This document shows positions 1 to 64,000 of a stretch of DNA of 64,000 bases, in pieces (positions within the stretch are counted from its first letter, which is position 1; every line of letters begins with the position of its first letter). A model generated the notes under the pieces. It ran no database searches, was not told the origin of the DNA, and worked only from the letters and a program-made list of their open reading frames with translations. The translations under genes and the position numbers were made by a program. Source of the DNA: an uncultured Bifidobacterium sp. (GTDB lineage Bacteria; Actinomycetota; Acidimicrobiia; Acidimicrobiales; Ilumatobacteraceae); contig CAYRUT010000004.1 of the NCBI GenBank assembly GCA_964427545.1, positions 3,638-67,637 of the forward strand, read 5' to 3'.

Positions 1-845
1 CAGTGCATGTCGGTGTACTTCACGTCGAAGTACTGCATCCAGTCGTACAACGCGTCGGCCGGCACGGGCATCGGGCACACATCGCGTTCGTCTGCCTTGC
101 ACGGTCTGCCGAGAGTGTGGGCAACGACACGCGAGATGTACCACTGCAACGCCACAACCCCGCGGATGTTCGGGTGGATACCGTCTCTCCTGAACCAGTT
201 GGTACGGCCCTTCGTGAACGATTTCCAGTCTGCGACTGACATGTTCGACGACTGTTGAGTGTCAGCCACCCGCCTGATGATCTCGTTGACGGCCTTCGGG
301 GTCCACGGTCCGTTGCGGGTCGACTTGGTTGCCCAGCTGAAATCGCGCAGGGTCAAGACGACGAGTCGTGAGCCTCTCTGTTCGGTGAGTCTCTGTATCT
401 TCAGCAGCTCAGGCTTGACGTCGTTGCCGATGTTGTGCGTTCCGGCCATCACCACCACGACATCGAACGAACCCTTTGCCGACCTGACAGCCTCGTACGA
501 AGTGGTCGGTCGGCGGTTCTCGCGGCCGTAACACGAGTTCCCGCCGAGCGCCCGGCACGATTCGACATCGACGACATACGTCGCGCCGGTGAGAAGCCGT
601 GTTCCGTCACGGAACCAACGCATCGGCGCCATCGTGGAGTCGCCGACGAGAAGTACCCGCGGCAGAACCGCGGGCGCGGTCGTGTCGTCGACGGTGGTTG
701 ACGGTGTGGAGTCGTCCGTTCCCTCGGCCAATGTGACCCGTGGGTCGGCAACAGACACCACGGACACCGCGCCCACGAGGGCAAAGACCACCGACAGTCG
801 CGCGAGGGCCGTCCGCATGCGGGTCGGGAACGGCAGTCGAGGCAT
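1..845 (-). CDS. Secreted SGNH/GDSL-family hydrolase (partial; 3' end lies outside the window)
   Basis: Open frame from ATG at 845 down to the window edge; it has no stop, so it is absent from the ORF track. Translated by hand: MPRLPFPTRMRTALARLSVVFALVGAVSVVSVA (signal peptide), 'LLVGDSTM' (GDS block I) and 'RDGIHPN' (DxxH block V). Third positions are GC-rich. Confidence 0.7.
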   Translation of the reverse strand, partial: MPRLPFPTRMRTALARLSVVFALVGAVSVVSVADPRVTLAEGTDDSTPSTTVDDTTAPAVLPRVLLVGDSTMAPMRWFRDGTRLLTGATYVVDVESCRALGGNSCYGRENRRPTTSYEAVRSAKGSFDVVVVMAGTHNIGNDVKPELLKIQRLTEQRGSRLVVLTLRDFSWATKSTRNGPWTPKAVNEIIRRVADTQQSSNMSVADWKSFTKGRTNWFRRDGIHPNIRGVVALQWYISRVVAHTLGRPCKADERDVCPMPVPADALYDWMQYFDVKYTDMH

Positions 846-924
846 CAAATCAGGTTATTCCTCGCCGGTCTCGACCCCAAAGCCCGGACAGCCACGCGGG
901 CCGACGGCCGTGCGGGCGACCGAC

Positions 925-3900
925 CTACCGGCGGACGGTCTTGATCAGAACGACCTTGGTGATCGCTTTGCCACGCCGCGGAGTCACGGTGATGCTGATC
1001 TTGCACGAACCTGCCTTCAATGACCGGACACCACCGGTCGAGGTCGTGCAGAACCTCGATGACGACGGGTTCACACGAACCGTGACACGCGATGTCGACG
1101 CCACGGTCATCTTCGCGAGTTTTGCGAGGGACACCCGGGACTTCACCGCGCCCACCTTGATGGTCGTGATCGTCACCGGAACGGGTGCCGGCTTCCAGTT
1201 CACAACCGGCGGAGTCCATGTGGTTGGGGCAGTCGATGGCGGATTGTTGATGGAGCCGGGCGGCACCGTGTTGGGCGGCAGAGTCGGGTTCGAAGGCGGA
1301 GTCGGGTTCGGCGGAGTCGGCGGTGCGACATACGGCCCGAGCATCTCTGATGAAGAATTTCCGCTGACACCGCGGTAGTAGTCCCAGGCGCCGTTGAGGT
1401 CGCCCGGCTCGAGCTGGTCGGGTGACACCCGCAGAAAATGCGTGCCGGTGGGATTGCTGATCCAGCCCTGCATACGACCGGCGGGCGCGCTGTCGAGTTC
1501 GACCATGCGGTCGTTCGCAAAGAGTTTCACCAAACGCCGGCCTGAATCGCCCCTCCGGTCTGTCAGGTCGGATGTCCAACCCATGACCACCCATGAACAA
1601 TCATCAGCGATTGCGTTGAGACCGAAGGCGAATCCGACACTACGGGCGTAGGCGTTGTCGAACTCGACCGCGGTTCCGTCGTCGATGCACTTGATGGTTC
1701 CGTCTCCCCACACACGGGCGAGCGCCGAGCCGTCGGCGCTGACGATCATGTCCAGCCAGTGGGGGTTGGTAGAGCCAAAACTGAGCACGGCGAAATCACC
1801 CGTCGAGTCGTAGTCGCGGTACTCGATAGGCGCCGACTCGGTCTCCTGCACACTCACGATGATGTGCGAGCCCCTGAACGCCAGCAGTCGCATCACCGTC
1901 GTGGCGGGAAACGAGTCGAGGATTCTCGTGGTCGCGAAATTCGTGCCACCCTGCCAACCGAGCCTCACCGGGTTCACGCCGGACGGCAGGTTGACAGACC
2001 ACGCCACTTCGGTTCCGTCGCCGTTCAATCGGTACTGGGAATTCATCAGGAACATCTCGCCGAACGGGCGGATGTCGGGGCCGACCTCGGTGAGTGCGGC
2101 CGTCGACCTGTTGTAGACGAAGTAGTTCTCGCGGGTGTCGCCGTCGCCCTGCAGAAGACCGGCACCTGCCGGGAACTGGTACCCGATGAATGCCGAGCCA
2201 TCGGCGGCGATTGCCTCGACGTCGAGTTGTGACGGCGATGTCTGCACCAGGTTCAGTTTCTCGATCACGAGTGAGTTCGCGGGAATGTACCCGATCGAGT
2301 CATAACCGTTCGTGCTCTTCATGCCGGTCGCCCGCGAGTTCATGAAGATGGAGCCGTCGTCGGCCATCGCGTAGTAATCCGAATTCTCCCCACGGTCGCT
2401 GTAACCCGCAGGGTTCGGGTACACGATGCGCCCGTTCCCGGTCGTGCGCATCTGCACGCGCGACGCAATGAGGCTTCCGTCGTCGCCCGACAGCACGACA
2501 AGCTCCTCGGAGTAACGGGGCGTTCCCGTTCGCTCGACTGACAGAGTCACGGATGTTCCGGCTGCTCCCGCGGCCAGTGTGACAGTCGACGGTACCGACA
2601 GCGCAGACGGGGTGTTCACGGAGAACACGGTGGGCTCGGCAGACGAGACAACACGGGAAACCGTGATGGTCCCTGTCGTCGACGACGAAAGGTCGATGTT
2701 GGTCGACGCGACCTTCGAGAGCAACGTCGGCGAACCGTCGAGCCCTGCGATGGTCATGTGGAAACCGACCTCCTTCGGGGAAGCCACCTGGAGCACTGTC
2801 TCGGTCTGCGAAGGGCGCAGGAGATACGCATAGAGGTGCGGAGTGAACGTGAACGCGGCGGTGCTGCAGACGTTCGAGGCCAGCTTGGTGCACGGCACTT
2901 CGGTTCGTTTCATCGAGTAGTTCCGGTCGATGACCTGGATGTTCAGCGTCGAGGAGTCCCACATGTCGGTGCGGACACTTGTGGGGGTGTAGATCGACAC
3001 GACTGCATCCCCGGAGTGCGGGGGGATACGGATCGTGTTGGGGGCATCAGACCTGAAAGTTCCGCTGAGAGATCTTGCTGCGGGCAGATTCTCGCCGAGG
3101 AGAGTGGCGCTCGCCGACACGAGACCGTTGCCCGACATGTTGTCGAGACCGCTTGCATACCAGTCAGACGCCTTGATGCGGTCCTGCACGGGGTTCGACA
3201 TCGATGCTGCGACCACCCCGATGGCGCACCCCGCACCGATGTCGCAGGTTGTTCCCGATGGTGCTTCGTTGGGGTGCTGCTGGGCCAGCAACGCGGCGAT
3301 GCCCGCGACGTACGGCGCCGCCATCGAGGTTCCGGCCTTCACGGTTCCGCCACCTGCAATCTGCACGGCAGTGGTTTGTGCGGCGATGATGCCCGACCCG
3401 GGAGCAAGAAAATCGATGCCCGCACGCCCGTCTCCCGTCGGGCCGACACTGGAGAAGAACGCCTGGTACGCGCCGTACTTCGACACGCTCGCGGCGCCGA
3501 TCGTCGTTGCGAACTCGGCGACACCGGGCGAGCCGATGGTGCGGGGGGCGTCGCCGTCGTTGCCGGCGGCGACTGCCACGAACAGGCCCGCCGCCACCAT
3601 TCGGTTGACTGCGATGCTCTTGCTGTCCTGACCGTTCTGACCCGTGCCGCTCGACCCGAGTGACATGTTGACTGCGTCGATTCCGTACGTGGCCTTGTTG
3701 GCAATGATCCAGTTGATTGCGTTGAGAATCTCGGAATCAGTCGTTTCCTCTGCGCAGTTGAACACCCTGACATCGATGATCTTGGCACCCGGTGCGACTC
3801 CCCTCATGTTCGACGGGGTGAAGTTGCCGGGCTTGCCGGCGATGATCGAGGCAACATGCGTGCCGTGTCCGCTCGGGTCGAGAAACCCTCTGTCTGTGCA

Positions 3901-4509
3901 GGACCCCGTCGGCGTGCTGAAGTCCTGACGATGTATCACCTGACCCGCGAGACCCGACGCATTCGAGTCGACCCCGGTGTCCATCACCACCACAACCGAA
4001 CCCGTGCCGTCGATTCCGAGTTGTTGCTGCGTCGACACGAGTCGCGAGTCGGTGTCAGGAATCGTGACTTCTGCATCCCACAACCCGGCAGGTTGGACCA
4101 TCGGGCGCACAGGGTCGCGTTGCAGACTGGTGGGGTCGGTCGGCAGCCTGACCGTTGCATCGAGGTCGACGACCGCGGCGCCCGAGTCGGCCAGGTCGAG
4201 AATGGTCTCGTGTGAGAGTCGCCCCGCATACGTCGATTCGCCGATCGACCTCATCTGGTCGAGAATCTCGCGGACGCGAGAGTTGTCACGCGCGGAGTCG
4301 TCGGCCGTGACCACCACCTTGGCCGTCGACGAGCGTTGCAGAACGCGGAGAACAGCATCGGCGACGGGGTCGAACCCGTCGGCACCCGGCGCGTCGGTCG
4401 ATGCTGCCGGCATTCCGAGTGCCGAGAGCGGTGTCGCGGGAGCCACACTCACCAGGCAACCTGCGGTGACTGCGGTTGCGAATCGACGTAACCGCCTCAC
4501 TCTTGACAC
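925..4509 (-). CDS. Secreted subtilisin-like serine protease (peptidase S8) with a large C-terminal extension
   Basis: ORF 925..4560. Catalytic triad motifs 'VVVMDTGVD', 'GHGTHVASIIAG' and 'GTSMAAPYVAGIAALL'. The track start at 4560 is TTG; GTG at 4509 gives an Arg-rich signal peptide, VSRVRRLRRFATAVTAGCLVSVAPATPLSALG. The C-terminal half has repeated DG(S/T) blade-like motifs, a Pro/Thr linker and a basic tail. Confidence 0.9.
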   Translation of the reverse strand: MSRVRRLRRFATAVTAGCLVSVAPATPLSALGMPAASTDAPGADGFDPVADAVLRVLQRSSTAKVVVTADDSARDNSRVREILDQMRSIGESTYAGRLSHETILDLADSGAAVVDLDATVRLPTDPTSLQRDPVRPMVQPAGLWDAEVTIPDTDSRLVSTQQQLGIDGTGSVVVVMDTGVDSNASGLAGQVIHRQDFSTPTGSCTDRGFLDPSGHGTHVASIIAGKPGNFTPSNMRGVAPGAKIIDVRVFNCAEETTDSEILNAINWIIANKATYGIDAVNMSLGSSGTGQNGQDSKSIAVNRMVAAGLFVAVAAGNDGDAPRTIGSPGVAEFATTIGAASVSKYGAYQAFFSSVGPTGDGRAGIDFLAPGSGIIAAQTTAVQIAGGGTVKAGTSMAAPYVAGIAALLAQQHPNEAPSGTTCDIGAGCAIGVVAASMSNPVQDRIKASDWYASGLDNMSGNGLVSASATLLGENLPAARSLSGTFRSDAPNTIRIPPHSGDAVVSIYTPTSVRTDMWDSSTLNIQVIDRNYSMKRTEVPCTKLASNVCSTAAFTFTPHLYAYLLRPSQTETVLQVASPKEVGFHMTIAGLDGSPTLLSKVASTNIDLSSSTTGTITVSRVVSSAEPTVFSVNTPSALSVPSTVTLAAGAAGTSVTLSVERTGTPRYSEELVVLSGDDGSLIASRVQMRTTGNGRIVYPNPAGYSDRGENSDYYAMADDGSIFMNSRATGMKSTNGYDSIGYIPANSLVIEKLNLVQTSPSQLDVEAIAADGSAFIGYQFPAGAGLLQGDGDTRENYFVYNRSTAALTEVGPDIRPFGEMFLMNSQYRLNGDGTEVAWSVNLPSGVNPVRLGWQGGTNFATTRILDSFPATTVMRLLAFRGSHIIVSVQETESAPIEYRDYDSTGDFAVLSFGSTNPHWLDMIVSADGSALARVWGDGTIKCIDDGTAVEFDNAYARSVGFAFGLNAIADDCSWVVMGWTSDLTDRRGDSGRRLVKLFANDRMVELDSAPAGRMQGWISNPTGTHFLRVSPDQLEPGDLNGAWDYYRGVSGNSSSEMLGPYVAPPTPPNPTPPSNPTLPPNTVPPGSINNPPSTAPTTWTPPVVNWKPAPVPVTITTIKVGAVKSRVSLAKLAKMTVASTSRVTVRVNPSSSRFCTTSTGGVRSLKAGSCKISITVTPRRGKAITKVVLIKTVRR

Positions 4510-4597
4510 CCACGAAGCATACGGGAAATTCTTTACGTCGCCCGGGTCGTCACGACACAACTACCATCATTTTCACCGCAGATCTGGGGAGGCTCGA

Positions 4598-5995
4598 ATG
4601 GATCTATGGAAACTTGATGCGACCGAGACTGCCGCGCGCGTGGCTGCCCGGGAGATATCGGCGGGAGAAGTCGTCGAGGCACACCTTGCACGCATCGACG
4701 ACGTCAACCCGCACGTGAACGCAATCGTTCGTGATGCAAGCGACGAGGCCCGTGCGACTGCTGCGTCGGTCGACCAGGGGAAGACCACGGGAAGCCTCGC
4801 AGGCGCGGTGTTCACCTCGAAGATCAACACCGATCACGTCGGTTACCCCACCGACAACGGCATCAAGGCGCTCGCCGGGAACATCGGCACGGTGAACCAC
4901 CCGGTCGTGCGCGGGCTGCTCAACGAAGGTCTCGCAATGGTGGGTCGCACGAACTCACCTGCATTCGCGATGCGGTTCCACACCCAGAACGACCTGCACG
5001 GAGAGACCCTCAACCCGCATTCGCGCGACGTGAGCTGCGGTGGCTCGAGCGGTGGTGCCGGCGTCGCTGTCGCAACCGGCATGTGCCATGTCGCGCAGGG
5101 GAACGACGTAGCGGGTTCGGTCAGGTGGCCCGCCACGTTGAACGGTGTTCTCGGGTTGCGCCCGACCATCGGCCGGATGCCGACAGGCGGGACCAACCCC
5201 GCGGCGCCACGCGGGTGGTCTGCCGCCAACATGTCGACCCAGGGGCCACTCGCCCGCACGATGCGAGATCTTCGTGCCGCCTACCGAGCGATGGCGACAG
5301 GAGACTGGAACGAACCGTTCTGGGTGCCGGCGCCGCACCAGTTCCCCTCGGACGGCTCCCGCATCAAGGTCGCTCTGGTCACGAGCGACGGCGACGACAT
5401 CGACACGCATGTTGTCGACGCCGTACGGAGAGTCGGCGATGCACTCGCCGATGCCGGATACGAAGTCAACGAAGCGGTGCCGCCGATGACCGACACCTTC
5501 TTCTCGATGTGGGAACGGGTGGGAACACTCGACATCTCGCTCGGTCTCGCGCCGATGCTGCCGGGCATCGACGACTCCGGTCTCACGGCATCGATAACAG
5601 ACTGGGTCAGCACTCTCCCCCCGCCGACACCGCAGACGTTCATGGCCGCGTTGAACGACCGCGACCTGTTGATGCGTGCGTGGAACGTCTTCCTTGCCGA
5701 GTACCCGTTGATCATCACCCCGATGATGGCGAAGGCGTCGATTGCACGTGCGTTCGACGTGTCGTACAAGGGGGCAATGGCCGAACTGTTGCACCACGGG
5801 CGTTGGGGCGTGAATCTCTCGGCGATCGCATTGCCCGCCCTCGCATTCCCTGCCGGTCACGTCGACGGAGTGCCCATCGGGGTGCAGATGGTGGCGCACC
5901 AATGGCGCGAGGACATTTTGCTCGACGCCGGTGACGCACTCGAGCAGCGCTTCGGGGTCGTCGACCCTGTCGATGTTGCCTGGGCGGGTCGGTGA
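4598..5995 (+). CDS. Amidase (amidase-signature family, GatA-like)
   Basis: In-frame ATG at 4598 within ORF 3977..5995 (MDLWKLDATE...). Amidase signature 'CGGSSGGAGVAVATG'. The upstream part of the ORF lies antisense to the protease gene and is an artefact. Confidence 0.9.
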   Translation: MDLWKLDATETAARVAAREISAGEVVEAHLARIDDVNPHVNAIVRDASDEARATAASVDQGKTTGSLAGAVFTSKINTDHVGYPTDNGIKALAGNIGTVNHPVVRGLLNEGLAMVGRTNSPAFAMRFHTQNDLHGETLNPHSRDVSCGGSSGGAGVAVATGMCHVAQGNDVAGSVRWPATLNGVLGLRPTIGRMPTGGTNPAAPRGWSAANMSTQGPLARTMRDLRAAYRAMATGDWNEPFWVPAPHQFPSDGSRIKVALVTSDGDDIDTHVVDAVRRVGDALADAGYEVNEAVPPMTDTFFSMWERVGTLDISLGLAPMLPGIDDSGLTASITDWVSTLPPPTPQTFMAALNDRDLLMRAWNVFLAEYPLIITPMMAKASIARAFDVSYKGAMAELLHHGRWGVNLSAIALPALAFPAGHVDGVPIGVQMVAHQWREDILLDAGDALEQRFGVVDPVDVAWAGR

Positions 5996-6007
5996 CAGCC
6001 GCGGGGC

Positions 6008-7537
6008 TCAGCCCTTGGTGAGATACTCGTTGCGCAACTGCTGCTTGTACAGCTTGCCCGTTGCGAGACGCGGCAGCTCGTCGCGGAAGTCGATGCGTCT
6101 CGGGCACTTGATCGTCGCGAGGTTCTCGCGGCAATAGTCAATGAGTTGCCGTTCGAGTTCGGCATCGCCCACGACACCGTCGGCAGGTTGCACCACGGCG
6201 TGGACGATCTCACCCATGTCGTCGTCGGGCAGACCGAACACGGCGGCGTCGGCCACCGCGGGATGCATGATCAGTGCGTTCTCTGCTTCCTGGGGATACA
6301 CGTTCACGCCACCCGAGATGATCATGAATGCCTTGCGGTCGGTGAGGAAGAGATAGCCGTCTTCGTCGACGTACCCGATGTCACCCATCGTCGCCCATCC
6401 CTGTTCGGTGCGCGTCGACTGGGTCTTTGCGGCATCACCGTGGTACCGGAAGCCCGCGGCCATCGGCGACTCGAAATAGATGGTGCCGGCCTCGCCGGGA
6501 GGCAGTTCGTTGCCCTCGTCGTCGAGAATGTGCAGCACCGCGTTCGTGGGGCGTCCGACCGTCCCCGGCCTCGCCAACCACTCCTCACTCGTCACCGAGG
6601 TCTGGCCGGGACCCTCTGTACCCGCGTAGTACTCGTAGATGATCGGACCCCACCACTGGATCATCTGGTGCTTCAACGGAACGGGGCACGGTGCGGCACC
6701 GTGCACGGCGTACTCGTGACTCGAGAGGTCGAAAGACAGTCGCAGTTCGGCGGGCAATGACATCATCCGGCTGAACATCGTGGGCACCCACTGGCTGTGG
6801 GTGATGCGGTGGTCCTGGATCGCCCGCAGTGCCGACTCGGCATCGAACTTCTCCATCACGTACACGGTTCCGCCGAGGCGGTGCACACCGAGCACGAACG
6901 TCAGCGGCGCCGAGTGGTACAGCGGCGCGGGCGACAGGTACCGCATTCCTTCACGGCCGCCGAACGCGAGTTTGAGCGCCAGACCGACACCGGCAACTTC
7001 GCCCGGGTGACGACCCGGCAACGGCCGCACGACCCCCTTGGGCACGCCTGTGGTCCCCGAGGAATACAGCATCGGCCAACCGGCGGTCTCGTCGTCGAGA
7101 GACGTGAGCGGCCGGGCGGCAACGGTCGCGTGATAGTCGAGACAACCGGCCGCGCCCCCCACGGCCAGCACAGACTGCACCGCATCGCAATCGCGAACGG
7201 CCTCGAGTGCCTTGTCGGCGAGTGCAGACGTGGTCACGAGTGAACGCGCGCCGCAGTCGCGCACGATGTACGCGACCTCGCCCGGTGTGAGGTGGGAGTT
7301 GATGGGCGTGAAATAAAGACCGATGCGGTCGGCCGCCCAACAGACCTCGACGAACTCCTTGACGTTCTCCATGAACATCGCGACGTGGTCGCCCGTCGTG
7401 AGCCCCTGCGAACGCCAGAAGTGCGCCAGTTGTCGTGACCTGTCGTCGAGTTCTCCCCATGTGACGGTCTCGCCGCTCGACGTCATCACCACGGCAGGCG
7501 TGTCACGCCCGATCGAATCTGCATCACCCGGGTACAT
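6008..7537 (-). CDS. Acyl-CoA synthetase / AMP-dependent ligase
   Basis: 509 aa. AMP-binding motif 'LYSSGTTGVPKG' and 'GWATMGDIGYVDEDGYLFLTDRK'. Confidence 0.9.
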   Translation of the reverse strand: MYPGDADSIGRDTPAVVMTSSGETVTWGELDDRSRQLAHFWRSQGLTTGDHVAMFMENVKEFVEVCWAADRIGLYFTPINSHLTPGEVAYIVRDCGARSLVTTSALADKALEAVRDCDAVQSVLAVGGAAGCLDYHATVAARPLTSLDDETAGWPMLYSSGTTGVPKGVVRPLPGRHPGEVAGVGLALKLAFGGREGMRYLSPAPLYHSAPLTFVLGVHRLGGTVYVMEKFDAESALRAIQDHRITHSQWVPTMFSRMMSLPAELRLSFDLSSHEYAVHGAAPCPVPLKHQMIQWWGPIIYEYYAGTEGPGQTSVTSEEWLARPGTVGRPTNAVLHILDDEGNELPPGEAGTIYFESPMAAGFRYHGDAAKTQSTRTEQGWATMGDIGYVDEDGYLFLTDRKAFMIISGGVNVYPQEAENALIMHPAVADAAVFGLPDDDMGEIVHAVVQPADGVVGDAELERQLIDYCRENLATIKCPRRIDFRDELPRLATGKLYKQQLRNEYLTKG

Positions 7538-7546
7538 GACTTCTCC

Positions 7547-8593
7547 CTACACCGCCGAAACCAGCGGAACCAGCCGTTCGAGGTTCTCGATCATGTCTGC
7601 CGAAGACCGGCCGACCGGTGCGATGCGGAGCGTGTTGATCCCCGCGGCCTTTGCTTTCGCGATGCGTTCCGTCACCATCGTTTCGGTGCCGATCATGTAG
7701 ATGCTCAACAGGAACTCGTCGTCGACAGCCTGAGTCGCCGCGGCCTTGTCGCCCGAGACCCAGAGACTCTGCACCTTCTTGCACATGTCTCCCCAACCCG
7801 CACGCGAGTAGGCCGAGTTGTAGAAGTTGGTCGATGCCGAACCCATTGCCCCCAGAGTGAACGCGGCATAGGGCCGGTACTTGTCGAGAAGTGCGTCGAC
7901 ATCGTCGCCGACCTCGATGGTGGCGTTGATCTGCAGGTCGAGATCGTCGAGCGTGCGCCCCGACCGTTCGGCACCGGTGCGCAACGACTGCATCACATGG
8001 TCTGATGCTTCGGGAATGAACGAGGTGCCGAGCCAACCGTCGGCGAGCTCGCCGGTCAACTCGAGCATCTTGGGGCCGAGAGTGGCGAGATACAGAGGAA
8101 TCGTCGGGTTCGGGGTCATGCCCAGTTTCAGTGCCTTGCCCTCGCCTCCCGGGCGTGGCAGCACGTAGCGCGGGCCGTCAGAGGTGAGCCGCTCGCCACT
8201 GATTCCCTTGCGCACCACTGTGATGTACTCGCGCAGACGCGCCCCGGAGCGCGCAAACGCCTCCCCGTGGAGACCCTCGACCACCTGCGGACCGCTCACC
8301 CCGAGACCGAGACAGAAACGGTCGTTCGTCAACCGCGCCATCGTGAGGGCGGTCATCGCGGTGGTGGCGGGCGTGCGGGCACTGATCTGCATGATCCCGG
8401 TGCCGAGCCTGATGCGCGATGTCAACGGTGCGAGATACGCCAGCGGTGCAATGGTCTCCATGCCCCACGCCTCGGCAGTCCAGGCAAAGTCGACACCGAA
8501 ACGGTCGGCGGCCTTCACCAACTCGACCATGTCATCCCAGTTAGACCCGTCGTAGTACGCACTGCCGATCGACAATCCCAGTTGCATGGTCAC
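7547..8593 (-). CDS. Luciferase-like monooxygenase (LLM) class, probably F420-dependent oxidoreductase
   Basis: 348 aa with an LLM-type TIM-barrel N-terminus 'LGLSIGSAYYDGSNWDDMVELVKAADRFGVDFAWTAEAWG'. It lies 10 nt downstream of the ligase gene on the same strand. Confidence 0.8.
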   Translation of the reverse strand: MTMQLGLSIGSAYYDGSNWDDMVELVKAADRFGVDFAWTAEAWGMETIAPLAYLAPLTSRIRLGTGIMQISARTPATTAMTALTMARLTNDRFCLGLGVSGPQVVEGLHGEAFARSGARLREYITVVRKGISGERLTSDGPRYVLPRPGGEGKALKLGMTPNPTIPLYLATLGPKMLELTGELADGWLGTSFIPEASDHVMQSLRTGAERSGRTLDDLDLQINATIEVGDDVDALLDKYRPYAAFTLGAMGSASTNFYNSAYSRAGWGDMCKKVQSLWVSGDKAAATQAVDDEFLLSIYMIGTETMVTERIAKAKAAGINTLRIAPVGRSSADMIENLERLVPLVSAV

Positions 8594-8676
8594 CCCCCGG
8601 CGATGACTGTACCGATGAAGTGCGGTGTGCGACGAGTTGCGTAGTCTGCGGGGAGCAATTTCATCGGGGGGAAATC

Positions 8677-9543
8677 ATGGGTGTTGTCTCGACGGGTGTG
8701 AAGAACCCGCGGAATCTGTCGCCACGGTCGCACGGAACCATTCACGACGACGCCGTCGCGAACAAACTGGGGTTCCGCGGCGGTGCGGTGGCCGGTTCGA
8801 TTCATCTCGACCAGTTCGGCCCGGCAATGGTCGAGGCGTTCGGTACCTCGTGGTTCGAGAGCGGCTCGTTGGGCCTGTATTTCCTGCACCCGCTTCTCGA
8901 CATGGAACCGGTCGAGGGAACAATCGATGTCGGCGACGTACCACTGCCCCGGGAGAACTCCCGCTGTGACGTGCACATGACCACCCCCGACGGCATCGCG
9001 GTGGCCGAGGGAACCGCTTCGGTGGGCACAGTGACGTCTGCATCGCCGGTGCTGACCCGCGACCGACGGCCGTGTGACCCGGCTTCGTTGCGCATGCTGT
9101 CGACAGCAAAGATCGGCATGACGTTGCCGACAGTGGTCGAGTCTCCGTACGAGGGAGACCAACGCGACCGGGTGACGAGCGGCATCATGACTGCACCCCT
9201 CGACTGGTATGTCGACGGGTCGCCCTGGGGTGCAACCATCTGTTCTCCGCTCACTGTCTCCCGGTTGATGACGGGCGACGTGATGAAGCCACTCGAGAAA
9301 CTCGTCGGTCGCACCGTCGGTCTGTACGGCGCACTCGAGATGCACCAGGTCAAGGGTCCCCTCTTTCTCGACGAGGACTACGTCGTCGGGGGTGTGTTGA
9401 CAGACGTCTCGGAAACCCCGAAGACCGAGGTTGCATGGTGCGACATGTGGGCTGCGCGCGCATCAGCACCCGACGAGGTTGTGGCCACCTTCACTGTGAT
9501 GACACGGCTGCTGAAAGCGGCATCACCGTTGTACGCCGAATAG
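8677..9543 (+). CDS. Conserved hypothetical protein (possible MaoC-like / double hot-dog fold)
   Basis: ATG at 8677 is in frame in ORF 8620..9543. 'IHDDAVANKLGFRGGAVAGSIHL' resembles the MaoC dehydratase motif. GC3-rich. The function call is weak. Confidence 0.35.
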   Translation: MGVVSTGVKNPRNLSPRSHGTIHDDAVANKLGFRGGAVAGSIHLDQFGPAMVEAFGTSWFESGSLGLYFLHPLLDMEPVEGTIDVGDVPLPRENSRCDVHMTTPDGIAVAEGTASVGTVTSASPVLTRDRRPCDPASLRMLSTAKIGMTLPTVVESPYEGDQRDRVTSGIMTAPLDWYVDGSPWGATICSPLTVSRLMTGDVMKPLEKLVGRTVGLYGALEMHQVKGPLFLDEDYVVGGVLTDVSETPKTEVAWCDMWAARASAPDEVVATFTVMTRLLKAASPLYAE

Positions 9544-9552
9544 ATTGACGGT

Positions 9553-9924
9553 GTGCAGACACGCATAGACGAGTTCATCGGTGTCTACGACGCCGACTCG
9601 ACCCTGGTCGGGGAGGTGTCGTACTGGATCGGTGCCCGACTCGGGCGCACGCATTGTTCGTTGTGCGAACTCACCCACGGGCTCTTCACAAAGAAGACCG
9701 CATGGAAGGAGTGCACGGTGGGTCTCCGTGTGCCTTTCCGGACCTTTCACCGGAACGATGCGCCCGCCGACGTTCTCGAATGTGCCGCGGGTCGGTACCC
9801 CGTGGTCATCGCACGCTCTGGGCACGGCCTGTCAGTGATTCTTGATCGCCGTCAGCTCGAGTCGTTCGAGGGCGACACGGCAAGATTCGCGGTCTGGCTT
9901 CGTGACGCCGTGACAGACACCTGA
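9553..9924 (+). CDS. Conserved hypothetical CxxC protein
   Basis: 123 aa with 'GVYDADSTLVGEVSYWIGARLGRTHCSLCELTHG'. Coding-like codon bias. It starts 10 nt after the previous gene. No family recognised. Confidence 0.4.
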   Translation: MQTRIDEFIGVYDADSTLVGEVSYWIGARLGRTHCSLCELTHGLFTKKTAWKECTVGLRVPFRTFHRNDAPADVLECAAGRYPVVIARSGHGLSVILDRRQLESFEGDTARFAVWLRDAVTDT

Positions 9925-10884
9925 CTATTTCAGGATCTTGTTCGCAATCTCGCCGACCAGGCCGATGCGGTCTGTGATGTGCCCGTTGACCGGCATGTTG
10001 ATGGTGAGACCATCGAGGCCGGTGTCCACCATCGCCTGCATCTGCTCGCCGACTGTGTCGGGATCACCATAGAGGATCATCCCCTTCACCATCCCGAGAA
10101 CCTGGTCCGACCAGCCCTTCACGGAAGCCATGTCGCGAAGATCTGCCTCGGCCTGTTCCATGGTCGGCGCCACGCACACCATTGTCATCTTCGTGACCTT
10201 GATCTCCGCACGGTTGCGACCGAGGCGTGCGCAGTGCTCACCCAGAACCTCGATCTTGTGCCGTATCTCGTCATTCGTTCCGCGGGTCAGGTTCGACTCG
10301 TCTGCGTACTGGGCGACCATGCGCAATGTCTTCTTCTCGCCGCTGCCACCGATCATGACGGGAACGCGCGAGACCGTCGCGGGCGAGTTGACTGCGTCGG
10401 TCACCGAGTAGTGCTTGCCGCTGAACGAGACCGTCTCCCCGCGCAGCATCGGGATGATGATCTGCAGTGCCTCCTCGAGTTTCTCGAAGCGGTCAGTGAA
10501 TGTTCCGAACTCGTAGCCGAGAGAATTGTGCTCCAGCTCGAACCAGCCCGCACCGATGCCCAGGGTCGCACGGCCGTGAGACACGTGGTCGAGAGAGGTG
10601 ATGGTCTTTGCCAGCAACGTCGGGTTGCGGTAGGTGTTGCCGGTGACCAGTGCCGAGAGACGCACGGTCTTGGTGTGCTGAGCGAGTGCCGACAGCATGG
10701 TGTAACACTCCATCATCGGTTCGTCGTGAGCACCGATCCCAGGCAACTGGTAAAAGTGGTCCATCACGAGAACTCGGTCGAAACCGGCATCTTCTGCTGC
10801 TTTGGCCTGGCTGACCACACTGTCGAAGATGTTGGTGCCTGCCGGGTAGGTGAAATTGGGTATCTGGTAACCGAGTCGCGTCAT
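9925..10884 (-). CDS. LLM class F420-dependent oxidoreductase
   Basis: 319 aa: 'MTRLGYQIPNFTYPAGTNIFDSVVSQAKAAEDAGFDRVLVMDHFYQLPG', typical of the Rv1855c-like LLM subgroup. Confidence 0.8.
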   Translation of the reverse strand: MTRLGYQIPNFTYPAGTNIFDSVVSQAKAAEDAGFDRVLVMDHFYQLPGIGAHDEPMMECYTMLSALAQHTKTVRLSALVTGNTYRNPTLLAKTITSLDHVSHGRATLGIGAGWFELEHNSLGYEFGTFTDRFEKLEEALQIIIPMLRGETVSFSGKHYSVTDAVNSPATVSRVPVMIGGSGEKKTLRMVAQYADESNLTRGTNDEIRHKIEVLGEHCARLGRNRAEIKVTKMTMVCVAPTMEQAEADLRDMASVKGWSDQVLGMVKGMILYGDPDTVGEQMQAMVDTGLDGLTINMPVNGHITDRIGLVGEIANKILK

Positions 10885-11052
10885 GAGAAATGTTTACACC
10901 ACCGATGACATCGTCGCCGCTACCGGACACCGACGTAGTGACGTACCCGAGGTGAGTGACAATTGTGCGGCGTTGTTTCGGAATAGCGCAGGAAGCCTCG
11001 GTGTTCCAACCTGTGCTGAACAATTCAGCCAAAATCCCCCAAGGAGAAAACC

Positions 11053-11601
11053 ATGAAGAAGACGCTCGCAGCACTTGCGGTCGCATCGGCATTCACGCTG
11101 TCGGCGTGCGGTGCAGACGGCTCCACCGCCGACACCACAGTTCCGGCACCCGACACGACCGAGATCACGCAGGAACCGGGCACGGTTGTCGAGGTTGCCC
11201 AGGGCAACGACGACTTCTCGACACTGGTTGCGGCGATCGTTGCCGCAGGTCTCGGCGATGCGCTCTCGGGCGACGGACCCTTCACTGTGTTCGCCCCCAC
11301 CAACGCGGCCTTCGAGGCCCTGCCGGAGGGTCTGCTCGAGAAACTGCTGCTGCCGGAGAACAAGGATGTCCTCGTCAAGATCCTGACCTACCACGTGGTT
11401 GCAGCAAAGGTCATGGCCGCTGATGTCGCCGCAGGAGAAGTGGCAACTCTCGAGGGTTCGTCGTTCACGATCACCACCGACGGTGGGGTCAAGGTCGACG
11501 CAGCCAATGTGACCGCCACCGACATCGCAGCATCGAACGGTGTCATCCATGTGATCGACGCGGTCATTGTTCCCCCGTCGGTCGACGTGTCGTCACTCTG
11601 A
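11053..11601 (+). CDS. Fasciclin (FAS1) domain lipoprotein, MPB70-like
   Basis: Lipobox 'FTLSAC'. FAS1 motifs '[15 protein letters not shown]' and '[13 protein letters not shown]'. AAGGAG RBS 8 nt upstream of the ATG. Confidence 0.85.
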
Positions 11602-11616
11602 CCAATCTCCCCACAG

Positions 11617-11652
11617 AGAGCCGGCCGTGGCACTGCCGCGGTCGGCTCTTTG
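11617..11652 (+). terminator. Putative intrinsic terminator after the fasciclin gene
   Basis: 13-bp stem agagccggccgtg / cgcggtcggctct, including 2 G-U pairs as + strand RNA, with a 7-nt loop followed by a short T run (cTTTg). It sits in the 60-nt gap between convergent genes. Confidence 0.45.
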
Positions 11653-11661
11653 CGTGCGGGG

Positions 11662-12441
11662 TCAGAAACGGTTCCGCACGGCCCAGAGATCCGGGAACAC
11701 CGGCCTGAACAATGTCGAGGCGAGATACCCGACCCCGCTCGAACCACCGGTACCGGACTGGTTGCCGATGGTGCGCTCGACCATCTTCACGTGGCGGTAA
11801 CGCCACTCCTGCACGCCCTCGTCGAGATCCACGAGCCGTTCGAGCAGCAACGACACTTCGTTGTCGTTGCGGTACACCCCGACCAGCACATTCTGAACCT
11901 CGTCGTCGGCGCCCTCGAATGTGGAGGTCTGGTCGTCGAGTCGTCGCGCCGGGATTGCATGACCCCGCGCGGAAAGAAGAACGAGCGTGCTCCCCCACAA
12001 CGACCGTCTCGACAGAACTGCCTCGAGGCTGGTGCTCTGGTCGTCATCGAGCAGGTTGACGGGAATGTCCTTGCGACGCCCGAGGACCGCCTCGAACTCA
12101 CGGAACTGCGCCGACTGGAATCCGCTCGAGGACTCGAGACGCGCCCTGAACGAGTTGAACTGCAGCGGTGTCATGGTCTCGAGAATGTCGACCTGTGACA
12201 CCAACGTCTTGAGAATCGTGCGGATCCGACCCACCAGTGCAAGCGAGCGGTAGAGATCGTTCGACTCGAGAGCCTGCTGGGTGGCGGTCAACTCGTGCAG
12301 CAACTGCTTGAACCACAGTTCGTACGTCTGGTGGATGATGATGAAGAGCATCTCGTCGTGCTCCGGGCCGTCTGACAACGGCTCCTGCAGTTTCAGAAGC
12401 TGCGGGATCTTCAGGTACGAGCCGTAGGTCAGGGCTGTCAT
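11662..12441 (-). CDS. kynA: Tryptophan 2,3-dioxygenase
   Basis: 259 aa: 'YGSYLKIPQLLKLQEPLS...HDEMLFIIIHQTYELWFKQLLHEL', the characteristic bacterial TDO N-terminus. Confidence 0.9.
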   Translation of the reverse strand: MTALTYGSYLKIPQLLKLQEPLSDGPEHDEMLFIIIHQTYELWFKQLLHELTATQQALESNDLYRSLALVGRIRTILKTLVSQVDILETMTPLQFNSFRARLESSSGFQSAQFREFEAVLGRRKDIPVNLLDDDQSTSLEAVLSRRSLWGSTLVLLSARGHAIPARRLDDQTSTFEGADDEVQNVLVGVYRNDNEVSLLLERLVDLDEGVQEWRYRHVKMVERTIGNQSGTGGSSGVGYLASTLFRPVFPDLWAVRNRF

Positions 12442-12448
12442 GTCTGCC

Positions 12449-13759
12449 CTAGCGGACGACCTGCACGGTGAGGCGCCGTTCTGATATCGCCAGCTTGGTC
12501 GACCGGTACCTGATGGTGACCGTCAAGGTCTTCACCTTCGAGAACGTGTAGCGCTTGGCCGAGTACTTCATGCCGTTTCTCGAGTTGACCACGATCTTCG
12601 CCGTGCCGAACTTCTTCGTCTGGAGAACTCCTGCCGCCCGCAGGAGAGCATCGGCACTCAACTTCTTGTTCTTCTTGACGACCAACACGCGCTGCACGGA
12701 CACGGTGGGAATGGAGAACCCGATTCCCGTGGTGTTCACCAACAGGCCCGCGTCACTGGCAACGTACTGTGTGTTCGGAACGGTGGAACCGCTGCCGACG
12801 GTTCGCCTCACCGGAAGGGTCGTTGCATTCGCCTGCTGGGGTGTGAGACCGAACGATGCGTCGAGATAGGCCGACGGCAGGAACATGCGGAAATACGACA
12901 GATTGAGTTCTTGTGAACCGTTGACCGGCAACCTGAAGTGTGGCCCTGCGATCTTGAGCTGCGCGGCGCCTGTGAACCGGTCGGTCGACGTGAGACCGAA
13001 CACCGAGGCGTCGGTGTCGACCCAGCCGCCACGGCTTTTCTCTTCGAACACGTTGATGAGGCAGTTGTTCGAGGGGTCGATCTGACGACAGGTGTCGTCG
13101 ACGAAGTCGGGCGGCACCACCGAACTGCGCATCGCAGGCAGCAACAGCATCGACACGCGGTTGGTGACTTTCCAGGTTGCGGTCTCGCCGATCGAGCACG
13201 TGTCGATCTCGATGACCCACCCCACGCAGTAGCCGGTCGACGCCCCGTGGGTCTCCACTGCGTTGGCCGAGATCGAAGCAACATCGCGCACTCCGGGTGC
13301 AGCCGGTGCGAACGACTGGAGAGTGCCGTTGACGATCACCGCATTCACCGCAGCAGTCGGGTGCGACGATGCCTGCCGGCGGAAGTTGACCACGACATTG
13401 CCGAGCGGTGAGCCGTAACGCAAGGCGCCCGGATAGATCACCATGTACGGGTACTCGCACTGTGACACCGTGGTGTCGACAAATCGACACGGGCCACCGT
13501 AGAGTCCGCCGCCGATTCCGTAATGGGCCTGCATCTGGTTCGCGACGGGCACCAACGGAACCCCGTCGATCGTGATCGAGTCGATGCAGCCCTTCACCGT
13601 GTCCGAGGCGCAGAACCCGAGACCCTTGTTGGAAGTCAACGGCGTGTTGTAGATGTAGACACCCAGTGGGTTTGCAGAGACTGGTGCAGCGGGTGCCACC
13701 ACGGGCACGACGCACATCGATGCAAGAAACGACAGGGCAAGGAACAACCGACGGCTCAT
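12449..13759 (-). CDS. Secreted Cys-rich hypothetical protein with a basic C-terminal module
   Basis: ORF 12449..13768. ATG at 13759 gives the signal peptide MSRRLFLALSFLASMCVVPVVAPAAPVSA. No recognised domain. The Lys/Arg-rich beta-type tail resembles the tail of the S8 protease. Confidence 0.6.
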   Translation of the reverse strand: MSRRLFLALSFLASMCVVPVVAPAAPVSANPLGVYIYNTPLTSNKGLGFCASDTVKGCIDSITIDGVPLVPVANQMQAHYGIGGGLYGGPCRFVDTTVSQCEYPYMVIYPGALRYGSPLGNVVVNFRRQASSHPTAAVNAVIVNGTLQSFAPAAPGVRDVASISANAVETHGASTGYCVGWVIEIDTCSIGETATWKVTNRVSMLLLPAMRSSVVPPDFVDDTCRQIDPSNNCLINVFEEKSRGGWVDTDASVFGLTSTDRFTGAAQLKIAGPHFRLPVNGSQELNLSYFRMFLPSAYLDASFGLTPQQANATTLPVRRTVGSGSTVPNTQYVASDAGLLVNTTGIGFSIPTVSVQRVLVVKKNKKLSADALLRAAGVLQTKKFGTAKIVVNSRNGMKYSAKRYTFSKVKTLTVTIRYRSTKLAISERRLTVQVVR

Positions 13760-13792
13760 GCAGACCACTCTAACGACGGAGTGTGTTGTCGT

Positions 13793-16027
13793 TTACTGCT
13801 TGCCCATCTCGGCATCGTGGTGCACCTTGGCATCCGGACCGGGAGAGTTGCTCAACAACTCGACGTCGACATGCTTGATCACGCCGGTGAAACGGAACGG
13901 CGACTGATACGTGGGTGAGACCCGCGAGCCGTTGTCGCAACCGATGTCCATGCCGTTGAACGGCATCCACCCACGGATCATCTGGGGAATCTCCACCTCG
14001 CCGACCTTCTCACCGTCGACCGACAGCACACCGGTGCCACCGGTGCGGGTGGTCTTCGTGAACTCCCACTCGACAGTGTGTTCACCGGGGTTCAGCGCGA
14101 CCTTCGCCCTGATCTCGTGCGGTTCCTGGGGGAAGTGATAGCGGTAACAGACCTCACCGTTCTGGATGAACATTGCATAGCCGCCCCACTGGTCACCGTC
14201 TTTCATGATGACGCCCTCGCACCCGCCGGCGGGCACAACGATGTGCGCGGTGACCCGGTGACTCGTGTTCATGAGCTGCGGTGAGTTGTCAGACGGAATC
14301 CGTTCGGTTCCCGGCCACAGACGGAAGAAGCGCACTGCCGGCCGCTTGTTGGGCGAGCGCAGACCGTCTTCGATCGGCAGCACGTTGTACTTCGCGGCCT
14401 CTTCCCACCAGACAGCAATGAGTTCCCTCAGTTTGTCCGGGTGTTGTTCGGCAAGATTGTTTGCCTCGGAGAAATCCTCGTTCAGGTTGTACAGCTCCCA
14501 CTCGTCCTCGTCGAGCGGCGTGCGGTACTTGTGCATCGCCACGGCCTTCCAGCCGTCCATCACGAGACCGCGGTGGCCCAGCATCTCGAAATGCTGCACC
14601 TTCTTGCGTGTCGGCTCGCCCGGGTTTTCGAACGAGTACTTCATCGAGGTGCCGTGCATCTTCATCTGCTGCACCCCGCCCATCACCTCGGGCTTCTCGG
14701 TGCCGATCACCTCGAGCATCGTGGGTGCGAGGTCCGACACGTGGTGGAACTGGTGACGCAGGGTGCCCGCCGCGTCTTTCGGGAATCCGTCGGGCCAGTG
14801 AAGCACCAGTGGGTCACGCACGCCGCCGCCGTGGGTGTTCTGCTTGTAGAACTTGCACGGGGTGTTGCCGGCCATTGCCCAGCCCAGCGGGTAGTTGTTG
14901 AACCACTGTGTCTCACCGATCTCGTCGATGTACCGCAGTGTGTCGGCGAGATCGAACTTCGTGCGCTCGAAGTAGCGCCCCTGGTTCAGGGTTCCGTTCG
15001 GTGTGCCTTCCTGTGATGCACCGTTGTCGCTCATCACCATGAAGATGGTGTTGGTGAGTTGACCCACCATCTCGAGTGTCGCGACGAGACGGCCGATCTG
15101 TTCGTCTGTGTGGGTCAGCATCGCCGCGTACGCAGCCTGGAAACGCACGTAGAGCCGCTTCTCGTCGTCTGTGAGTTCCTCCCACGCACGCACACCGGGA
15201 TTGCGCGGCGGCAGCACCGTGTCATGCGGCACGATTCCCATCGCCTTCTGTCGTGCGATGCGCTCGTCACGTGTGACGTCCCACCCTTTCTCGAACACGG
15301 GCACGTACTCGTCGATGAGTTCCTTGCGCACGTGGTGCGGCGAGTGGCCTGCGCCGAAGGCCAGGTAGAGAAAGAACGGCTTGTCGGGGGCGAGACTCTT
15401 CTGGTTGACGATCATCGAGATCGACTTGTCGACGAGATCCTCGGTGAGGTGGTAGCCCTCCTTGTCGGGCTTCGGTATGTGATGGTTGTCTTCCGTGAGG
15501 AACGGGTCCCACTGGTTCATCGCACCGTCCATGAACCCGTAGTACCTGTCGAAGCCGCGCTGCGTCGGCCACAGATCGAACGGGCCTGCCGGGCCGATGT
15601 GGTGCATCGGGGTCAGATGCCACTTGCCGACGGCCCATGAGTTGAACCCGAGAGGGCGCAGAACCTCGGGCAACAGCGCGGCATCCTTGCGGATGTGGCC
15701 GCGGTACCCCTCGAAGCCGTAGTCGTAGTTCGCGAGCGACCCCATTCCCACTGCATGGTGGTTCATGCCGCTCAGCAACGACGCGCGGGTCGGCGAACAC
15801 AACGACGTGGTGTGGAAGTTCGTGTAGCGCAGACCGCCGGCGGCGAGACGGTCGATGTTCGGCGTGCGGATCTCGCTTCCGTAGCAACCGAAATCGCTGA
15901 ACCCGACGTCGTCGAACACGCAGAACACGATGTTCGGTGTTCCCCGCGGCGCCGTCGGCAACGGCGGGTACACCGGAGTGTTCTCCGCCATCGTTGCTCC
16001 TGCCGGAACGGTCTCGTACTTGCCCAT
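13793..16027 (-). CDS. Arylsulfatase (formylglycine-dependent sulfatase family)
   Basis: In-frame ATG at 16027 (MGKYETVPAG...) preceded by AAGGGGG. Sulfatase signature 'CSPTRASLLSG' and 'FCVFDDVGFSDFGCYG'. The 5' part of the track ORF overlaps the upstream gene and is rejected. Confidence 0.9.
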   Translation of the reverse strand: MGKYETVPAGATMAENTPVYPPLPTAPRGTPNIVFCVFDDVGFSDFGCYGSEIRTPNIDRLAAGGLRYTNFHTTSLCSPTRASLLSGMNHHAVGMGSLANYDYGFEGYRGHIRKDAALLPEVLRPLGFNSWAVGKWHLTPMHHIGPAGPFDLWPTQRGFDRYYGFMDGAMNQWDPFLTEDNHHIPKPDKEGYHLTEDLVDKSISMIVNQKSLAPDKPFFLYLAFGAGHSPHHVRKELIDEYVPVFEKGWDVTRDERIARQKAMGIVPHDTVLPPRNPGVRAWEELTDDEKRLYVRFQAAYAAMLTHTDEQIGRLVATLEMVGQLTNTIFMVMSDNGASQEGTPNGTLNQGRYFERTKFDLADTLRYIDEIGETQWFNNYPLGWAMAGNTPCKFYKQNTHGGGVRDPLVLHWPDGFPKDAAGTLRHQFHHVSDLAPTMLEVIGTEKPEVMGGVQQMKMHGTSMKYSFENPGEPTRKKVQHFEMLGHRGLVMDGWKAVAMHKYRTPLDEDEWELYNLNEDFSEANNLAEQHPDKLRELIAVWWEEAAKYNVLPIEDGLRSPNKRPAVRFFRLWPGTERIPSDNSPQLMNTSHRVTAHIVVPAGGCEGVIMKDGDQWGGYAMFIQNGEVCYRYHFPQEPHEIRAKVALNPGEHTVEWEFTKTTRTGGTGVLSVDGEKVGEVEIPQMIRGWMPFNGMDIGCDNGSRVSPTYQSPFRFTGVIKHVDVELLSNSPGPDAKVHHDAEMGKQ

Positions 16028-16082
16028 GGTGCCCCCTTGAGTTGCCGAACGAATCAGTGCGTTCGGTCGTGTCGGAATCGAA

Positions 16083-17336
16083 TCAACCGTGACCGGGAAT
16101 CGACTTCCACGGCCCGCCGTCGGCGCGCGGCTCCTTCGGCAGACCGAGAACCTGTTCACCGACGATCCCGCGTTGCACCTGGCTGGTTCCCGCATAGATG
16201 GTGCCGGCCCGCGCGTTCAGGAACACGCCGACCCAGTTGGCCGAGTCGTTCGGGGAACCGGGCGAGTCGGTGGTGAATGCGGTGTGCGGAGTCTGGCCGA
16301 CAGGCACCAACGCATCGGCACCGAGAATGTCGACGGCGAGTTCGGTGACTTCCTTGTGGTACTCCGACCACCACAGCTTGCCGATGGATGCGTCGGCACC
16401 GGGTTGACCGCCGTTCATGAATGCGGTCAGCACGCGGTAACCGAGGAAGCGCATGATCTCGACCTTGGTGTGAGCCTTGGTGAGGCGCTGGCGGATGTGC
16501 GGGTCTCCGGTGAGACCCTTCTCCTGCGCGAGTTTCGTCAACTTGTCGAGTTCGCCGCGGAACGAGATGCTGTTCACGGCTGCGCTGGCACCACGCTCGT
16601 TGCCGAGCAGCGTCATCGCGACCATCCAGCCGCCGTTCACCTCGCCGACGACATTCTCCTTCGGACAACGCGCATCGGTGAAGAACACCTCGTTGAACTC
16701 CGAGTCTCCCGACATCATCTTGATGGGGCGGACCTCGATGCCCGGCTGACGCATGTCGACGAGAAGGAAGGTGATGCCGCGGTGCTTCACCTCGTCGGGT
16801 GCGGTGCGTGCGAGAACGAAGATGTGGTTCGCGAGGTGTCCTGCCGAGGTCCAGATCTTCTGGCCGTTGATGATCCACTCGTCACCGTCGAGCACGGCGC
16901 GACAGCCGAGGTTTCCGAGGTCCGAGCCGGCTGCCGGCTCGGAGTACCCCTGGCACCAGCGGTCTTCGCCCGACAACACGCGGGGCAGGAAATGCTTCTT
17001 CTGCTCTTCGGTGCCCACGGCGATGATCGTGTTGCCCAGCATGCCGATGCCGAACCCGTCGTTCGGGCCGCCACCGGGGACCCCGGCGCGGGCGAATTCC
17101 TCGGCCAGCACGAGCTGCTCGATGTGACCGAGACCGGCACCGCCGTACTCCTTCGGCCAGGTGACGGCGAGATAGTCGTTGTCACGCAGTTTCGTGCGCC
17201 ATTCCTCGGTGAAGTTGGCGGCGTCGGCGTGGTTCAGGGCACCGATTCCCTTCCAGTCTTTCGGCAGGTTGGCGTCGAGAAACGAGCGCACCTTGGCGCG
17301 GTATGTGTCGGCTTCGGGTGGGTAGACAAAATCCAT
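16083..17336 (-). CDS. Acyl-CoA dehydrogenase family protein
   Basis: 417 aa: 'WCQGYSEPAAGSDLGNL...DEWIINGQKIWTSAG'. Typical ACAD middle and C-terminal domains. Confidence 0.9.
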   Translation of the reverse strand: MDFVYPPEADTYRAKVRSFLDANLPKDWKGIGALNHADAANFTEEWRTKLRDNDYLAVTWPKEYGGAGLGHIEQLVLAEEFARAGVPGGGPNDGFGIGMLGNTIIAVGTEEQKKHFLPRVLSGEDRWCQGYSEPAAGSDLGNLGCRAVLDGDEWIINGQKIWTSAGHLANHIFVLARTAPDEVKHRGITFLLVDMRQPGIEVRPIKMMSGDSEFNEVFFTDARCPKENVVGEVNGGWMVAMTLLGNERGASAAVNSISFRGELDKLTKLAQEKGLTGDPHIRQRLTKAHTKVEIMRFLGYRVLTAFMNGGQPGADASIGKLWWSEYHKEVTELAVDILGADALVPVGQTPHTAFTTDSPGSPNDSANWVGVFLNARAGTIYAGTSQVQRGIVGEQVLGLPKEPRADGGPWKSIPGHG

Positions 17337-17425
17337 GGCGTCACCCTAGGTGACGACCCCGAGGCACCTTCCAACCGAGTGCGCCAGGTGGTGGGAAACA
17401 CGACCCACCTGCCTAGGCTGAAAAG

Positions 17426-17926
17426 GTGACCAAACTACTCAACTTTCCGGCCGAGGTGAACGACACCTCCGCCCGCATCGTCGCAACCGGTGCCGTCGCG
17501 ATGTCGGCGGGTTATGCCGTCACCGGGTGGGCGTGGTTGCTCATACCTCTTACATACGGCTTCGTTGCGCGGGTTCTCGCAGGGCCGACGTTCAGCCCCC
17601 TTGCGCGACTCGCGACGCAGGTGATCACCCCGCGCATCAACGCACAGCACCGCATCGTTCCCGGGCCGCCCAAGCGGTTCGCCCAGGCGATCGGTGCTCT
17701 CTTCAGCATCTCTGCATCGGTTCTGTGGGCGCTCGACCTGGTCACCGCATCACGATGGGTCGCGGCCGCACTAGCCGGCCCCGCCCTTCTCGAGGCGGCA
17801 CTCGGATTCTGCATCGGCTGCAAGATGTTCGCGGGTCTCATGCGGATCGGCGTCATCCCCGAGAGCGTGTGCGTCGAGTGCAACGACATCTCGTCGCGGC
17901 TGCGCGCCCAGGGTGTCCTGCAGTAA
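17426..17926 (+). CDS. DUF4395 family membrane protein
   Basis: 166 aa: 'PKRFAQAIGALFS...LEAALGFCIGCKMF', with four hydrophobic segments. Confidence 0.7.
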   Translation: MTKLLNFPAEVNDTSARIVATGAVAMSAGYAVTGWAWLLIPLTYGFVARVLAGPTFSPLARLATQVITPRINAQHRIVPGPPKRFAQAIGALFSISASVLWALDLVTASRWVAAALAGPALLEAALGFCIGCKMFAGLMRIGVIPESVCVECNDISSRLRAQGVLQ

Positions 17927-17976
17927 GGGACATTCCTTCATAGAAGAGGCACGTTCGTCGTCAGTACCGTGACGGC

Positions 17977-20274
17977 GTGCACAACCAGGTCGGCCTCACC
18001 GCACGTGAGGTGCGCGACCGAACTTCCCGGGGTCTCACCAATTCGTTCCGCCCGGCAACGTCGCGAAGCCTGCTGCAGATAGTCCGGGCCAACGTCTTCA
18101 CCCGCTTCAACCTCCTGCTCGGTGCATTGTTCGTTGTCGTGATCGTCATGCAGTCACCCGTCGACGGGCTCTTCGGTCTCGTCTTCGTCGTGAATTCCGC
18201 GGCCGGCATCGTGCAGGAAGTACGCGTGAAACGTCACCTCGACTCCCTGGCGTTTCTCCATGCCTCGACATCGCGGGTCGTGCGCGACGGCACCGAGGCA
18301 ACTGTCCGGACCGACAGCATCGTGCTCGGCGACCTGGTGCTGCTGACTGCAGGAGACCAGGTGCCCGCTGACGGCACCGTGATCGAATCGTGCAATCTCG
18401 AGACCAACGAGTCGAACCTCACGGGCGAGAGTGGCGCGGTGTCCAAACCCCGCGGAAGCGAGATCTTCTCGGGCACTTTCGTCACCGCCGGCAACGGGGC
18501 GTTCGAGACGACGTCAGTGGGGGCGTCCTCGTGCGTGCATCGACTCACGACACAGGCAAAGACGTACCAACGTGTGCAGTCCGAGATCCAGCGCAGCCTC
18601 GAGACTCTTCTCGTGTGGATCGGCTGGGCCGTGTTGGTCGCGGTGCCCCTGCAGGTCGTGGCAATCGCCCGCTCGGCCGACGGACGGTCGACCAGGTCGG
18701 GCATCCTCCGCGGGGTCGCCGGGCTCGTCGGTGTCGTGCCCGAGGGTCTCGTGCTGCTCTCGACCCTTGCGTTTCTCAACGGCGCGATGATCCTGTCACG
18801 TCGACGGATTCTCGTGCAGGAGCTGCCCGCGGTCGAGGGGCTCGCGCGGGTGAATGTCGTGTGCATCGACAAGACGGGCACCCTGACGACAGGAATCATC
18901 GACTTCGAGAGATGCGAGTACCTCGCCACAGGCGTCGAGAGCGATGTGAACGAGGCCCTGTCGGCCCTGGCTCACGACGCAGATGCAAACAGCACGTTGC
19001 AGGCCGTCGCGCGCGCGGTGCCCGCACCGTCGACATGGTCGCCGGTCGAGCGCGTGCCGTTCGACTCCGCGAGGAAATGGAAAGCCCTCAGGTTCGAGGA
19101 CCACGCGAACTGGTTCCTCGGTGCACCCGAGGTGCTGATGCCCGACGACGACGCCGTGCGCCGACGCGTGCAGTCTCTTGCCGAGACGGGACGCCGCGTG
19201 TTGTTGCTGTGCCGGACCACCGACTGGCGCGCGCAACACGAACTGCCGGGCGGGCTCGAGGCGACCGCACTCGTGGTGCTGCACGAGAGAATCCGGCCGC
19301 ACACGAGAGCCACCCTCGACTATTTCGTCGAACAGGGAGTCCGGGTCATCGTCATGTCGGGCGACAATCCCCACACGGTGAGCGCGATCGCACGTGAGGT
19401 CGGCGTCAGTTTCAACGCTGCCATCGATGCACGTTCACTGGCGAACGACCCCATGGCCGTGCGCGACGCGGTGACGAGGTTCTCCGTCTTCGGGCGTGTG
19501 TCGCCGGAGCAGAAACGCCTGATGGTGCGCGCCCTGCAGGAGAACGGAGACGTGGTCGCCATGACGGGCGACGGCGTCAACGACGTACTCGCCCTCAAGC
19601 GTGCAGACATCGGCATCGCAATGGGAAATGCGGCGCCGGCCACGAAGGCAACAGCCCAGTTCGTGCTTCTCGACAGCAACTTCGACTCGCTGCCGGTCAT
19701 CCTGGCCGAGGGGCGTCGGGTCATTGCCAACGTCGAGAAGGTGGCCGAACTCTTTCTTGCGAAGAACGCCATGAGCTTTCTCGCCATCGTCATCGGGGCT
19801 GTCGCGGGGACCACCTTCCCCGTGTTGCCCCGCCAGATGACGTTGATCTCGGCGCTCACCATCGGCATACCCGCGTTCTTCTTCGCGTTGGGCCCGAACA
19901 CGAGGCGTTTCACCCCCGGCTTTCTCCCCCGCATCGTGCGACGTTCGGTGCCTCTCGGAACCTGCATCGGTCTCAGCGTCGTTGCGGCGGACATCTTCGG
20001 CAACGAGCAGACGGGCACGACCGCGACCCTCGCCGCTCTGCTCTGTTTTCTCGTGGTGCTTGTTCAGGTGTCGCGGCCGGTCGCGGCGTGGAAACTGGGG
20101 TTGATTGCCTCACTTGCGGCGACGGCGTTCGTGTGTTTCTCCGCGTCACCCGCGAGGGATTTCTTCGGCTTCGCCCCCTCGGTGCGCACGGCATCGGTCG
20201 CGATTCTCTGCTCACTGCCGGCAATGGTCGTCATCTCTGTCGCGCACTCACCCGACGACGACCGGAAACGGTGA
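17977..20274 (+). CDS. Cation-transporting P-type ATPase (HAD-IC family)
   Basis: 765 aa with a GTG start. Phosphorylation motif 'CIDKTGTLT' and hinge 'MTGDGVNDVLALKRADIGIAMG'. Confidence 0.9.
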   Translation: MHNQVGLTAREVRDRTSRGLTNSFRPATSRSLLQIVRANVFTRFNLLLGALFVVVIVMQSPVDGLFGLVFVVNSAAGIVQEVRVKRHLDSLAFLHASTSRVVRDGTEATVRTDSIVLGDLVLLTAGDQVPADGTVIESCNLETNESNLTGESGAVSKPRGSEIFSGTFVTAGNGAFETTSVGASSCVHRLTTQAKTYQRVQSEIQRSLETLLVWIGWAVLVAVPLQVVAIARSADGRSTRSGILRGVAGLVGVVPEGLVLLSTLAFLNGAMILSRRRILVQELPAVEGLARVNVVCIDKTGTLTTGIIDFERCEYLATGVESDVNEALSALAHDADANSTLQAVARAVPAPSTWSPVERVPFDSARKWKALRFEDHANWFLGAPEVLMPDDDAVRRRVQSLAETGRRVLLLCRTTDWRAQHELPGGLEATALVVLHERIRPHTRATLDYFVEQGVRVIVMSGDNPHTVSAIAREVGVSFNAAIDARSLANDPMAVRDAVTRFSVFGRVSPEQKRLMVRALQENGDVVAMTGDGVNDVLALKRADIGIAMGNAAPATKATAQFVLLDSNFDSLPVILAEGRRVIANVEKVAELFLAKNAMSFLAIVIGAVAGTTFPVLPRQMTLISALTIGIPAFFFALGPNTRRFTPGFLPRIVRRSVPLGTCIGLSVVAADIFGNEQTGTTATLAALLCFLVVLVQVSRPVAAWKLGLIASLAATAFVCFSASPARDFFGFAPSVRTASVAILCSLPAMVVISVAHSPDDDRKR

Positions 20275-21468
20275 TCAGCGACGTGCGTTGTCGCGGGCGT
20301 GGGAGAAGATCTTGAGGAAATTGCCCGAGTTGAACTTGTCGACGGCCTCACGGGACACGTTCTGCATGCACGACTCGAACCGGGCAATCGGGTCGCGCCC
20401 GCCCTCGGTGTGGGGGTAGTCGCTCGAGAACAGGTAGAGGTCGTCGTTCGAGTGGTCGATGAGACGGCCGACGTCCTCGAACACGAACGGGGTGAACCCC
20501 ATCTGTTCGCGGATCTGTTCCGACGGCTTGCGGGTGAAACCCTTGAGACGCTCGTCGACGCGCGAGTACGCGTGATGGATCTGGTCGAGCCTCACCAGCA
20601 TCTCGGGCACCCAGCCGGCCCCGAGTTCGACGGACGCAAGTTTCAGTCGGGGGAACTCCTCGAGCACACCGTCGAGAACGAACATGCTCACGAACGTCTC
20701 GATGCCCTGGTGCAGGACAGCGGCATCGCGTGCACGCACGTTCTCACCACCGCCCATCCAGTCGCGGGTGACCCCGCGACCGGTGTTGCTCCACTGCGGC
20801 GGGAGCTGCAACGGGTTGCCGCCCACATGGAACACGACAGGCACCTCTGCCTCCTGCAGCAACGCCCAGATGGGGTTGTAGTCGACGTGCGTGGGAGACC
20901 GTTCGCCGGCGAGGCGGTGGGGAATCCACATTGCCTGCAGACCGCCGTCGAGTGCGAACTTCACTTCCTCGAGTGCGAGTTCGGGGTTCTCGAGCGGAAT
21001 CGCCGCGACCCCCATGAGTCGTTCGTCGACCGAGCAGAAGTCGATCATGTGCCTGTTGTGGGCGCGGGCACCGCCGTAGCGCAGGTTGTCGGGAATCTTC
21101 GCGCTGGGCGAGAAAGGCATGTGGAGGCTGTGCGTGGCGAACACGAGTTGTTTGATGAAGCCGAGCATGTCGTTCGCGATCACGCGGTCGTGCTTGTCGA
21201 ACGAGCCCAGGGCCTGGATCTCTTTCACCTCGGTGATCATGCGGTCACCGAGCGCGATGAGCGACTGCTTGTGTTCCTCGGTGTGCTTGGCACCGTTCGA
21301 CATGATGACCTCGACCTCTTCGTCGGTGACGATCGAGCGTCCGTAACTCACCAAGGGAAGCAGGTCGCGGATCTCGGGGTCGGCGAACTTCCGCAGGAAA
21401 TCGGGAAGCTCCATGATGTGGGTGTCTGCGTCGTACAGAATGCGGTCGCCTGCGTAGGTCACGGTCAT
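20275..21468 (-). CDS. Amidohydrolase family protein (metal-dependent TIM-barrel hydrolase, amidohydrolase_2-like)
   Basis: 397 aa with N-terminal 'YDADTHIMELPDF'. Its stop directly abuts the stop of the convergent ATPase gene. Confidence 0.75.
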   Translation of the reverse strand: MTVTYAGDRILYDADTHIMELPDFLRKFADPEIRDLLPLVSYGRSIVTDEEVEVIMSNGAKHTEEHKQSLIALGDRMITEVKEIQALGSFDKHDRVIANDMLGFIKQLVFATHSLHMPFSPSAKIPDNLRYGGARAHNRHMIDFCSVDERLMGVAAIPLENPELALEEVKFALDGGLQAMWIPHRLAGERSPTHVDYNPIWALLQEAEVPVVFHVGGNPLQLPPQWSNTGRGVTRDWMGGGENVRARDAAVLHQGIETFVSMFVLDGVLEEFPRLKLASVELGAGWVPEMLVRLDQIHHAYSRVDERLKGFTRKPSEQIREQMGFTPFVFEDVGRLIDHSNDDLYLFSSDYPHTEGGRDPIARFESCMQNVSREAVDKFNSGNFLKIFSHARDNARR

Positions 21469-21573
21469 TTTCCCCTTGCTGATGTGAGGAGAAAGTTACC
21501 ACCGGTGTCAAATGATGCTCACCGGTCATCTCCCCGTAGGGCTCCGTTCACCGCGGTACGGCAGACTGGCCCC

Positions 21574-22398
21574 ATGAGAATCCTGGTGACGAACGACGAC
21601 GGAATCGACTCGGTTGGGCTTCACGTGCTCGCCAGGGCGATGCAGCCGTTCGGCGATGTCGTGGTCGCCGCACCCGACCAGGAGTACTCCGGTGCCGGAG
21701 CCGCCATCGGCGCACTGCACATCATCCAGCCCGAGGTGCACCGCCGGCACATCGAGGGGCTCGACGAAGCGTGGGCCGTCAGCGGACCACCTGCTCTCTG
21801 CGTGTTCTTCGCGCGACTCGGCCTGTACGGCGACCCGTTCGACCTCGTCGTGTCGGGAATCAACCCCGGTGCGAACGTCGGCCGTTCGGTGTACCACTCG
21901 GGCACCGTGGGCGCGGCCATCACCGCACGAAACGGTGGCATCTCGGGAATCGCGGTGAGCCAGGCGGTCACCGGGTTCGGCATCGAGGGCCAGGGATGGG
22001 ACGACGCGGTCAAGGGCCAGAAGTGGCACTCTGCCGCAGAGGTTGCGTCACGTGTCGTGCAGGGATACCTCGCGAACACCCCGCCCGAACCAGTGGTGAT
22101 CAACATCAATGTTCCGAACCTCGAGATCGGCGACATGAAGGGTTGGCGCCGCACCACGGTCGGCACGATCGTTCCGCGCGCGATGGTGAACGCGAACATG
22201 GAGCCCAAGGAGGGCTACGAGGGGTCGTACTACGTGCGCATGGAGTACGGCGACACGAACAAGATGGACGATCACACAGACGGCGGGGCGGTGGAGAACG
22301 GCGAGGTGTCGATCACCTATCTCGGTCGTCTCGACGATGTGCCGCACCACGGAACAGACGAGATCCACGCCGCACTGTCAGACCTTGTCGACGACTGA
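21574..22398 (+). CDS. surE: 5'/3'-nucleotidase SurE
   Basis: In-frame ATG at 21574: 'MRILVTNDDGIDSVGLHVLARAM...APDQEYSGAGAAI'. The 425 upstream codons of ORF 20299..22398 lie antisense to the amidohydrolase gene and are an artefact. Confidence 0.9.
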   Translation: MRILVTNDDGIDSVGLHVLARAMQPFGDVVVAAPDQEYSGAGAAIGALHIIQPEVHRRHIEGLDEAWAVSGPPALCVFFARLGLYGDPFDLVVSGINPGANVGRSVYHSGTVGAAITARNGGISGIAVSQAVTGFGIEGQGWDDAVKGQKWHSAAEVASRVVQGYLANTPPEPVVININVPNLEIGDMKGWRRTTVGTIVPRAMVNANMEPKEGYEGSYYVRMEYGDTNKMDDHTDGGAVENGEVSITYLGRLDDVPHHGTDEIHAALSDLVDD

Positions 22399-22448
22399 AC
22401 ACCGTCTACTCACGGTGACGGGCCGGTCGCGTCGCTAGCGTCACTCGC

Positions 22449-23318
22449 ATGACCGACTGGCTCTCACTCACCCGGCGTTCGTCGCTCGCGTCGCATCAAC
22501 TCATCGGGTGGATCTTCTGGGACCCGACGGCCAGGGACAACCTCGAGGCACTCGGCGTGCCCGGGGGCATCGGTCATTACATCGTGAACCGCGGTGCACC
22601 GTTGTGCCCTGCGGGGCCCGACGCTCTGTTCGCCGCGTTCTACACGATCCATCGCGACTTTGTGCACGGTGCATGGAACCACACCGCGCGGCACACGACC
22701 GACTGGCATGCAGTGTCGCGCGCACGCGACGAAGCCGTGCTCGCCGGTCTGCAACGCATGACCCCGGGCATCATCGAACCGTTGGGTGCACTCGCCGGAG
22801 CCCTCTGGGGTGTCGTCGATGCGGTGCCTGCGTCAGGTCGTGTCTTGTTCGCCGCGCACAGGTCGTGGCCGAGACCCGCGCACCCGGCACTGAGTGCATG
22901 GAACGCACTGAACGCACTGCGCGAATGGCGCGGTGACACTCACTTCGGCATTCTTGTCGCCGAGGACATCGGGGTCGTGGAGGCGGGTCTGCTTCACGAC
23001 GCGTGGATGGGTTACCCCAAAGAGTGGATCCCCCGCAGCCGTGGTGCAGATGATGCATCCATCGAGGCTGCTCTCGAGAACCTGGGGCGGCGCGGGTTCG
23101 TCACCGACGGTGTCGTGAACGACGACGGTGTCGCCTTCCGCCAGCAACTCGAGGACCGCACCGACGAACTCAACTGCATCGTGTGGCAGACCCTCGGTGA
23201 GGACCTCACCGGATCGTTCCTGTCGATTGTCGAACCGGTGGGTCACCGTTACGTGGAAGAGATCGACTCCACTGCGGGCGACAACTGGATGCCGGCCGCA
23301 CGACCACGACGTCGTTAG
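22449..23318 (+). CDS. Conserved hypothetical protein
   Basis: 289 aa with coding-type codon bias. The N-terminus 'HQLIGWIFWDPTARDNLEALGVPG' resembles uncharacterised actinobacterial proteins. No functional motif. Confidence 0.5.
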   Translation: MTDWLSLTRRSSLASHQLIGWIFWDPTARDNLEALGVPGGIGHYIVNRGAPLCPAGPDALFAAFYTIHRDFVHGAWNHTARHTTDWHAVSRARDEAVLAGLQRMTPGIIEPLGALAGALWGVVDAVPASGRVLFAAHRSWPRPAHPALSAWNALNALREWRGDTHFGILVAEDIGVVEAGLLHDAWMGYPKEWIPRSRGADDASIEAALENLGRRGFVTDGVVNDDGVAFRQQLEDRTDELNCIVWQTLGEDLTGSFLSIVEPVGHRYVEEIDSTAGDNWMPAARPRRR

Positions 23319-24031
23319 GAAACCGCGGCGCGGCGCGGAAGTCCGATGCGCACCGACACCCCGGGCGAGAACATCACATGCGGTTCACCGGCGGGCGGCA
23401 ACAGCCCCGCCGCGGTGACGAGTGAGTCATCGAGAGACACGAGCGATGCGCGGTGCAGTGGCCATCTCTCGTGTTCGACGGGTGCGTAGCGCAGGTTGCC
23501 CCGCAGGCCCCTCGAGTAGAGGCCCCACCGTGCCGACAGGAACACCTGCAGGTCGTCCGGTTGTTCTGTTGCGTCGCCGATGTCGACCACAATCTCGGTG
23601 GCGGCTCTCGACGGCCAGCGACGTTTCACCGACGTGACCAGTGAGTCGTTGACCCGTTCGTTGCGCGCGCTGCCCCAGCAGTACGGCAGGAAATACGTGG
23701 TGCGTGCGACGAACGCGGGAAGCAGCCGGTTCACGTCGAGCGAGAAGAACCACACACCCGGAACACCGTTGTGCCGCACATAGGTGCGCACGTTCACCTC
23801 GGGGAACGAACCGAGGTACGGCACCGCAGGCAACCGCGGAAGTCCGATGTTGCGCATCGAGAACGGAATCAGACCGACCCATGCCGAACCGTCGAAAGTG
23901 TCGACCTCGAGCCCGGCCGGCAGCAGGGCTTTCACCTCGTCGACCGGGTACCGCCAGTGGAGATAGGCGAGATCGCGCCATTGCTGCACCATCACGGCGC
24001 GACGGACCGGCTCGGGACATTCCTGCATCAC
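23315..24031 (-). CDS. DUF2071 (YqjF-like) family protein
   Basis: 238 aa: 'WRDLAYLHWRYPVDEVKALLPAGLEVDTFDGSAWVGLIPFSM...FPEVNVRTYV'. Confidence 0.75.
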   Translation of the reverse strand: MMQECPEPVRRAVMVQQWRDLAYLHWRYPVDEVKALLPAGLEVDTFDGSAWVGLIPFSMRNIGLPRLPAVPYLGSFPEVNVRTYVRHNGVPGVWFFSLDVNRLLPAFVARTTYFLPYCWGSARNERVNDSLVTSVKRRWPSRAATEIVVDIGDATEQPDDLQVFLSARWGLYSRGLRGNLRYAPVEHERWPLHRASLVSLDDSLVTAAGLLPPAGEPHVMFSPGVSVRIGLPRRAAVS

Positions 24032-24096
24032 GGGTCACACGCTACGAGAGGCCGGGAGGTGAACAACCCGTGCAAAGTCGGGATACCGTCACACCC

Positions 24097-24528
24097 ATGG
24101 CTCGCTACGTCACCACAGTCACAAGTTCGAAAACGCCCGAGGATGCATTCCGGTACATGTCCGACCTGCGCAACTTCTCCGACTGGGACCGCAACATCAT
24201 CAAGGTCGAACAGGTCGAGGGAGACGGACCCGGTCTGCATGCGAAGTTCGACATCACCGTGCGCGGTGTCGGCGGGAGGCCCTCGGTGCTGCGCTACGAC
24301 ACGGTCGAGTACGACGAGTTCTCCAACGTTCTGGTGAAGGGCCGCAACACCCTGTTCACATCGATCGACCGCATCACCGTGGCACCGACAGAAACCGGGT
24401 GCACGGTGACCTACGACGCGATTCTCACCGCCAACTGGATAGTGGCACCCATGAATCTCGTGCTCGGCGCGGTGTTCAAGAAGGTCGGCGACTCGGCGAC
24501 GAAGGGTCTGCGGAAAGTTCTGGCCTGA
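24097..24528 (+). CDS. SRPBCC family protein (polyketide cyclase/dehydrase-like)
   Basis: In-frame ATG at 24097: 'MARYVTTVTSSKTPEDAFRYMSDLRNFSDWD'. About 143 aa, the size and pattern of the SRPBCC fold. Confidence 0.75.
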   Translation: MARYVTTVTSSKTPEDAFRYMSDLRNFSDWDRNIIKVEQVEGDGPGLHAKFDITVRGVGGRPSVLRYDTVEYDEFSNVLVKGRNTLFTSIDRITVAPTETGCTVTYDAILTANWIVAPMNLVLGAVFKKVGDSATKGLRKVLA

Positions 24529-24532
24529 CGCG

Positions 24533-24712
24533 TCACGGGCACCCGAGCCCGTGCAGGGTTGCGCACTCGCGGCACAACCACGCCCTGCCCTCCGGCGTGC
24601 TCCACGCCGTGGCAAGGTGCGAACCACACGACATGCAGTCACGGGCATCGTTGGTGCCGGGTCGCACCTTGAACTTCGGCTCCGGATTCTCTGGTATGTC
24701 GGCGTCTGTCAT
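24533..24712 (-). CDS. Small 4-Cys zinc-ribbon protein
   Basis: ATG at 24712 overlaps the MarR stop (ATGA). 59 aa with 'CMSCGSH...CRECATLHG'. GC3-rich. Confidence 0.5.
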   Translation of the reverse strand: MTDADIPENPEPKFKVRPGTNDARDCMSCGSHLATAWSTPEGRAWLCRECATLHGLGCP

Positions 24713-25209
24713 GTCGGCGAGCCCATCAACCACGAGTTCTTCACCTCGTCGTGTGCACGGGTGTCCAGAACCTTACCCAGCAGCCTGATCAACTGACGTT
24801 GTTCGTTCTGCGAGAGTCCGGCCCACTGTTCGTCGTGAATCCTGCGGATCGACGCGTGCAGACGGCCGAACACCCGTCGGCCCTTCGGCGTCGCACGAAC
24901 CACGATGCTCCTCCTGTCGTGATCTGCGCGGGCGCGGCCGACGAGCGACAACTTCTCGAGCTTGTCGACCAGCCGGGTGAGGTCTGCGGCCCGGTTGACG
25001 AGACCGTCGGCGATGTCGCCCATGGGGCGGCCCTGCGGAGACGACTCACGGCACAGCACCCACAACACGCGGAAGTGAGCCTCGGTGAGACCCTCCTCGC
25101 GGCACAGCCTCTCGATGTCACCGGAGAGAGACGTCAACGTGAGGTTCAGGAAAATGTAGGTGTTCCTGTTCAGACGATCCTGTGCTGATTCATGTTCTGT
25201 CGTGGCCAT
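24709..25209 (-). CDS. MarR family transcriptional regulator
   Basis: 166 aa with a winged-HTH region, 'GRPMGDIADGLVNRAADLTRLVDKLEKLSLVGRARADHDRR'. Confidence 0.85.
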   Translation of the reverse strand: MATTEHESAQDRLNRNTYIFLNLTLTSLSGDIERLCREEGLTEAHFRVLWVLCRESSPQGRPMGDIADGLVNRAADLTRLVDKLEKLSLVGRARADHDRRSIVVRATPKGRRVFGRLHASIRRIHDEQWAGLSQNEQRQLIRLLGKVLDTRAHDEVKNSWLMGSPT

Positions 25210-25218
25210 GCGTGGATG

Positions 25219-26994
25219 TCACTTCCGGTGCAGAACCGACAGCAGTGCATCCTGCAGGGTCGCGCGTGGGTCGGTCGACGCACCCATCGAGCGCCACGCC
25301 ACGAACCGGTCGGGCCTCACGAGAATCGCCCCGTTGCCCGCGATTCCCCGGTGCTTCAGCCACGTGAGACGCGGATCGAGATAGTCGCCGCCGAAGTGGC
25401 CGATGCTCACCGCATCGATCTCGATGCCCAGGTCGCGCGCGATGTCGCCTGCTGCATCACACCAGGCGGTGCCGTCCTCGCCCGCGATCAACAGGAAGCG
25501 GTCCGGTCGCACGAGGGTGACTGTCGAGGTTCTCTGCCCTTCGGAATGCTCGACCCACGCATGCGGAAGAGGGTGCCCCGGCCGTGTCTCTGCAATGTAG
25601 AGGCGAATGTCGTCGGGGTTCGGCAACGGGTCGGTTCCGTCGGCCACGACGGCAGACGATGTGTAGGTGTAGCCGTACTCCACGTTCTGTTCCTGGAACT
25701 CCATCGAGTGCTCGGCAAAACAGTCACGTGCCATCTGTCTGAATTCGTCGTCGGCAGGGTCATTGCTCCACAGGCGTGCGAGATGTGACCATTTCTCGTC
25801 GACCGTCATCGTCTTGTCGGACAATCCGAGCTTTCCCCACGTGATGCTCCATTGTGCGGCGTTCTCGAGTGACCGGCGGACGTTGCGCTCGACAACCGGC
25901 CGGCGTTCGGTCTCGTATGTCGACAACAGAGCAGGGCCCGCCGCGCCCGCGACGACCGCAGCGAGTTTCCAGCAGATGTTCTGCACGTCGTGCATCGCAC
26001 TCGTCAGCCCGAGGCCACCCGTGGGCGGGTGCCGGTGAGCCGCATCTCCGCACAGAAAAATGCGACCGTCGGAAAAACGCTCGGCAACGATGCCCTCTGT
26101 GGCCCACCGCGAGATGAGATGAATCTCCACCGGATGGTCGCCGATACCGAGAGCCGACCTCATGTCCTGTTCGACGGTCGCGTCATCCAACGAGCGAGGG
26201 TCGTCATAGGGGTAGTTCAGGTGAACGACCCATTCTCTTGATTTGGATCCCCAGACACCCGGGCCCATCGGCACCATCACCACCTGGTGGCCGAGCTGCG
26301 GCATGCCGACCCAGCGGATCAACACATCGTCATCATCGTTCCACCGGGTGAAGTCTGTCGAGATGTGGAACGACACCTGGCTCGCGGCGCGGCGCAGCCC
26401 CACCATCTCGATGCCCAGCAGCCGACCCACGGTCCGGCCGCCGTCACATGCGAGCACGTAGTCGGCACGCACGGTGTACTCACGGGCAGAGTCCTTGTCG
26501 ACAACGGTCGCAGTGACGCCGTCGGAATCCTGTTCGATCGCCGTGAGTTCGTGATGGAAGCGGACCCGTCCGGGGGCGAGATTCTCCGCTCCGCGGCGAA
26601 GAATCGGCTCGAGCCGGATCTGCGGCAGGTTGGTCGACAGCAACGGACTCGCAGCGACCCACGTCTCGTTGCGACCGCCCGTTCCCCAGCACTCCATCTT
26701 CGCGATGCGACGACCCGCATCGGGGTGACCGGCGAAACCCACGTAGGCGGCGGTGTACGAGAAGTTCTCGGGTGGCGTGCCCTCTGCATACACCTCGTCT
26801 GCCACCCCGCAGTCAGTGAGAATCTCCATTGCGCGCTGGTTGAGGATGTGCGCCTTCGGCAACACCGATGTGGTGGGCAACGAACTCACCAGGTACGAAT
26901 CGACACCCAGCTTCGACAGCAACATCGAAGCGGTCAGACCGGCACCGCCGCCACCCACGATCAGAACAGATGTCTCGATGTCGGCCATGGCCAC
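25219..26994 (-). CDS. FAD-dependent aromatic-ring hydroxylase (PheA/TfdB-type monooxygenase)
   Basis: 591 aa. Dinucleotide fold 'VLIVGGGGAGLTASMLL' and 'RIFLCGDAAHRHPPTGGLGLTSAMHD'. Confidence 0.85.
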   Translation of the reverse strand: MAMADIETSVLIVGGGGAGLTASMLLSKLGVDSYLVSSLPTTSVLPKAHILNQRAMEILTDCGVADEVYAEGTPPENFSYTAAYVGFAGHPDAGRRIAKMECWGTGGRNETWVAASPLLSTNLPQIRLEPILRRGAENLAPGRVRFHHELTAIEQDSDGVTATVVDKDSAREYTVRADYVLACDGGRTVGRLLGIEMVGLRRAASQVSFHISTDFTRWNDDDDVLIRWVGMPQLGHQVVMVPMGPGVWGSKSREWVVHLNYPYDDPRSLDDATVEQDMRSALGIGDHPVEIHLISRWATEGIVAERFSDGRIFLCGDAAHRHPPTGGLGLTSAMHDVQNICWKLAAVVAGAAGPALLSTYETERRPVVERNVRRSLENAAQWSITWGKLGLSDKTMTVDEKWSHLARLWSNDPADDEFRQMARDCFAEHSMEFQEQNVEYGYTYTSSAVVADGTDPLPNPDDIRLYIAETRPGHPLPHAWVEHSEGQRTSTVTLVRPDRFLLIAGEDGTAWCDAAGDIARDLGIEIDAVSIGHFGGDYLDPRLTWLKHRGIAGNGAILVRPDRFVAWRSMGASTDPRATLQDALLSVLHRK

Positions 26995-27021
26995 CCCCTG
27001 CCGCGAGATGGTAGCCCCTGA

Positions 27022-27039
27022 TATTTGTTGTCACAAATA
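27022..27039. promoter_or_regulatory. AT-rich perfect palindrome TATTTGT-tgtc-ACAAATA (candidate MarR-type operator)
   Basis: 7-bp perfect arms with a 4-bp spacer, 28 nt upstream of the GTG start of the 25219..26994 hydroxylase. This is the most AT-rich spot in that intergenic region. Confidence 0.4.
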
Positions 27040-27083
27040 ACTTGCCGCGCCGGCAGCGAAGCCTCTGCAACCGGGTCAGAACA

Positions 27084-28487
27084 TCAGAACTTCGACGCCA
27101 GCGCCTGCGCGCATTCGGCAAGTTCGCCCGCCGAGGCGGCAACAGCCGCCACGTAACGGTCGGGCCGCACCACAATGGCGTACGCATCCTGCACGGCCTG
27201 CGGGGCCACCACCACCGGGGCCGCGATCGACTTCAATGACGCGGGGAGTTCGATGTTGCCCTGCGCCACCACGACGAATGACGCGCCGTTCTCCCGGACA
27301 CGCAACGAGACCTCGGGGTGGTACCAGAACTGATGACCGACACGGGGGTCGTCACCGGCCACGACACCCGATTCGATGTGTGGGCTCGGTCTCGAACCGC
27401 CGTAGCCGCTCTCGACGTCGACTCCGTGGCTCTCGCGCCCACCGAGCTGGTCTATGAGGCGCCCCATGTCGACCGCGTGTGCAATGGTGCTGCGCACGTG
27501 GGGCGCACGTTCCTCTGTGTACGTGTCGAGAATGTTCTCCGATGCGAGACCGCGCTTCACGAACGAGAACTTCCATGCCAGGTTGAGTGCGTCGCGCATG
27601 CCCGAGTTCAGACCCTGACCGGCGAACGGCGGGGTCTGGTGTGCGGAGTCACCCGCGAGGAACACGTTCCCCCTGCGCATCTCCGGTGCCACCACTGCAT
27701 GGAACCTGTACACCGCACTGCGCACGAGGCGGGAGTTCTCCGGAGAGATCATCCCGTCGAGCAGACCCCACAGGCCCTCGTCGGTGTTCAGCAGGTCGGC
27801 ATCTTCGTTCTCCTGCACCTGGAACTCCCAGCGCCGGAACCGTCGCACGCCCTGCACGAACGTGAACGGTCTGTCCTTGTGGCAGTACTGGCGGACACCG
27901 ACCGGCAGGTCGACGTCTGCACCGATGTTCAGTTCTGCGTCGACGACCAGCCACTCCTGGTCGAACCTGAGATCCTCGAGCTGGATACCGACCTGCTTGC
28001 GTGTCCAACTGCTCGCCCCGTCGCATCCCACGTACCAACGCGATTCGACGACATCGCCGTTGTCGAGTGTCGTAGTCACCGACGATCCGTTGTCTTTCAT
28101 GGCGACTGCCGTGCGACCCCAACGCACATCGGCCCCGCGGCGCTCGGCCTCTGCACGCAACATGGTGTCGAGTTCGGGCTGGTAGTGCGTGATGACCGGC
28201 GGAACCCCCTGCAGACCCATCGGAGGAATGTCGGCCCCGATCACGACCTCGCCGTCAGGGCCGACGAAGTCGCCGCGCTGCAGTGGTTCGGTGTTCGCCG
28301 TCAACCATTCACCGAGTCCGTGGTCGTGGAACGCCCGCTGGATCTCGTCGTCCATCACGATGGCGCGGGGCAGTTGGTAGGGCACCAGATCACGGTCGAT
28401 CACGGTGTTTGTGACGCCCATGTCGGAGAGCACCACCGAGAGGAACGTTCCGACGGGTCCTCCGCCCAGGATCGTGACGTCACGCAT
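27084..28487 (-). CDS. FAD-dependent monooxygenase (MhpA-like aromatic hydroxylase)
   Basis: 467 aa: 'VTILGGGPVGTFLSVVL' and 'VFLAGDSAHQTPPFAGQGLNSGMRD'. Confidence 0.85.
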   Translation of the reverse strand: MRDVTILGGGPVGTFLSVVLSDMGVTNTVIDRDLVPYQLPRAIVMDDEIQRAFHDHGLGEWLTANTEPLQRGDFVGPDGEVVIGADIPPMGLQGVPPVITHYQPELDTMLRAEAERRGADVRWGRTAVAMKDNGSSVTTTLDNGDVVESRWYVGCDGASSWTRKQVGIQLEDLRFDQEWLVVDAELNIGADVDLPVGVRQYCHKDRPFTFVQGVRRFRRWEFQVQENEDADLLNTDEGLWGLLDGMISPENSRLVRSAVYRFHAVVAPEMRRGNVFLAGDSAHQTPPFAGQGLNSGMRDALNLAWKFSFVKRGLASENILDTYTEERAPHVRSTIAHAVDMGRLIDQLGGRESHGVDVESGYGGSRPSPHIESGVVAGDDPRVGHQFWYHPEVSLRVRENGASFVVVAQGNIELPASLKSIAAPVVVAPQAVQDAYAIVVRPDRYVAAVAASAGELAECAQALASKF

Positions 28488-29085
28488 CGCGGTCGACCAT
28501 CTCTGACATCATCTGGTTGCGGATCCTGCGGGCAGCGATGCGCACCTGTTCCTGGTCGTCGGGCGTCGTTGCATCGACCACCGAGAGAATGAACGGCTCG
28601 AGGGCGGCCCACCCCATCTCCATCGCCATGGAGAGACCGACCTTTGCCTTCAGTTCGACCGACGGTTGCTCTTCTCCGCGCTCATGTGCGAGGTGCAGCA
28701 GTGCGTTCCGTGGCACCGACACGTCTTCGGTGATTTCGGTGCGCGCGAGCGACATCTCGTTGTCGAGCACCGCACGGACAACGGCGCGGAGGTACGCGGG
28801 GTCGCCGAGCAGGGCAAAGGGTGCCGGCAGCGGCTGTTTCCGCGACTGCTCCATTGCGTACGCGTGGTGCTCGTGCACCAGGTGCTCCATCGCGGCGTGC
28901 AACAACGCGTCTTTCCCGCCGAAGTAGTGGTGCACGAGACCGTGGTTGACGCCGGCACGTTCGGCAATGGCACGAATGCTCAACGAACTGGGCCCCACCT
29001 CGCCGAGCAGGTCGGCGGTTGCGCGGATGAGTTTGTCCTCGGTGTCGGCGCGTGTGCGCGTCGACTTCTCCTCTGCGGTGATCAC
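28480..29085 (-). CDS. TetR/AcrR family transcriptional regulator
   Basis: GTG at 29085 overlaps the stop of the upstream gene (GTGA). HTH 'SIRAIAERAGVNHGLVHHYFGGK'. The longer track ORF 28480..29409 is a 5' extension. Confidence 0.85.
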   Translation of the reverse strand: MITAEEKSTRTRADTEDKLIRATADLLGEVGPSSLSIRAIAERAGVNHGLVHHYFGGKDALLHAAMEHLVHEHHAYAMEQSRKQPLPAPFALLGDPAYLRAVVRAVLDNEMSLARTEITEDVSVPRNALLHLAHERGEEQPSVELKAKVGLSMAMEMGWAALEPFILSVVDATTPDDQEQVRIAARRIRNQMMSEMVDRDA

Positions 29086-29606
29086 TTGCCGGCTGTCGCG
29101 TAGTCGGTGATCGACGCGGCCGGCTCGCCGGAGCGGTACCGCTGCGCAAGGGCCTCGAAGTCGACGTTGATGCCGATGGGGTTCGCCGCAAACAGTGGCC
29201 CCGCCATGAAGGCATCGGCTTCGTCCATGGTCATCGCGTCGACCTGGGTCTCGACCTGGTTGCCGTCGGGGTCGCGGTAGTAGGCCGACAGGGTCATGCC
29301 GTGGTTGATGGTCCAGTAGGGCGAGATTCCGCGCGCCTTCATGCGCTCGTACTGGCCGAAGAGATCGTCGAGATTCGCGTAGGTGAACGCGAAATGCTCG
29401 GTGCCGCATGCTCTTGCGTCACGGTCCTCGAGATTCGGGATGTTGGCGATGGCGATGCGGTGGTGCTCGTCGTCGTACGAGATGAACGAGATGAAGTCGT
29501 TCTCGTGACGGGCCGTGCCCTCGAGGAAGTACTTCCACCAATCGAGCATCTCTGCATAGCGCGAGGTCTTCAGAACGACGTGGGCGAATTTGACGGGTGA
29601 TGCCAT
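29082..29606 (-). CDS. VOC-family (glyoxalase/extradiol dioxygenase-type) protein, single-domain
   Basis: In-frame ATG at 29606: 'MASPVKFAHVVLKTSRYAEMLDWW...HHRIAIANIP...GTEHFAFTY...MTLSAYYRDPDGNQVE'. 174 aa. Confidence 0.8.
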   Translation of the reverse strand: MASPVKFAHVVLKTSRYAEMLDWWKYFLEGTARHENDFISFISYDDEHHRIAIANIPNLEDRDARACGTEHFAFTYANLDDLFGQYERMKARGISPYWTINHGMTLSAYYRDPDGNQVETQVDAMTMDEADAFMAGPLFAANPIGINVDFEALAQRYRSGEPAASITDYATAGK

Positions 29607-29610
29607 GGTG

Positions 29611-29651
29611 GTCTCGTTTCTGTGCGATTTAGTCAAGCGACTAAACGAGAC
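29611..29651. promoter_or_regulatory. Nested inverted repeats in a divergent promoter region (candidate TetR operator)
   Basis: Outer 9-bp arms GTCTCGTTT (29611-19) / AAACGAGAC (29643-51). Inner palindrome TTTAGTC-aagc-GACTAAA (29628-45). These fill most of the 58-nt gap between the VOC and FAH start codons. Confidence 0.5.
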
Positions 29652-29664
29652 TATAGTGCGTTCC

Positions 29665-30513
29665 ATGACATTGCGATTCGCCTCGAAAAACGGCCGTGCC
29701 CAGTTGGTCATCGGCGCCGACAACCTGCTCGTCGACCTCGCCGAGGCCAGCAACGGCAAGTTCGGCTCTGACCCCATCGACGCCTTCCGGCGCTGGAACG
29801 AGGTGCGTGATTTCGCTGCGTCGTACTCGGGCGGCGGCGCACCCTGCGATGTCGAGTCACTCGATGCTCCGTCGCCGTGGCCGACACAGGTGTTCGGCAT
29901 CGGTCTCAACTACCGCACGCACGCCGAGGAAAGCGGCATGGAGATCCCGAAGTCACCACTCACCTTCACCAAGTTCTCGTCGTCGATCGCACACGGAAAT
30001 GCGCCGGTCCCGGTGTACGGCGCCGCTGTCGACTGGGAGGTCGAGCTCGTCGTCGTCATCTCGACGGGCGGTCGCGACATCTCGCGAGAAGACGCGTGGA
30101 ACCACGTCGCCGGTGTCGCGGTGGGTCAGGACATCTCCGACCGCAAACTGCAGCTCGCCAGCCAGCCCCCGCAGTTCAGCCTCGGCAAGAGCCGCAAGAA
30201 CTACTCCCCCTTCGGGCCGTGGCTCGTCGATGCCCGCGACGTGGAGAACCGCGATGCTCTGCACATGACATGCACGCTGAACGGCGAGGTTGTCCAGGAC
30301 ACCAACACCGACGACCTCATCTTCGACGTCTCCGACATCGTGTCGTACCTGTCGGGAATCGTTCAGTTGTTGCCGGGTGACGTGATCTTCACCGGCACAC
30401 CGGGCGGTGTCGGTGCCAGCCGCAAGCCGCCCGTGTTCCTGAAGCCCGGCGACGTTCTCGTGTCGACCATCGACGGCATCGGCACCACCACAAACACCTG
30501 CACCGAACCCTGA
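29665..30513 (+). CDS. Fumarylacetoacetate hydrolase (FAH) family protein
   Basis: In-frame ATG at 29665 (MTLRFASKNGRAQLV). 'VDWEVELVVVI' and 'GDVIFTGTPGGVG' are typical of FAH-family hydratases/decarboxylases. Confidence 0.9.
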   Translation: MTLRFASKNGRAQLVIGADNLLVDLAEASNGKFGSDPIDAFRRWNEVRDFAASYSGGGAPCDVESLDAPSPWPTQVFGIGLNYRTHAEESGMEIPKSPLTFTKFSSSIAHGNAPVPVYGAAVDWEVELVVVISTGGRDISREDAWNHVAGVAVGQDISDRKLQLASQPPQFSLGKSRKNYSPFGPWLVDARDVENRDALHMTCTLNGEVVQDTNTDDLIFDVSDIVSYLSGIVQLLPGDVIFTGTPGGVGASRKPPVFLKPGDVLVSTIDGIGTTTNTCTEP

Positions 30514-30516
30514 CCG

Positions 30517-31485
30517 TCAGGCCGTGAGGAACGGCCCGGTCTTCTCGTTGCACCACGCCCACAGCGCATCGCGTGCTGCCGCGTTGTCGCTCGAACGGGT
30601 GGAAGACGTCTTGTGCGTGGCGCGCACCGCGCGGTCGCACCAGAAAGTGCCCGAGCCGCCGGGCAACGGCGTCACCGCGGCCAACCACGCGATGGTGTCG
30701 GCACCCTGTGCGACAGTGCGCAGTATCGGCCGGGTTGCCACACGGAACAGCGGGATTGATTCCTGCACGCCGGGGGTGTCTGCCCAGCCGGGATGCATCG
30801 CCACGAAATCGACATCGGGTTCCTCGGCCGCCCACATGGCGTTGAGTGTCACCTGCGCCCGCTTTGCAATCGCGTACTGACGGGTGCCGTCGTACTTCGT
30901 CATCTCGAGACTCTCACCCTTGTGCAACTGCGGCAGTGCCGCGGCGTACATGCCACCCGACGACACCGTGACCACGCGACCGTGCGCCGCACGCAGTGCA
31001 TCACGCAGCATCGTGGTCATGAGATGCGGGCCCACAACGTGTGATGCCACCGTCTGCTCGATTCCCTGCGGTGACAACTCGCGTTGCTGCAGCAATGCGC
31101 CCGCATTGTGGACGAGAGCGTCGATGCGGGGGAAACGTCGGGCAATCTCGCGTGAGGCCGACGACACCGACCCCAGGTCGCCCATCTCGGCACACACGAT
31201 GTCGACGGTCGGCGCCGACCGCAGTGCACGCAACCCGGCTGCGGTTGCCTCGCACTTGGCGGGGTTGCGCCCGACGAGAACCAGGTGTGCCCCCGCGGTG
31301 GCGAGCATGCGGGCCGTCTCGGCGCCGAGACCCGATGTCGGTCCGGTGATCACGATGGTGCGCCCCGTCAGGCTCATGGTCGAAACGTCTGACCAGTGCT
31401 CGACACGCGAACGAATCGCATACCCGATGCGCGAGAAACCCGGCACCACCGCCGCATCGAGGGCCCTGTCGAGAAACGACGTCAT
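30517..31485 (-). CDS. SDR family oxidoreductase
   Basis: In-frame ATG at 31485. 'VITGPTSGLGAETA' (TGxxxGxG) and 'YAIAK' (YxxxK). Confidence 0.85.
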   Translation of the reverse strand: MTSFLDRALDAAVVPGFSRIGYAIRSRVEHWSDVSTMSLTGRTIVITGPTSGLGAETARMLATAGAHLVLVGRNPAKCEATAAGLRALRSAPTVDIVCAEMGDLGSVSSASREIARRFPRIDALVHNAGALLQQRELSPQGIEQTVASHVVGPHLMTTMLRDALRAAHGRVVTVSSGGMYAAALPQLHKGESLEMTKYDGTRQYAIAKRAQVTLNAMWAAEEPDVDFVAMHPGWADTPGVQESIPLFRVATRPILRTVAQGADTIAWLAAVTPLPGGSGTFWCDRAVRATHKTSSTRSSDNAAARDALWAWCNEKTGPFLTA

Positions 31486-31958
31486 GAGCGTTCTGCCAGT
31501 GTCGCCATGAGCATCGCCGCGACAATGACACCCCGGGTGGTCCACGCAACCGTTCGCACCCAGTTGGTGGCCACGAGTTCGCGGCCCACCTCGGCATCAG
31601 GACTGGTGGCCATGCGTGCATGACGCGGAACAGACAGCAACACGGTCGCACCGAGGGCAACCGCGAGTGGAACGCCGGCAAGCCACGGAACGAACCACGC
31701 CACGCCCGGGGGAACCATGGCGAGAAGCATCAGAGTTGTGACGCCTTCGACGGCCATGGGTGCCATCACCACCCAACCGGTGCGCTTCTGGTGCTCGACC
31801 GCCACGTTCGCGGCGGCACCGACCGGCACCACAGACAACAGCGGATAATGAACCACCTGCACGAACCAGATCACCCCGACCATGGTCCATGTCGCGACAG
31901 CGTTCAGCAGCAGCACGAGATCATCCACGGGGTCACCGTACCGTTGGGGGCAATGCAC
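31482..31958 (-). CDS. DUF1772-like membrane protein
   Basis: Four hydrophobic segments. Its stop overlaps the SDR start (ATGA). The start is uncertain: GTG at 31958 or GTG at 31928. Confidence 0.55.
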   Translation of the reverse strand: MHCPQRYGDPVDDLVLLLNAVATWTMVGVIWFVQVVHYPLLSVVPVGAAANVAVEHQKRTGWVVMAPMAVEGVTTLMLLAMVPPGVAWFVPWLAGVPLAVALGATVLLSVPRHARMATSPDAEVGRELVATNWVRTVAWTTRGVIVAAMLMATLAERS

Positions 31959-31975
31959 TGCCTACGCTTGGGTGC

Positions 31976-32131
31976 GTGACGCGCGTCCCGAAGCCCAAGA
32001 ACGGCCACGCACCACGGACGTGCGAACGGTGCGGTCGACAGTTCGAATGGCGCCGCAAATGGGCGCGCGACTGGGAGAACGTGAAGTTCTGTTCGGAGAA
32101 GTGCCGGCGCTCGGGTGCCCCGGGTTCCTGA
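31976..32131 (+). CDS. DUF2256 small zinc-binding protein
   Basis: GTG at 31976 is in frame in ORF 31760..32131. 'RTCERCGRQFEWRRKWARDWENVKFCSEKCRR' matches the DUF2256 pattern. 51 aa. Confidence 0.7.
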   Translation: MTRVPKPKNGHAPRTCERCGRQFEWRRKWARDWENVKFCSEKCRRSGAPGS

Positions 32132-32132
32132 A

Positions 32133-33215
32133 CTACGCGGGAATACCGAACTCGGCGATGTCGACGCTGCGGCGTTCGTCGATCGAACGATGGGCCGCGG
32201 CACCGATCACCACGCTCCACAGCCCGTCGTCCACCGTCACCTCGGGCCGGGTGCCGTTCGACACCGCATCGACGAAGCGTTTGCACTCGATGAAACTCGC
32301 CCCGAAGTGAAAACCGACATGAGCGACATCGGGGTCGATGGCGACGTCGACAGACGAGACCTTGCGGCTCGACCGTTCGCCGACGTAGACCTTGCCGTCG
32401 CCCGGGACGAAGGCCTCGACCTTGCCGAGGGTCCCGACGGCCGTGATCTCCTGTTCGTGGCGTGACCCCTCGGCGAACATGCTGAGGTCGAGCATCGAGC
32501 GCACGCCGTTCTCGTACTCGACGATCACGTAGGCATTGTCGAGAATGTCGCTGCGTTCGCCGTCGTAGAACTCGTCGAGATGGTTGACGTCCTGGCCACC
32601 GCTCGCCATCACCCGCACCGGACGCGACCCGACCACGAGGTTCATCAGGTCGAAGAAGTGACAGCATTTCTCCACGAGAGTGCCCCCCGTGTTGCGACTG
32701 AACCTGTTCCAGTTGTCGACCTTCACGAGAAAGGGGAAACGGTGCTCGCGGATGGCGAGCATCTTCAGGTCGCCCACGGCGCCTCGGTGCACCTGCCTCA
32801 CCAGTTCGGCGATGGGTGCCATGTAGCGGTACTCGAGACCCACCCACGTGAGAGCAGAACGTGACTGCTGGGCCCGCACCACCTCGATGCAGTCGTCGAC
32901 CGTGGTGCACATCGGCTTCTCGACCAACACGGGCAGGTCGGTCGAGAAGACGTCGTCGAGAATCGACTTGTGCGTGAAGTTCGGTGACGCCACGACGACC
33001 GCGTCGACACGACCCGACGACAACAGTTCGCGGTGGTCGACGAACTCGTGCACCCCGGCGAAGGCCTCCCCCATGGTGAGACGCGCCCATTCGCGGGGTT
33101 CGTTGTTCGGGTCGCTGACAGCCGTGATCTCGACGGTGTCGAGACCCATCAGGTTCCTGATGTGCTCGCACCCCATCATCCCGGTGCCGATCACACCCAC
33201 ACGCAACTTCGACAT
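32133..33215 (-). CDS. Gfo/Idh/MocA family oxidoreductase
   Basis: 360 aa with a Rossmann N-terminus, 'LRVGVIGTGMMGCEHIRNL'. Confidence 0.85.
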   Translation of the reverse strand: MSKLRVGVIGTGMMGCEHIRNLMGLDTVEITAVSDPNNEPREWARLTMGEAFAGVHEFVDHRELLSSGRVDAVVVASPNFTHKSILDDVFSTDLPVLVEKPMCTTVDDCIEVVRAQQSRSALTWVGLEYRYMAPIAELVRQVHRGAVGDLKMLAIREHRFPFLVKVDNWNRFSRNTGGTLVEKCCHFFDLMNLVVGSRPVRVMASGGQDVNHLDEFYDGERSDILDNAYVIVEYENGVRSMLDLSMFAEGSRHEQEITAVGTLGKVEAFVPGDGKVYVGERSSRKVSSVDVAIDPDVAHVGFHFGASFIECKRFVDAVSNGTRPEVTVDDGLWSVVIGAAAHRSIDERRSVDIAEFGIPA

Positions 33216-33296
33216 GTGCTCAGACTATGACGGTGAGGGGTTTGCCGTCACCGACGGGCGCACTATTGTCAGGGGTCATCGCATCGGGGGGATGCA

Positions 33297-34427
33297 ATGA
33301 CCACGGGGGGAAATCCAATGGCAATCGTCGATCTCATCGAGTCCGGGCTCGGGCTGCTGAAGTCAGAGTCAGACATCACACCGCAGTGGGTCGAGGGTGT
33401 GCTGCGCGGCAGCGGCAATCTCGAGGACGGCGTGTCGGTCACCGGTGTGTCGACCCAGCGCATCGGTGAGGGTGTCGGCATCCTCAGCATTCTGCAGCGC
33501 ATCACGCCCACGTACTCGGGGCAGACCTCGAAGGCGCCGAAGACTTTCGTGGTCAAGTACCCCACCGACGACGCGACCCAGCGGTTCACCGCCGACGCAC
33601 TGGCGCTCTACATCCGCGAGTTGATCTTCTACAGGGACTGCGCACCCGACGCCCCGTTCAGAACGGCGAAGTGCTTCGCCCAGGCAATCGCCGGCGACAA
33701 CACCGACTTCACCATCGCGATGGAAGACATAGGCCACATGCGCGCCCTCAACCAGCTCGACGGCATCAGTCTCGAGGAGTCGCGGATTCTTCTCGAGAAG
33801 CTCGCTGACTTCCATGCAATGTGGTGGGGCAGCCCGAAGCTTGCGGCTTACGAGGCCACGTTCCAGCCGCTCGCCAACCCCACCTACAACGCGGTGCTTC
33901 CCATGCTCTGGACCGGCGGCTGGCCGAATGTCGAGCAGTACGCCGGGCATCTTCTTCCCGACAGCGTGCGCGAGATCGGTGGCATCTGGGCCGGCAAGGT
34001 CTCGTGGATGCTCGACAACCTGATGACGCCCACCACCATGTGCCACGGTGACTACCGGGCCGACAACATCATGTTCGACGGCGACAAGCCTGCCGTCATC
34101 GACTTCCAGCTCATCGGCACCGGTTCGGGCATCTACGACGTGGGCTACTACATCAGCCAGTCGATCGCCACCGATGTGCGCCGCGGGCACGACCGCGAAC
34201 TGCTCGAGGTCTACCTGAAGCGTCTCGAGAGCCACGGCATCGAGGTCGACCGTGAAGAGGCCTGGCGCCAGTATCTCGTCTGCATCTGCTTCTGCGTCAC
34301 CTACGGAGTCACCACGTTCGGCGGCTTTGCCGACCAGAACGAGCGGGGTCAGCAACTCTTGCAGGACATGTTGCTGCGCGCACTCAACTGTGTGGCCGAC
34401 AACAACGCCCTCGAGGTGCTGAAGTAA
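33297..34427 (+). CDS. Phosphotransferase enzyme family protein (APH/EcKinase-like)
   Basis: 376 aa. Catalytic loop 'HGDYRADNIMF' and 'VIDFQL' (DFG-like). Confidence 0.75.
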   Translation: MTTGGNPMAIVDLIESGLGLLKSESDITPQWVEGVLRGSGNLEDGVSVTGVSTQRIGEGVGILSILQRITPTYSGQTSKAPKTFVVKYPTDDATQRFTADALALYIRELIFYRDCAPDAPFRTAKCFAQAIAGDNTDFTIAMEDIGHMRALNQLDGISLEESRILLEKLADFHAMWWGSPKLAAYEATFQPLANPTYNAVLPMLWTGGWPNVEQYAGHLLPDSVREIGGIWAGKVSWMLDNLMTPTTMCHGDYRADNIMFDGDKPAVIDFQLIGTGSGIYDVGYYISQSIATDVRRGHDRELLEVYLKRLESHGIEVDREEAWRQYLVCICFCVTYGVTTFGGFADQNERGQQLLQDMLLRALNCVADNNALEVLK

Positions 34428-34456
34428 CCGCCCTGTTCGTCGGGCACACTTGAACC

Positions 34457-34816
34457 ATGAGTGACCACACACACGACCACGGCCGCGGGCTGCTGCAGCA
34501 ACTCGGTGCCGAGGGTCGCGAACTGCGCAACCTGATCCCCGATGTGTACGCAGGCTTCGGCGAACTGCACAAGGCCGCCTTCAACGACGGCGAGGTCGAC
34601 CGCAAGACCAAGGAACTGATCGCGCTCGCCATCGCCATCACCGTCAAGTGTGACGGCTGCATCGCGAGTCATGCGCGCGGGGCGGCGCTCGCAAAAGCGA
34701 CAGAACGCGAGGTTGCCGAGACCATCGGCGTCGCAATCAGCATGAACGGCGGCCCGGGCACGGTGTACGGCCCGCGCGCCCTCGCGGCATTCCGCGAGTT
34801 CGCCAAGCCCGAATGA
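34457..34816 (+). CDS. Carboxymuconolactone decarboxylase / AhpD-like family protein
   Basis: 119 aa with the CxxC motif 'VKCDGCIASHARGA'. Confidence 0.85.
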   Translation: MSDHTHDHGRGLLQQLGAEGRELRNLIPDVYAGFGELHKAAFNDGEVDRKTKELIALAIAITVKCDGCIASHARGAALAKATEREVAETIGVAISMNGGPGTVYGPRALAAFREFAKPE

Positions 34817-34817
34817 A

Positions 34818-36032
34818 CTAGTGACCGACTGAGCGGTTGATGCGCACCGGCACCGTTCGGGGCCCGCGCACCTGACCACCGGCCCAGGTGACCTCGGCGC
34901 CCTCGATCAACTCGAAGTCGGGCACTCGTGCGAGGAACTCCTCGATGGCGACCCGCATCTCCATGCGTGCGAGGTTCGAGCCCACGCAACGATGGATTCC
35001 CGCACCGAACGCCACGTGGCGGTTGTGCTGACGGTCGATGATCACCTGGTCGGGGTTCTCGAAATGGGCAGGGTCGCGGTTCGCAGCGGGGAACGCCATG
35101 AGAACACGGTCGCCCGCATGCATCGGGCAGCCCTCGTATTCCATGTCGTCGTTCACCAGACGGGCCATGGTGACCGGTGAGTACGCACGCAGGAACTCCT
35201 CGACGGCCGACGGAATCAGTTCCGGTTCGCGCACAAGACGCTCACGGTCTTCCTTGTTCGTGGCGAGGTGCCACAACGATGACCCGATGCCGCTCCATGT
35301 GGTGTCGACGCCGGCGATCAACAGAAGTCCGCACATGCCGAGAATCAGCCCGTCGGAAAACGGCTCGCCGTCGTGCTCGGCGTGCACCAACTCACCGATC
35401 AGGTCTGATGTCGACCCGGTCTCGCGGCGCTTGATGATCTCTCCCATGAAGAAGTCCTGCAGTTCGCCGCGGGCCTTGATGCGCAGTTCGGGGTTGGTGA
35501 GGCCCGCCTCGAGGCTCCACCGCACCCACTTCGTGAAGGTGTCCTTCATCGTCGTCGGCACGCCGAGCATGGTGGCGATGACCTGGGCCGGAATCTGCTG
35601 TGCGTAGTCGACCGCAGCATCGGCGGTCTCCTTGCCGGCGATGACATCCATCAGTTCACGGCACCATGCACGCGTGAACACCTCGAGTTCGTCGACGGCC
35701 TTCGGCGAGAACGCGGGGAGAAGCTGACGACGCGTCCAGGTGTGCATCGGTGCGTCGACCGCAATCGGCGCACCAGTGGTCACCCCGTATGCGCCCGAGC
35801 CACGCGGTTCGGCGGGGGGCACCACGAGGATCTCGCGCGACGAGAACAGTTCCGGTTCGCGAGCCATCTTCGAGACGATGTCGTAGGTGGTCGGCAACCA
35901 CGAACCACCCCACTTGTCGGTGTGGGCGATCGGGCATTTCTCGCGCAGGTCGTCCCAGATGCCGAACGGATTCTCGATGTAGTCCTTGTCGAAAATGTCG
36001 TAGGCAGTGGTCCAGTCGATCAACTCTCCCAT
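34818..36032 (-). CDS. Cytochrome P450
   Basis: In-frame ATG at 36032 (MGELIDWTTAYDIF), 404 aa. Heme-binding 'FGAGIHRCVGSNLA' and an I-helix 'AGVDTT'-type motif. Confidence 0.9.
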   Translation of the reverse strand: MGELIDWTTAYDIFDKDYIENPFGIWDDLREKCPIAHTDKWGGSWLPTTYDIVSKMAREPELFSSREILVVPPAEPRGSGAYGVTTGAPIAVDAPMHTWTRRQLLPAFSPKAVDELEVFTRAWCRELMDVIAGKETADAAVDYAQQIPAQVIATMLGVPTTMKDTFTKWVRWSLEAGLTNPELRIKARGELQDFFMGEIIKRRETGSTSDLIGELVHAEHDGEPFSDGLILGMCGLLLIAGVDTTWSGIGSSLWHLATNKEDRERLVREPELIPSAVEEFLRAYSPVTMARLVNDDMEYEGCPMHAGDRVLMAFPAANRDPAHFENPDQVIIDRQHNRHVAFGAGIHRCVGSNLARMEMRVAIEEFLARVPDFELIEGAEVTWAGGQVRGPRTVPVRINRSVGH

Positions 36033-36134
36033 GGCTCCCCCTCGTGTCGTGCCCCGCGTGCCGGTGCAGCTCCCTACGGTGACAATAACTTCCCGACTGA
36101 GCGTGACCATAGTCATAGGGCATACGATTCGCCC

Positions 36135-37373
36135 ATGAGCAACCTGCCACTCGACATCGACCCCTCTGACGCCGGCTTCGACCCTGCCCGTCTCGAGCGC
36201 ATCACCAGCCACTTCGCCAGATTCGTCGACGACGGCCGCCTGCCCGGCTGGCACATCGCCGTGTCGCGCGGGGGCAAGCTGGCATACAACGCCACCTACG
36301 GGCATGCCGACGTGGAGAACGGCAAACCGATCGCCGACGACACGATCTACCGCGTCTATTCGATGACCAAGCCGATCTGCGCAGTCGCCGCCCTCATCCT
36401 CTGGGAGGAAGGCAAGTTCGAGATGCACGACCAGGTGAAGTGGTTCATCCCGTCGTTTGCCGACCAGAAGGTGTTCCGCAGCGGCACTGTGACCGCGCCT
36501 CGGTTCGACCCCGTCACCGAGCCGATGGAGATGTGGCACCTGTTCTCCCACACCGCCGGGCTCACCTACGGCTTCGTGTACTCGAACCCTGTCGACCAGA
36601 TGTACCGCAACGCCGGCTTCGAGTGGGGCACCCCGCGCGACGCATCACTCGCAGACATCTGCGACATGCTCGCCGGTCTTCCGCTGATGTTCCAGCCCGG
36701 CACCGAATGGGCCTACTCGATGTCGATCGACGTGCTGGGTCGCGTGGTCGAGGTGCTCTCCGGGATGACTCTCGGTGAGTTCATGCAGAAGCGCATCTTC
36801 GAACCGCTCGGCATGACCGACACGGCGTTCCACTGCCCCGCCGACAAGGCCGACCGTCTGGCCGCGCTCTACATCCCGAACCCCGCCGACAACCGACGCC
36901 GCGTGCGCAACGACGCAATGGGTGCAGGTGCGGTCACCGAACCGAAGGCGCACCTCGGAGGGGGCGGTCTGGTCTCGACCATGTCCGACTACACGAAGTT
37001 CGCCGAGATGCTGCGTGGCGGCGGCGAACTGAACGGCGTGCGCATTCTCTCGCCGCGAACCGTGCAGTTCATGGCCTCGAACCACCTGCCGGACAATGCC
37101 GACCTCACCGCGTTCGGCCGGCCGTTGTTTGCCGAGACCGCATTCGACGGTGTGGGCTTCGGTCTCAGCGTGAGTGTCACCATCGACCCCGTGAAGGCAA
37201 AGGTGCCGGGCAGCGTCGGTGACTACGGCTGGGGCGGTGCGGCAAGCACAAACTTCACCGTCGACCCGAAGGAAGACCTCGTCTACACGATCATGACTCA
37301 GTTGCTGCCGTCGAGCACGTGGCCGCTACGGCCGCAACTCAAGCAACTGGTGCACCAGGCATTGGTCGACTGA
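36135..37373 (+). CDS. Serine hydrolase (beta-lactamase/esterase class C-like)
   Basis: In-frame ATG at 36135. SxxK 'YSMTKPI'. 412 aa. Confidence 0.85.
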   Translation: MSNLPLDIDPSDAGFDPARLERITSHFARFVDDGRLPGWHIAVSRGGKLAYNATYGHADVENGKPIADDTIYRVYSMTKPICAVAALILWEEGKFEMHDQVKWFIPSFADQKVFRSGTVTAPRFDPVTEPMEMWHLFSHTAGLTYGFVYSNPVDQMYRNAGFEWGTPRDASLADICDMLAGLPLMFQPGTEWAYSMSIDVLGRVVEVLSGMTLGEFMQKRIFEPLGMTDTAFHCPADKADRLAALYIPNPADNRRRVRNDAMGAGAVTEPKAHLGGGGLVSTMSDYTKFAEMLRGGGELNGVRILSPRTVQFMASNHLPDNADLTAFGRPLFAETAFDGVGFGLSVSVTIDPVKAKVPGSVGDYGWGGAASTNFTVDPKEDLVYTIMTQLLPSSTWPLRPQLKQLVHQALVD

Positions 37374-38262
37374 CCGCACGCTTCATCTGCACCGACAGCA
37401 CACCGAGCACCACGAGCCCGGTCGCGATGATGACGAGACCCTGGGCCATCTCGTTGTTGACCCACTCCACCACAGTCATCACGACACCGGCAACGACACA
37501 GAAGGCACCCGCAACCAGCATCTCGGGCGCCAGCAGAACGGTGCCGGCGGCGAACAACACCGCGCCGGTGATGATCGAGGCGGGGCGCGACCAGTCTTCG
37601 GCCGAACCGATGGTCATCGACCCGATGATGATGAACAACGAACCGACTGCGCGCGCAAGTTGTTGCGAGCCGATGCGGGTCAGGCCCGCACCCACGAGGG
37701 TCGCCCCTGCGGCGAGCAGCAGACCACCGTTCAGGAACTGATTCTCGACGTCGATCACCGCACTCAGGGAGATCGCGAGGCCCACCGTACCGACCGACAA
37801 CGATGCGGTGCCCGCGAAACGAGACGGCCGGCAACGTACGACTCCCCACAGTGCGATCGCACCCGTGAGCAGGACACCGATCCACTCGCTGCGCATGTCG
37901 GCCTGGTCGAGCACGATGCCCGTGGCACCTGCCGCGGCGCCGAGCGCCCCCAGTTCGAACACCTCGCCGAGACGTTGACGGATCTCCGGGCCAGACGAGA
38001 GTTTCCACGAGGCGGCACCGAGGGCCGCGGCGAGCACGTACAGAGCGGTGGCAATCGTGCCCACGGAGGCGTCCTCGAGTGCATAGGCAAGCAGACGCAC
38101 CACGCCCGCAGCAATGATCAACGCCGCGAGATACGAGATGAGTTCGCGGATCGAGAACGACCACCGCGGGGCCGACATGATGTCGTTCGCCTGGTCTCCG
38201 GAGATGGCCCCGGAATCAACGAGTCCGTCGAGTAGTTCACGCTGCGTCTTGCTCTGTTCCAT
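37339..38262 (-). CDS. Polytopic membrane protein, unknown function
   Basis: 307 aa with about 8 hydrophobic segments and a GC3-rich frame. Its 3' end overlaps the convergent hydrolase gene by 35 nt. Confidence 0.55.
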   Translation of the reverse strand: MEQSKTQRELLDGLVDSGAISGDQANDIMSAPRWSFSIRELISYLAALIIAAGVVRLLAYALEDASVGTIATALYVLAAALGAASWKLSSGPEIRQRLGEVFELGALGAAAGATGIVLDQADMRSEWIGVLLTGAIALWGVVRCRPSRFAGTASLSVGTVGLAISLSAVIDVENQFLNGGLLLAAGATLVGAGLTRIGSQQLARAVGSLFIIIGSMTIGSAEDWSRPASIITGAVLFAAGTVLLAPEMLVAGAFCVVAGVVMTVVEWVNNEMAQGLVIIATGLVVLGVLSVQMKRAVSRPMPGAPVA

Positions 38263-38283
38263 GGTCGGAAGTGTGACACGGAA

Positions 38284-40407
38284 TCAGGGGTTATGTGTGT
38301 ACCAATCCACGACCGGCCCCACGGCTGCATCGAGCAACGGTGCGACAAAACTTGCGTACGTCACGGTGATGTGGTTGTCGTCGCGGTACACCAACAGATT
38401 TCCCACGATGGTGGGACACATGTTCGCCGTGCAGAACCAGTTGCGCACCCACACGACATGCTCGCCCGCCGCATCGAAATCACGCCGCATCTCGAACATG
38501 TCGTCGCGGTAACCGTTCGTGAGCGTCGGCGAACACTGGTGGACATCGGTGTAGTTGCGGCTGAGACATGCGGGGATCGACTGGCCCGGGTACGGCGTGT
38601 CTTCCACCAGTATCGGGGTGATCCCGCGCGCACGCAGTGCGTCGAGTGTTCCCTGCATGCCCTCACGCCATTCTTTCTGCCACATCGGCTTGCGCGTGGT
38701 GGCCGACAGCAGGCGGTCGAAGTGGGCCACGAACGCAAACTTCACTCCGTCGGCAACCATGGCATCGAGAACGTTCGCACGCCACTTCTTGCATTCCGGG
38801 TACACCCGGCCGAGCACCTTGTTGTAGACGCTTATCTCGGCCGGCGGGCACCCCGCCTTGGTGTACACGTTCAGTTTCCACTTGCGCTTCACGGCGACCT
38901 TCTCGAATGCGGGGAACCACTGCGCCGCATGTGAGTCGCCGTACAGGGCGACGACCACCGGCGATGTCTTGTCTCCGAACGAACAACCCGCCTTCGGTGC
39001 AGTGGGTGTGAAACGCACGTGGCATCCGTCGTCGTAGATGACGGGTTGATCAGACACCGCAGCCTGCAGCGACGGGGTCAGGTTGCCGGGCAGACCGGTG
39101 GCCCGGGCAGCATCGACGATTGCCTGCAGCGGCGAACCGAGTTCGGGCATCGCAGGTGCGACAGGCATGGTCGTGGTGGTTCCCGGGTTCGTGGTGGTCG
39201 TCAACACAGGCGTGGTCGCGTCGGGGCCGAGCGTGATGCTCGGTGGGTTGTTGCGTGCGAGCACCGCAGAACCACCCAGCAGGGCGACGAGTGCCGTCGC
39301 CAGTGCGGCCGCGCGCAGACCGCGGATCGAGATGTTGCGCCGCACGGGGTTCTCGACGAACCTGAACGACAGCTCTGAGAGAACGAGACCGACAGCAGTG
39401 CACACCAGGCCGTCGACGACACTCAACTCGCGGCCGAGTGCCGGTTCGGCGATGATGAGAATCGGCCAGTGCCACAGGTACGCCGAGTACGACCGCGAAC
39501 CCAACCACTGAAACGGCCCGAAACGCAGCAGCGCCACCGGCGCCCACCGGGTCGCGGTTCCACCGGCAATGACACACACGGTCGCCAGCACCGGCACGAG
39601 TGCCCATGGCCCCGGGAACCTCGTCGTCTCGGAGAACAACGCAACGCTCGCCATGATGCCCGCCAGACCGACCCACGACATGCCCGCCGCGAACGCGGTT
39701 GCGATGCGACCCGCAGCCACGGGCAGCACCGCCAACAACGCGCCGAATGCGAGTTCGAACGCCCGCGTGTGGGGGGCAAAGAACGCCCACGGCTGCGACG
39801 TGTTCATGAGCGCCATGCACGCCACGAACGACGCCACCGCGATCACACCCGATGTGACGCCGACACGGACGCGCGCCGTGAAGCGCGACGTGTTCGAGAT
39901 GCCGAGACACACCACGAAGACGAGGGCGGGCCACACGACGTAGAACTGTTCCTCCACGGCGAGGCTCCAGTAGTGCTGCAAAGGCGACGGCGGGAACGAC
40001 GACTGCAGGTAGTCGGCGCCCCTGTGGGCGAACAGCAGGTTCGAGGAGAAACCGGCAGTGGCGATCATGTCGCTCGTCAGCGAGCGCACCCGGATCGGTT
40101 CGAGCCAGACGTACGACGCGGCGAGTGTGACCACGGCGACGAGTGACGACACGGGCAGCAGACGCCGGATGCGACGGGAGTAGAACGAGCCCAGCGAGAT
40201 GCCCCCCGTCGAGGTGCGTTCGTGCACCAGAAGAGAGGTGATGAGGAAACCCGAGAGCACGAAGAAGACGTCGACGCCCACGTACCCGCCGTCGAGACCG
40301 GGAACACCGGCATGGAAGAGCAGCACCGCGGCGACGGCAATGGCCCTCAGGCCCTCGATGTCTTCCCGCCGTTGCACGTCATCAAGTATTGCCTGCAGAC
40401 CCTGCAC
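38284..40407 (-). CDS. Acyltransferase-3 family protein with a C-terminal SGNH domain (OafA/YrhL-like O-acetyltransferase)
   Basis: 707 aa. 'IEGLRAIAVAAVLLFHAGVPGLDGGYVGVDVFFVLSGFLIT', multiple TM segments, then a soluble domain with 'VVALYGDSHAAQW'. Confidence 0.85.
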   Translation of the reverse strand: MQGLQAILDDVQRREDIEGLRAIAVAAVLLFHAGVPGLDGGYVGVDVFFVLSGFLITSLLVHERTSTGGISLGSFYSRRIRRLLPVSSLVAVVTLAASYVWLEPIRVRSLTSDMIATAGFSSNLLFAHRGADYLQSSFPPSPLQHYWSLAVEEQFYVVWPALVFVVCLGISNTSRFTARVRVGVTSGVIAVASFVACMALMNTSQPWAFFAPHTRAFELAFGALLAVLPVAAGRIATAFAAGMSWVGLAGIMASVALFSETTRFPGPWALVPVLATVCVIAGGTATRWAPVALLRFGPFQWLGSRSYSAYLWHWPILIIAEPALGRELSVVDGLVCTAVGLVLSELSFRFVENPVRRNISIRGLRAAALATALVALLGGSAVLARNNPPSITLGPDATTPVLTTTTNPGTTTTMPVAPAMPELGSPLQAIVDAARATGLPGNLTPSLQAAVSDQPVIYDDGCHVRFTPTAPKAGCSFGDKTSPVVVALYGDSHAAQWFPAFEKVAVKRKWKLNVYTKAGCPPAEISVYNKVLGRVYPECKKWRANVLDAMVADGVKFAFVAHFDRLLSATTRKPMWQKEWREGMQGTLDALRARGITPILVEDTPYPGQSIPACLSRNYTDVHQCSPTLTNGYRDDMFEMRRDFDAAGEHVVWVRNWFCTANMCPTIVGNLLVYRDDNHITVTYASFVAPLLDAAVGPVVDWYTHNP

Positions 40408-40549
40408 GCATCAGGCTGTCCGATCGGCAGAGCCGACAGTCACCCTGCACGATCTCGTTGATTCGGGCCGAAGTCAGCGGGAATCGGTCGGCATTGCCCG
40501 TTCGTCTAAGGTTCATCCATCCACAACAACGGCTAACCAAGGAGTCACT

Positions 40550-41350
40550 ATGGCCCGTTATTCACGTGTGCTCGCGACATTTGCGGCACTTTCACTCGTC
40601 GTTGCCGCATGCGGCGGCGACGATTCATCATCAGACACCACCGTCGCCGGTGGCGGCGAGCTCGAGCTCGTGAAGGACGGTGTCCTCACGGTGTGCTCCG
40701 ACGCCCCCTACGAACCGTTCGAGTACCAGGACGAGAACGGTGAATGGACCGGCTTCGACATGGACGTCGTGCGTGCAATCGCCACGGAGAACGGCCTCGA
40801 ACTCGAAGTCAGTGTGCAGCCGTTCGACGGCATCTGGCTTGCCCCTGCTGCAGGCAAGTGCGACATGGTCGCCTCGTCGATGACCATCACCGAAGAGCGT
40901 GAGAACGCGGCCGACTTCACGAAGAGCTACTTCGACGCCTTCCAGTCGCTTCTCGTCCGCAGTGACGACGCAGAGACCTACAACTCTCTCGACGCGCTCG
41001 CCGGCAAGACCATCGCAGTGCAGACCGGCACCACCGGCGAGGCATTCGCCAACGAGAACAAGCCCGAGGGCGCGACGATCCAGTCGTTCGACGAGGCATC
41101 AGCAATGTTCCTCGCGCTCGAGTCGGGTCAGGTCGATGCAGTGCTGCAGGACTACCTGATCAACAAAGAGCGTGCCGACAAGCAGGGAACCTCGACGGTC
41201 TCGGTGAAGTTCGAGGACACCCCCGAGCAGTACGGCTTTGCCGTCGAGACCGGAAACTCGGCTCTTCTCGACATCCTGAACAAGGGCATCGACGATCTGA
41301 AGGCCTCCGGCGAGTACCAGAAGATCTACGACAAGTACTTCATCGGCTGA
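40550..41350 (+). CDS. Polar amino-acid ABC transporter substrate-binding lipoprotein
   Basis: ATG at 40550 with an AAGGAG RBS. Lipobox 'LVVAAC'. 'FEYQDENGEWTGFDMDVVRAIA' is SBP family-3 like. Confidence 0.85.
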   Translation: MARYSRVLATFAALSLVVAACGGDDSSSDTTVAGGGELELVKDGVLTVCSDAPYEPFEYQDENGEWTGFDMDVVRAIATENGLELEVSVQPFDGIWLAPAAGKCDMVASSMTITEERENAADFTKSYFDAFQSLLVRSDDAETYNSLDALAGKTIAVQTGTTGEAFANENKPEGATIQSFDEASAMFLALESGQVDAVLQDYLINKERADKQGTSTVSVKFEDTPEQYGFAVETGNSALLDILNKGIDDLKASGEYQKIYDKYFIG

Positions 41351-41387
41351 TCAGACCGATCCGGTCGAACCAGACAACGAGGGGGCC

Positions 41388-42179
41388 ATGGCGATCAGCA
41401 AGCGCAAGCGTGCGATGTACACACGGTATGCCGTGTATGCACTCAGCATCGCTGCACTTGCCGCCATGGTCCTTTTCGTCGACTGGGACAAACTCAGCAA
41501 CGCGATGTTCCGGTGGAACATCGTCAAGGAACAGTTCCCCGACATCCTCACCAAGGCCGCAAAGAACACGGTCATCTTCACGATTCTCGGGTTTGCAGGC
41601 GGGCTCAGCCTCGGTCTGATCTTCGCTCTGATGCGGCTCAGCACCATCCGGCCCTACCGGTGGCTTGCTGCCACCTACATCGAGATCTTCCGCGGGATTC
41701 CTCTCGTGGTCACGCTTCTCATTCTCGGGTTCGGTATCCCGATTGCCACGGGATGGCAGTGGCCGAATGCATACATGCAGGGTGCGGTGCCGCTCGCACT
41801 CGTTGCCTCTGCATACATGGCAGAGACGATCCGGGCCGGAATCGAAGCGGTTCCGAAGGGCCAGATGGAGGCAGCCCGGTCGCTCGGCATGTCGTATCCA
41901 CGGGCAATGGGAACCATCGTGATTCCCCAGGCACTGCGCATCATCGTGCCGCCGCTCACGAACGAGTTCGTCTTGCTCATCAAGGACACCTCCTTGATCT
42001 CGGTTCTCGGCGTCACCGATGCCACGAAGGACCTTGCGCGCTTCGGTCGCGACGGTGTCAACTCGACGGCCAACGCGACTCCCCTGATGGTTGCCGGCCT
42101 GGTCTACCTGGCGATGACTCTCCCCCTCACGCAGTTGGTCGCGTGGATGGAACGGCGTGCAAAGGCGGCGGGCAAGTGA
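41388..42179 (+). CDS. Amino-acid ABC transporter permease
   Basis: 263 aa with the EAA-like loop '[24 protein letters not shown]'. Confidence 0.9.
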
Positions 42180-42937
42180 CGAACGAACCCGTCTTCATCG
42201 ACGACTACGTGGTCAGCATCAGCGACCTCAACAAGTCTTTCGGTTCGAACCATGTGCTGCGAGGCATCGATCTCGACGTGCAGCGCGGTGAGGTGGTCTG
42301 CATCATCGGGCCCTCCGGTTCGGGGAAGAGCACGCTGTTGCGCTGCGTGAACATGCTCGAGCAACCGTCGAGCGGTCGCATCGTGGTGCTCGGTCGCGAA
42401 CTCACCCATGTCGACTGCGACATCGACGAGGCACGCACGAAGATCGGCATGGTCTTCCAGCAGTTCAACCTCTTCCCGCACATGACAGCCCTCGAGAACG
42501 TGTGCATCGCACAGAGAAAGGTGCTGAAGCGCCACCCGGCGGTTGCAGAAGAGATCGGTCGTTCGTTGCTGCAGCGTGTCGGGCTCGGCGAGAAAGCGAA
42601 CGCATACCCCGGACAACTGTCCGGCGGTCAGCAGCAGCGTGTCGCGATCGCGCGCGCCCTCGCGATGAACCCCGACGTCATGTTGTTCGACGAGGCAACG
42701 AGCGCACTCGACCCTGAACTCGTCGGTGAGGTGCTGCAGGTCATGCGCTCACTGGCAGACGAGGGAATGACCATGCTGGTCGTGACCCACGAGATGGGGT
42801 TTGCGTCCAATGTCGCCTCTCGCGTCGTGTTCATGGACGGCGGCGTGATCGTCGAGCAGGGACCCCCCTCCCAGGTCATCTCCGCACCCCGGGAAGAGCG
42901 CACCCGCACCTTCCTGGCCAACGTTCTCAATCACTGA
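42176..42937 (+). CDS. Amino-acid ABC transporter ATP-binding protein
   Basis: GTG at 42176 overlaps the permease stop (GTGA). Walker A 'GPSGSGKST', signature '[15 protein letters not shown]' and Walker B '[12 protein letters not shown]'. Confidence 0.9.
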
Positions 42938-42953
42938 CCACCCTTTTTCTAGG

Positions 42954-43637
42954 GTGCGCGCCATGACCGACCAACGCGACCGTATCCAGTCTCTACTCAC
43001 GCTGGCGAGACACCCCAACACCCCCCAGGCAGAGGCAGAGACAGCCCTCGCACTCGCATCGAAGCTGATGCAGAAGCACGGTCTGTCGGCCAGCGACGTG
43101 GCCGATGCCGCACCTGTCGACGACACCGAGGTCGTCATCCGTCGTTTCATGGTCAGCGGTCTGTACCGCGTGCGCCGCCAGAACTTGTTGTGGCACATCG
43201 CGAGACTCCATTCGTGCGACGGGTACCGCGACGACGACGAAGACGACTCGTGCATAGTGGTTCTCTACGGCCGCGACAACGACATCACCGCCGCGTACAC
43301 GCTCTTCTGTGCCGCCGACATTCTCGGTGCACGTCTCCTGCCGCGCGGCGACCGGTCGTGGCGCACCACGTGGTGGAACGGTTTCATCAACGGCATCGTC
43401 GATGCTCTCGGTTCGGCACGCAACGAGTTCATCAGCGAGAGCCCGGGTTCGGGTCTCGTGCTGGCCGACCGCATGAAGCGCGCGCAGCGTGAGATGCGCG
43501 CAACAGCGCCGCCGTTGACCGGCAGTCGCTCGTACACCGACACCTCGTCGGGTGCGTATGCAAGCGGCCGGGCTGCCGGGCGCGGATTCTCCACCGGTGG
43601 TCGCTCGTTCACCAGCGGGGTGCGCGGGGAACTGTGA
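42954..43637 (+). CDS. DUF2786 domain-containing protein
   Basis: 227 aa with N-terminal 'RIQSLLTLARHPNTPQAEAETALALASKLMQKHGL' (DUF2786 helix pair) and a Gly/Ser/Arg-rich tail. Confidence 0.7.
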   Translation: MRAMTDQRDRIQSLLTLARHPNTPQAEAETALALASKLMQKHGLSASDVADAAPVDDTEVVIRRFMVSGLYRVRRQNLLWHIARLHSCDGYRDDDEDDSCIVVLYGRDNDITAAYTLFCAADILGARLLPRGDRSWRTTWWNGFINGIVDALGSARNEFISESPGSGLVLADRMKRAQREMRATAPPLTGSRSYTDTSSGAYASGRAAGRGFSTGGRSFTSGVRGEL

Positions 43638-44113
43638 CCCCCGAACTCGACCATCTCCTCGATCGCGCGCGCACGCGGGCACTCGAGTACGGCCGTGGCT
43701 CGCACGAACAGGCACTCACCTACGCCTGCGAAGACATTGCCGACGACCTGGTCGGCACGCGTGAGATCGCCGAACACGACGTCGGCAGGTTGCTCGAGCG
43801 CATCTGCCACACCGAAGACCTCGATGTTCCCCGACTCGAGTTCGCCCGTCAGCGTTCGACATCACTTGCCGCGACAATCATCGACGACAACACCATCTGT
43901 GTGTTCGGCCGCCGCACCACGTTGTCGACACTTCTCCACGAGATCGCACACACCTCGGTGCGCACGCCCGGGCACGGCGTCATGTTCCGCGACGAACTCG
44001 TGCGACTCACCCGCAGGCACCTCTCGGTCGAGTACGCCGCACTCCTGCACTCACTCTTCGTGGGGCTCGGTCTCGATGCGGCGCCGTGGCCGGCGAGCGC
44101 CCACCGTCGTTGA
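43634..44113 (+). CDS. Putative HExxH metallohydrolase (SprT-like / TIGR04338-like)
   Basis: GTG at 43634 overlaps the upstream stop (GTGA). 159 aa. 'TLLHEIAHTSVRTPGHGVMFRDELV' gives HExxH plus a downstream His. Confidence 0.6.
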   Translation: MTPELDHLLDRARTRALEYGRGSHEQALTYACEDIADDLVGTREIAEHDVGRLLERICHTEDLDVPRLEFARQRSTSLAATIIDDNTICVFGRRTTLSTLLHEIAHTSVRTPGHGVMFRDELVRLTRRHLSVEYAALLHSLFVGLGLDAAPWPASAHRR

Positions 44114-44142
44114 CCCCGGCTGCAGGTGACAGACTGACCCGC

Positions 44143-44793
44143 ATGACTCTCACCGACGACTTCTATTCGTTGCTCTCCACCACGCGTTCGATCCGGCGCA
44201 TCGAGAGCACCCCTGTCGACCCCGACTCGCTGAACCGTGTGTGCCAGGCCGCGCTGTGGGCACCGAGCGGCGGCAACAGACAACCGTGGCGCATCATCGT
44301 GGTGACCGACACCTCCCTGAAGCAGCGGATCGCGTCACTGTATGCCGACGAGTGGAGCAAGTACGTCGACTTCAACATCGCACGGCTCGGCGAACAGCCG
44401 GACGACGTGATCGCAAAGGCGCGTTCGCAGTTCGGCACCGGCACCGCCCTCGCAGAGAACCTCGCCGACGTGCCCGTCATCGCGTTCTTCGTGCACGACC
44501 CCGGTGCGCTGTACGTCACCGATGCGGGTTTCGGTCGCCACCCCGTCGTCGGCGGGGCATCGTTGTACCCCGCCGTTCAGAACTTTCTTCTCGCCGCCCG
44601 TGCCGAGGGTCTCGGTGGTGTGCTCACCACGATCATCTGCTCACGCGAGAACGAACTGCGCGAACTGTTGAGATTCCCCGACGGATGGGGTGTCCACGCC
44701 ATGGTTCCCCTGGGCCACCCGAAGGGCAACCACGGCCCGCTCCGGCGTGCACCGTTGTCAGAGATGGTGCATCACGACACCTGGTCGTCTTAG
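44143..44793 (+). CDS. Nitroreductase family protein
   Basis: In-frame ATG at 44143: 'RSIRRIESTPVDPDSLNRVCQAALWAPSGGNRQPWRIIVV'. Confidence 0.85.
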   Translation: MTLTDDFYSLLSTTRSIRRIESTPVDPDSLNRVCQAALWAPSGGNRQPWRIIVVTDTSLKQRIASLYADEWSKYVDFNIARLGEQPDDVIAKARSQFGTGTALAENLADVPVIAFFVHDPGALYVTDAGFGRHPVVGGASLYPAVQNFLLAARAEGLGGVLTTIICSRENELRELLRFPDGWGVHAMVPLGHPKGNHGPLRRAPLSEMVHHDTWSS

Positions 44794-46253
44794 TCGGTTT
44801 CTCTCCACGGAACCGCGACGGGCCACCGGCCCTTCCCGCCGTCCTCCACGAGAAAACCGGTGAGTGTCCGCTCTGCGTGTTCCATTCGCCACTGCAGAAG
44901 TGACCTCGCCTCGCGCCACAACACCGCGGCGTCATCGGTGAGAACACGTTGGTGCGGGTCGGCAGTCAGGTCGAAACACAACGAGTCACCGTCGCCGAAC
45001 TGCACGTAGATGTGCGTCTCGGTGCGCCGCACCGACAGGTTCAACTGCTCGAGCCTGCGTTTCCACGGCCATTCGTACCTGTCGAACGGAATGAGGGCGA
45101 ACCGCCAGTCGTACTCCCAGTGTGCGGCGTCGCGCCACCAATCCGGTTCGACCCCCTCGACGAACGGCGTCAACGGCAGTCCGTCACACTGCGGCGGCAC
45201 CGGTATGTCCATCGCATCGCACAACGTCGGCATGATGTCGACGTTCTCGGTGAACCGCGTGACCACCGAACCGTGCCCGGCAGGGTGTCGCGGGTCCCGG
45301 ACGATGCCGACGATGTGTTGACTGGTGTCCCAGTAGCCGACTTTTTCCTTCAGGCCGTGGTCGCCCAGAAGTTCGGCGTGGTCGGCCACCACCACGATCA
45401 CGGTGTTGTCCCACTGACCCCCGTCGCGCAGCGCCTGCCAGATGCGTCCGAGCTGTGCATCGACCTCGCTGATCATGCCGAAATACTGCGCGCGCATGTG
45501 TGCGAGTTCGTCGGGGTCGGTGGGGGCCTTCGTCGTCTCGAGCTGCAGCATCACCTCGTGGAAACCGTGCACCTCGGCGGCACGTTCGACTGGCAACCCG
45601 ACCGTGGCCGGGTCGTACATCTGTGAGTACGCACCGGCTGCAGAATACGGCGGGTGCGGGCGGATGAAACTTGCGTGTGCAAACCACGGACCCTTCTGGT
45701 CGCCCACCCAGGCCAGCAACTCGCCCGTGAGGAACGCCGAAGTGCTCACCTCGGCGGGTCGTTCGTTCTCGGTTCGCAACAGGTCGAGGATTCCCATGGC
45801 CGTGTCGTGCCCGTGACTCTTCAGGAACTCGCGCCAGGGCCTGTAGTTGCCCGTGAGGTCGAGAGCACTGTCGAAACCGGGCAACACTCCTTCGTACGAC
45901 AGGAGACGGTCGTCGTCGGGCCCGGTGGTGACGCGCGGGTCGACCGACTGGTCGGTGTAGCCGAAAAGTGCGGGGGCGTACCCGGCACGCCGCGCTGCGC
46001 GTGCAATGTTGTCGAACCGGTCGTCGAGCGGCGTGCCGTTCGCGACGACCCGGTGGTTCATCTGGTACATGCCCGTGTACAACGACGCGCGGCCCGGCCC
46101 GCACGGCGATGCCTGGCTGTAGTGGCGCGACAACCGCACACCGTTGCGGGCGAGATCGTCGAGATGCGGCGTGCGCACCACCGGATGGCCCGCCGACGAG
46201 AGACAGTCCCCGCGGAACTGGTCGAGCGTGATGAGAAGAACGTTCGGTCTCAT
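44790..46253 (-). CDS. Sulfatase family protein (alkaline-phosphatase superfamily, CxPxR type)
   Basis: 487 aa: 'NVLLITLDQFRGD' and 'SPCGPGRASLYTG' (C-x-P-x-R). Confidence 0.85.
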   Translation of the reverse strand: MRPNVLLITLDQFRGDCLSSAGHPVVRTPHLDDLARNGVRLSRHYSQASPCGPGRASLYTGMYQMNHRVVANGTPLDDRFDNIARAARRAGYAPALFGYTDQSVDPRVTTGPDDDRLLSYEGVLPGFDSALDLTGNYRPWREFLKSHGHDTAMGILDLLRTENERPAEVSTSAFLTGELLAWVGDQKGPWFAHASFIRPHPPYSAAGAYSQMYDPATVGLPVERAAEVHGFHEVMLQLETTKAPTDPDELAHMRAQYFGMISEVDAQLGRIWQALRDGGQWDNTVIVVVADHAELLGDHGLKEKVGYWDTSQHIVGIVRDPRHPAGHGSVVTRFTENVDIMPTLCDAMDIPVPPQCDGLPLTPFVEGVEPDWWRDAAHWEYDWRFALIPFDRYEWPWKRRLEQLNLSVRRTETHIYVQFGDGDSLCFDLTADPHQRVLTDDAAVLWREARSLLQWRMEHAERTLTGFLVEDGGKGRWPVAVPWRETD

Positions 46254-47056
46254 GGTCGCCTTCCTGTCGTCAGGAACTCACAGATGTCGCGCAACGCATC
46301 CCGGTCCTGTGCAGAGAACAGATGCCCGCCTTCGTACAGTTTCATGGTTGCATCGGGAATCCGTCGCACGATCTCCTCGGAATTGGCCGGTGGTGCGATG
46401 CCGTCGTACTTTCCCGCGGTGACGAATGTCGGGGCAGTGATGCTGCCGAGGCGGCCCGCAACGTCGTGACCGATCCGTGCCTGGAGCTGCAGCCGTTCGC
46501 CGCGCAGTGTCTCGGCAGACTTCACGACGCCGGCCTGCGAACGTCTCATGGCGACGATCGCCGCGTCGAGCGGGTGACCAGCCAACCACTCGTCTGTCCA
46601 CCGCGAGTCGGTGAGTTCGGTGATCCTCGCGTCGCGGGCATCGGCGGTGAGTGATGCCAGTTCGTGAAGCGGGTATGACGACCCCGCCTCACCGCCCGCA
46701 GAGGTGCACAGCAACACCAGTCGTTCGACACGCTGTGGAAAAGTCGCAGCGAACTCCTGCGCGACCATTCCACCGAAACTGATGCCAACCACCGAGCACG
46801 TGTCCCAGCCGACATGGTCGAGCAGGGCAGCACCGTCGTCTGCATACTGCTGCATGGTGTACGGACCTTCGGGAACCGAGGTCTCGCCGAGCCCGCGTTG
46901 GTCGTGGGCAAGAACCGTGCAGTGCCCCGCGAGCGCGTCGACGAGGGGCCGCGACGACTTCAACGTGGCTCCGGAGCCGTTGAAGAAGAGAACCCTCGGA
47001 CCCTCACCCGAGATCTCGTAGTGAAGTGTCACGTCTGGTCTGCGGAAGAACGGCAC
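46250..47056 (-). CDS. Alpha/beta hydrolase
   Basis: GTG at 47056 (VPFFRRPDVTLHYEISGEGPRVLFFNGSG). Nucleophile elbow 'GISFGGMVA'. Its stop overlaps the sulfatase start (ATGA). The start is uncertain, with GTG at 47095 as the alternative. The longer track ORF to 47518 is rejected. Confidence 0.8.
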   Translation of the reverse strand: MPFFRRPDVTLHYEISGEGPRVLFFNGSGATLKSSRPLVDALAGHCTVLAHDQRGLGETSVPEGPYTMQQYADDGAALLDHVGWDTCSVVGISFGGMVAQEFAATFPQRVERLVLLCTSAGGEAGSSYPLHELASLTADARDARITELTDSRWTDEWLAGHPLDAAIVAMRRSQAGVVKSAETLRGERLQLQARIGHDVAGRLGSITAPTFVTAGKYDGIAPPANSEEIVRRIPDATMKLYEGGHLFSAQDRDALRDICEFLTTGRRP

Positions 47057-47123
47057 GCACCAAGTCTGACACTCACCGGGGTATCCACCATTCACGGACC
47101 GAAACAAGGCACTATCGGGTTCC

Positions 47124-47735
47124 GTGCTCACGATCGTGGAAGAAGTCAAACGCTCGCTCGCCGAGCAGACATCGTCCCTCTCGTGGCGACGGGTCACGAT
47201 GCCCGGGCTCGCTGTTGCGTGGGTCGGCATGAACGTGCCGACAGTCGAGACCGGCGGCAGGCCGTGGGTGTGGGAGGTCGTCACTCCCGACCAGTACGAC
47301 TCGTCGGCAAGACTGCGCAACGACCCGCTCGTTCTTTCGGTTGCGCACGACGTGGTGATCGCAGAGGTGCTGCACGACGACCACACGGCGCCCGTCGTGC
47401 GGATGCAGGTCCCGGTGCGGGAGACCCCCGGTTCCGTCTCGATTCCGAGGGGTCCGGGCCGGGGAACCCCATGGTCGTTGCGCATGGAGACCGGCTGGTC
47501 GGTCGGGGCACTCGGCACCGCCGCCCAGTGCTGGATCGACAGGGAAACCCCGGGGAACGTGCGGCTGCAGACCCCGGTCGAGCCGCATTCGCCCCACCGG
47601 CTCTACCAGCTTCACCCCTCGATCAATATCGAGTCGGCGGCGTTCGATCACCTGCTTACACTCGGTCTCGATGAGGCAGCCGTCGTCACTTCCCTTCTCA
47701 GCCAGGTTCACGAGGCACTCCAGCCATACAGGTGA
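47124..47735 (+). CDS. Hypothetical protein, no recognisable family (Trp-rich, 203 aa)
   Basis: GTG start. GC3-rich host-like codon usage in this frame, whereas the overlapping 434-aa antisense ORF is Arg-rich shadow. It ends 15 nt before the next gene. Confidence 0.5.
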   Translation: MLTIVEEVKRSLAEQTSSLSWRRVTMPGLAVAWVGMNVPTVETGGRPWVWEVVTPDQYDSSARLRNDPLVLSVAHDVVIAEVLHDDHTAPVVRMQVPVRETPGSVSIPRGPGRGTPWSLRMETGWSVGALGTAAQCWIDRETPGNVRLQTPVEPHSPHRLYQLHPSINIESAAFDHLLTLGLDEAAVVTSLLSQVHEALQPYR

Positions 47736-47750
47736 CCTGCGGGTGGTGCC

Positions 47751-49232
47751 GTGATCACCACCTTTGCCACCACACTCTCGGCGATCGATTCGTCGGAGAA
47801 AGAACGTCTCGCTCTCATCGACCTCGTCACCGACTGGCAGATGGAGAACTACCCGCTCGACGACAATGCCCCGGGCATCACCGTGCGCGTGCGGGAAGGG
47901 TCCGACGACCCGGTCTTCCGTGTGACGATCACGCACACGCAGTCGGGTCGGCCGTTCGCGCAGACAATCACCGCCACCGTCGTCACCATCGCGAACCGAC
48001 TCACGTTCGACCTGCGCATCGTCGCGACCCCGACAACAGTGCGTGTCGCGCCGTATGTTGCCCTGCCGTTGCCGCCCCATGTGGTGCGTCTGTTGTCCCA
48101 GGTTCTCAACTCGGTGCAGATGGAAGACGCCAACGAGTACGTCACGACACACACGAAACACATCGCGACCAGGGAACAGGGCGAGCACGTGGCCGGTTTG
48201 ATCCTGGCGCCGGGGCGTGCGCTTCCGGTTCTGATCGAGTTCACCGACCAGACGAACGTCGGCGCCCCGTTGCTCGCCGAGTCGGTCGGCCCCCTGACCG
48301 GACTCGTGCACCAGTTCCGGTTCACCACGCGGGACGCACTCGACGGGTACGTCGCACTCACCGGTGAGGCCCTCGTCGACATCGGCAACGTGGTCGTGCA
48401 CTGGGCGAGCCCGCAACGACCGCTGGTGTACCGGCGCGCCGACATCCGTGCGGGCCAGGAACTCGCTTTTCTGCAGCGCCTCACCACCACCGTCACCGAG
48501 GTGGCGTCACGTGCGCTGAGTGCACCGCGCATCCCGCCCCCGCCGCGTTACGACGACGACCAGCTCGTCGAGCAGACCAGGGAATCGCGCGAAGGCGGCA
48601 ACGACGACGAGGAACAGTCGATGCTGATCGAGCAACTCGAGGCGACGGTCGAGGACATGCAGGCGGCGCTCGCCGATGCCGACCGCATCATCGCCGAACA
48701 ACGCTCGCAGATAGAGCAGAAGGGCGGACAACTCGACGAGTTGATCCTGCGGAACGTGTCTCTCGAGATACAGGCGGGCAGCACCGCGCAGGTACGCGCC
48801 GTCTCGTCGATGAAGGAAGCTCTGCGTCTCGCGCAACAACACTGCCCGCAACTCGTCTTCCACGAGCGCGCCATCGAATCGGGAGAGAGCCTCGAGGGGC
48901 CCGAACCCGTGAGTGTTCTCCAGGATCTCGTGCGTCTGAACGAGGTGGCACGTGCATGGCGGGCCGGCGAGATCTCCGGAACCAGCATCGGACTCGCATG
49001 CCGACAGATGGGTCTCGACTTCGCCCCGCGCATCTCCGACAACGCACGGCAGAAGTTCGAGGAGGACTACGTCATCACCTGGCGCGGGGAGACCGTGCGT
49101 GCCGAGGCACACCTGCGACGCGGTCGCAAGGTGCATCTCGTGCGCATCCACGTGTACTTCGACCAGGACACCCAAGAGGTTGTCGTCGCCTACATCGGCC
49201 GGCACCTGCGCGACAAGTCCAGCCAGTCGTAA
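47751..49232 (+). CDS. Hypothetical multidomain coiled-coil protein (493 aa), no recognisable family
   Basis: GTG start after GGGTGG. Strong GC3 bias. Layout: N-domain, then 'PRIPPPPRYDDDQLVEQTRESREGGNDDEEQS', then the heptad-like stretch 'MLIEQLEATVEDMQAALADADRIIAEQRSQIEQKGGQLDELI', then a C-domain ending 'RGRKVHLVRIHVYFDQDTQEVVVAYIGRHL'. Confidence 0.6.
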   Translation: MITTFATTLSAIDSSEKERLALIDLVTDWQMENYPLDDNAPGITVRVREGSDDPVFRVTITHTQSGRPFAQTITATVVTIANRLTFDLRIVATPTTVRVAPYVALPLPPHVVRLLSQVLNSVQMEDANEYVTTHTKHIATREQGEHVAGLILAPGRALPVLIEFTDQTNVGAPLLAESVGPLTGLVHQFRFTTRDALDGYVALTGEALVDIGNVVVHWASPQRPLVYRRADIRAGQELAFLQRLTTTVTEVASRALSAPRIPPPPRYDDDQLVEQTRESREGGNDDEEQSMLIEQLEATVEDMQAALADADRIIAEQRSQIEQKGGQLDELILRNVSLEIQAGSTAQVRAVSSMKEALRLAQQHCPQLVFHERAIESGESLEGPEPVSVLQDLVRLNEVARAWRAGEISGTSIGLACRQMGLDFAPRISDNARQKFEEDYVITWRGETVRAEAHLRRGRKVHLVRIHVYFDQDTQEVVVAYIGRHLRDKSSQS

Positions 49233-49243
49233 TCTCGTAGTCT

Positions 49244-50620
49244 GTGCGAATGACCCGACGACGAGTGATTCGCCTTGTCGCCGGTGCGGTCGCGGTGTTC
49301 ATCGTCGTCACCATGTTCTCTGCCGGCCGGTACGTGCTGGCCAACTCGGGTGACCCGGTGCAGCAGAGCCTCGCATCGTGGGCGCGCAACAAAGGACTCG
49401 GCGGCATCGTCGACCAACTCGAGGCGTGGCTGCACAACGACCCACCGGCCGTTGCCCCCGCCGACACTCTCGCCCTTGTCCCCGTCGACACCGAACCGCC
49501 CGCCACCACCGTCGCACCCGGCACCACGGTGAGCACCGGCACCGTTGCACCCGGGCCCACCACCACCCTGCCCGTCACCTCGCCGACGGGTGCAGCTCGC
49601 CAGACCAACAGGGTGCGCACAACGAGTTGCCCGAACGTCGGCACGACCACAACCGTTGCCACGACGACCACGGTCGAGAACACCACGACGACTGTGCCTC
49701 CCACGACCACAACCACCACCTCGTCGACGCTGCCCGGCGAGACCACAACCACCACGACCACCACGACGACACTTCCCGCCCGACCGACGGACATCGCACC
49801 GCAGGTCGCACCGCAACTGCGTGGCGAAGGTGAATGGGTGGTGATCGCACGGGCGCGGTCGAAGCCGGCCATCTTTGCGACCTCGATGCGTCCGTTGTGG
49901 TGTTACGGCTCGGTGGTGGCGACCATGGCCACCTACGACCCCAACAAGGTGCGTGCCGCACTGTTCAACGGCACCGAGGTTCCCGGCGGTCGCGGCTGGA
50001 GGAACTCCTCGAAGATCAGGGGCGCCGCCGAGAAGTACCTCGTCGGGAGTTTCAACGGTGGCTTCCGCTTCGAGCACAACCCGGGCGGTTACATCACCGA
50101 GGGACGCACGGTGAAACCGATGCGCAAGGGTTACGCGACGTTCGGCATACGCGCTGACGGCACCAGCACCGTCGGCGTGTGGGGCAGGGACATGACCGAC
50201 GACGAGGAGTGGTTGTCATTGCGGCAGAACCTGCCGCCGCTGCTGTACAACGGCAAGGTCGTGTACCACACGTACGACAAGGTCGACTGGGGCAAGGACC
50301 ACGACAACAAGCTCTACAACTTCCGCTCGGCGGTGTGCCTCCGCACGGACGGCCTCATCATGTACGTGGCGGTGGGAAAGGTGAACGTTGCGATGCTTGC
50401 CGACACCCTGGTCGTGGCCGGTTGCTCGACGGCCATGGAACTCGACATCAACGGCACGTGGCCGTACTTCGCGGTGTACACGAAGTTCGGCACGACATCG
50501 CGTGCCGGTCGCACCATCGACACACGCATGGGCGATCCGCAACGACACCTGAACGGCTCGACGAAGGACTTCATCGGGCTCTTCGACGCAGCAACCCTCC
50601 CCCCGGGAGTGGTTCGCTAG
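49244..50620 (+). CDS. Membrane-anchored phosphodiester glycosidase-like (DUF2233) protein with a poly-Thr linker
   Basis: 458 aa, starting at GTG 49244 or ATG 49250. N-terminal TM 'LVAGAVAVFIVVTMF' and a Thr/Pro linker. The C-domain 'VGSFNGGFRF...FRSAVCLRTDGLIMYVAVG...STAMELDINGT' resembles DUF2233/NAGPA. Confidence 0.55.
   Translation: MRMTRRRVIRLVAGAVAVFIVVTMFSAGRYVLANSGDPVQQSLASWARNKGLGGIVDQLEAWLHNDPPAVAPADTLALVPVDTEPPATTVAPGTTVSTGTVAPGPTTTLPVTSPTGAARQTNRVRTTSCPNVGTTTTVATTTTVENTTTTVPPTTTTTTSSTLPGETTTTTTTTTTLPARPTDIAPQVAPQLRGEGEWVVIARARSKPAIFATSMRPLWCYGSVVATMATYDPNKVRAALFNGTEVPGGRGWRNSSKIRGAAEKYLVGSFNGGFRFEHNPGGYITEGRTVKPMRKGYATFGIRADGTSTVGVWGRDMTDDEEWLSLRQNLPPLLYNGKVVYHTYDKVDWGKDHDNKLYNFRSAVCLRTDGLIMYVAVGKVNVAMLADTLVVAGCSTAMELDINGTWPYFAVYTKFGTTSRAGRTIDTRMGDPQRHLNGSTKDFIGLFDAATLPPGVVR
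49640..49771 (+). repeat. In-frame low-complexity ACC/ACG/ACA (poly-Thr) tract
   Basis: Encodes 'GTTTTVATTTTVENTTTTVPPTTTTTTSSTLPGETTTTTTTTTT'. It is imperfect codon-level repetition with no spacer/repeat periodicity. Confidence 0.8.
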
Positions 50621-51576
50621 ACGAGCGCGTACTCGCCGAGAAGCCGCGGCGGGCCACCGTCTGTGGTGGCAACCACACCGTCATCGACGAGTTTGCGCAG
50701 GTGTGACCACACACTGCGCCGGGCAGGTCGGTGCAGTCTCTTGTCGATGTTTGCGTAGAGAACCTTCACGATTCCCGGGATCGTGGTGTTTCCCGCGGCG
50801 ATCTGGGCGACTATCTGTCGTTCGCGTTCGAGGCGGTGACCCAGGTACGCAGCGAGAAACGGTTGCGGATCCGTGACCGGACCACCGTGGGTGGGCCACA
50901 GAACTGCATCGTTTCGCCCGATCACCTTGTGCATCGAATCGATGTACGCACGCATGTCACCGTCGGGTGGTGAGACGACCGTCGTCGACCAACCCATCAC
51001 GTGATCACCGGTGAACAACGCCCGGTCGATGTCCATCGCAACGGCAAGGTGGTTCGACGTGTGTCCGGGCGTCGCCACGGCGGTCAGCGAGAACTCCTTC
51101 GTCGAGATGATGGTCTCACCGTCGACCACTGCCACGTCGGGCGCGAACGCCAGGTCGATGGTCTCGCGCTCTTCGTCGTCGTCCTTCTTGTCGTCAGGGT
51201 CTTCCTCGCTCGGGTCGAAGTCGTCTTCCTCGACGAAACCCTCATAGGTGCGGTGGGGCCCGATCGCAAACCGCGGCGCGCCCGTCTCGTCGTGCAACCA
51301 GGCGGTGAGAGGTGAGTGATCGGAATGACAGTGGGTCACCACGATGCCGACGACGTTGCGACCCTTCAACGTGGCCGACAGCGCATCGCGGTGCGAATCG
51401 AGCACCGGACCCGGATCGATCACCACCACGTCCCGTGTGCCCAGGACGTAGGTGCCGGTTCCGTGGTAGCTGAACTTCGACGGGTTCCTGGCGATCACCC
51501 GCTGGATCAACGGCGTCATGTTCTGCGCAACGGCGTACGGAGCGTCGTCGATGCGCGGCACGAAAGGAATCGCCAT
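50617..51576 (-). CDS. MBL-fold metallo-hydrolase
   Basis: 319 aa with the 'VVTHCHSDH' HxHxDH motif and a C-terminal winged-helix-like segment. Confidence 0.85.
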   Translation of the reverse strand: MAIPFVPRIDDAPYAVAQNMTPLIQRVIARNPSKFSYHGTGTYVLGTRDVVVIDPGPVLDSHRDALSATLKGRNVVGIVVTHCHSDHSPLTAWLHDETGAPRFAIGPHRTYEGFVEEDDFDPSEEDPDDKKDDDEERETIDLAFAPDVAVVDGETIISTKEFSLTAVATPGHTSNHLAVAMDIDRALFTGDHVMGWSTTVVSPPDGDMRAYIDSMHKVIGRNDAVLWPTHGGPVTDPQPFLAAYLGHRLERERQIVAQIAAGNTTIPGIVKVLYANIDKRLHRPARRSVWSHLRKLVDDGVVATTDGGPPRLLGEYALV

Positions 51577-51577
51577 G

Positions 51578-52549
51578 TCAGGCCTCGTCGATTCCCACTG
51601 CGCGCACCTCGCCCACGGGCTTCCCGTGGCCGAGCACGACCTCGCGGACCGACCCGGGAACCTGCGACACGTCGACTCCGAGCCGGCGCAGCGCCGCGAG
51701 CAGCACGGTGGGTGTCGCGCGACCCGAACCGTCTGACATCTTCAGCGCAACCGCCCTGCCGTCACGGGTCGCGGCCACGTACACCGACTCTGCGCCGTCC
51801 TTGGCGAACAGGCCGGGAACATGCGACACGATCGTCGTCACGTGCCTGCCGTCGCCGCCGACCAGGTACGGATGCCCCGACATCGCCGCGAAGACACGGT
51901 CACCGGCGTCTCCGGCGGCACCGGTTGCGATCCTGCGCATCGCCACCGCGAGTGCGGTCAACGAGACCACGTGGGCAGGCGCACCGCAGCCGTCGGTGCC
52001 GATGGCCGACGGTTCTGCGCCGGTCAGTTCGGTGATTGTCGAGGTGATCGCGACCTGCAACGGATGATCGACGTCGAGATACGTGTCGAGGGGCCAGCCG
52101 TTCTGCACGCACGTCGCCAACATGCCCGAGTGCTTCCCGCTGCAGTTCATCTGCAACGACGTCTTCACCATTCCGTCGCGAATCGCCGCGTGCGCACTCG
52201 GCGCGTGCCACGGGAAATCCGGGATGTTCATCAGGGCGCGTTCGTCGAGACCGGCACCGGCGAGGATGGCCCTCGCGGTGTCGAGATGAACCGGTTCGCC
52301 GTTGTGGCTCGAGCACACCAACGCAAGTTGCTCGGGCGGCAGTGCGAGTCCCGCACGAACCATCGCCAGAGCCTGGAACGGTTTGGTCGACGACCGAGGG
52401 TATATCTCTACTGCGGGGTCTCCGACCGAGAAACTCAGGTCTCCCGACCGGTCGAGCGCGACCAACGCACCGAAATGGACACTCTCGTCGACGCCGCTGC
52501 GCGAGACGACTGCCAGGGGCTCGAACTGCGACGCGCCGACCCCGGTCAA
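51578..52549 (-). CDS. Asparaginase family protein (L-asparaginase II type)
   Basis: 'YPRSSTKPFQALAMV', 'CSGKHSGMLA' and 'DGCGAP'. TTG at 52549 overlaps the upstream stop (TTGA); the start is uncertain. The longer track ORF to 53083 overlaps the upstream gene. Confidence 0.75.
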   Translation of the reverse strand: MTGVGASQFEPLAVVSRSGVDESVHFGALVALDRSGDLSFSVGDPAVEIYPRSSTKPFQALAMVRAGLALPPEQLALVCSSHNGEPVHLDTARAILAGAGLDERALMNIPDFPWHAPSAHAAIRDGMVKTSLQMNCSGKHSGMLATCVQNGWPLDTYLDVDHPLQVAITSTITELTGAEPSAIGTDGCGAPAHVVSLTALAVAMRRIATGAAGDAGDRVFAAMSGHPYLVGGDGRHVTTIVSHVPGLFAKDGAESVYVAATRDGRAVALKMSDGSGRATPTVLLAALRRLGVDVSQVPGSVREVVLGHGKPVGEVRAVGIDEA

Positions 52550-53706
52550 CTGGGGTCGTCCCAACCGCCGGCGTTCTTCTTGCGGCGTCGCCCCTTCGCT
52601 TTCCCCGCGGGAAGCTGCGTCAGCGGGTCGTCGATGACGTCGTGACGGGTTCCCCACGCCGAGATCAGTGCCTGCCCCATTGCCACAGCGGGCAACGCAA
52701 GAATCGCACCGATCGGGCCCAGCACGGCACCGCCCGCCAGTGCACCGCCGAACGCGAGCGCGGGGTGAAGCTCGAGCGTGCGTGCGGTGATGCGCGGGGC
52801 GAGCAGGTAGTTCTCGAGCTGTTGGTACACGAGGATGAATCCGATGACCGCGACTGCCTTCACCGGCGAGTCGACAAAAGTGAGGAGCACGGGCAGCACG
52901 CCCGCCAGGTAGGTGCCGATGACCGGCAGGAACTGCGACACCAACCCGACCCACAGACCCATCGCGATCGGAGCCGGTGCCCCGATTGCCTGCAGGGCGA
53001 TCCAGTGGAAGAACGCAGAGACGACCGCGAGCAACGCCCTCGAGTACAGGAAGCCGCCCGTCTTCGTGATGGCGAGTTCCCACGCGTCGAGCACCGCGCG
53101 TTGACGTTCGGGTCTCAGACGCGAACAGATCGACCGACGCAGCCTCGGCCCGTCAGCCACGAGGTAGAACGAGAACAGCAGCACCGAGAACCCCTGGAAG
53201 AGAACCCCGAGCGCCTGAACGGACACCCTGAACACGTTGTCCTGCTGGGCATCGATGAACTTCTGCACCGCTCCGTTCGGGTCGGTGATGCGTTCGTTGA
53301 CGGCAGCCGGGTCGATGTTGGTGTTGAACGTGTCGTTGATGGTCTTCACCGTGTCGTTGACGTACTTCTCGCTGTTCGACAGAACGTCGACGATCTGCTC
53401 GGTGACCACCGTGCCCATGGCCCCCACGAAACCGAGCACCGCAACGACAACAGCAAGTATCAGCATCGCTGTCGCCGAACCGCGCTTGAAACCGCGCAGT
53501 GCAAGTCGGTTCACGGCTGGTTCGAGTGCCAGTGCGATGAACGTGCCCACCAGCAGCAGGATCAGCAGGTTGCTGAGACGGTGCCACGTGAAGCGCGCGA
53601 CGAATGTGAGGAGGTAGCCCAACCAGAAGATGGCCACCGCAGGCAGCACCCACCGCGGCAACCTTCGGCTGTTGTTTTCCGGCGGGACATCTGGAAAATC
53701 AGTCAC
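52546..53706 (-). CDS. AI-2E family transporter (PerM/UPF0118)
   Basis: GTG at 53706, 386 aa, about 8 TM segments, with a Lys/Arg-rich C-terminal tail 'GKAKGRRRKKNAGGWDD'. Confidence 0.8.
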   Translation of the reverse strand: MTDFPDVPPENNSRRLPRWVLPAVAIFWLGYLLTFVARFTWHRLSNLLILLLVGTFIALALEPAVNRLALRGFKRGSATAMLILAVVVAVLGFVGAMGTVVTEQIVDVLSNSEKYVNDTVKTINDTFNTNIDPAAVNERITDPNGAVQKFIDAQQDNVFRVSVQALGVLFQGFSVLLFSFYLVADGPRLRRSICSRLRPERQRAVLDAWELAITKTGGFLYSRALLAVVSAFFHWIALQAIGAPAPIAMGLWVGLVSQFLPVIGTYLAGVLPVLLTFVDSPVKAVAVIGFILVYQQLENYLLAPRITARTLELHPALAFGGALAGGAVLGPIGAILALPAVAMGQALISAWGTRHDVIDDPLTQLPAGKAKGRRRKKNAGGWDDPS

Positions 53707-53731
53707 GCTGTGAGCGTAGTGGTCGCACCGA

Positions 53732-54673
53732 GTGACACATTCGCACGTGCATTCGGGCCGAATGGGTGGCACGATGAGACCCATGGTCGCGCTTCCAGCT
53801 CCCCTCACCGAACGGGTCGAGGCGGTACGGGGTGCACTCGCAGAGGCGTTGCGCGAACGAGTCATCGGCGACGATGCCGAACAGAAGCAGGCAGCGATCA
53901 TGCTGACCCCCGGGCCGCGGTGGTTCGCCCCCGACCGACCGATCCACCGGGTGCACGGCGACTCGTCGATGTTCATCGGGGGCATGCGCGCACTGCTGCT
54001 TCAGTCGCTGCACCCGTTGGCGATGGCCGGTGTGGCCCAGCATTCCGACTACCGGAACGACCCGTGGGGTCGACTGCAACGCACCGCAGACTTTCTCGCG
54101 GCGACGTCGTTCGGCCCCGACCACGTGGCACAACAGGCAGTCGACAGGGTGAAGGCGGTGCACGAACGCGTGACGGGCACGGCATCAGACGGGCGCGCCT
54201 ACGCAGCCAACGACCCGCACCTTCTCCGATGGGTGCACGTGGCCGAGGTCGACAGCTTCCTGCGCGCCCACCAGGAATACGGTGAGGCTCCGCTCACGCC
54301 GGCAGAGTGCGACGGATACGTTGCCGACATGGCGGTCATCGCCTCGAAGCTCGGGGTTCCTGCACCCCCGCGTTCGGTTCGCGGGCTGCGCGACCAGCTC
54401 GCGATGTTCCGCCACGAACTCCGGGGAACACCCGAGTCGAACGATGTCGTGCGCTACCTGCTTCTCGACCCGCCTCTTCCCGCTGTCGCACGGGTCCCCT
54501 ATTCACTCATCGGGGCAGCGGCCGTCGCCATTCTTCCCGCGTGGGCCCGGGCCGACCTCCGGCTTCCGTACCTGCCGGTCACCGAGAAGGCGGTGCTGAA
54601 ACCGATCGGGTCGATCGTGACATCGACCATCAGGTGGGCGATCAACCCTTCACGAGTCTCGCCACCGGTCTAG
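53732..54673 (+). CDS. Oxygenase MpaB family protein (DUF2236)
   Basis: 'FIGGMRALLLQSLHPLAMAGVAQHSDYRNDPWGRLQRTADFL...VKAVHERV'. The start is ambiguous: GTG 53732, or ATG 53762, 53774 or 53783. Confidence 0.75.
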   Translation: MTHSHVHSGRMGGTMRPMVALPAPLTERVEAVRGALAEALRERVIGDDAEQKQAAIMLTPGPRWFAPDRPIHRVHGDSSMFIGGMRALLLQSLHPLAMAGVAQHSDYRNDPWGRLQRTADFLAATSFGPDHVAQQAVDRVKAVHERVTGTASDGRAYAANDPHLLRWVHVAEVDSFLRAHQEYGEAPLTPAECDGYVADMAVIASKLGVPAPPRSVRGLRDQLAMFRHELRGTPESNDVVRYLLLDPPLPAVARVPYSLIGAAAVAILPAWARADLRLPYLPVTEKAVLKPIGSIVTSTIRWAINPSRVSPPV

Positions 54674-55856
54674 CCAGATCGCCGTTGTTCGCGACGCTCA
54701 CCGTGTCGAGACCCAGCCACTGCGCCATCAACACCAGTTCGTCGCTCAGTTCGCTTGCCACATGGCCGACGTCGATGCCAGCCTCACCGAACACGCCCAG
54801 CACGCGCAGCACACCCGCGTGGCGGTCGGCCTTCAGGTCGACACGGGCGACGAGCGAGTCTCCGACCAGGAACGGCAGCACGTAGTAGCCGTACACGCGC
54901 TTCGGTGCGGGCGTGTAGATCTCGATGCGGTAGCGAAAGCCGAACAGACGCTCGATGCGCGGCCTGCACCACACCAACGAGTCGAACGGCGACAGCAACG
55001 CACGTGCCGACACCGAACGCGGAGTGGCGGCACCGGGGAATCTGTAGGCCTGCTCTTTCCACCCCTCGACACGCACCGCCTCGAGTTCGCCCTCTCTCAC
55101 GAGTTCGGCAAGCAATGGCTTGATGCGCGTCGGCGTCTGCCGGTGATAGTCGGCAAGGTCGCCCGCGGTGCCCACACCGAGACTGCGCGCGGCGCGCAAC
55201 AGCAACGTGCGGCGCGATTCGTCTTCTGTCGGCGTCGGTGCGTTCACGATGTGACCCGGCAACGCATCGTCGAGAGAGTGGTACACGCGCGCAAAGTCAC
55301 CGGCGCGTCGACGCGCGGTGATCTCACCGGCCCAGAACAGGTACTCGAGCAGTGCCTTGCCGGTGTCCCAGTCCCACCACGAACCCTTCGGGCCCTTCCG
55401 CGTCTTGACGTCGCCGGCAACGAGAGGCCCGTCGTTGTTGACACGGTCGCGGATCTCGTTCAACAGAGCCCGGTTGTTCTTCGCCGCCCGCACGAGACCG
55501 CCCCACATCTCGCCACGCCGGGCCTGTTCCATGCGCCAACGCAAGAGCGGGTGCATCTCCACCGGCACGTGCGACGCCTCGTGGCACCAGTACTCGAACA
55601 ACTCTGCGTCACGGGTTGCGTCGGGAATCAACGACCTGGGGTGCTCACCGAGGCGCGAGAAAAGCGGCAGTTCCTGGCTGCGGACCAGCACGTTCACCGA
55701 GTCGATCTGGATGATGCCGACGTCGTCGAACACTCTGCGCAGGTGGCGTCTGTCGACGCGCCCCGTCGGTCGAGGCCTGGCGAACCCCTGTGCGGCGAGC
55801 GCCATCCGCCGCGCAGACGCGAGAGAAATCTCAGTCTGCGACTGTGATGGTGACAC
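54642..55856 (-). CDS. Winged-helix DNA glycosylase YcaQ family protein (DUF1006)
   Basis: 404 aa: 'ISLASARRMALAAQGF...GIIQIDSVNVLVRSQELPLFSR...YWCHEAS'. Confidence 0.8.
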   Translation of the reverse strand: MSPSQSQTEISLASARRMALAAQGFARPRPTGRVDRRHLRRVFDDVGIIQIDSVNVLVRSQELPLFSRLGEHPRSLIPDATRDAELFEYWCHEASHVPVEMHPLLRWRMEQARRGEMWGGLVRAAKNNRALLNEIRDRVNNDGPLVAGDVKTRKGPKGSWWDWDTGKALLEYLFWAGEITARRRAGDFARVYHSLDDALPGHIVNAPTPTEDESRRTLLLRAARSLGVGTAGDLADYHRQTPTRIKPLLAELVREGELEAVRVEGWKEQAYRFPGAATPRSVSARALLSPFDSLVWCRPRIERLFGFRYRIEIYTPAPKRVYGYYVLPFLVGDSLVARVDLKADRHAGVLRVLGVFGEAGIDVGHVASELSDELVLMAQWLGLDTVSVANNGDLARPVARLVKG

Positions 55857-56388
55857 TCTTGATCACCACATCGTCGACGGGGCGGTCTCCGCGTGCCGTC
55901 GGGACCTTCTGCATCGCGTCGACGACGTCGAGGCCCTTCACCACCTGACCGAACAGCGAGTACTGCGGCGGCAACTGCACGCCACTCGGGCCCGAGATCA
56001 GGAAGAACTGTGAACCGTTCGTGTTCGGCCCTGCGTTCGCCATTGCAAGTGACCCGATCTGGTACTGGCCGGGCTTCGGCAGTTCGTCCTCGAACCGGTA
56101 GCCGGGCCCGCCCATGCCCGTGCCGGTGGGGTCGCCTCCCTGGCACACGAAACCGTTGATGATGCGGTGGAAGATGATGTCGTCGTAATAGTGGTACGCG
56201 GCGAGGTACACGAAGTTGTTCACGGTCTTCGGTGCGCGTGCGGCGTCGAGGGCGATCACCAGTGTGCCCATCGATGTCTCCATCGTGGCGGTGTAGCGCT
56301 TCGACGGATCGATGCCCATCTCGGGCGGGGCGGGGAACTTCTGGATTTTTTCTGATGAACCGTTGAGCGGCGGGAAGGGCAAAGTCAT
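55831..56388 (-). CDS. Peptidyl-prolyl cis-trans isomerase, cyclophilin type
   Basis: 185 aa: 'FHRIINGFVCQGGDPTGTGMGGPGYRFEDE' and 'LAMANAGPNTNGSQFF'. Confidence 0.9.
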   Translation of the reverse strand: MTLPFPPLNGSSEKIQKFPAPPEMGIDPSKRYTATMETSMGTLVIALDAARAPKTVNNFVYLAAYHYYDDIIFHRIINGFVCQGGDPTGTGMGGPGYRFEDELPKPGQYQIGSLAMANAGPNTNGSQFFLISGPSGVQLPPQYSLFGQVVKGLDVVDAMQKVPTARGDRPVDDVVIKSVTITVAD

Positions 56389-56454
56389 GGGAGCGAGGCT
56401 ACAAGTGCAATGTCATGACACCGTGTTCGTGCGCGAACTTCGGCCGTGCCTACG

Positions 56455-56637
56455 ATGGTCAATGTGAACCCGGAAGAGCCGCTCGACCTCGATGCCGTCG
56501 AACACGACCTGGCGGCGGTCGAGACCGCACTGCAGCGCCTCGACGACGGCACCTACTGGAACGACGAGGTCACAGGACAGCCGATCGACCCCGCGCACCT
56601 CGCCGCGAACCCCACGGCGCGGCGGAACCCGCAGTAG
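56455..56637 (+). CDS. Small DksA/TraR-like protein lacking the C4 zinc finger
   Basis: 60 aa from ATG 56455 (GTG 56446 also possible). It is GC3-rich. 'ALQRLDDGTYWNDEVTGQPIDPAHLAANPTARR' aligns to the TraR/DksA pattern L.R..dGtYG.C..CG..I...RL.a.P.a, with all Cys replaced. Confidence 0.45.
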   Translation: MVNVNPEEPLDLDAVEHDLAAVETALQRLDDGTYWNDEVTGQPIDPAHLAANPTARRNPQ

Positions 56638-56643
56638 TTCGCG

Positions 56644-57450
56644 TCAGTTCTCGCGCAGTTTCGCGAGCAGACGCAGGATCTCGAGATACAGCCACACCAG
56701 CGTGACGGTGACGCCCAGCGCGCAGTACCACTCCATGTGGGCCGGCAACTTGTTTGCTGCGCCGCGTTCGATGGTGTCGAAGTCGAGGGCAAGGTTGAAC
56801 GCGGCGAGTCCGGCGACGAACACGCTGAATCCGATGCCCATCGGGCTCGCATCGTTGATGAACGACGGCATGTTCCCGAACAGCCCGAGCACGAACGAGA
56901 CAAGGTAGAAGGCCATGAGGCCGAGCATCGCCCCCATGATCACCCGACGGAACTTCTCGTTCACGGTGATGACACGGCTGCGGTAGAGAAGCAACATCAC
57001 CACGAAGACGCCCGCGGTGGTGCCGATTGCCTGCATCACGATGCCGCTGTAGGCCTCTGAATACGCGCGGCTGATCGCGCCGACGACGACACCCTCGGCC
57101 AGTGCGTACACGGGGGCCGCGAACTTTGCGAGGTGCGGTCTGACCGATGCGACGATGACCGACACGAGTCCGACGATGAATCCTGCAATCACCCAACCGG
57201 TCGGGAACCGGATGACGTCGCCCGGCAACGGTTCTGCGATCGACATCCACGTGACGGTTGCCGACGCGAGAATCAGCACGAGCAGCATGAGCGTTGCCGA
57301 TGCAGTGCCGCGCACGGTCATGATGCCGCCGTCCCAACGGGTGACCGGACCATCAGTCATCGGTTCGGTGGTGGGCGGTGCCCACGTGTTGTTGGGTTGA
57401 TCCAGATTGCCGAGGCCGAGGGCCTTGTCATTGAGCAGAGGGTTTGCCAT
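56644..57450 (-). CDS. Bax inhibitor-1/YccA family membrane protein
   Basis: ATG at 57450 (MANPLLNDKALG). Seven hydrophobic segments and the C-terminal 'LYLEILRLLAKLREN', typical of BI-1. Confidence 0.85.
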   Translation of the reverse strand: MANPLLNDKALGLGNLDQPNNTWAPPTTEPMTDGPVTRWDGGIMTVRGTASATLMLLVLILASATVTWMSIAEPLPGDVIRFPTGWVIAGFIVGLVSVIVASVRPHLAKFAAPVYALAEGVVVGAISRAYSEAYSGIVMQAIGTTAGVFVVMLLLYRSRVITVNEKFRRVIMGAMLGLMAFYLVSFVLGLFGNMPSFINDASPMGIGFSVFVAGLAAFNLALDFDTIERGAANKLPAHMEWYCALGVTVTLVWLYLEILRLLAKLREN

Positions 57451-57475
57451 GCCCAAAAACTAACTGTTTTCGGGC
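57451..57475 (-). promoter_or_regulatory. 10-bp stem / 5-nt loop hairpin abutting the BI-1 start codon
   Basis: gcccaaaaac-taact-gttttcgggc. As minus-strand RNA all 10 pairs form, one of them G-U; as plus-strand RNA the same position is an A-C mismatch. No Shine-Dalgarno is visible upstream of the ATG. Confidence 0.4.
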
Positions 57476-57477
57476 AT

Positions 57478-57505
57478 TTCTTGGTGGCAGAACCGGCAAT
57501 AACTT
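57478..57505 (+). promoter_or_regulatory. Possible promoter of the sigma-factor gene (-35 TTCTTG, 16-nt spacer, -10 TAACTT)
   Basis: Located in the AT-richest intergenic stretch of the window, about 80 nt upstream of the GTG at 57585. This is a pattern match only. Confidence 0.2.
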
Positions 57506-57584
57506 TTTGTTACCGCACAACTGTTGCGGTGCCGAACCCACTCGGTATCCTGCCCGTATCCGCCCCTTGTGGGAGGCGAAAAAG

Positions 57585-58532
57585 GTGAGGTATCGAGTGG
57601 CAAAAGACAGGATTGACCGCGACGAAGAGGACCTCGTCAGGCTCTACCTCACCGACATCGGTCAGTACACCCTGTTGACCAAAGACGACGAAGTGCGTCT
57701 TGCCAAGGCCATCGAAGCCGGAAAAATCGCCGCCGCCGAGATGGAGAAGTCGAAGACCATCGCGGCAGCCAAGCGTCGCGAACTCCGCAGGGCGATCCGC
57801 GAGGGCGAGGTCGCCGAGCGCGCCTTCGTTCAGTCGAACCTGCGCCTTGTCGTGTCGATCGCAAAGAAGTACCAGGCCTCGGGTCTCCCGCTTCTCGACC
57901 TCATCCAGGAGGGAAACCTCGGCCTCATGCACGCCGTCGAGAAGTTCGACTGGCGCAAGGGATTCAAGTTCTCCACCTACGCAACGTGGTGGATCCGCCA
58001 GGCCATCACCCGCGGAATCGCCAACACGGGCCGCACCATCCGCCTTCCTGTCCATGCCGGTGACACGCTCGCACGCCTGCAGAAGGCACGTTCGCGCCTC
58101 GAGCTCAAGTTCGGTCGCCCCGCGACACTCGCCGAACTGGCCAAGGAAGTCGAGATGCCGGAAGACAAGGTCACCGAGGCCCTGCGCTTCGCTGCCGAAC
58201 CTCTTTCATTGTCCGAGCCCCTGCGTGAAGACGGCGATGCCGAACTCGGCGACGTGGTCGAAGACCGTTCGGCTGAGTCTCCCTTCGAGGCCGCGGCCAC
58301 GTCACTGCTGCCCGAAGAGATCCAGAAACTTCTCTCGCCTCTCGACGAGCGCGAGCGCGAGATCCTGAAGCTTCGTTTCGGTCTCAACGGCGGAGAGGGT
58401 CGCACCCTCGAGGAAGTCGGCGAGCACTTCAACCTCACACGCGAGCGCATCCGTCAGATCGAGGCACGCGCGATGAGCAAGTTGCGCCACCCGTCGTCTG
58501 ACACCGGCGCGCGCGATCTTCTGTCGGTCTAG
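57585..58532 (+). CDS. RNA polymerase sigma-70 family factor (RpoD/HrdB-SigB group)
   Basis: GTG at 57585, 8 nt after GGGAGG. Region 2 'LIQEGNLGLMHAVEKFDWRKGFKFSTYATWWIRQAITR', region 3, and region 4.2 'LEEVGEHFNLTRERIRQIEARAMSKLRH'. At 315 aa with a short N-terminus, it looks like group 2. Confidence 0.9.
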   Translation: MRYRVAKDRIDRDEEDLVRLYLTDIGQYTLLTKDDEVRLAKAIEAGKIAAAEMEKSKTIAAAKRRELRRAIREGEVAERAFVQSNLRLVVSIAKKYQASGLPLLDLIQEGNLGLMHAVEKFDWRKGFKFSTYATWWIRQAITRGIANTGRTIRLPVHAGDTLARLQKARSRLELKFGRPATLAELAKEVEMPEDKVTEALRFAAEPLSLSEPLREDGDAELGDVVEDRSAESPFEAAATSLLPEEIQKLLSPLDEREREILKLRFGLNGGEGRTLEEVGEHFNLTRERIRQIEARAMSKLRHPSSDTGARDLLSV

Positions 58533-59515
58533 ACAGACTTCGGCAACGGACGCGCGATCCGTGCGATGCCGTCGAGAGCAGTCACGATGCCGATGCCGAG
58601 CATCGCGGGAATCATGATGCGCGCCATCCACGGCCAGTCGAGACCCGGCACGTACGCCGCGCGCACCTGGTCGTAACACAGCCACGAAACGATCACCAGG
58701 GCGGCACCCGCGCCCGCATTCAGACTCACGGCAACGTAATGACCGCCGTCGCGACGTGATGCCCCGATCGCGAGACCGGCAATCACCAGCGTGCCCGCGC
58801 TGAACATCAACATCACGGGTGTGATGCGCGCACCCTCCGGAAGACCGGTGAACTCGAGATACCCGACGGCCATGCCGCAGACAGCCGACACGGCGGCGAG
58901 CCACAGAAAGACCCTCCGTCGCGTCAGTGCGAGGGCGACAGTGAGCAGCATCGCGGGCACACCGACCAGCCACCAGGCCATGCTCGCCTTCTCACGTACG
59001 TACAGGGTGCCCGACACGAGAACCCTCTTGCCGGCAACGATCATCGGGATCTTCCAGTCGAGCACACGACCGCTCCCGTCGATCGCGCTCGGCGGTTTCG
59101 GGCTCATCCAGTGCGACCTGTGGTCGTGCCACATGGCGACACCATCGGTGCCGGTGACTTTCCAGTCGGGGGTGCCCGACGTGTCGACGTTCGAGACGTC
59201 GACGTTCCCGTAGCGATCCCCGTTCAACACCGAGGTCACCGATGCCTCGTTGACCTCGACGACTCCCTCGGGCGAGATTCGCAGGTACTGCTCGTCGTCG
59301 TACCCGTGCACTTCAACCCGCACGCCGTCCGACTCGATGCGCACGAACGTGTCACCGCCCACGATGCTGACCCGCACGCCGTCGGGCAGCGCGGGAGAGA
59401 TCCCGGTGATCACCGACACCGTGTTGCGCGGTTGCACACTGTCACCCGAACCGATGTGCGCCGGGGCGAGGGAGACGACCGACAGCAATCCGAGCAACGC
59501 GCGCACGGTTGACAC
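58529..59515 (-). CDS. Membrane protein with an N-terminal beta-rich ectodomain and 5 TM segments, unknown function
   Basis: GTG at 59515 gives the signal peptide VSTVRALLGLLSVVSLAPA followed by HIGSG. His-rich motif 'WHDHRSHWM'. The C-terminal half is hydrophobic. Confidence 0.55.
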   Translation of the reverse strand: MSTVRALLGLLSVVSLAPAHIGSGDSVQPRNTVSVITGISPALPDGVRVSIVGGDTFVRIESDGVRVEVHGYDDEQYLRISPEGVVEVNEASVTSVLNGDRYGNVDVSNVDTSGTPDWKVTGTDGVAMWHDHRSHWMSPKPPSAIDGSGRVLDWKIPMIVAGKRVLVSGTLYVREKASMAWWLVGVPAMLLTVALALTRRRVFLWLAAVSAVCGMAVGYLEFTGLPEGARITPVMLMFSAGTLVIAGLAIGASRRDGGHYVAVSLNAGAGAALVIVSWLCYDQVRAAYVPGLDWPWMARIMIPAMLGIGIVTALDGIARIARPLPKSV

Positions 59516-59554
59516 GGTACTGCCGGACCGCCGGTGGGTACATAGTCTGTTGAA

Positions 59555-60535
59555 ATGACCACGGAAAATACCGACCTCGTGTTGTTGGTGAGCGACAACG
59601 TCTGGCAACGGGAAGAGGCCGCCATCCGTGCGATTGCGCCGTCGGTGACACCGGTGATCTATGTCGGCGACGAGCCGGTCGACGACGGCATCATCCCCTC
59701 GATCAATGCCGCGTTCTACTCGAGCGACCTGTGGCCCGAACGATCACGGGGAATCGCACTCTCGATACTGAAGGCCACCAACCTGAAGTGGCTGCACACG
59801 TTCTCTGCCGGTGTCGACAACCCGTTCTTCGTGCAGTTGATGGAACGCGGGGTGAGACTCACCAATTCGTCGGGTGCAACCGCCTCGCCGATCGCACAGA
59901 CCGCGATCCTCTACATGCTGGCTCTCAGCCGCAACGTACGCGCATGGCTGGCGCACCAGGATGCCCACGAATGGCAACGCCACGAGTTTGCAGAGCTCGA
60001 CTCGGCCAGCCTCGCCGTGATCGGCATGGGCCCTATCGGCAACGAGATTGCCCGCCTGGGCGTCGCGTTGAACATGGACGTGAAGGGAATACGCCGCACT
60101 CCCGTCGGTGACGAACCCTGCCCGACGTTCACGTTTGCCGAACTCGACACTGTGCTTGCCGGTGCCGACTGGGTGGCGGTCGCGTTGCCCTTGACGCCCG
60201 ACACCCGCGGCATCTTCGACGAAAAACGGTTCGGTGTGATGAAGAAGGGGGCGTTCTTCGTCAATGTCGGCCGTGGCGAACTTGTCGACGAGCCCGCGAT
60301 GGTCCGTGCCCTGCAGTCGGGGCATCTCGCCGGTGCCGGGCTCGACGTGTTCGCCGTCGAACCGTTGCCCGACGACTCGCCACTGTGGGACATGCCGAAC
60401 GTGCTCATCACGCCGCACAGTTCCGGCGCGTCGCCGTTGTCGGGTCGCCGCGCAGAGAAGATCTTCGTCGACAATCTCCGGCGTTGGGTGTCGGGTGAAC
60501 CCCTGCGCAACGAAGTGGGTCCCCCTTCCCGCTGA
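59555..60535 (+). CDS. D-isomer-specific 2-hydroxyacid dehydrogenase family protein
   Basis: 326 aa. NAD site 'AVIGMGPIGNEIA', plus 'FVNVGRGELVDE' and 'ITPHSSG'. Confidence 0.85.
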   Translation: MTTENTDLVLLVSDNVWQREEAAIRAIAPSVTPVIYVGDEPVDDGIIPSINAAFYSSDLWPERSRGIALSILKATNLKWLHTFSAGVDNPFFVQLMERGVRLTNSSGATASPIAQTAILYMLALSRNVRAWLAHQDAHEWQRHEFAELDSASLAVIGMGPIGNEIARLGVALNMDVKGIRRTPVGDEPCPTFTFAELDTVLAGADWVAVALPLTPDTRGIFDEKRFGVMKKGAFFVNVGRGELVDEPAMVRALQSGHLAGAGLDVFAVEPLPDDSPLWDMPNVLITPHSSGASPLSGRRAEKIFVDNLRRWVSGEPLRNEVGPPSR

Positions 60536-60577
60536 ACTGCGGGGGGCACACATGACCTCCGTTCACCGAGGAGGGTC

Positions 60578-61222
60578 ATGTCCATCATCTTCACGTCACC
60601 CAAAGCGGGCAACGGAACCACCGTCACTGCCGCGGCGCATGCGTTGTTGTCGGCCCATCGCAACGTGCGCACGGTGCTCATCGATCTGTGCGGCGACATT
60701 CCCGCGGTCATGGGAATGCCCGAGCCGAACGACGCAGGCGTGAACGACTGGCTGTCTGAGTCGTCATCGTCGGGTCCGACGAACCTCATGTCGTGCGGAG
60801 TCGAGGCCGAACCTAACCTGCTCGTCGTACCGCGCGGTCGTCAGTTCATCGAGGGAGAACCACGCTGGGCGGCACTCGCGGGCTTCATCGCAGACAGCCC
60901 GCACCATGTCGTGGTCGACGCCGGCGTCGCCTCTCTTCCGGCAGTGCTGCGCGAATGCGGTGCAACCATCGCGACGGTGGTGCGGCCGTGTTATCTCACT
61001 CTCAGACGCGGTGTCGTGCTGCCCCGGCCCGTCGATGCCTACATCGTCGACGAAGACGGCAGGGCGCTCACCGTCAACGACGTCGTCCATGTTCTCGGCG
61101 CGCACCGCCACACCGTGGTGCCCCACTCTGCCGCCATCGCACGGGCGGTCGACGCAGGCCTCCTGCCCTCCCGGGTCGACCAGTTGTTCGGCGACCATCT
61201 GGCGACACCGTCACTCGGGTGA
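60578..61222 (+). CDS. CpaE/TadZ-like (MinD/ParA-fold) pilus-locus protein with a degenerate P-loop
   Basis: 214 aa. 'IIFTSPKAGNGTTVTAAA' sits where KGGxGK[ST] is expected. Its position immediately upstream of tadA, with which it is coupled, matches the actinobacterial 'secretion-neighbourhood CpaE-like' arrangement. Confidence 0.55.
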   Translation: MSIIFTSPKAGNGTTVTAAAHALLSAHRNVRTVLIDLCGDIPAVMGMPEPNDAGVNDWLSESSSSGPTNLMSCGVEAEPNLLVVPRGRQFIEGEPRWAALAGFIADSPHHVVVDAGVASLPAVLRECGATIATVVRPCYLTLRRGVVLPRPVDAYIVDEDGRALTVNDVVHVLGAHRHTVVPHSAAIARAVDAGLLPSRVDQLFGDHLATPSLG

Positions 61223-62097
61223 CATTCGGACTCTCCCCGATCCAGCCGTTTCTCGATTCAGGAGACGTGCGCGAGATCATGGTCGTCAACGGCGGGCATC
61301 TCTGGGTCGACGACCACGGGGGAATCCGCGAGGCGGGGCACCTCACAGCGACACAGGTGGCGCTGCTCATCGAGGGAATCGCGAGGGCATCCGGACGCCG
61401 GGTCGACACTCTTCACCCCGTTCTCGATGCCGCACTGCCCGACGGCTCGCGTGCGTGCATTGTTCTGCCCCCTGTCGCCCGGCACGGAGCAAGCATCAGT
61501 ATCCGCAAGTTCCCGTCGCGTGTGTTCCCTCTCGCCGCCTTCGGCCCAGAGGCACGGTGCGACGAAGTGAGAGCCCTCGTTGCATCACGGCGCAACGTGG
61601 TGGTGTCGGGGGCCACCGGTTCGGGGAAGACCTCCCTCGTGTCGACGGTGACCCAGTTGTTCGCACACAACGAGCGCATCGTGTGCCTCGAGGACACCGC
61701 CGAGATCAAGTGCGCACATAACCACTTCGTCAGCCTGCAGACACGGCCCGCAAACCAAGAGGGCGCCGGCGAGGTCACGCTGCACGACCTCGTGCGCACC
61801 AGTCTGCGCATGCGCCCCGACCGGTTGATCGTGGGTGAGGTGCGCGGTGCAGAGGTTGTCGACATGGTGCTCGCACTCGGGTCGGGCCACACCGGATGCT
61901 GGTCGACGCTGCATGCCGCGTCTGCGGCCGACACCGCAGAACGTCTGGTTGCGCTCTTGCTGCGCCACCATCATCAATGGTCGGCAAGTGACGCACGCAG
62001 TCTCGTCGCATCGGCAATCGACACGGTCGTGCACGTGTCACGAACGCCGGGTGGCCGCCGCGCGATCACCGACATCGTTCACGTGCGGGGGTCGTAG
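61219..62097 (+). CDS. tadA: TadA/CpaF-type secretion ATPase (compact form)
   Basis: GTG at 61219 overlaps the upstream stop (GTGA). Walker A 'SGATGSGKTS', Asp box 'IVCLEDTAE', Walker B 'RLIVGEVRGAE' and His box 'GHTGCWSTLHA'. 292 aa. Confidence 0.85.
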   Translation: MTFGLSPIQPFLDSGDVREIMVVNGGHLWVDDHGGIREAGHLTATQVALLIEGIARASGRRVDTLHPVLDAALPDGSRACIVLPPVARHGASISIRKFPSRVFPLAAFGPEARCDEVRALVASRRNVVVSGATGSGKTSLVSTVTQLFAHNERIVCLEDTAEIKCAHNHFVSLQTRPANQEGAGEVTLHDLVRTSLRMRPDRLIVGEVRGAEVVDMVLALGSGHTGCWSTLHAASAADTAERLVALLLRHHHQWSASDARSLVASAIDTVVHVSRTPGGRRAITDIVHVRGS

Positions 62098-62102
62098 TCG
62101 CC

Positions 62103-63221
62103 ATGGCGCGGATTGCGTTCGTCGTGCCGGTTGCCGTGGCCATCGCGTCGTTTCTCGCGCCACGCATGTTCACGATGTTCGACCGACGATCGACACGACA
62201 ACGATTCACCGTCGGCAGGCCCCCTGTCGACACAGCCGTGCGCAGGCACCATGCGACCACCGACATGTCTGCCCACGACATGTGCGAACGTCTCGCTGCA
62301 TCGGTGTTGACGGGCCACCAGTCCCGCGATGCGCTGGCGGCCCTGGCATCTGCCGACGGTGTGCCCCCGGTGCTGACCCTCGCCTGCCGCAGGCACCTCG
62401 AGTCGCCCGAGCCGTTCGGCTCGGTGGTTCACCGGGTGAGACTCGATCTGGCCCCGACACAGCTCTGCGACTTCGGCGCTCTTCTCTCACTGTGTGTCGC
62501 CGACGGGGTCTTCGTGCCGGGTGCACTGCGACAGGCGGCCCGGTTGCTGAGGTCTGATGCCGAGTTGCAACGACACATCTCGGCCCAGACCGCACAGGCA
62601 CGGCTCACCATGCGGGTGCTGTCGTTTCTACCCGTCGGGTTTCTGTGTCTCGGTGCAGCAGCGTCGACCGCGTTCAGGTTGGCTGTTGTCTCTGCGGTGG
62701 GTCTCGTGTGCCTGTCGGTTGCCGCGGCGCTCAACATATGCGGCTGGTTGTGGACATCGCGGCTGATGGCGGCAGTGTGGCCGTCGCCCGTAGAACGTGA
62801 TGCACACCTGTTGACTCTGGCGTTCTGTGTGTCGCTGAACGCGGGTCACTCGATTGTCGGCGCGTGCCTGAACCTCGGCGACGTGAACGCAAGCGGCAGC
62901 AGAATCACCCGTCGCCTGCAGCAGAACGCCCCGCTGGAGAACGCCCTCGAGGTGTTGGTTCACGATTTCGGCGACACCGGAGAGATGCTCAGGCGTGTCA
63001 TCGTCGACTGCGCATCGAGCGGACTGCCGCTTCACGACTCCGCAGAGCAGATCGCGGCCTCTCTCGGGCAACGCCGCACCCACACGGTCACGACGCGTGC
63101 ACAGCAACTCACCACGAAACTCAGCATCCCGGTCGTGCTGTGCATGCTGCCGTCGTTTGCCCTGGCCGTACTCATGCCGCTGCTCATCGCGAGCATGTCG
63201 TCGCTCGCCGCATCGACATGA
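62103..63221 (+). CDS. Fused TadB-TadC-like (two T2SSF-type halves) pilus platform protein
   Basis: A single uninterrupted 372-aa ORF. Each half has a cytoplasmic helical segment followed by TM helices: 'GALRQAARLLRSDAELQRHISAQTAQARLTMRVLSFLP' and 'SAEQIAASLGQRRTHTVTTRAQQLTTKLSIPVVLCMLP'. Confidence 0.6.
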   Translation: MARIAFVVPVAVAIASFLAPRMFTMFDRRSTRQRFTVGRPPVDTAVRRHHATTDMSAHDMCERLAASVLTGHQSRDALAALASADGVPPVLTLACRRHLESPEPFGSVVHRVRLDLAPTQLCDFGALLSLCVADGVFVPGALRQAARLLRSDAELQRHISAQTAQARLTMRVLSFLPVGFLCLGAAASTAFRLAVVSAVGLVCLSVAAALNICGWLWTSRLMAAVWPSPVERDAHLLTLAFCVSLNAGHSIVGACLNLGDVNASGSRITRRLQQNAPLENALEVLVHDFGDTGEMLRRVIVDCASSGLPLHDSAEQIAASLGQRRTHTVTTRAQQLTTKLSIPVVLCMLPSFALAVLMPLLIASMSSLAAST

Positions 63222-63244
63222 GAACCAGACAGAAGGAGACCGAC

Positions 63245-63433
63245 GTGAACTCTCGACCCGGCGAACGGGCCCAGGCCACCACCGAATACGCCCTCATGCT
63301 CCTCGTCGCGGCCATCATCGCGAGCCTCGTCATCGCGTGGGCCACTGCAGGGGGTGGCGCCGGGCGAATCGGCTCGCTATTCGACGGCGTTCTCGACTCG
63401 GTACTCACCAGGGCGAATGCACCGGCACCGTAG
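63245..63433 (+). CDS. Flp-type pilin-like small protein (DUF4244-like)
   Basis: GTG at 63245, 7 nt after AAGGAG. An ATG at 63218 is also in frame. 'ERAQATTEYALMLLVAAIIASLVIAW' has a TEYA motif and a hydrophobic helix. 62 aa. Confidence 0.6.
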   Translation: MNSRPGERAQATTEYALMLLVAAIIASLVIAWATAGGGAGRIGSLFDGVLDSVLTRANAPAP

Positions 63434-63779
63434 CTCGAGAGCACAGTCCACCGTCGAGTTTGCGCTCGTTCTGCCGCTGTTCGTCGGTTGCGTTGCACTG
63501 CTCGTCGGCACGACAACCGTGTGCCTGCAGTACCTGGCCCTTCATGATGTCGCCCGCACGGCTGCACGAGCCGCGGTGACAGCCGATGATCCGGCAACCG
63601 CCGCGAGAGCCGCGGTCGCAGATGCACGAATCGCCCTGACCGTGAGCGAAGACGGTGACCTCGTCACGGTCTCCGCACGGAGAACCGCCGGCGTGTGGTG
63701 GTTCTCGCGATTCCTGCCGGCGCCGCTTCTCTCCCAGTCGGTCACCATGATGCGTGAGGCCCCGATTGTGCTCGGCTGA
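63417..63779 (+). CDS. TadE-like pseudopilin family protein
   Basis: In-frame ATG at 63417. 'AQSTVEFALVLPLFVGCVALLVG' is the TadE N-terminal motif. 120 aa. Overlaps the pilin gene by 17 nt. Confidence 0.65.
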   Translation: MHRHRSSRAQSTVEFALVLPLFVGCVALLVGTTTVCLQYLALHDVARTAARAAVTADDPATAARAAVADARIALTVSEDGDLVTVSARRTAGVWWFSRFLPAPLLSQSVTMMREAPIVLG

Positions 63780-63800
63780 GAAAGCGTTAGCGTGACGCAC

Positions 63801-64000
63801 ATGGAATTGTCGCTGCGTCGATCCCGGGTGGGCGATCGTCACGTGCTGATGGTCACCGGCGACGTCGACATCGTGTCGATCCCGCGTTTCAACGATGCTC
63901 TGTCGCGACTCGTCACCGACGGAAAAGGCTCGACTGTGGTTGTCGACCTCGACGGCGCCGGCCTGGTCGACGACGCAGGCTTCGGTTTGCTGCTGGGCGC
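63801..64000 (+). CDS. STAS-domain anti-sigma-factor antagonist (partial; continues beyond the window)
   Basis: ATG at 63801: 'MELSLRRSRVGDRHVLMVTGDVDIVSIPRFNDALSRLV...VVVDLDGAGLVDDAGFGLLLG', a SpoIIAA-like pattern. No stop before the window end. Confidence 0.7.
   Translation, partial: MELSLRRSRVGDRHVLMVTGDVDIVSIPRFNDALSRLVTDGKGSTVVVDLDGAGLVDDAGFGLLLG

Follow-up and report, generated by a model that had tools for sequence, protein, structure and literature searches.

A diverged HEC-07-type protein, its partner gene and a nested bridge ORF in freshwater Acidimicrobiia

HEC-07 (Hma-embedded candidate 07, PADLOC models PDLC04158-04161) is among the seven Hma-embedded candidates, out of nine, which lowered phage plaquing in E. 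coli (Payne et al., bioRxiv 10.1101/2024.01.29.577857). In the same work its C-terminal domain is described as RelE-family-like, with a conserved C-terminal histidine (H543 in the tested protein), and its N-terminal region as AdoMetDC-like plus thioredoxin-like (bioRxiv 10.1101/2024.01.29.577857). Another family, NsnC, has a C-terminal domain (PB-BECR1) to which a BECR fold and an H-R-H triad are attributed (PMC12065111). The C-terminal domains of HEC-07 and of NsnC superpose on HP0892 and YafQ (bioRxiv 10.1101/2024.01.29.577857; PMC12065111). The validation of HEC-07 consists so far of one protein in one preprint.

We describe here a pair of adjacent genes, A and B, of which the second encodes a protein resembling HEC-07. 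The pair lies in a window of 64,000 nucleotides, this being the whole stretch of DNA that was analysed (contig CAYRUT010000004.1 of assembly GCA_964427545.1). The effector family is known; it comes here with a new partner protein, A, with a small overlapping frame which we call the bridge ORF and in a core-genome setting. The hosts belong to a dominant, largely uncultured group of freshwater Actinobacteria; little is known of how these bacteria defend themselves against phages or control their growth. Their lineage offers a natural experiment: a HEC-07 effector architecture is found in the core genome, accompanied by an obligate partner and by a testable element of expression control.

Protein B and its relatives

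The features of the locus are collected in Table 1. A first-pass annotation of the window had placed both genes, the 15 nt between them and the GGGTGG before B correctly. Both genes are genuine and under strong purifying selection: between the window and its closest relative (locus L004), dN/dS is 0.049 for gene A, 0.094 for residues 1-255 of B, 0.065 for residues 256-345 and 0.017, the lowest of all parts, for residues 346-493. The 434-aa ORF on the antisense strand is a shadow, as the first-pass annotation had it, since the synonymous sites of the two genes are free to vary and this ORF cannot be conserved. Scans for promoters and terminators, tRNAs and Rfam families returned nothing relevant.

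Table 1. Positions, within the window, of the genes, protein parts and sequence elements discussed in the text.
Feature	Position	Strand	Description	Basis
Gene A	47124-47735	+	GTG start, 203 aa	ORF list
Invariant 8-mer CTTACACT	47655-47662	+	Inside A: L178 CTT, T179 ACA, L180 CT-	
Bridge ORF	47671-47754	+	+1 frame, 27 sense codons, MRQPSSLPFSARFTRHSSHTGDLRVVP followed by a stop	
A-B spacer	47736-47750	+	15 nt, Shine-Dalgarno-like GGGTGG; length divisible by 3 in all loci	
Gene B	47751-49232	+	GTG start, 493 aa	ORF list
B residues 1-255	47751-48515	+	Two N-terminal subdomains, homologous to the HEC-07 N-region; presumed sensor/regulatory part	
B residues 256-342	48516-48776	+	Disordered Pro-rich/acidic linker (256-284), then a single long helix (285-342)	
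B residues 346-493 and stop codon	48786-49232	+	C-terminal domain, HEC-07/NsnC (PB-BECR1-type) family; putative RelE/YafQ-like endoribonuclease	
Invariant Y440 of B	49068-49070	+		Superfamily conservation
Candidate active-site residues of B	H454 49110-49112; R465 49143-49145; H485 49203-49205	+		Superfamily conservation

The first reading of the locus had found no assignable motif in either product and had taken the pair for an orphan, undescribed system. The former statement holds for B in Pfam, NCBIfam, PHROGs and PDB sequence searches, none of which gave a match, and fails in PADLOC. The HEC-07 model PDLC04161 matches B with E=6.1e-15 and 53 bits (residues 279-489 of B, profile positions 325-551 of 553); this match is confined to the last ~40% of the model, at its C-terminal end, and the coverage cut-offs of PADLOC itself might miss B. 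Three further HEC-07 models match B with E=4e-7 to 6e-4, and three NsnC models match its C-terminal domain with E=5e-10 to 2e-5. A search with the profile of B retrieves proteins of about 500-550 aa, whose own matches to the HEC-07 models reach E=1e-57. When the B family is aligned by hhalign to 47 of these HEC-07-type proteins, homology extends over the full length (E=1.4e-57, 481 columns), which contradicts the orphan status given to B. The N-terminal region is similar to that of the same 47 proteins when taken by itself (Prob 99.1%, E=5e-19, 250 columns), and so are its two subdomains when they are compared separately with HEC-07-type proteins (E=4e-7 and E=3e-13). Judged by these profile comparisons, B belongs to the HEC-07 family over its full length, although it is diverged.

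The anatomy that had been proposed for B is reproduced by an AlphaFold2 (AF2) model (pLDDT 83), with a structured N-terminal region at residues 1-255, a linker at 256-284 (pLDDT below 50 at residues 270-284), a helix at 285-342 and an alpha+beta C-terminal domain at 354-490. The first N-terminal subdomain (residues 1-121) is modelled as beta-alpha-beta4-alpha, the second (136-255) as beta-alpha-beta-beta-alpha-beta-beta-alpha. This N-terminal region is the fastest-evolving part of the protein, its dN between the window and L004 being about 5-7 times that of the C-terminal domain. A Foldseek search with the whole model against PDB and BFVD gave weak matches for the N-terminal domains (DcrB, YwmB, TBP-like, PsbP and EagT6, E about 4e-3); against the published AdoMetDC-like and thioredoxin-like fold names, only weak TBP-like and DcrB-like matches can be set for the N-region of B. 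The top 50 matches contain no RelE-type structure, and as they involve the N-terminal domains only, they are uninformative for the C-terminal domain.

B thus shares with HEC-07 its length class (about 490-550 aa), the order of its parts (a pair of alpha/beta domains at the N-terminus, followed by a long helix and by a C-terminal domain for which a RelE-like character has been described) and a histidine near the C-terminus, H485 in B against H543 in the tested protein. It differs in being very diverged, to the point that the PADLOC models directly match only its C-terminal half. HEC-07 is moreover a single gene, Hma-embedded or in variable contexts and with no A-like neighbour, whereas B goes with an obligate partner gene upstream and with a coupling ORF nested in that gene, and its locus is found in conserved core-genome synteny in freshwater Acidimicrobiia only. 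The likeness to Menshen NsnC is restricted to the effector domain, in which a His, an Arg and a His of B occupy superfamily-conserved positions as in the PB-BECR1 triad; unlike NsnC, B has no inactive-PIN N-terminal domain. The Menshen locus comprises three genes (NsnA, a ParB-DUF262 protein; NsnB, an ABC ATPase with DUF3696; NsnC), and no DUF262 or NsnB-type gene was found beside B.

Conservation in the C-terminal domain was measured over 142 representatives of the superfamily. Y440 and H454 are present in 100% of them, D471 in 92% and R465 in 85%, while the position of H485 is occupied by His in 73% and by Lys in 27%. H485 is invariant among 26 homologues of B, and H454 and R465 are likewise invariant in the B family. 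As B retains all of these residues, and as dN/dS is lowest in this very domain, B is likely to be an active enzyme.

The stretch which the first-pass annotation had singled out as RelE/ParE-like (AH454LRRG...R465...GRH485L) contains the superfamily-invariant His, Arg and His. The resemblance stands in so far as the domain belongs to the family of the HEC-07 and NsnC termini; the "ParE-like" part of the claim found no support. The modelled topology is beta-alpha-alpha-(helical insert)-beta5, with a His directly after the last strand, and its strand order matches that of RelE, YafQ and HP0892. In the model one His of B opens the third-from-last strand (compare H63 of YafQ), and another directly follows the last strand in a G-x-H motif (compare the "...TGTH87" of YafQ). 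The His/Arg(Asp)/His constellation of BECR toxins appears to be present in B as H454, R465 and H485. In contrast to these small toxins, the domain of B is about 140 aa long, carries extra helices and is joined in one chain to some 345 aa of other domains, and there is no RelB/DinJ-type antitoxin at the locus. Profile searches with the domain gave no match among PDB sequences, 42 C-terminal domains gave no RelE-type match in Pfam at E<=10, and hhalign against an alignment of 92 YafQ sequences (built from a query identical to PDB 4ML2) gave no link (Prob 0.1%). We therefore speak of a putative BECR/RelE-type RNase fold, assigned by way of the published comparisons of HEC-07 and NsnC. Because of this family and of the invariant residues in the flagged stretch, the initial idea of a toxin-like sensor/effector, possibly anti-phage, was a good reading.

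Protein A and the setting of the pair

Homologues of A number 129, every one of them from Acidimicrobiia-type MAGs, and conservation begins at residue 5. The protein is indeed rich in tryptophan (7 Trp in 203 aa), and six of the seven are invariant among the 27 homologues compared. The motif GRPWVWEVVTP is invariant and the C-terminal helix is also conserved. Pfam, NCBIfam, PHROGs, PADLOC and PDB sequences contain no match to A, and its AF2 model (pLDDT 77.5) has no fold match in the PDB (best E=0.5); neither the domain searches nor the fold search revealed a recognisable antitoxin or DNA-binding feature. We also considered A as a paralogue of the N-terminal domain of B, which is ruled out by hhalign (Prob 0.2%). 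A is hence a lineage-restricted orphan partner protein without sequence or fold relative; it may be a regulator, an inhibitor or a co-sensor of the RelE-like RNase.

A is immediately upstream of B in 61 of 61 testable loci, in agreement with the co-occurrence expected of the pair. All of these loci come from MAGs of freshwater Acidimicrobiia, and the metabolic genes around the pair are conserved in them, being found again at identities that range from 92% to 39%. As had been noted at the outset, a sulfatase gene lies divergently and no mobile-element genes are nearby; on the minus strand with the sulfatase gene, and likewise divergent, is an alpha/beta hydrolase gene. A gene for a NAGPA phosphodiester glycosidase follows B at 11 nt, and a metallo-beta-lactamase-fold gene also belongs to the neighbourhood. 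When the loci were compared for a position in defence islands, the pair turned out to lie in conserved core-genome synteny instead, which had not been anticipated. Such vertical inheritance in the core genome is unusual for defence or toxin-antitoxin genes.

A phage origin of the pair was considered and rejected, as no relatives of A or B occur among the viral contigs of IMG/VR. A distant clade of B in Acidimicrobiia (26-34% identity) has no A; its context is fixed too, between a DEAD-box RNA helicase gene and a sigma-70/ECF-like gene. Since HEC-07 is a single gene, since its members have no A-like neighbour and since this distant clade is devoid of A, we conclude that A is not a universal antidote.

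The shared reading frame and the bridge ORF

A and B share the same reading frame in 61 of 61 loci: the spacers have 12 different lengths, between 15 and 66 nt, all of which are multiples of three. Control gene pairs, unlike A-B, show mixed frames. When the other five frames were examined for a conserved overlapping ORF as the cause of the constraint, the +1 frame alone fitted all loci. In the +1 frame, an ORF is open from an invariant ATG within A to a stop codon lying on the start codon of B in every one of the 61 loci, with a length of 27-43 codons (under shuffling, the chance of an open frame is 0.12-0.57 per locus). The ATG is made of A codon 183 (NAT) and of the G of codon 184. In the window the TGA of the bridge ORF overlaps the start codon of B (GTGA), and the overlap has the form xTGA in 58 loci and TAxTG in the remaining 3. 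The sequence of the bridge peptide is not conserved, and no Shine-Dalgarno sequence precedes the +1 ATG. The nested out-of-frame ORF constrains the spacer to multiples of three, and this is comparative evidence for selection on the translation of a small ORF whose product is not conserved.

At codons 178, 179 and 183 of A the third base shows an entropy of 0, while adjacent codons vary freely, and the 8-mer CTTACACT is unchanged across 47 distinct sequences. This 8-mer may form the 5' arm of a hairpin (47652-47679) or else serve, as CUU-ACA, for +1 slippage. Over the alignment the hairpin is paired in 87% of cells; its core pairs are invariant, compensatory change is seen at two pairs, and its folding is thermodynamically unremarkable (z=-1.0). 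As the main cause of the frozen synonymous sites the hairpin is only weakly supported.

Overlapping ORFs control toxin translation in hok/mok-type systems, and stop and start codons are coupled in ATGA overlaps. The bridge ORF resembles both, being a small ORF with an unconserved peptide which extends over the stretch before a toxin-like gene and ends on its start. As it ends there, translation of the small ORF would be implied to govern translation of the toxin. It differs from hok/mok in that it lies out of frame inside a partner gene which itself encodes a protein, at the 3' end of that gene, and no hok/mok-like antisense RNA is known at the locus.

Possible roles of the pair

The explanation towards which we lean, and which we hold to be just on the probable side, is that B is a diverged auto-inhibited RNase of the HEC-07 family, with A as its partner and with a coupled synthesis of B. 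B would be made in an inhibited form, and its fast-evolving N-terminal domains, together with A, would restrain the RNase or detect a signal that triggers it, be it an infecting phage or some other insult. Upon activation the His-Arg-His site would cleave RNA, and translation and growth would stop. As the bridge ORF runs from an ATG in the 3' end of A to the start of B, ribosomes would be delivered to the B start, or cleared from it, only in connection with the translation of the end of A. This would follow the logic of toxin modules in which the toxin must not be made alone. Family membership, the retained residues, the linkage of A and B and the coupling element speak for this explanation, and so does a related BECR lineage which is toxic and is kept in check by an immunity protein next to it. 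Several observations count against this explanation: the core-genome inheritance of the pair, the fact that HEC-07 acts as a single gene, the distant clade of B without A, the lack of an antitoxin or DNA-binding feature in A, the absence of a sequence-profile link to RelE or YafQ and of a Shine-Dalgarno sequence at the +1 ATG, and the low significance of the hairpin (z=-1.0).

Second, the pair may be a domesticated housekeeping module, an alternative which we take seriously and yet judge unlikely. An ancestral HEC-07-type gene would have been fixed in the chromosome of the Ilumatobacteraceae and would now serve the cell, with A, instead of acting against phages: it might, for example, shut down translation under stress, control dormancy or take part in the quality control of RNA or ribosomes. 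The metabolic synteny kept over the whole range of identities, with neither island nor mobile genes, the strong purifying selection on every part of the pair, the absence of relatives from viral contigs and the fixed context of the second B clade all agree with this, and a dedicated, equally conserved partner with an elaborate expression-control element suggests a long-term integration in host physiology. However, the sole experimental datum for the HEC-07 family is anti-phage activity, and the rate of evolution of the N-terminal domains of B is about 5-7 times that of the effector domain, as would be expected of a sensor in an arms race. More speculatively, and rather more doubtfully, one can imagine that an RNase of the HEC-07 lineage was permanently domesticated in the streamlined genomes of freshwater acIV Actinobacteria, where with A and the previously undescribed bridge-ORF control it would form a translation-sensing growth or dormancy switch and not a mobile immune gene. 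The spacer would then change only in steps of three nucleotides, as it does in the 61 loci, because the bridge must end on the start codon of the RNase.

We consider it improbable that the pair is a classical type II toxin-antitoxin system, in which A would be a protein antitoxin blocking the RelE-like domain of B and the operon would regulate itself. The order of the genes (partner upstream, toxin downstream), their tight spacing, the coupling element and the strict co-occurrence would fit such a system, and a related BECR lineage is toxic, its toxicity being neutralised by a neighbouring immunity protein. But A has 203 aa and no DNA-binding or known antitoxin fold was found in it, B is a multidomain protein of 493 aa against ~90 aa for RelE, relatives of B without A exist, and the pair is vertically inherited and not mobile.

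Finally, it is highly improbable that the C-terminal domain is a dead RNA- or ribosome-binding module in a structural or regulatory pair whose shared frame is the relic of a fusion or yields an A-B fusion protein by read-through: A and B are always in frame and 37 of the 61 spacers have no further in-frame stop, but the superfamily-invariant His/Arg/His/Tyr/Asp are all retained in B, the spacer peptides are not conserved, neither of the two homologue searches found a fused protein of ~700 aa, and read-through and fusion are rejected because A ends in TGA, TAG or TAA with no preference and because about 24 spacers contain one or two extra in-frame stops, their lengths being still multiples of three. 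The structural or cytoskeletal function which the first-pass annotation had offered as an alternative found no support either. In additional loci the gaps between A and B are 24, 30 and 30 nt, likewise multiples of three.

B and the HEC-07 family

Searches of the A and B sequences against Pfam, NCBIfam, PHROGs and the PDB gave no match. To this extent the first-pass annotation, which could assign no motif to either product, was right; for B the claim fails in PADLOC, where the C-terminal half matches the HEC-07 model PDLC04161 (E=6e-15) and the Menshen effector NsnC (E=5e-10). A profile built from 26 homologues of B and run against 1.84 billion representative proteins retrieved 1159 relatives. 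Those outside the close B family are mostly of 500-550 aa and align over profile positions ~40-490, and sampled distant ones match HEC-07 models up to E=1e-57, spanning nearly the whole model. With hhalign, the B family aligned at full length to 47 HEC-07-matching proteins (E=1.4e-57, 481 columns), and the N-terminal 255 residues of B alone aligned to the same proteins (Prob 99.1%, E=5e-19). The PADLOC matches, the profile relatives and the full-length alignment show that B is a diverged yet full-length HEC-07 homologue; the full-length alignment leaves no place for B as an orphan from an undescribed system.

HEC-07 belongs to a set of nine "Hma-embedded candidates", of which all but HEC-01 and HEC-09, seven in total, lowered plaquing in E. 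coli; its N-part is described as an AdoMetDC-like domain joined to a thioredoxin-like domain without CxxC, and its C-domain as one that resembles the RelE-family toxin HP0892 and whose His close to the C-terminus is conserved (bioRxiv 10.1101/2024.01.29.577857). A related BECR lineage is toxic and is neutralised by a neighbouring immunity protein (bioRxiv 10.64898/2026.08.28.747851). B belongs to a known family, itself recent and barely studied, in which it forms a new and highly diverged lineage. Also new here are the obligate orphan partner A, the fixation in the core genome and the bridge ORF nested in A.

A and B are true genes: the two plus-strand ORFs of the first-pass annotation, 15 nt apart and with GGGTGG before B, were borne out. 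Compared with L004, the closest relative at 92% identity, A has a dN/dS of 0.049, and along B the ratio is 0.094 (residues 1-255), 0.065 (256-345) and 0.017 (346-493); the C-terminal domain has the lowest value of B, and the N-domains evolve ~5-7 times faster than this effector domain. Third codon positions are free to vary; this rules out conservation of the 434-aa antisense ORF, which is indeed a shadow. Among the homologues of A conservation sets in at residue 5, in support of the 203-aa start, and of the seven Trp in A six do not vary. AlphaFold2 modelled B at a mean pLDDT of 83, and this model reproduces the anatomy read from the sequence: N-region, linker, long helical stretch and C-domain.

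All 129 homologues of A come from the same kind of organism. A matches no family in Pfam, NCBIfam, PHROGs or PADLOC, its AlphaFold2 model (pLDDT 77.5, pTM 0.69, a fair confidence) resembles no PDB structure (best E=0.5), and a comparison of A with B found no relation between them. A is an orphan by sequence and by fold.

Features of the A-B locus; residue conservation was scored over 142 superfamily representatives
Feature	Position	Strand	Remark
159-aa conserved protein	43634-44113	+	HEIAH motif
Gene A	47124-47735	+	GTG start, 203 aa
Predicted hairpin	47652-47679		z=-1.0
Frozen synonymous sites	47655-47673		
Bridge ORF	47671-47754	+	+1 frame, window
A-B spacer	47736-47750		
Gene B	47751-49232	+	GTG start, 493 aa
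NAGPA gene	49244-50620	+	phosphodiester glycosidase
B, two N-terminal alpha/beta subdomains	residues 1-121 and 136-255		AlphaFold2 model
B, disordered linker	residues 256-284		AlphaFold2 model
B, single long helix	residues 285-342		AlphaFold2 model
B, alpha+beta C-domain	residues 354-490		AlphaFold2 model
B, Tyr	Y440		100%
B, His	H454		100%
B, Gly	G458		92%
B, Arg	R465		85%
B, Asp	D471		92%
B, Gly	G483		92%
B, His	H485		73%, Lys in remainder

The C-terminal domain

Each of the C-domain residues of the table is invariant within the B family. This conservation, together with the lowest dN/dS, fits the pattern of an active enzyme. The modelled elements run beta-alpha-alpha-(helical insert)-five strands, with H454 at a strand start and H485 in a G-x-H motif right after the last strand, a placement which parallels H63 and "...TGTH87" of YafQ (sequence confirmed against the PDB). 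Direct tests gave no positive result: the top-50 Foldseek lists for the whole B model give matches to the N-domains and none to the C-domain, the C-domain profile found nothing among PDB sequences, RelE-type Pfam families are absent from the domain even at weak scores, and hhalign against a YafQ alignment was null. Because of this, the RelE/YafQ-like assignment is a transitive one, supported via homologous domains of published fold. Of the earlier "RelE/ParE-like" label, the "ParE-like" part has no specific support.

The same C-domain is found elsewhere fused to TPR repeats or to other N-termini, or as short stand-alone proteins, which indicates a mobile, shuffled effector module reaching beyond HEC-07 and Menshen. 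Among the proteins of the B-family profile search, one can notice fusions to unrelated N-termini, e.g. in a 772-aa TPR-repeat protein, and stand-alone forms of 140-200 aa (P0313, P0348, P0384, P0324, P0331, P0381, P0382).

The reading frame between A and B

A and B share a reading frame in 61/61 loci: the spacer takes 12 lengths (15, 18, 21, 24, 27, 30, 33, 36, 48, 51, 54 and 66 nt), divisible by three in every locus. For two control pairs of the same loci, frame differences 0/1/2 number 30/4/10 (B-NAGPA) and 7/23/7 (hyp159-nitroreductase); their frames are unconstrained. Read-through or an A-B fusion was rejected as the cause of the shared frame, as all three stop codons end A (TGA 28, TAG 19, TAA 14), ~24 spacers hold extra in-frame stops and the spacer peptides show no conservation.

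A +1-frame ORF fits all 61 loci. It has 27-43 codons, runs through the spacer and begins, 62 nt from the end of A, with an ATG to which codon 183 (GAT, AAT or CAT, with third-position T in 57/57) and the G of codon 184 contribute; its stop falls on the B start codon in 61/61 loci (xTGA 58, TAxTG 3). When synonymous codons and spacers were shuffled, an open +1 frame was expected in 12-57% of trials per locus. Upstream of the ATG, L178 is always CTT, T179 always ACA and L180 CTC in 54 of 57 sequences; at codons nearby, all synonyms are in use. The frozen synonymous sites, inside gene A, are CTT, ACA and the NAT of codon 183; the CTTACACT motif and the ATGA of the +1 frame to which they give rise are invariant. 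It is unusual for ACA to be the Thr codon that is fixed.

Pairing between the frozen CTT-ACA stretch and the ATG region can form a predicted hairpin of ordinary energy, whose covariation is weak because its core pairs never vary. CUU-ACA also resembles known +1 slip sites, for example CUU-UGA of prfB and CUU-AGG of Ty1. The frozen sites could reflect either this hairpin or +1 frameshifting at CUU-ACA, and ribosomes could reach the +1 frame through a frameshift or by initiating internally. On both routes, the comparison of loci indicates selection on a +1-frame translation path that ends on the B start codon, and not on its peptide. We read the bridge ORF as a candidate device by which the translation of B would be coupled or gated.

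Genomic setting and proposed function

With one genome per species scanned, B was found in 84 genomes, all of them freshwater Acidimicrobiia MAGs (Ilumatobacteraceae / acIV). A and B do co-occur outside the window: A lies directly upstream of B in 61/61 loci, window included, wherever B has at least 39% identity and DNA upstream of it is available, and additional loci reached via A homologues are arranged identically. NAGPA and metallo-beta-lactamase-fold genes follow; sulfatase, alpha/beta hydrolase, nitroreductase, DUF2786 and ABC transporter genes usually precede. This conserved setting is core-genome synteny and not a defence island, a location which the first-pass annotation had raised. 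IMG/VR holds no relatives of A or B. Other HEC-07 members have variable surroundings and no A-like gene.

We think it somewhat better than an even chance that B is an RNase of the HEC-07 type, RelE/YafQ-like and auto-inhibited. The fast-evolving N-domains, with the lineage-specific partner A, would act as sensor or regulator, synthesis of B would be linked to translation at the end of A, and the output, as a phage defence or under stress, would be RNA cleavage and growth arrest. The main rival, which strict vertical inheritance favours and which we hold possible if doubtful, is that the same machinery was domesticated for a host function. That A and B form a classical type II toxin-antitoxin pair appears improbable, and a non-catalytic or fusion reading very improbable indeed.

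A second, remoter B clade (26-34% identity, about 470-510 aa; L058-L064, L066, L068-L071, L073, L075, L076, L079 and L083, e.g. L060 5929-7461) keeps the HEC-07 and NsnC matches and is without gene A. A DEAD-box RNA helicase gene lies upstream in at least seven of its loci (L058-L060, L062, L068, L070, and L071, inspected less closely), and a 196-aa sigma-70/ECF-like gene follows B in L058-L060; these surroundings may be another fixed context.

The NAGPA gene begins 11 nt past the B stop and, given this gap, may be co-transcribed with A-B. A hydrophobic segment lies at the N-terminus of its product, which also has a long low-complexity linker rich in Thr and Pro (TTTVATTTTVENTTTTVPPTTTTTTSS...); some relatives (L003, L087) carry an inserted DUF885 gene between B and NAGPA. 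The 159-aa protein with the HEIAH motif (HExxH, metalloprotease-like) has no Pfam or PADLOC match; in related loci its gene directly follows a DUF2786 gene. Neither tRNA genes nor Rfam families at gathering threshold were found in the whole 64-kb window (1-64000). Several public MAG records with this Acidimicrobiia-type locus bear the title "uncultured Bifidobacterium sp." or "Bifidobacterium breve" (L005, L007, L009, L019, L024, L032, L036, L043, L046, L063, L072) and two bear "Ferrithrix thermotolerans" (L075, L083); the source records seem to be taxonomically mislabelled.
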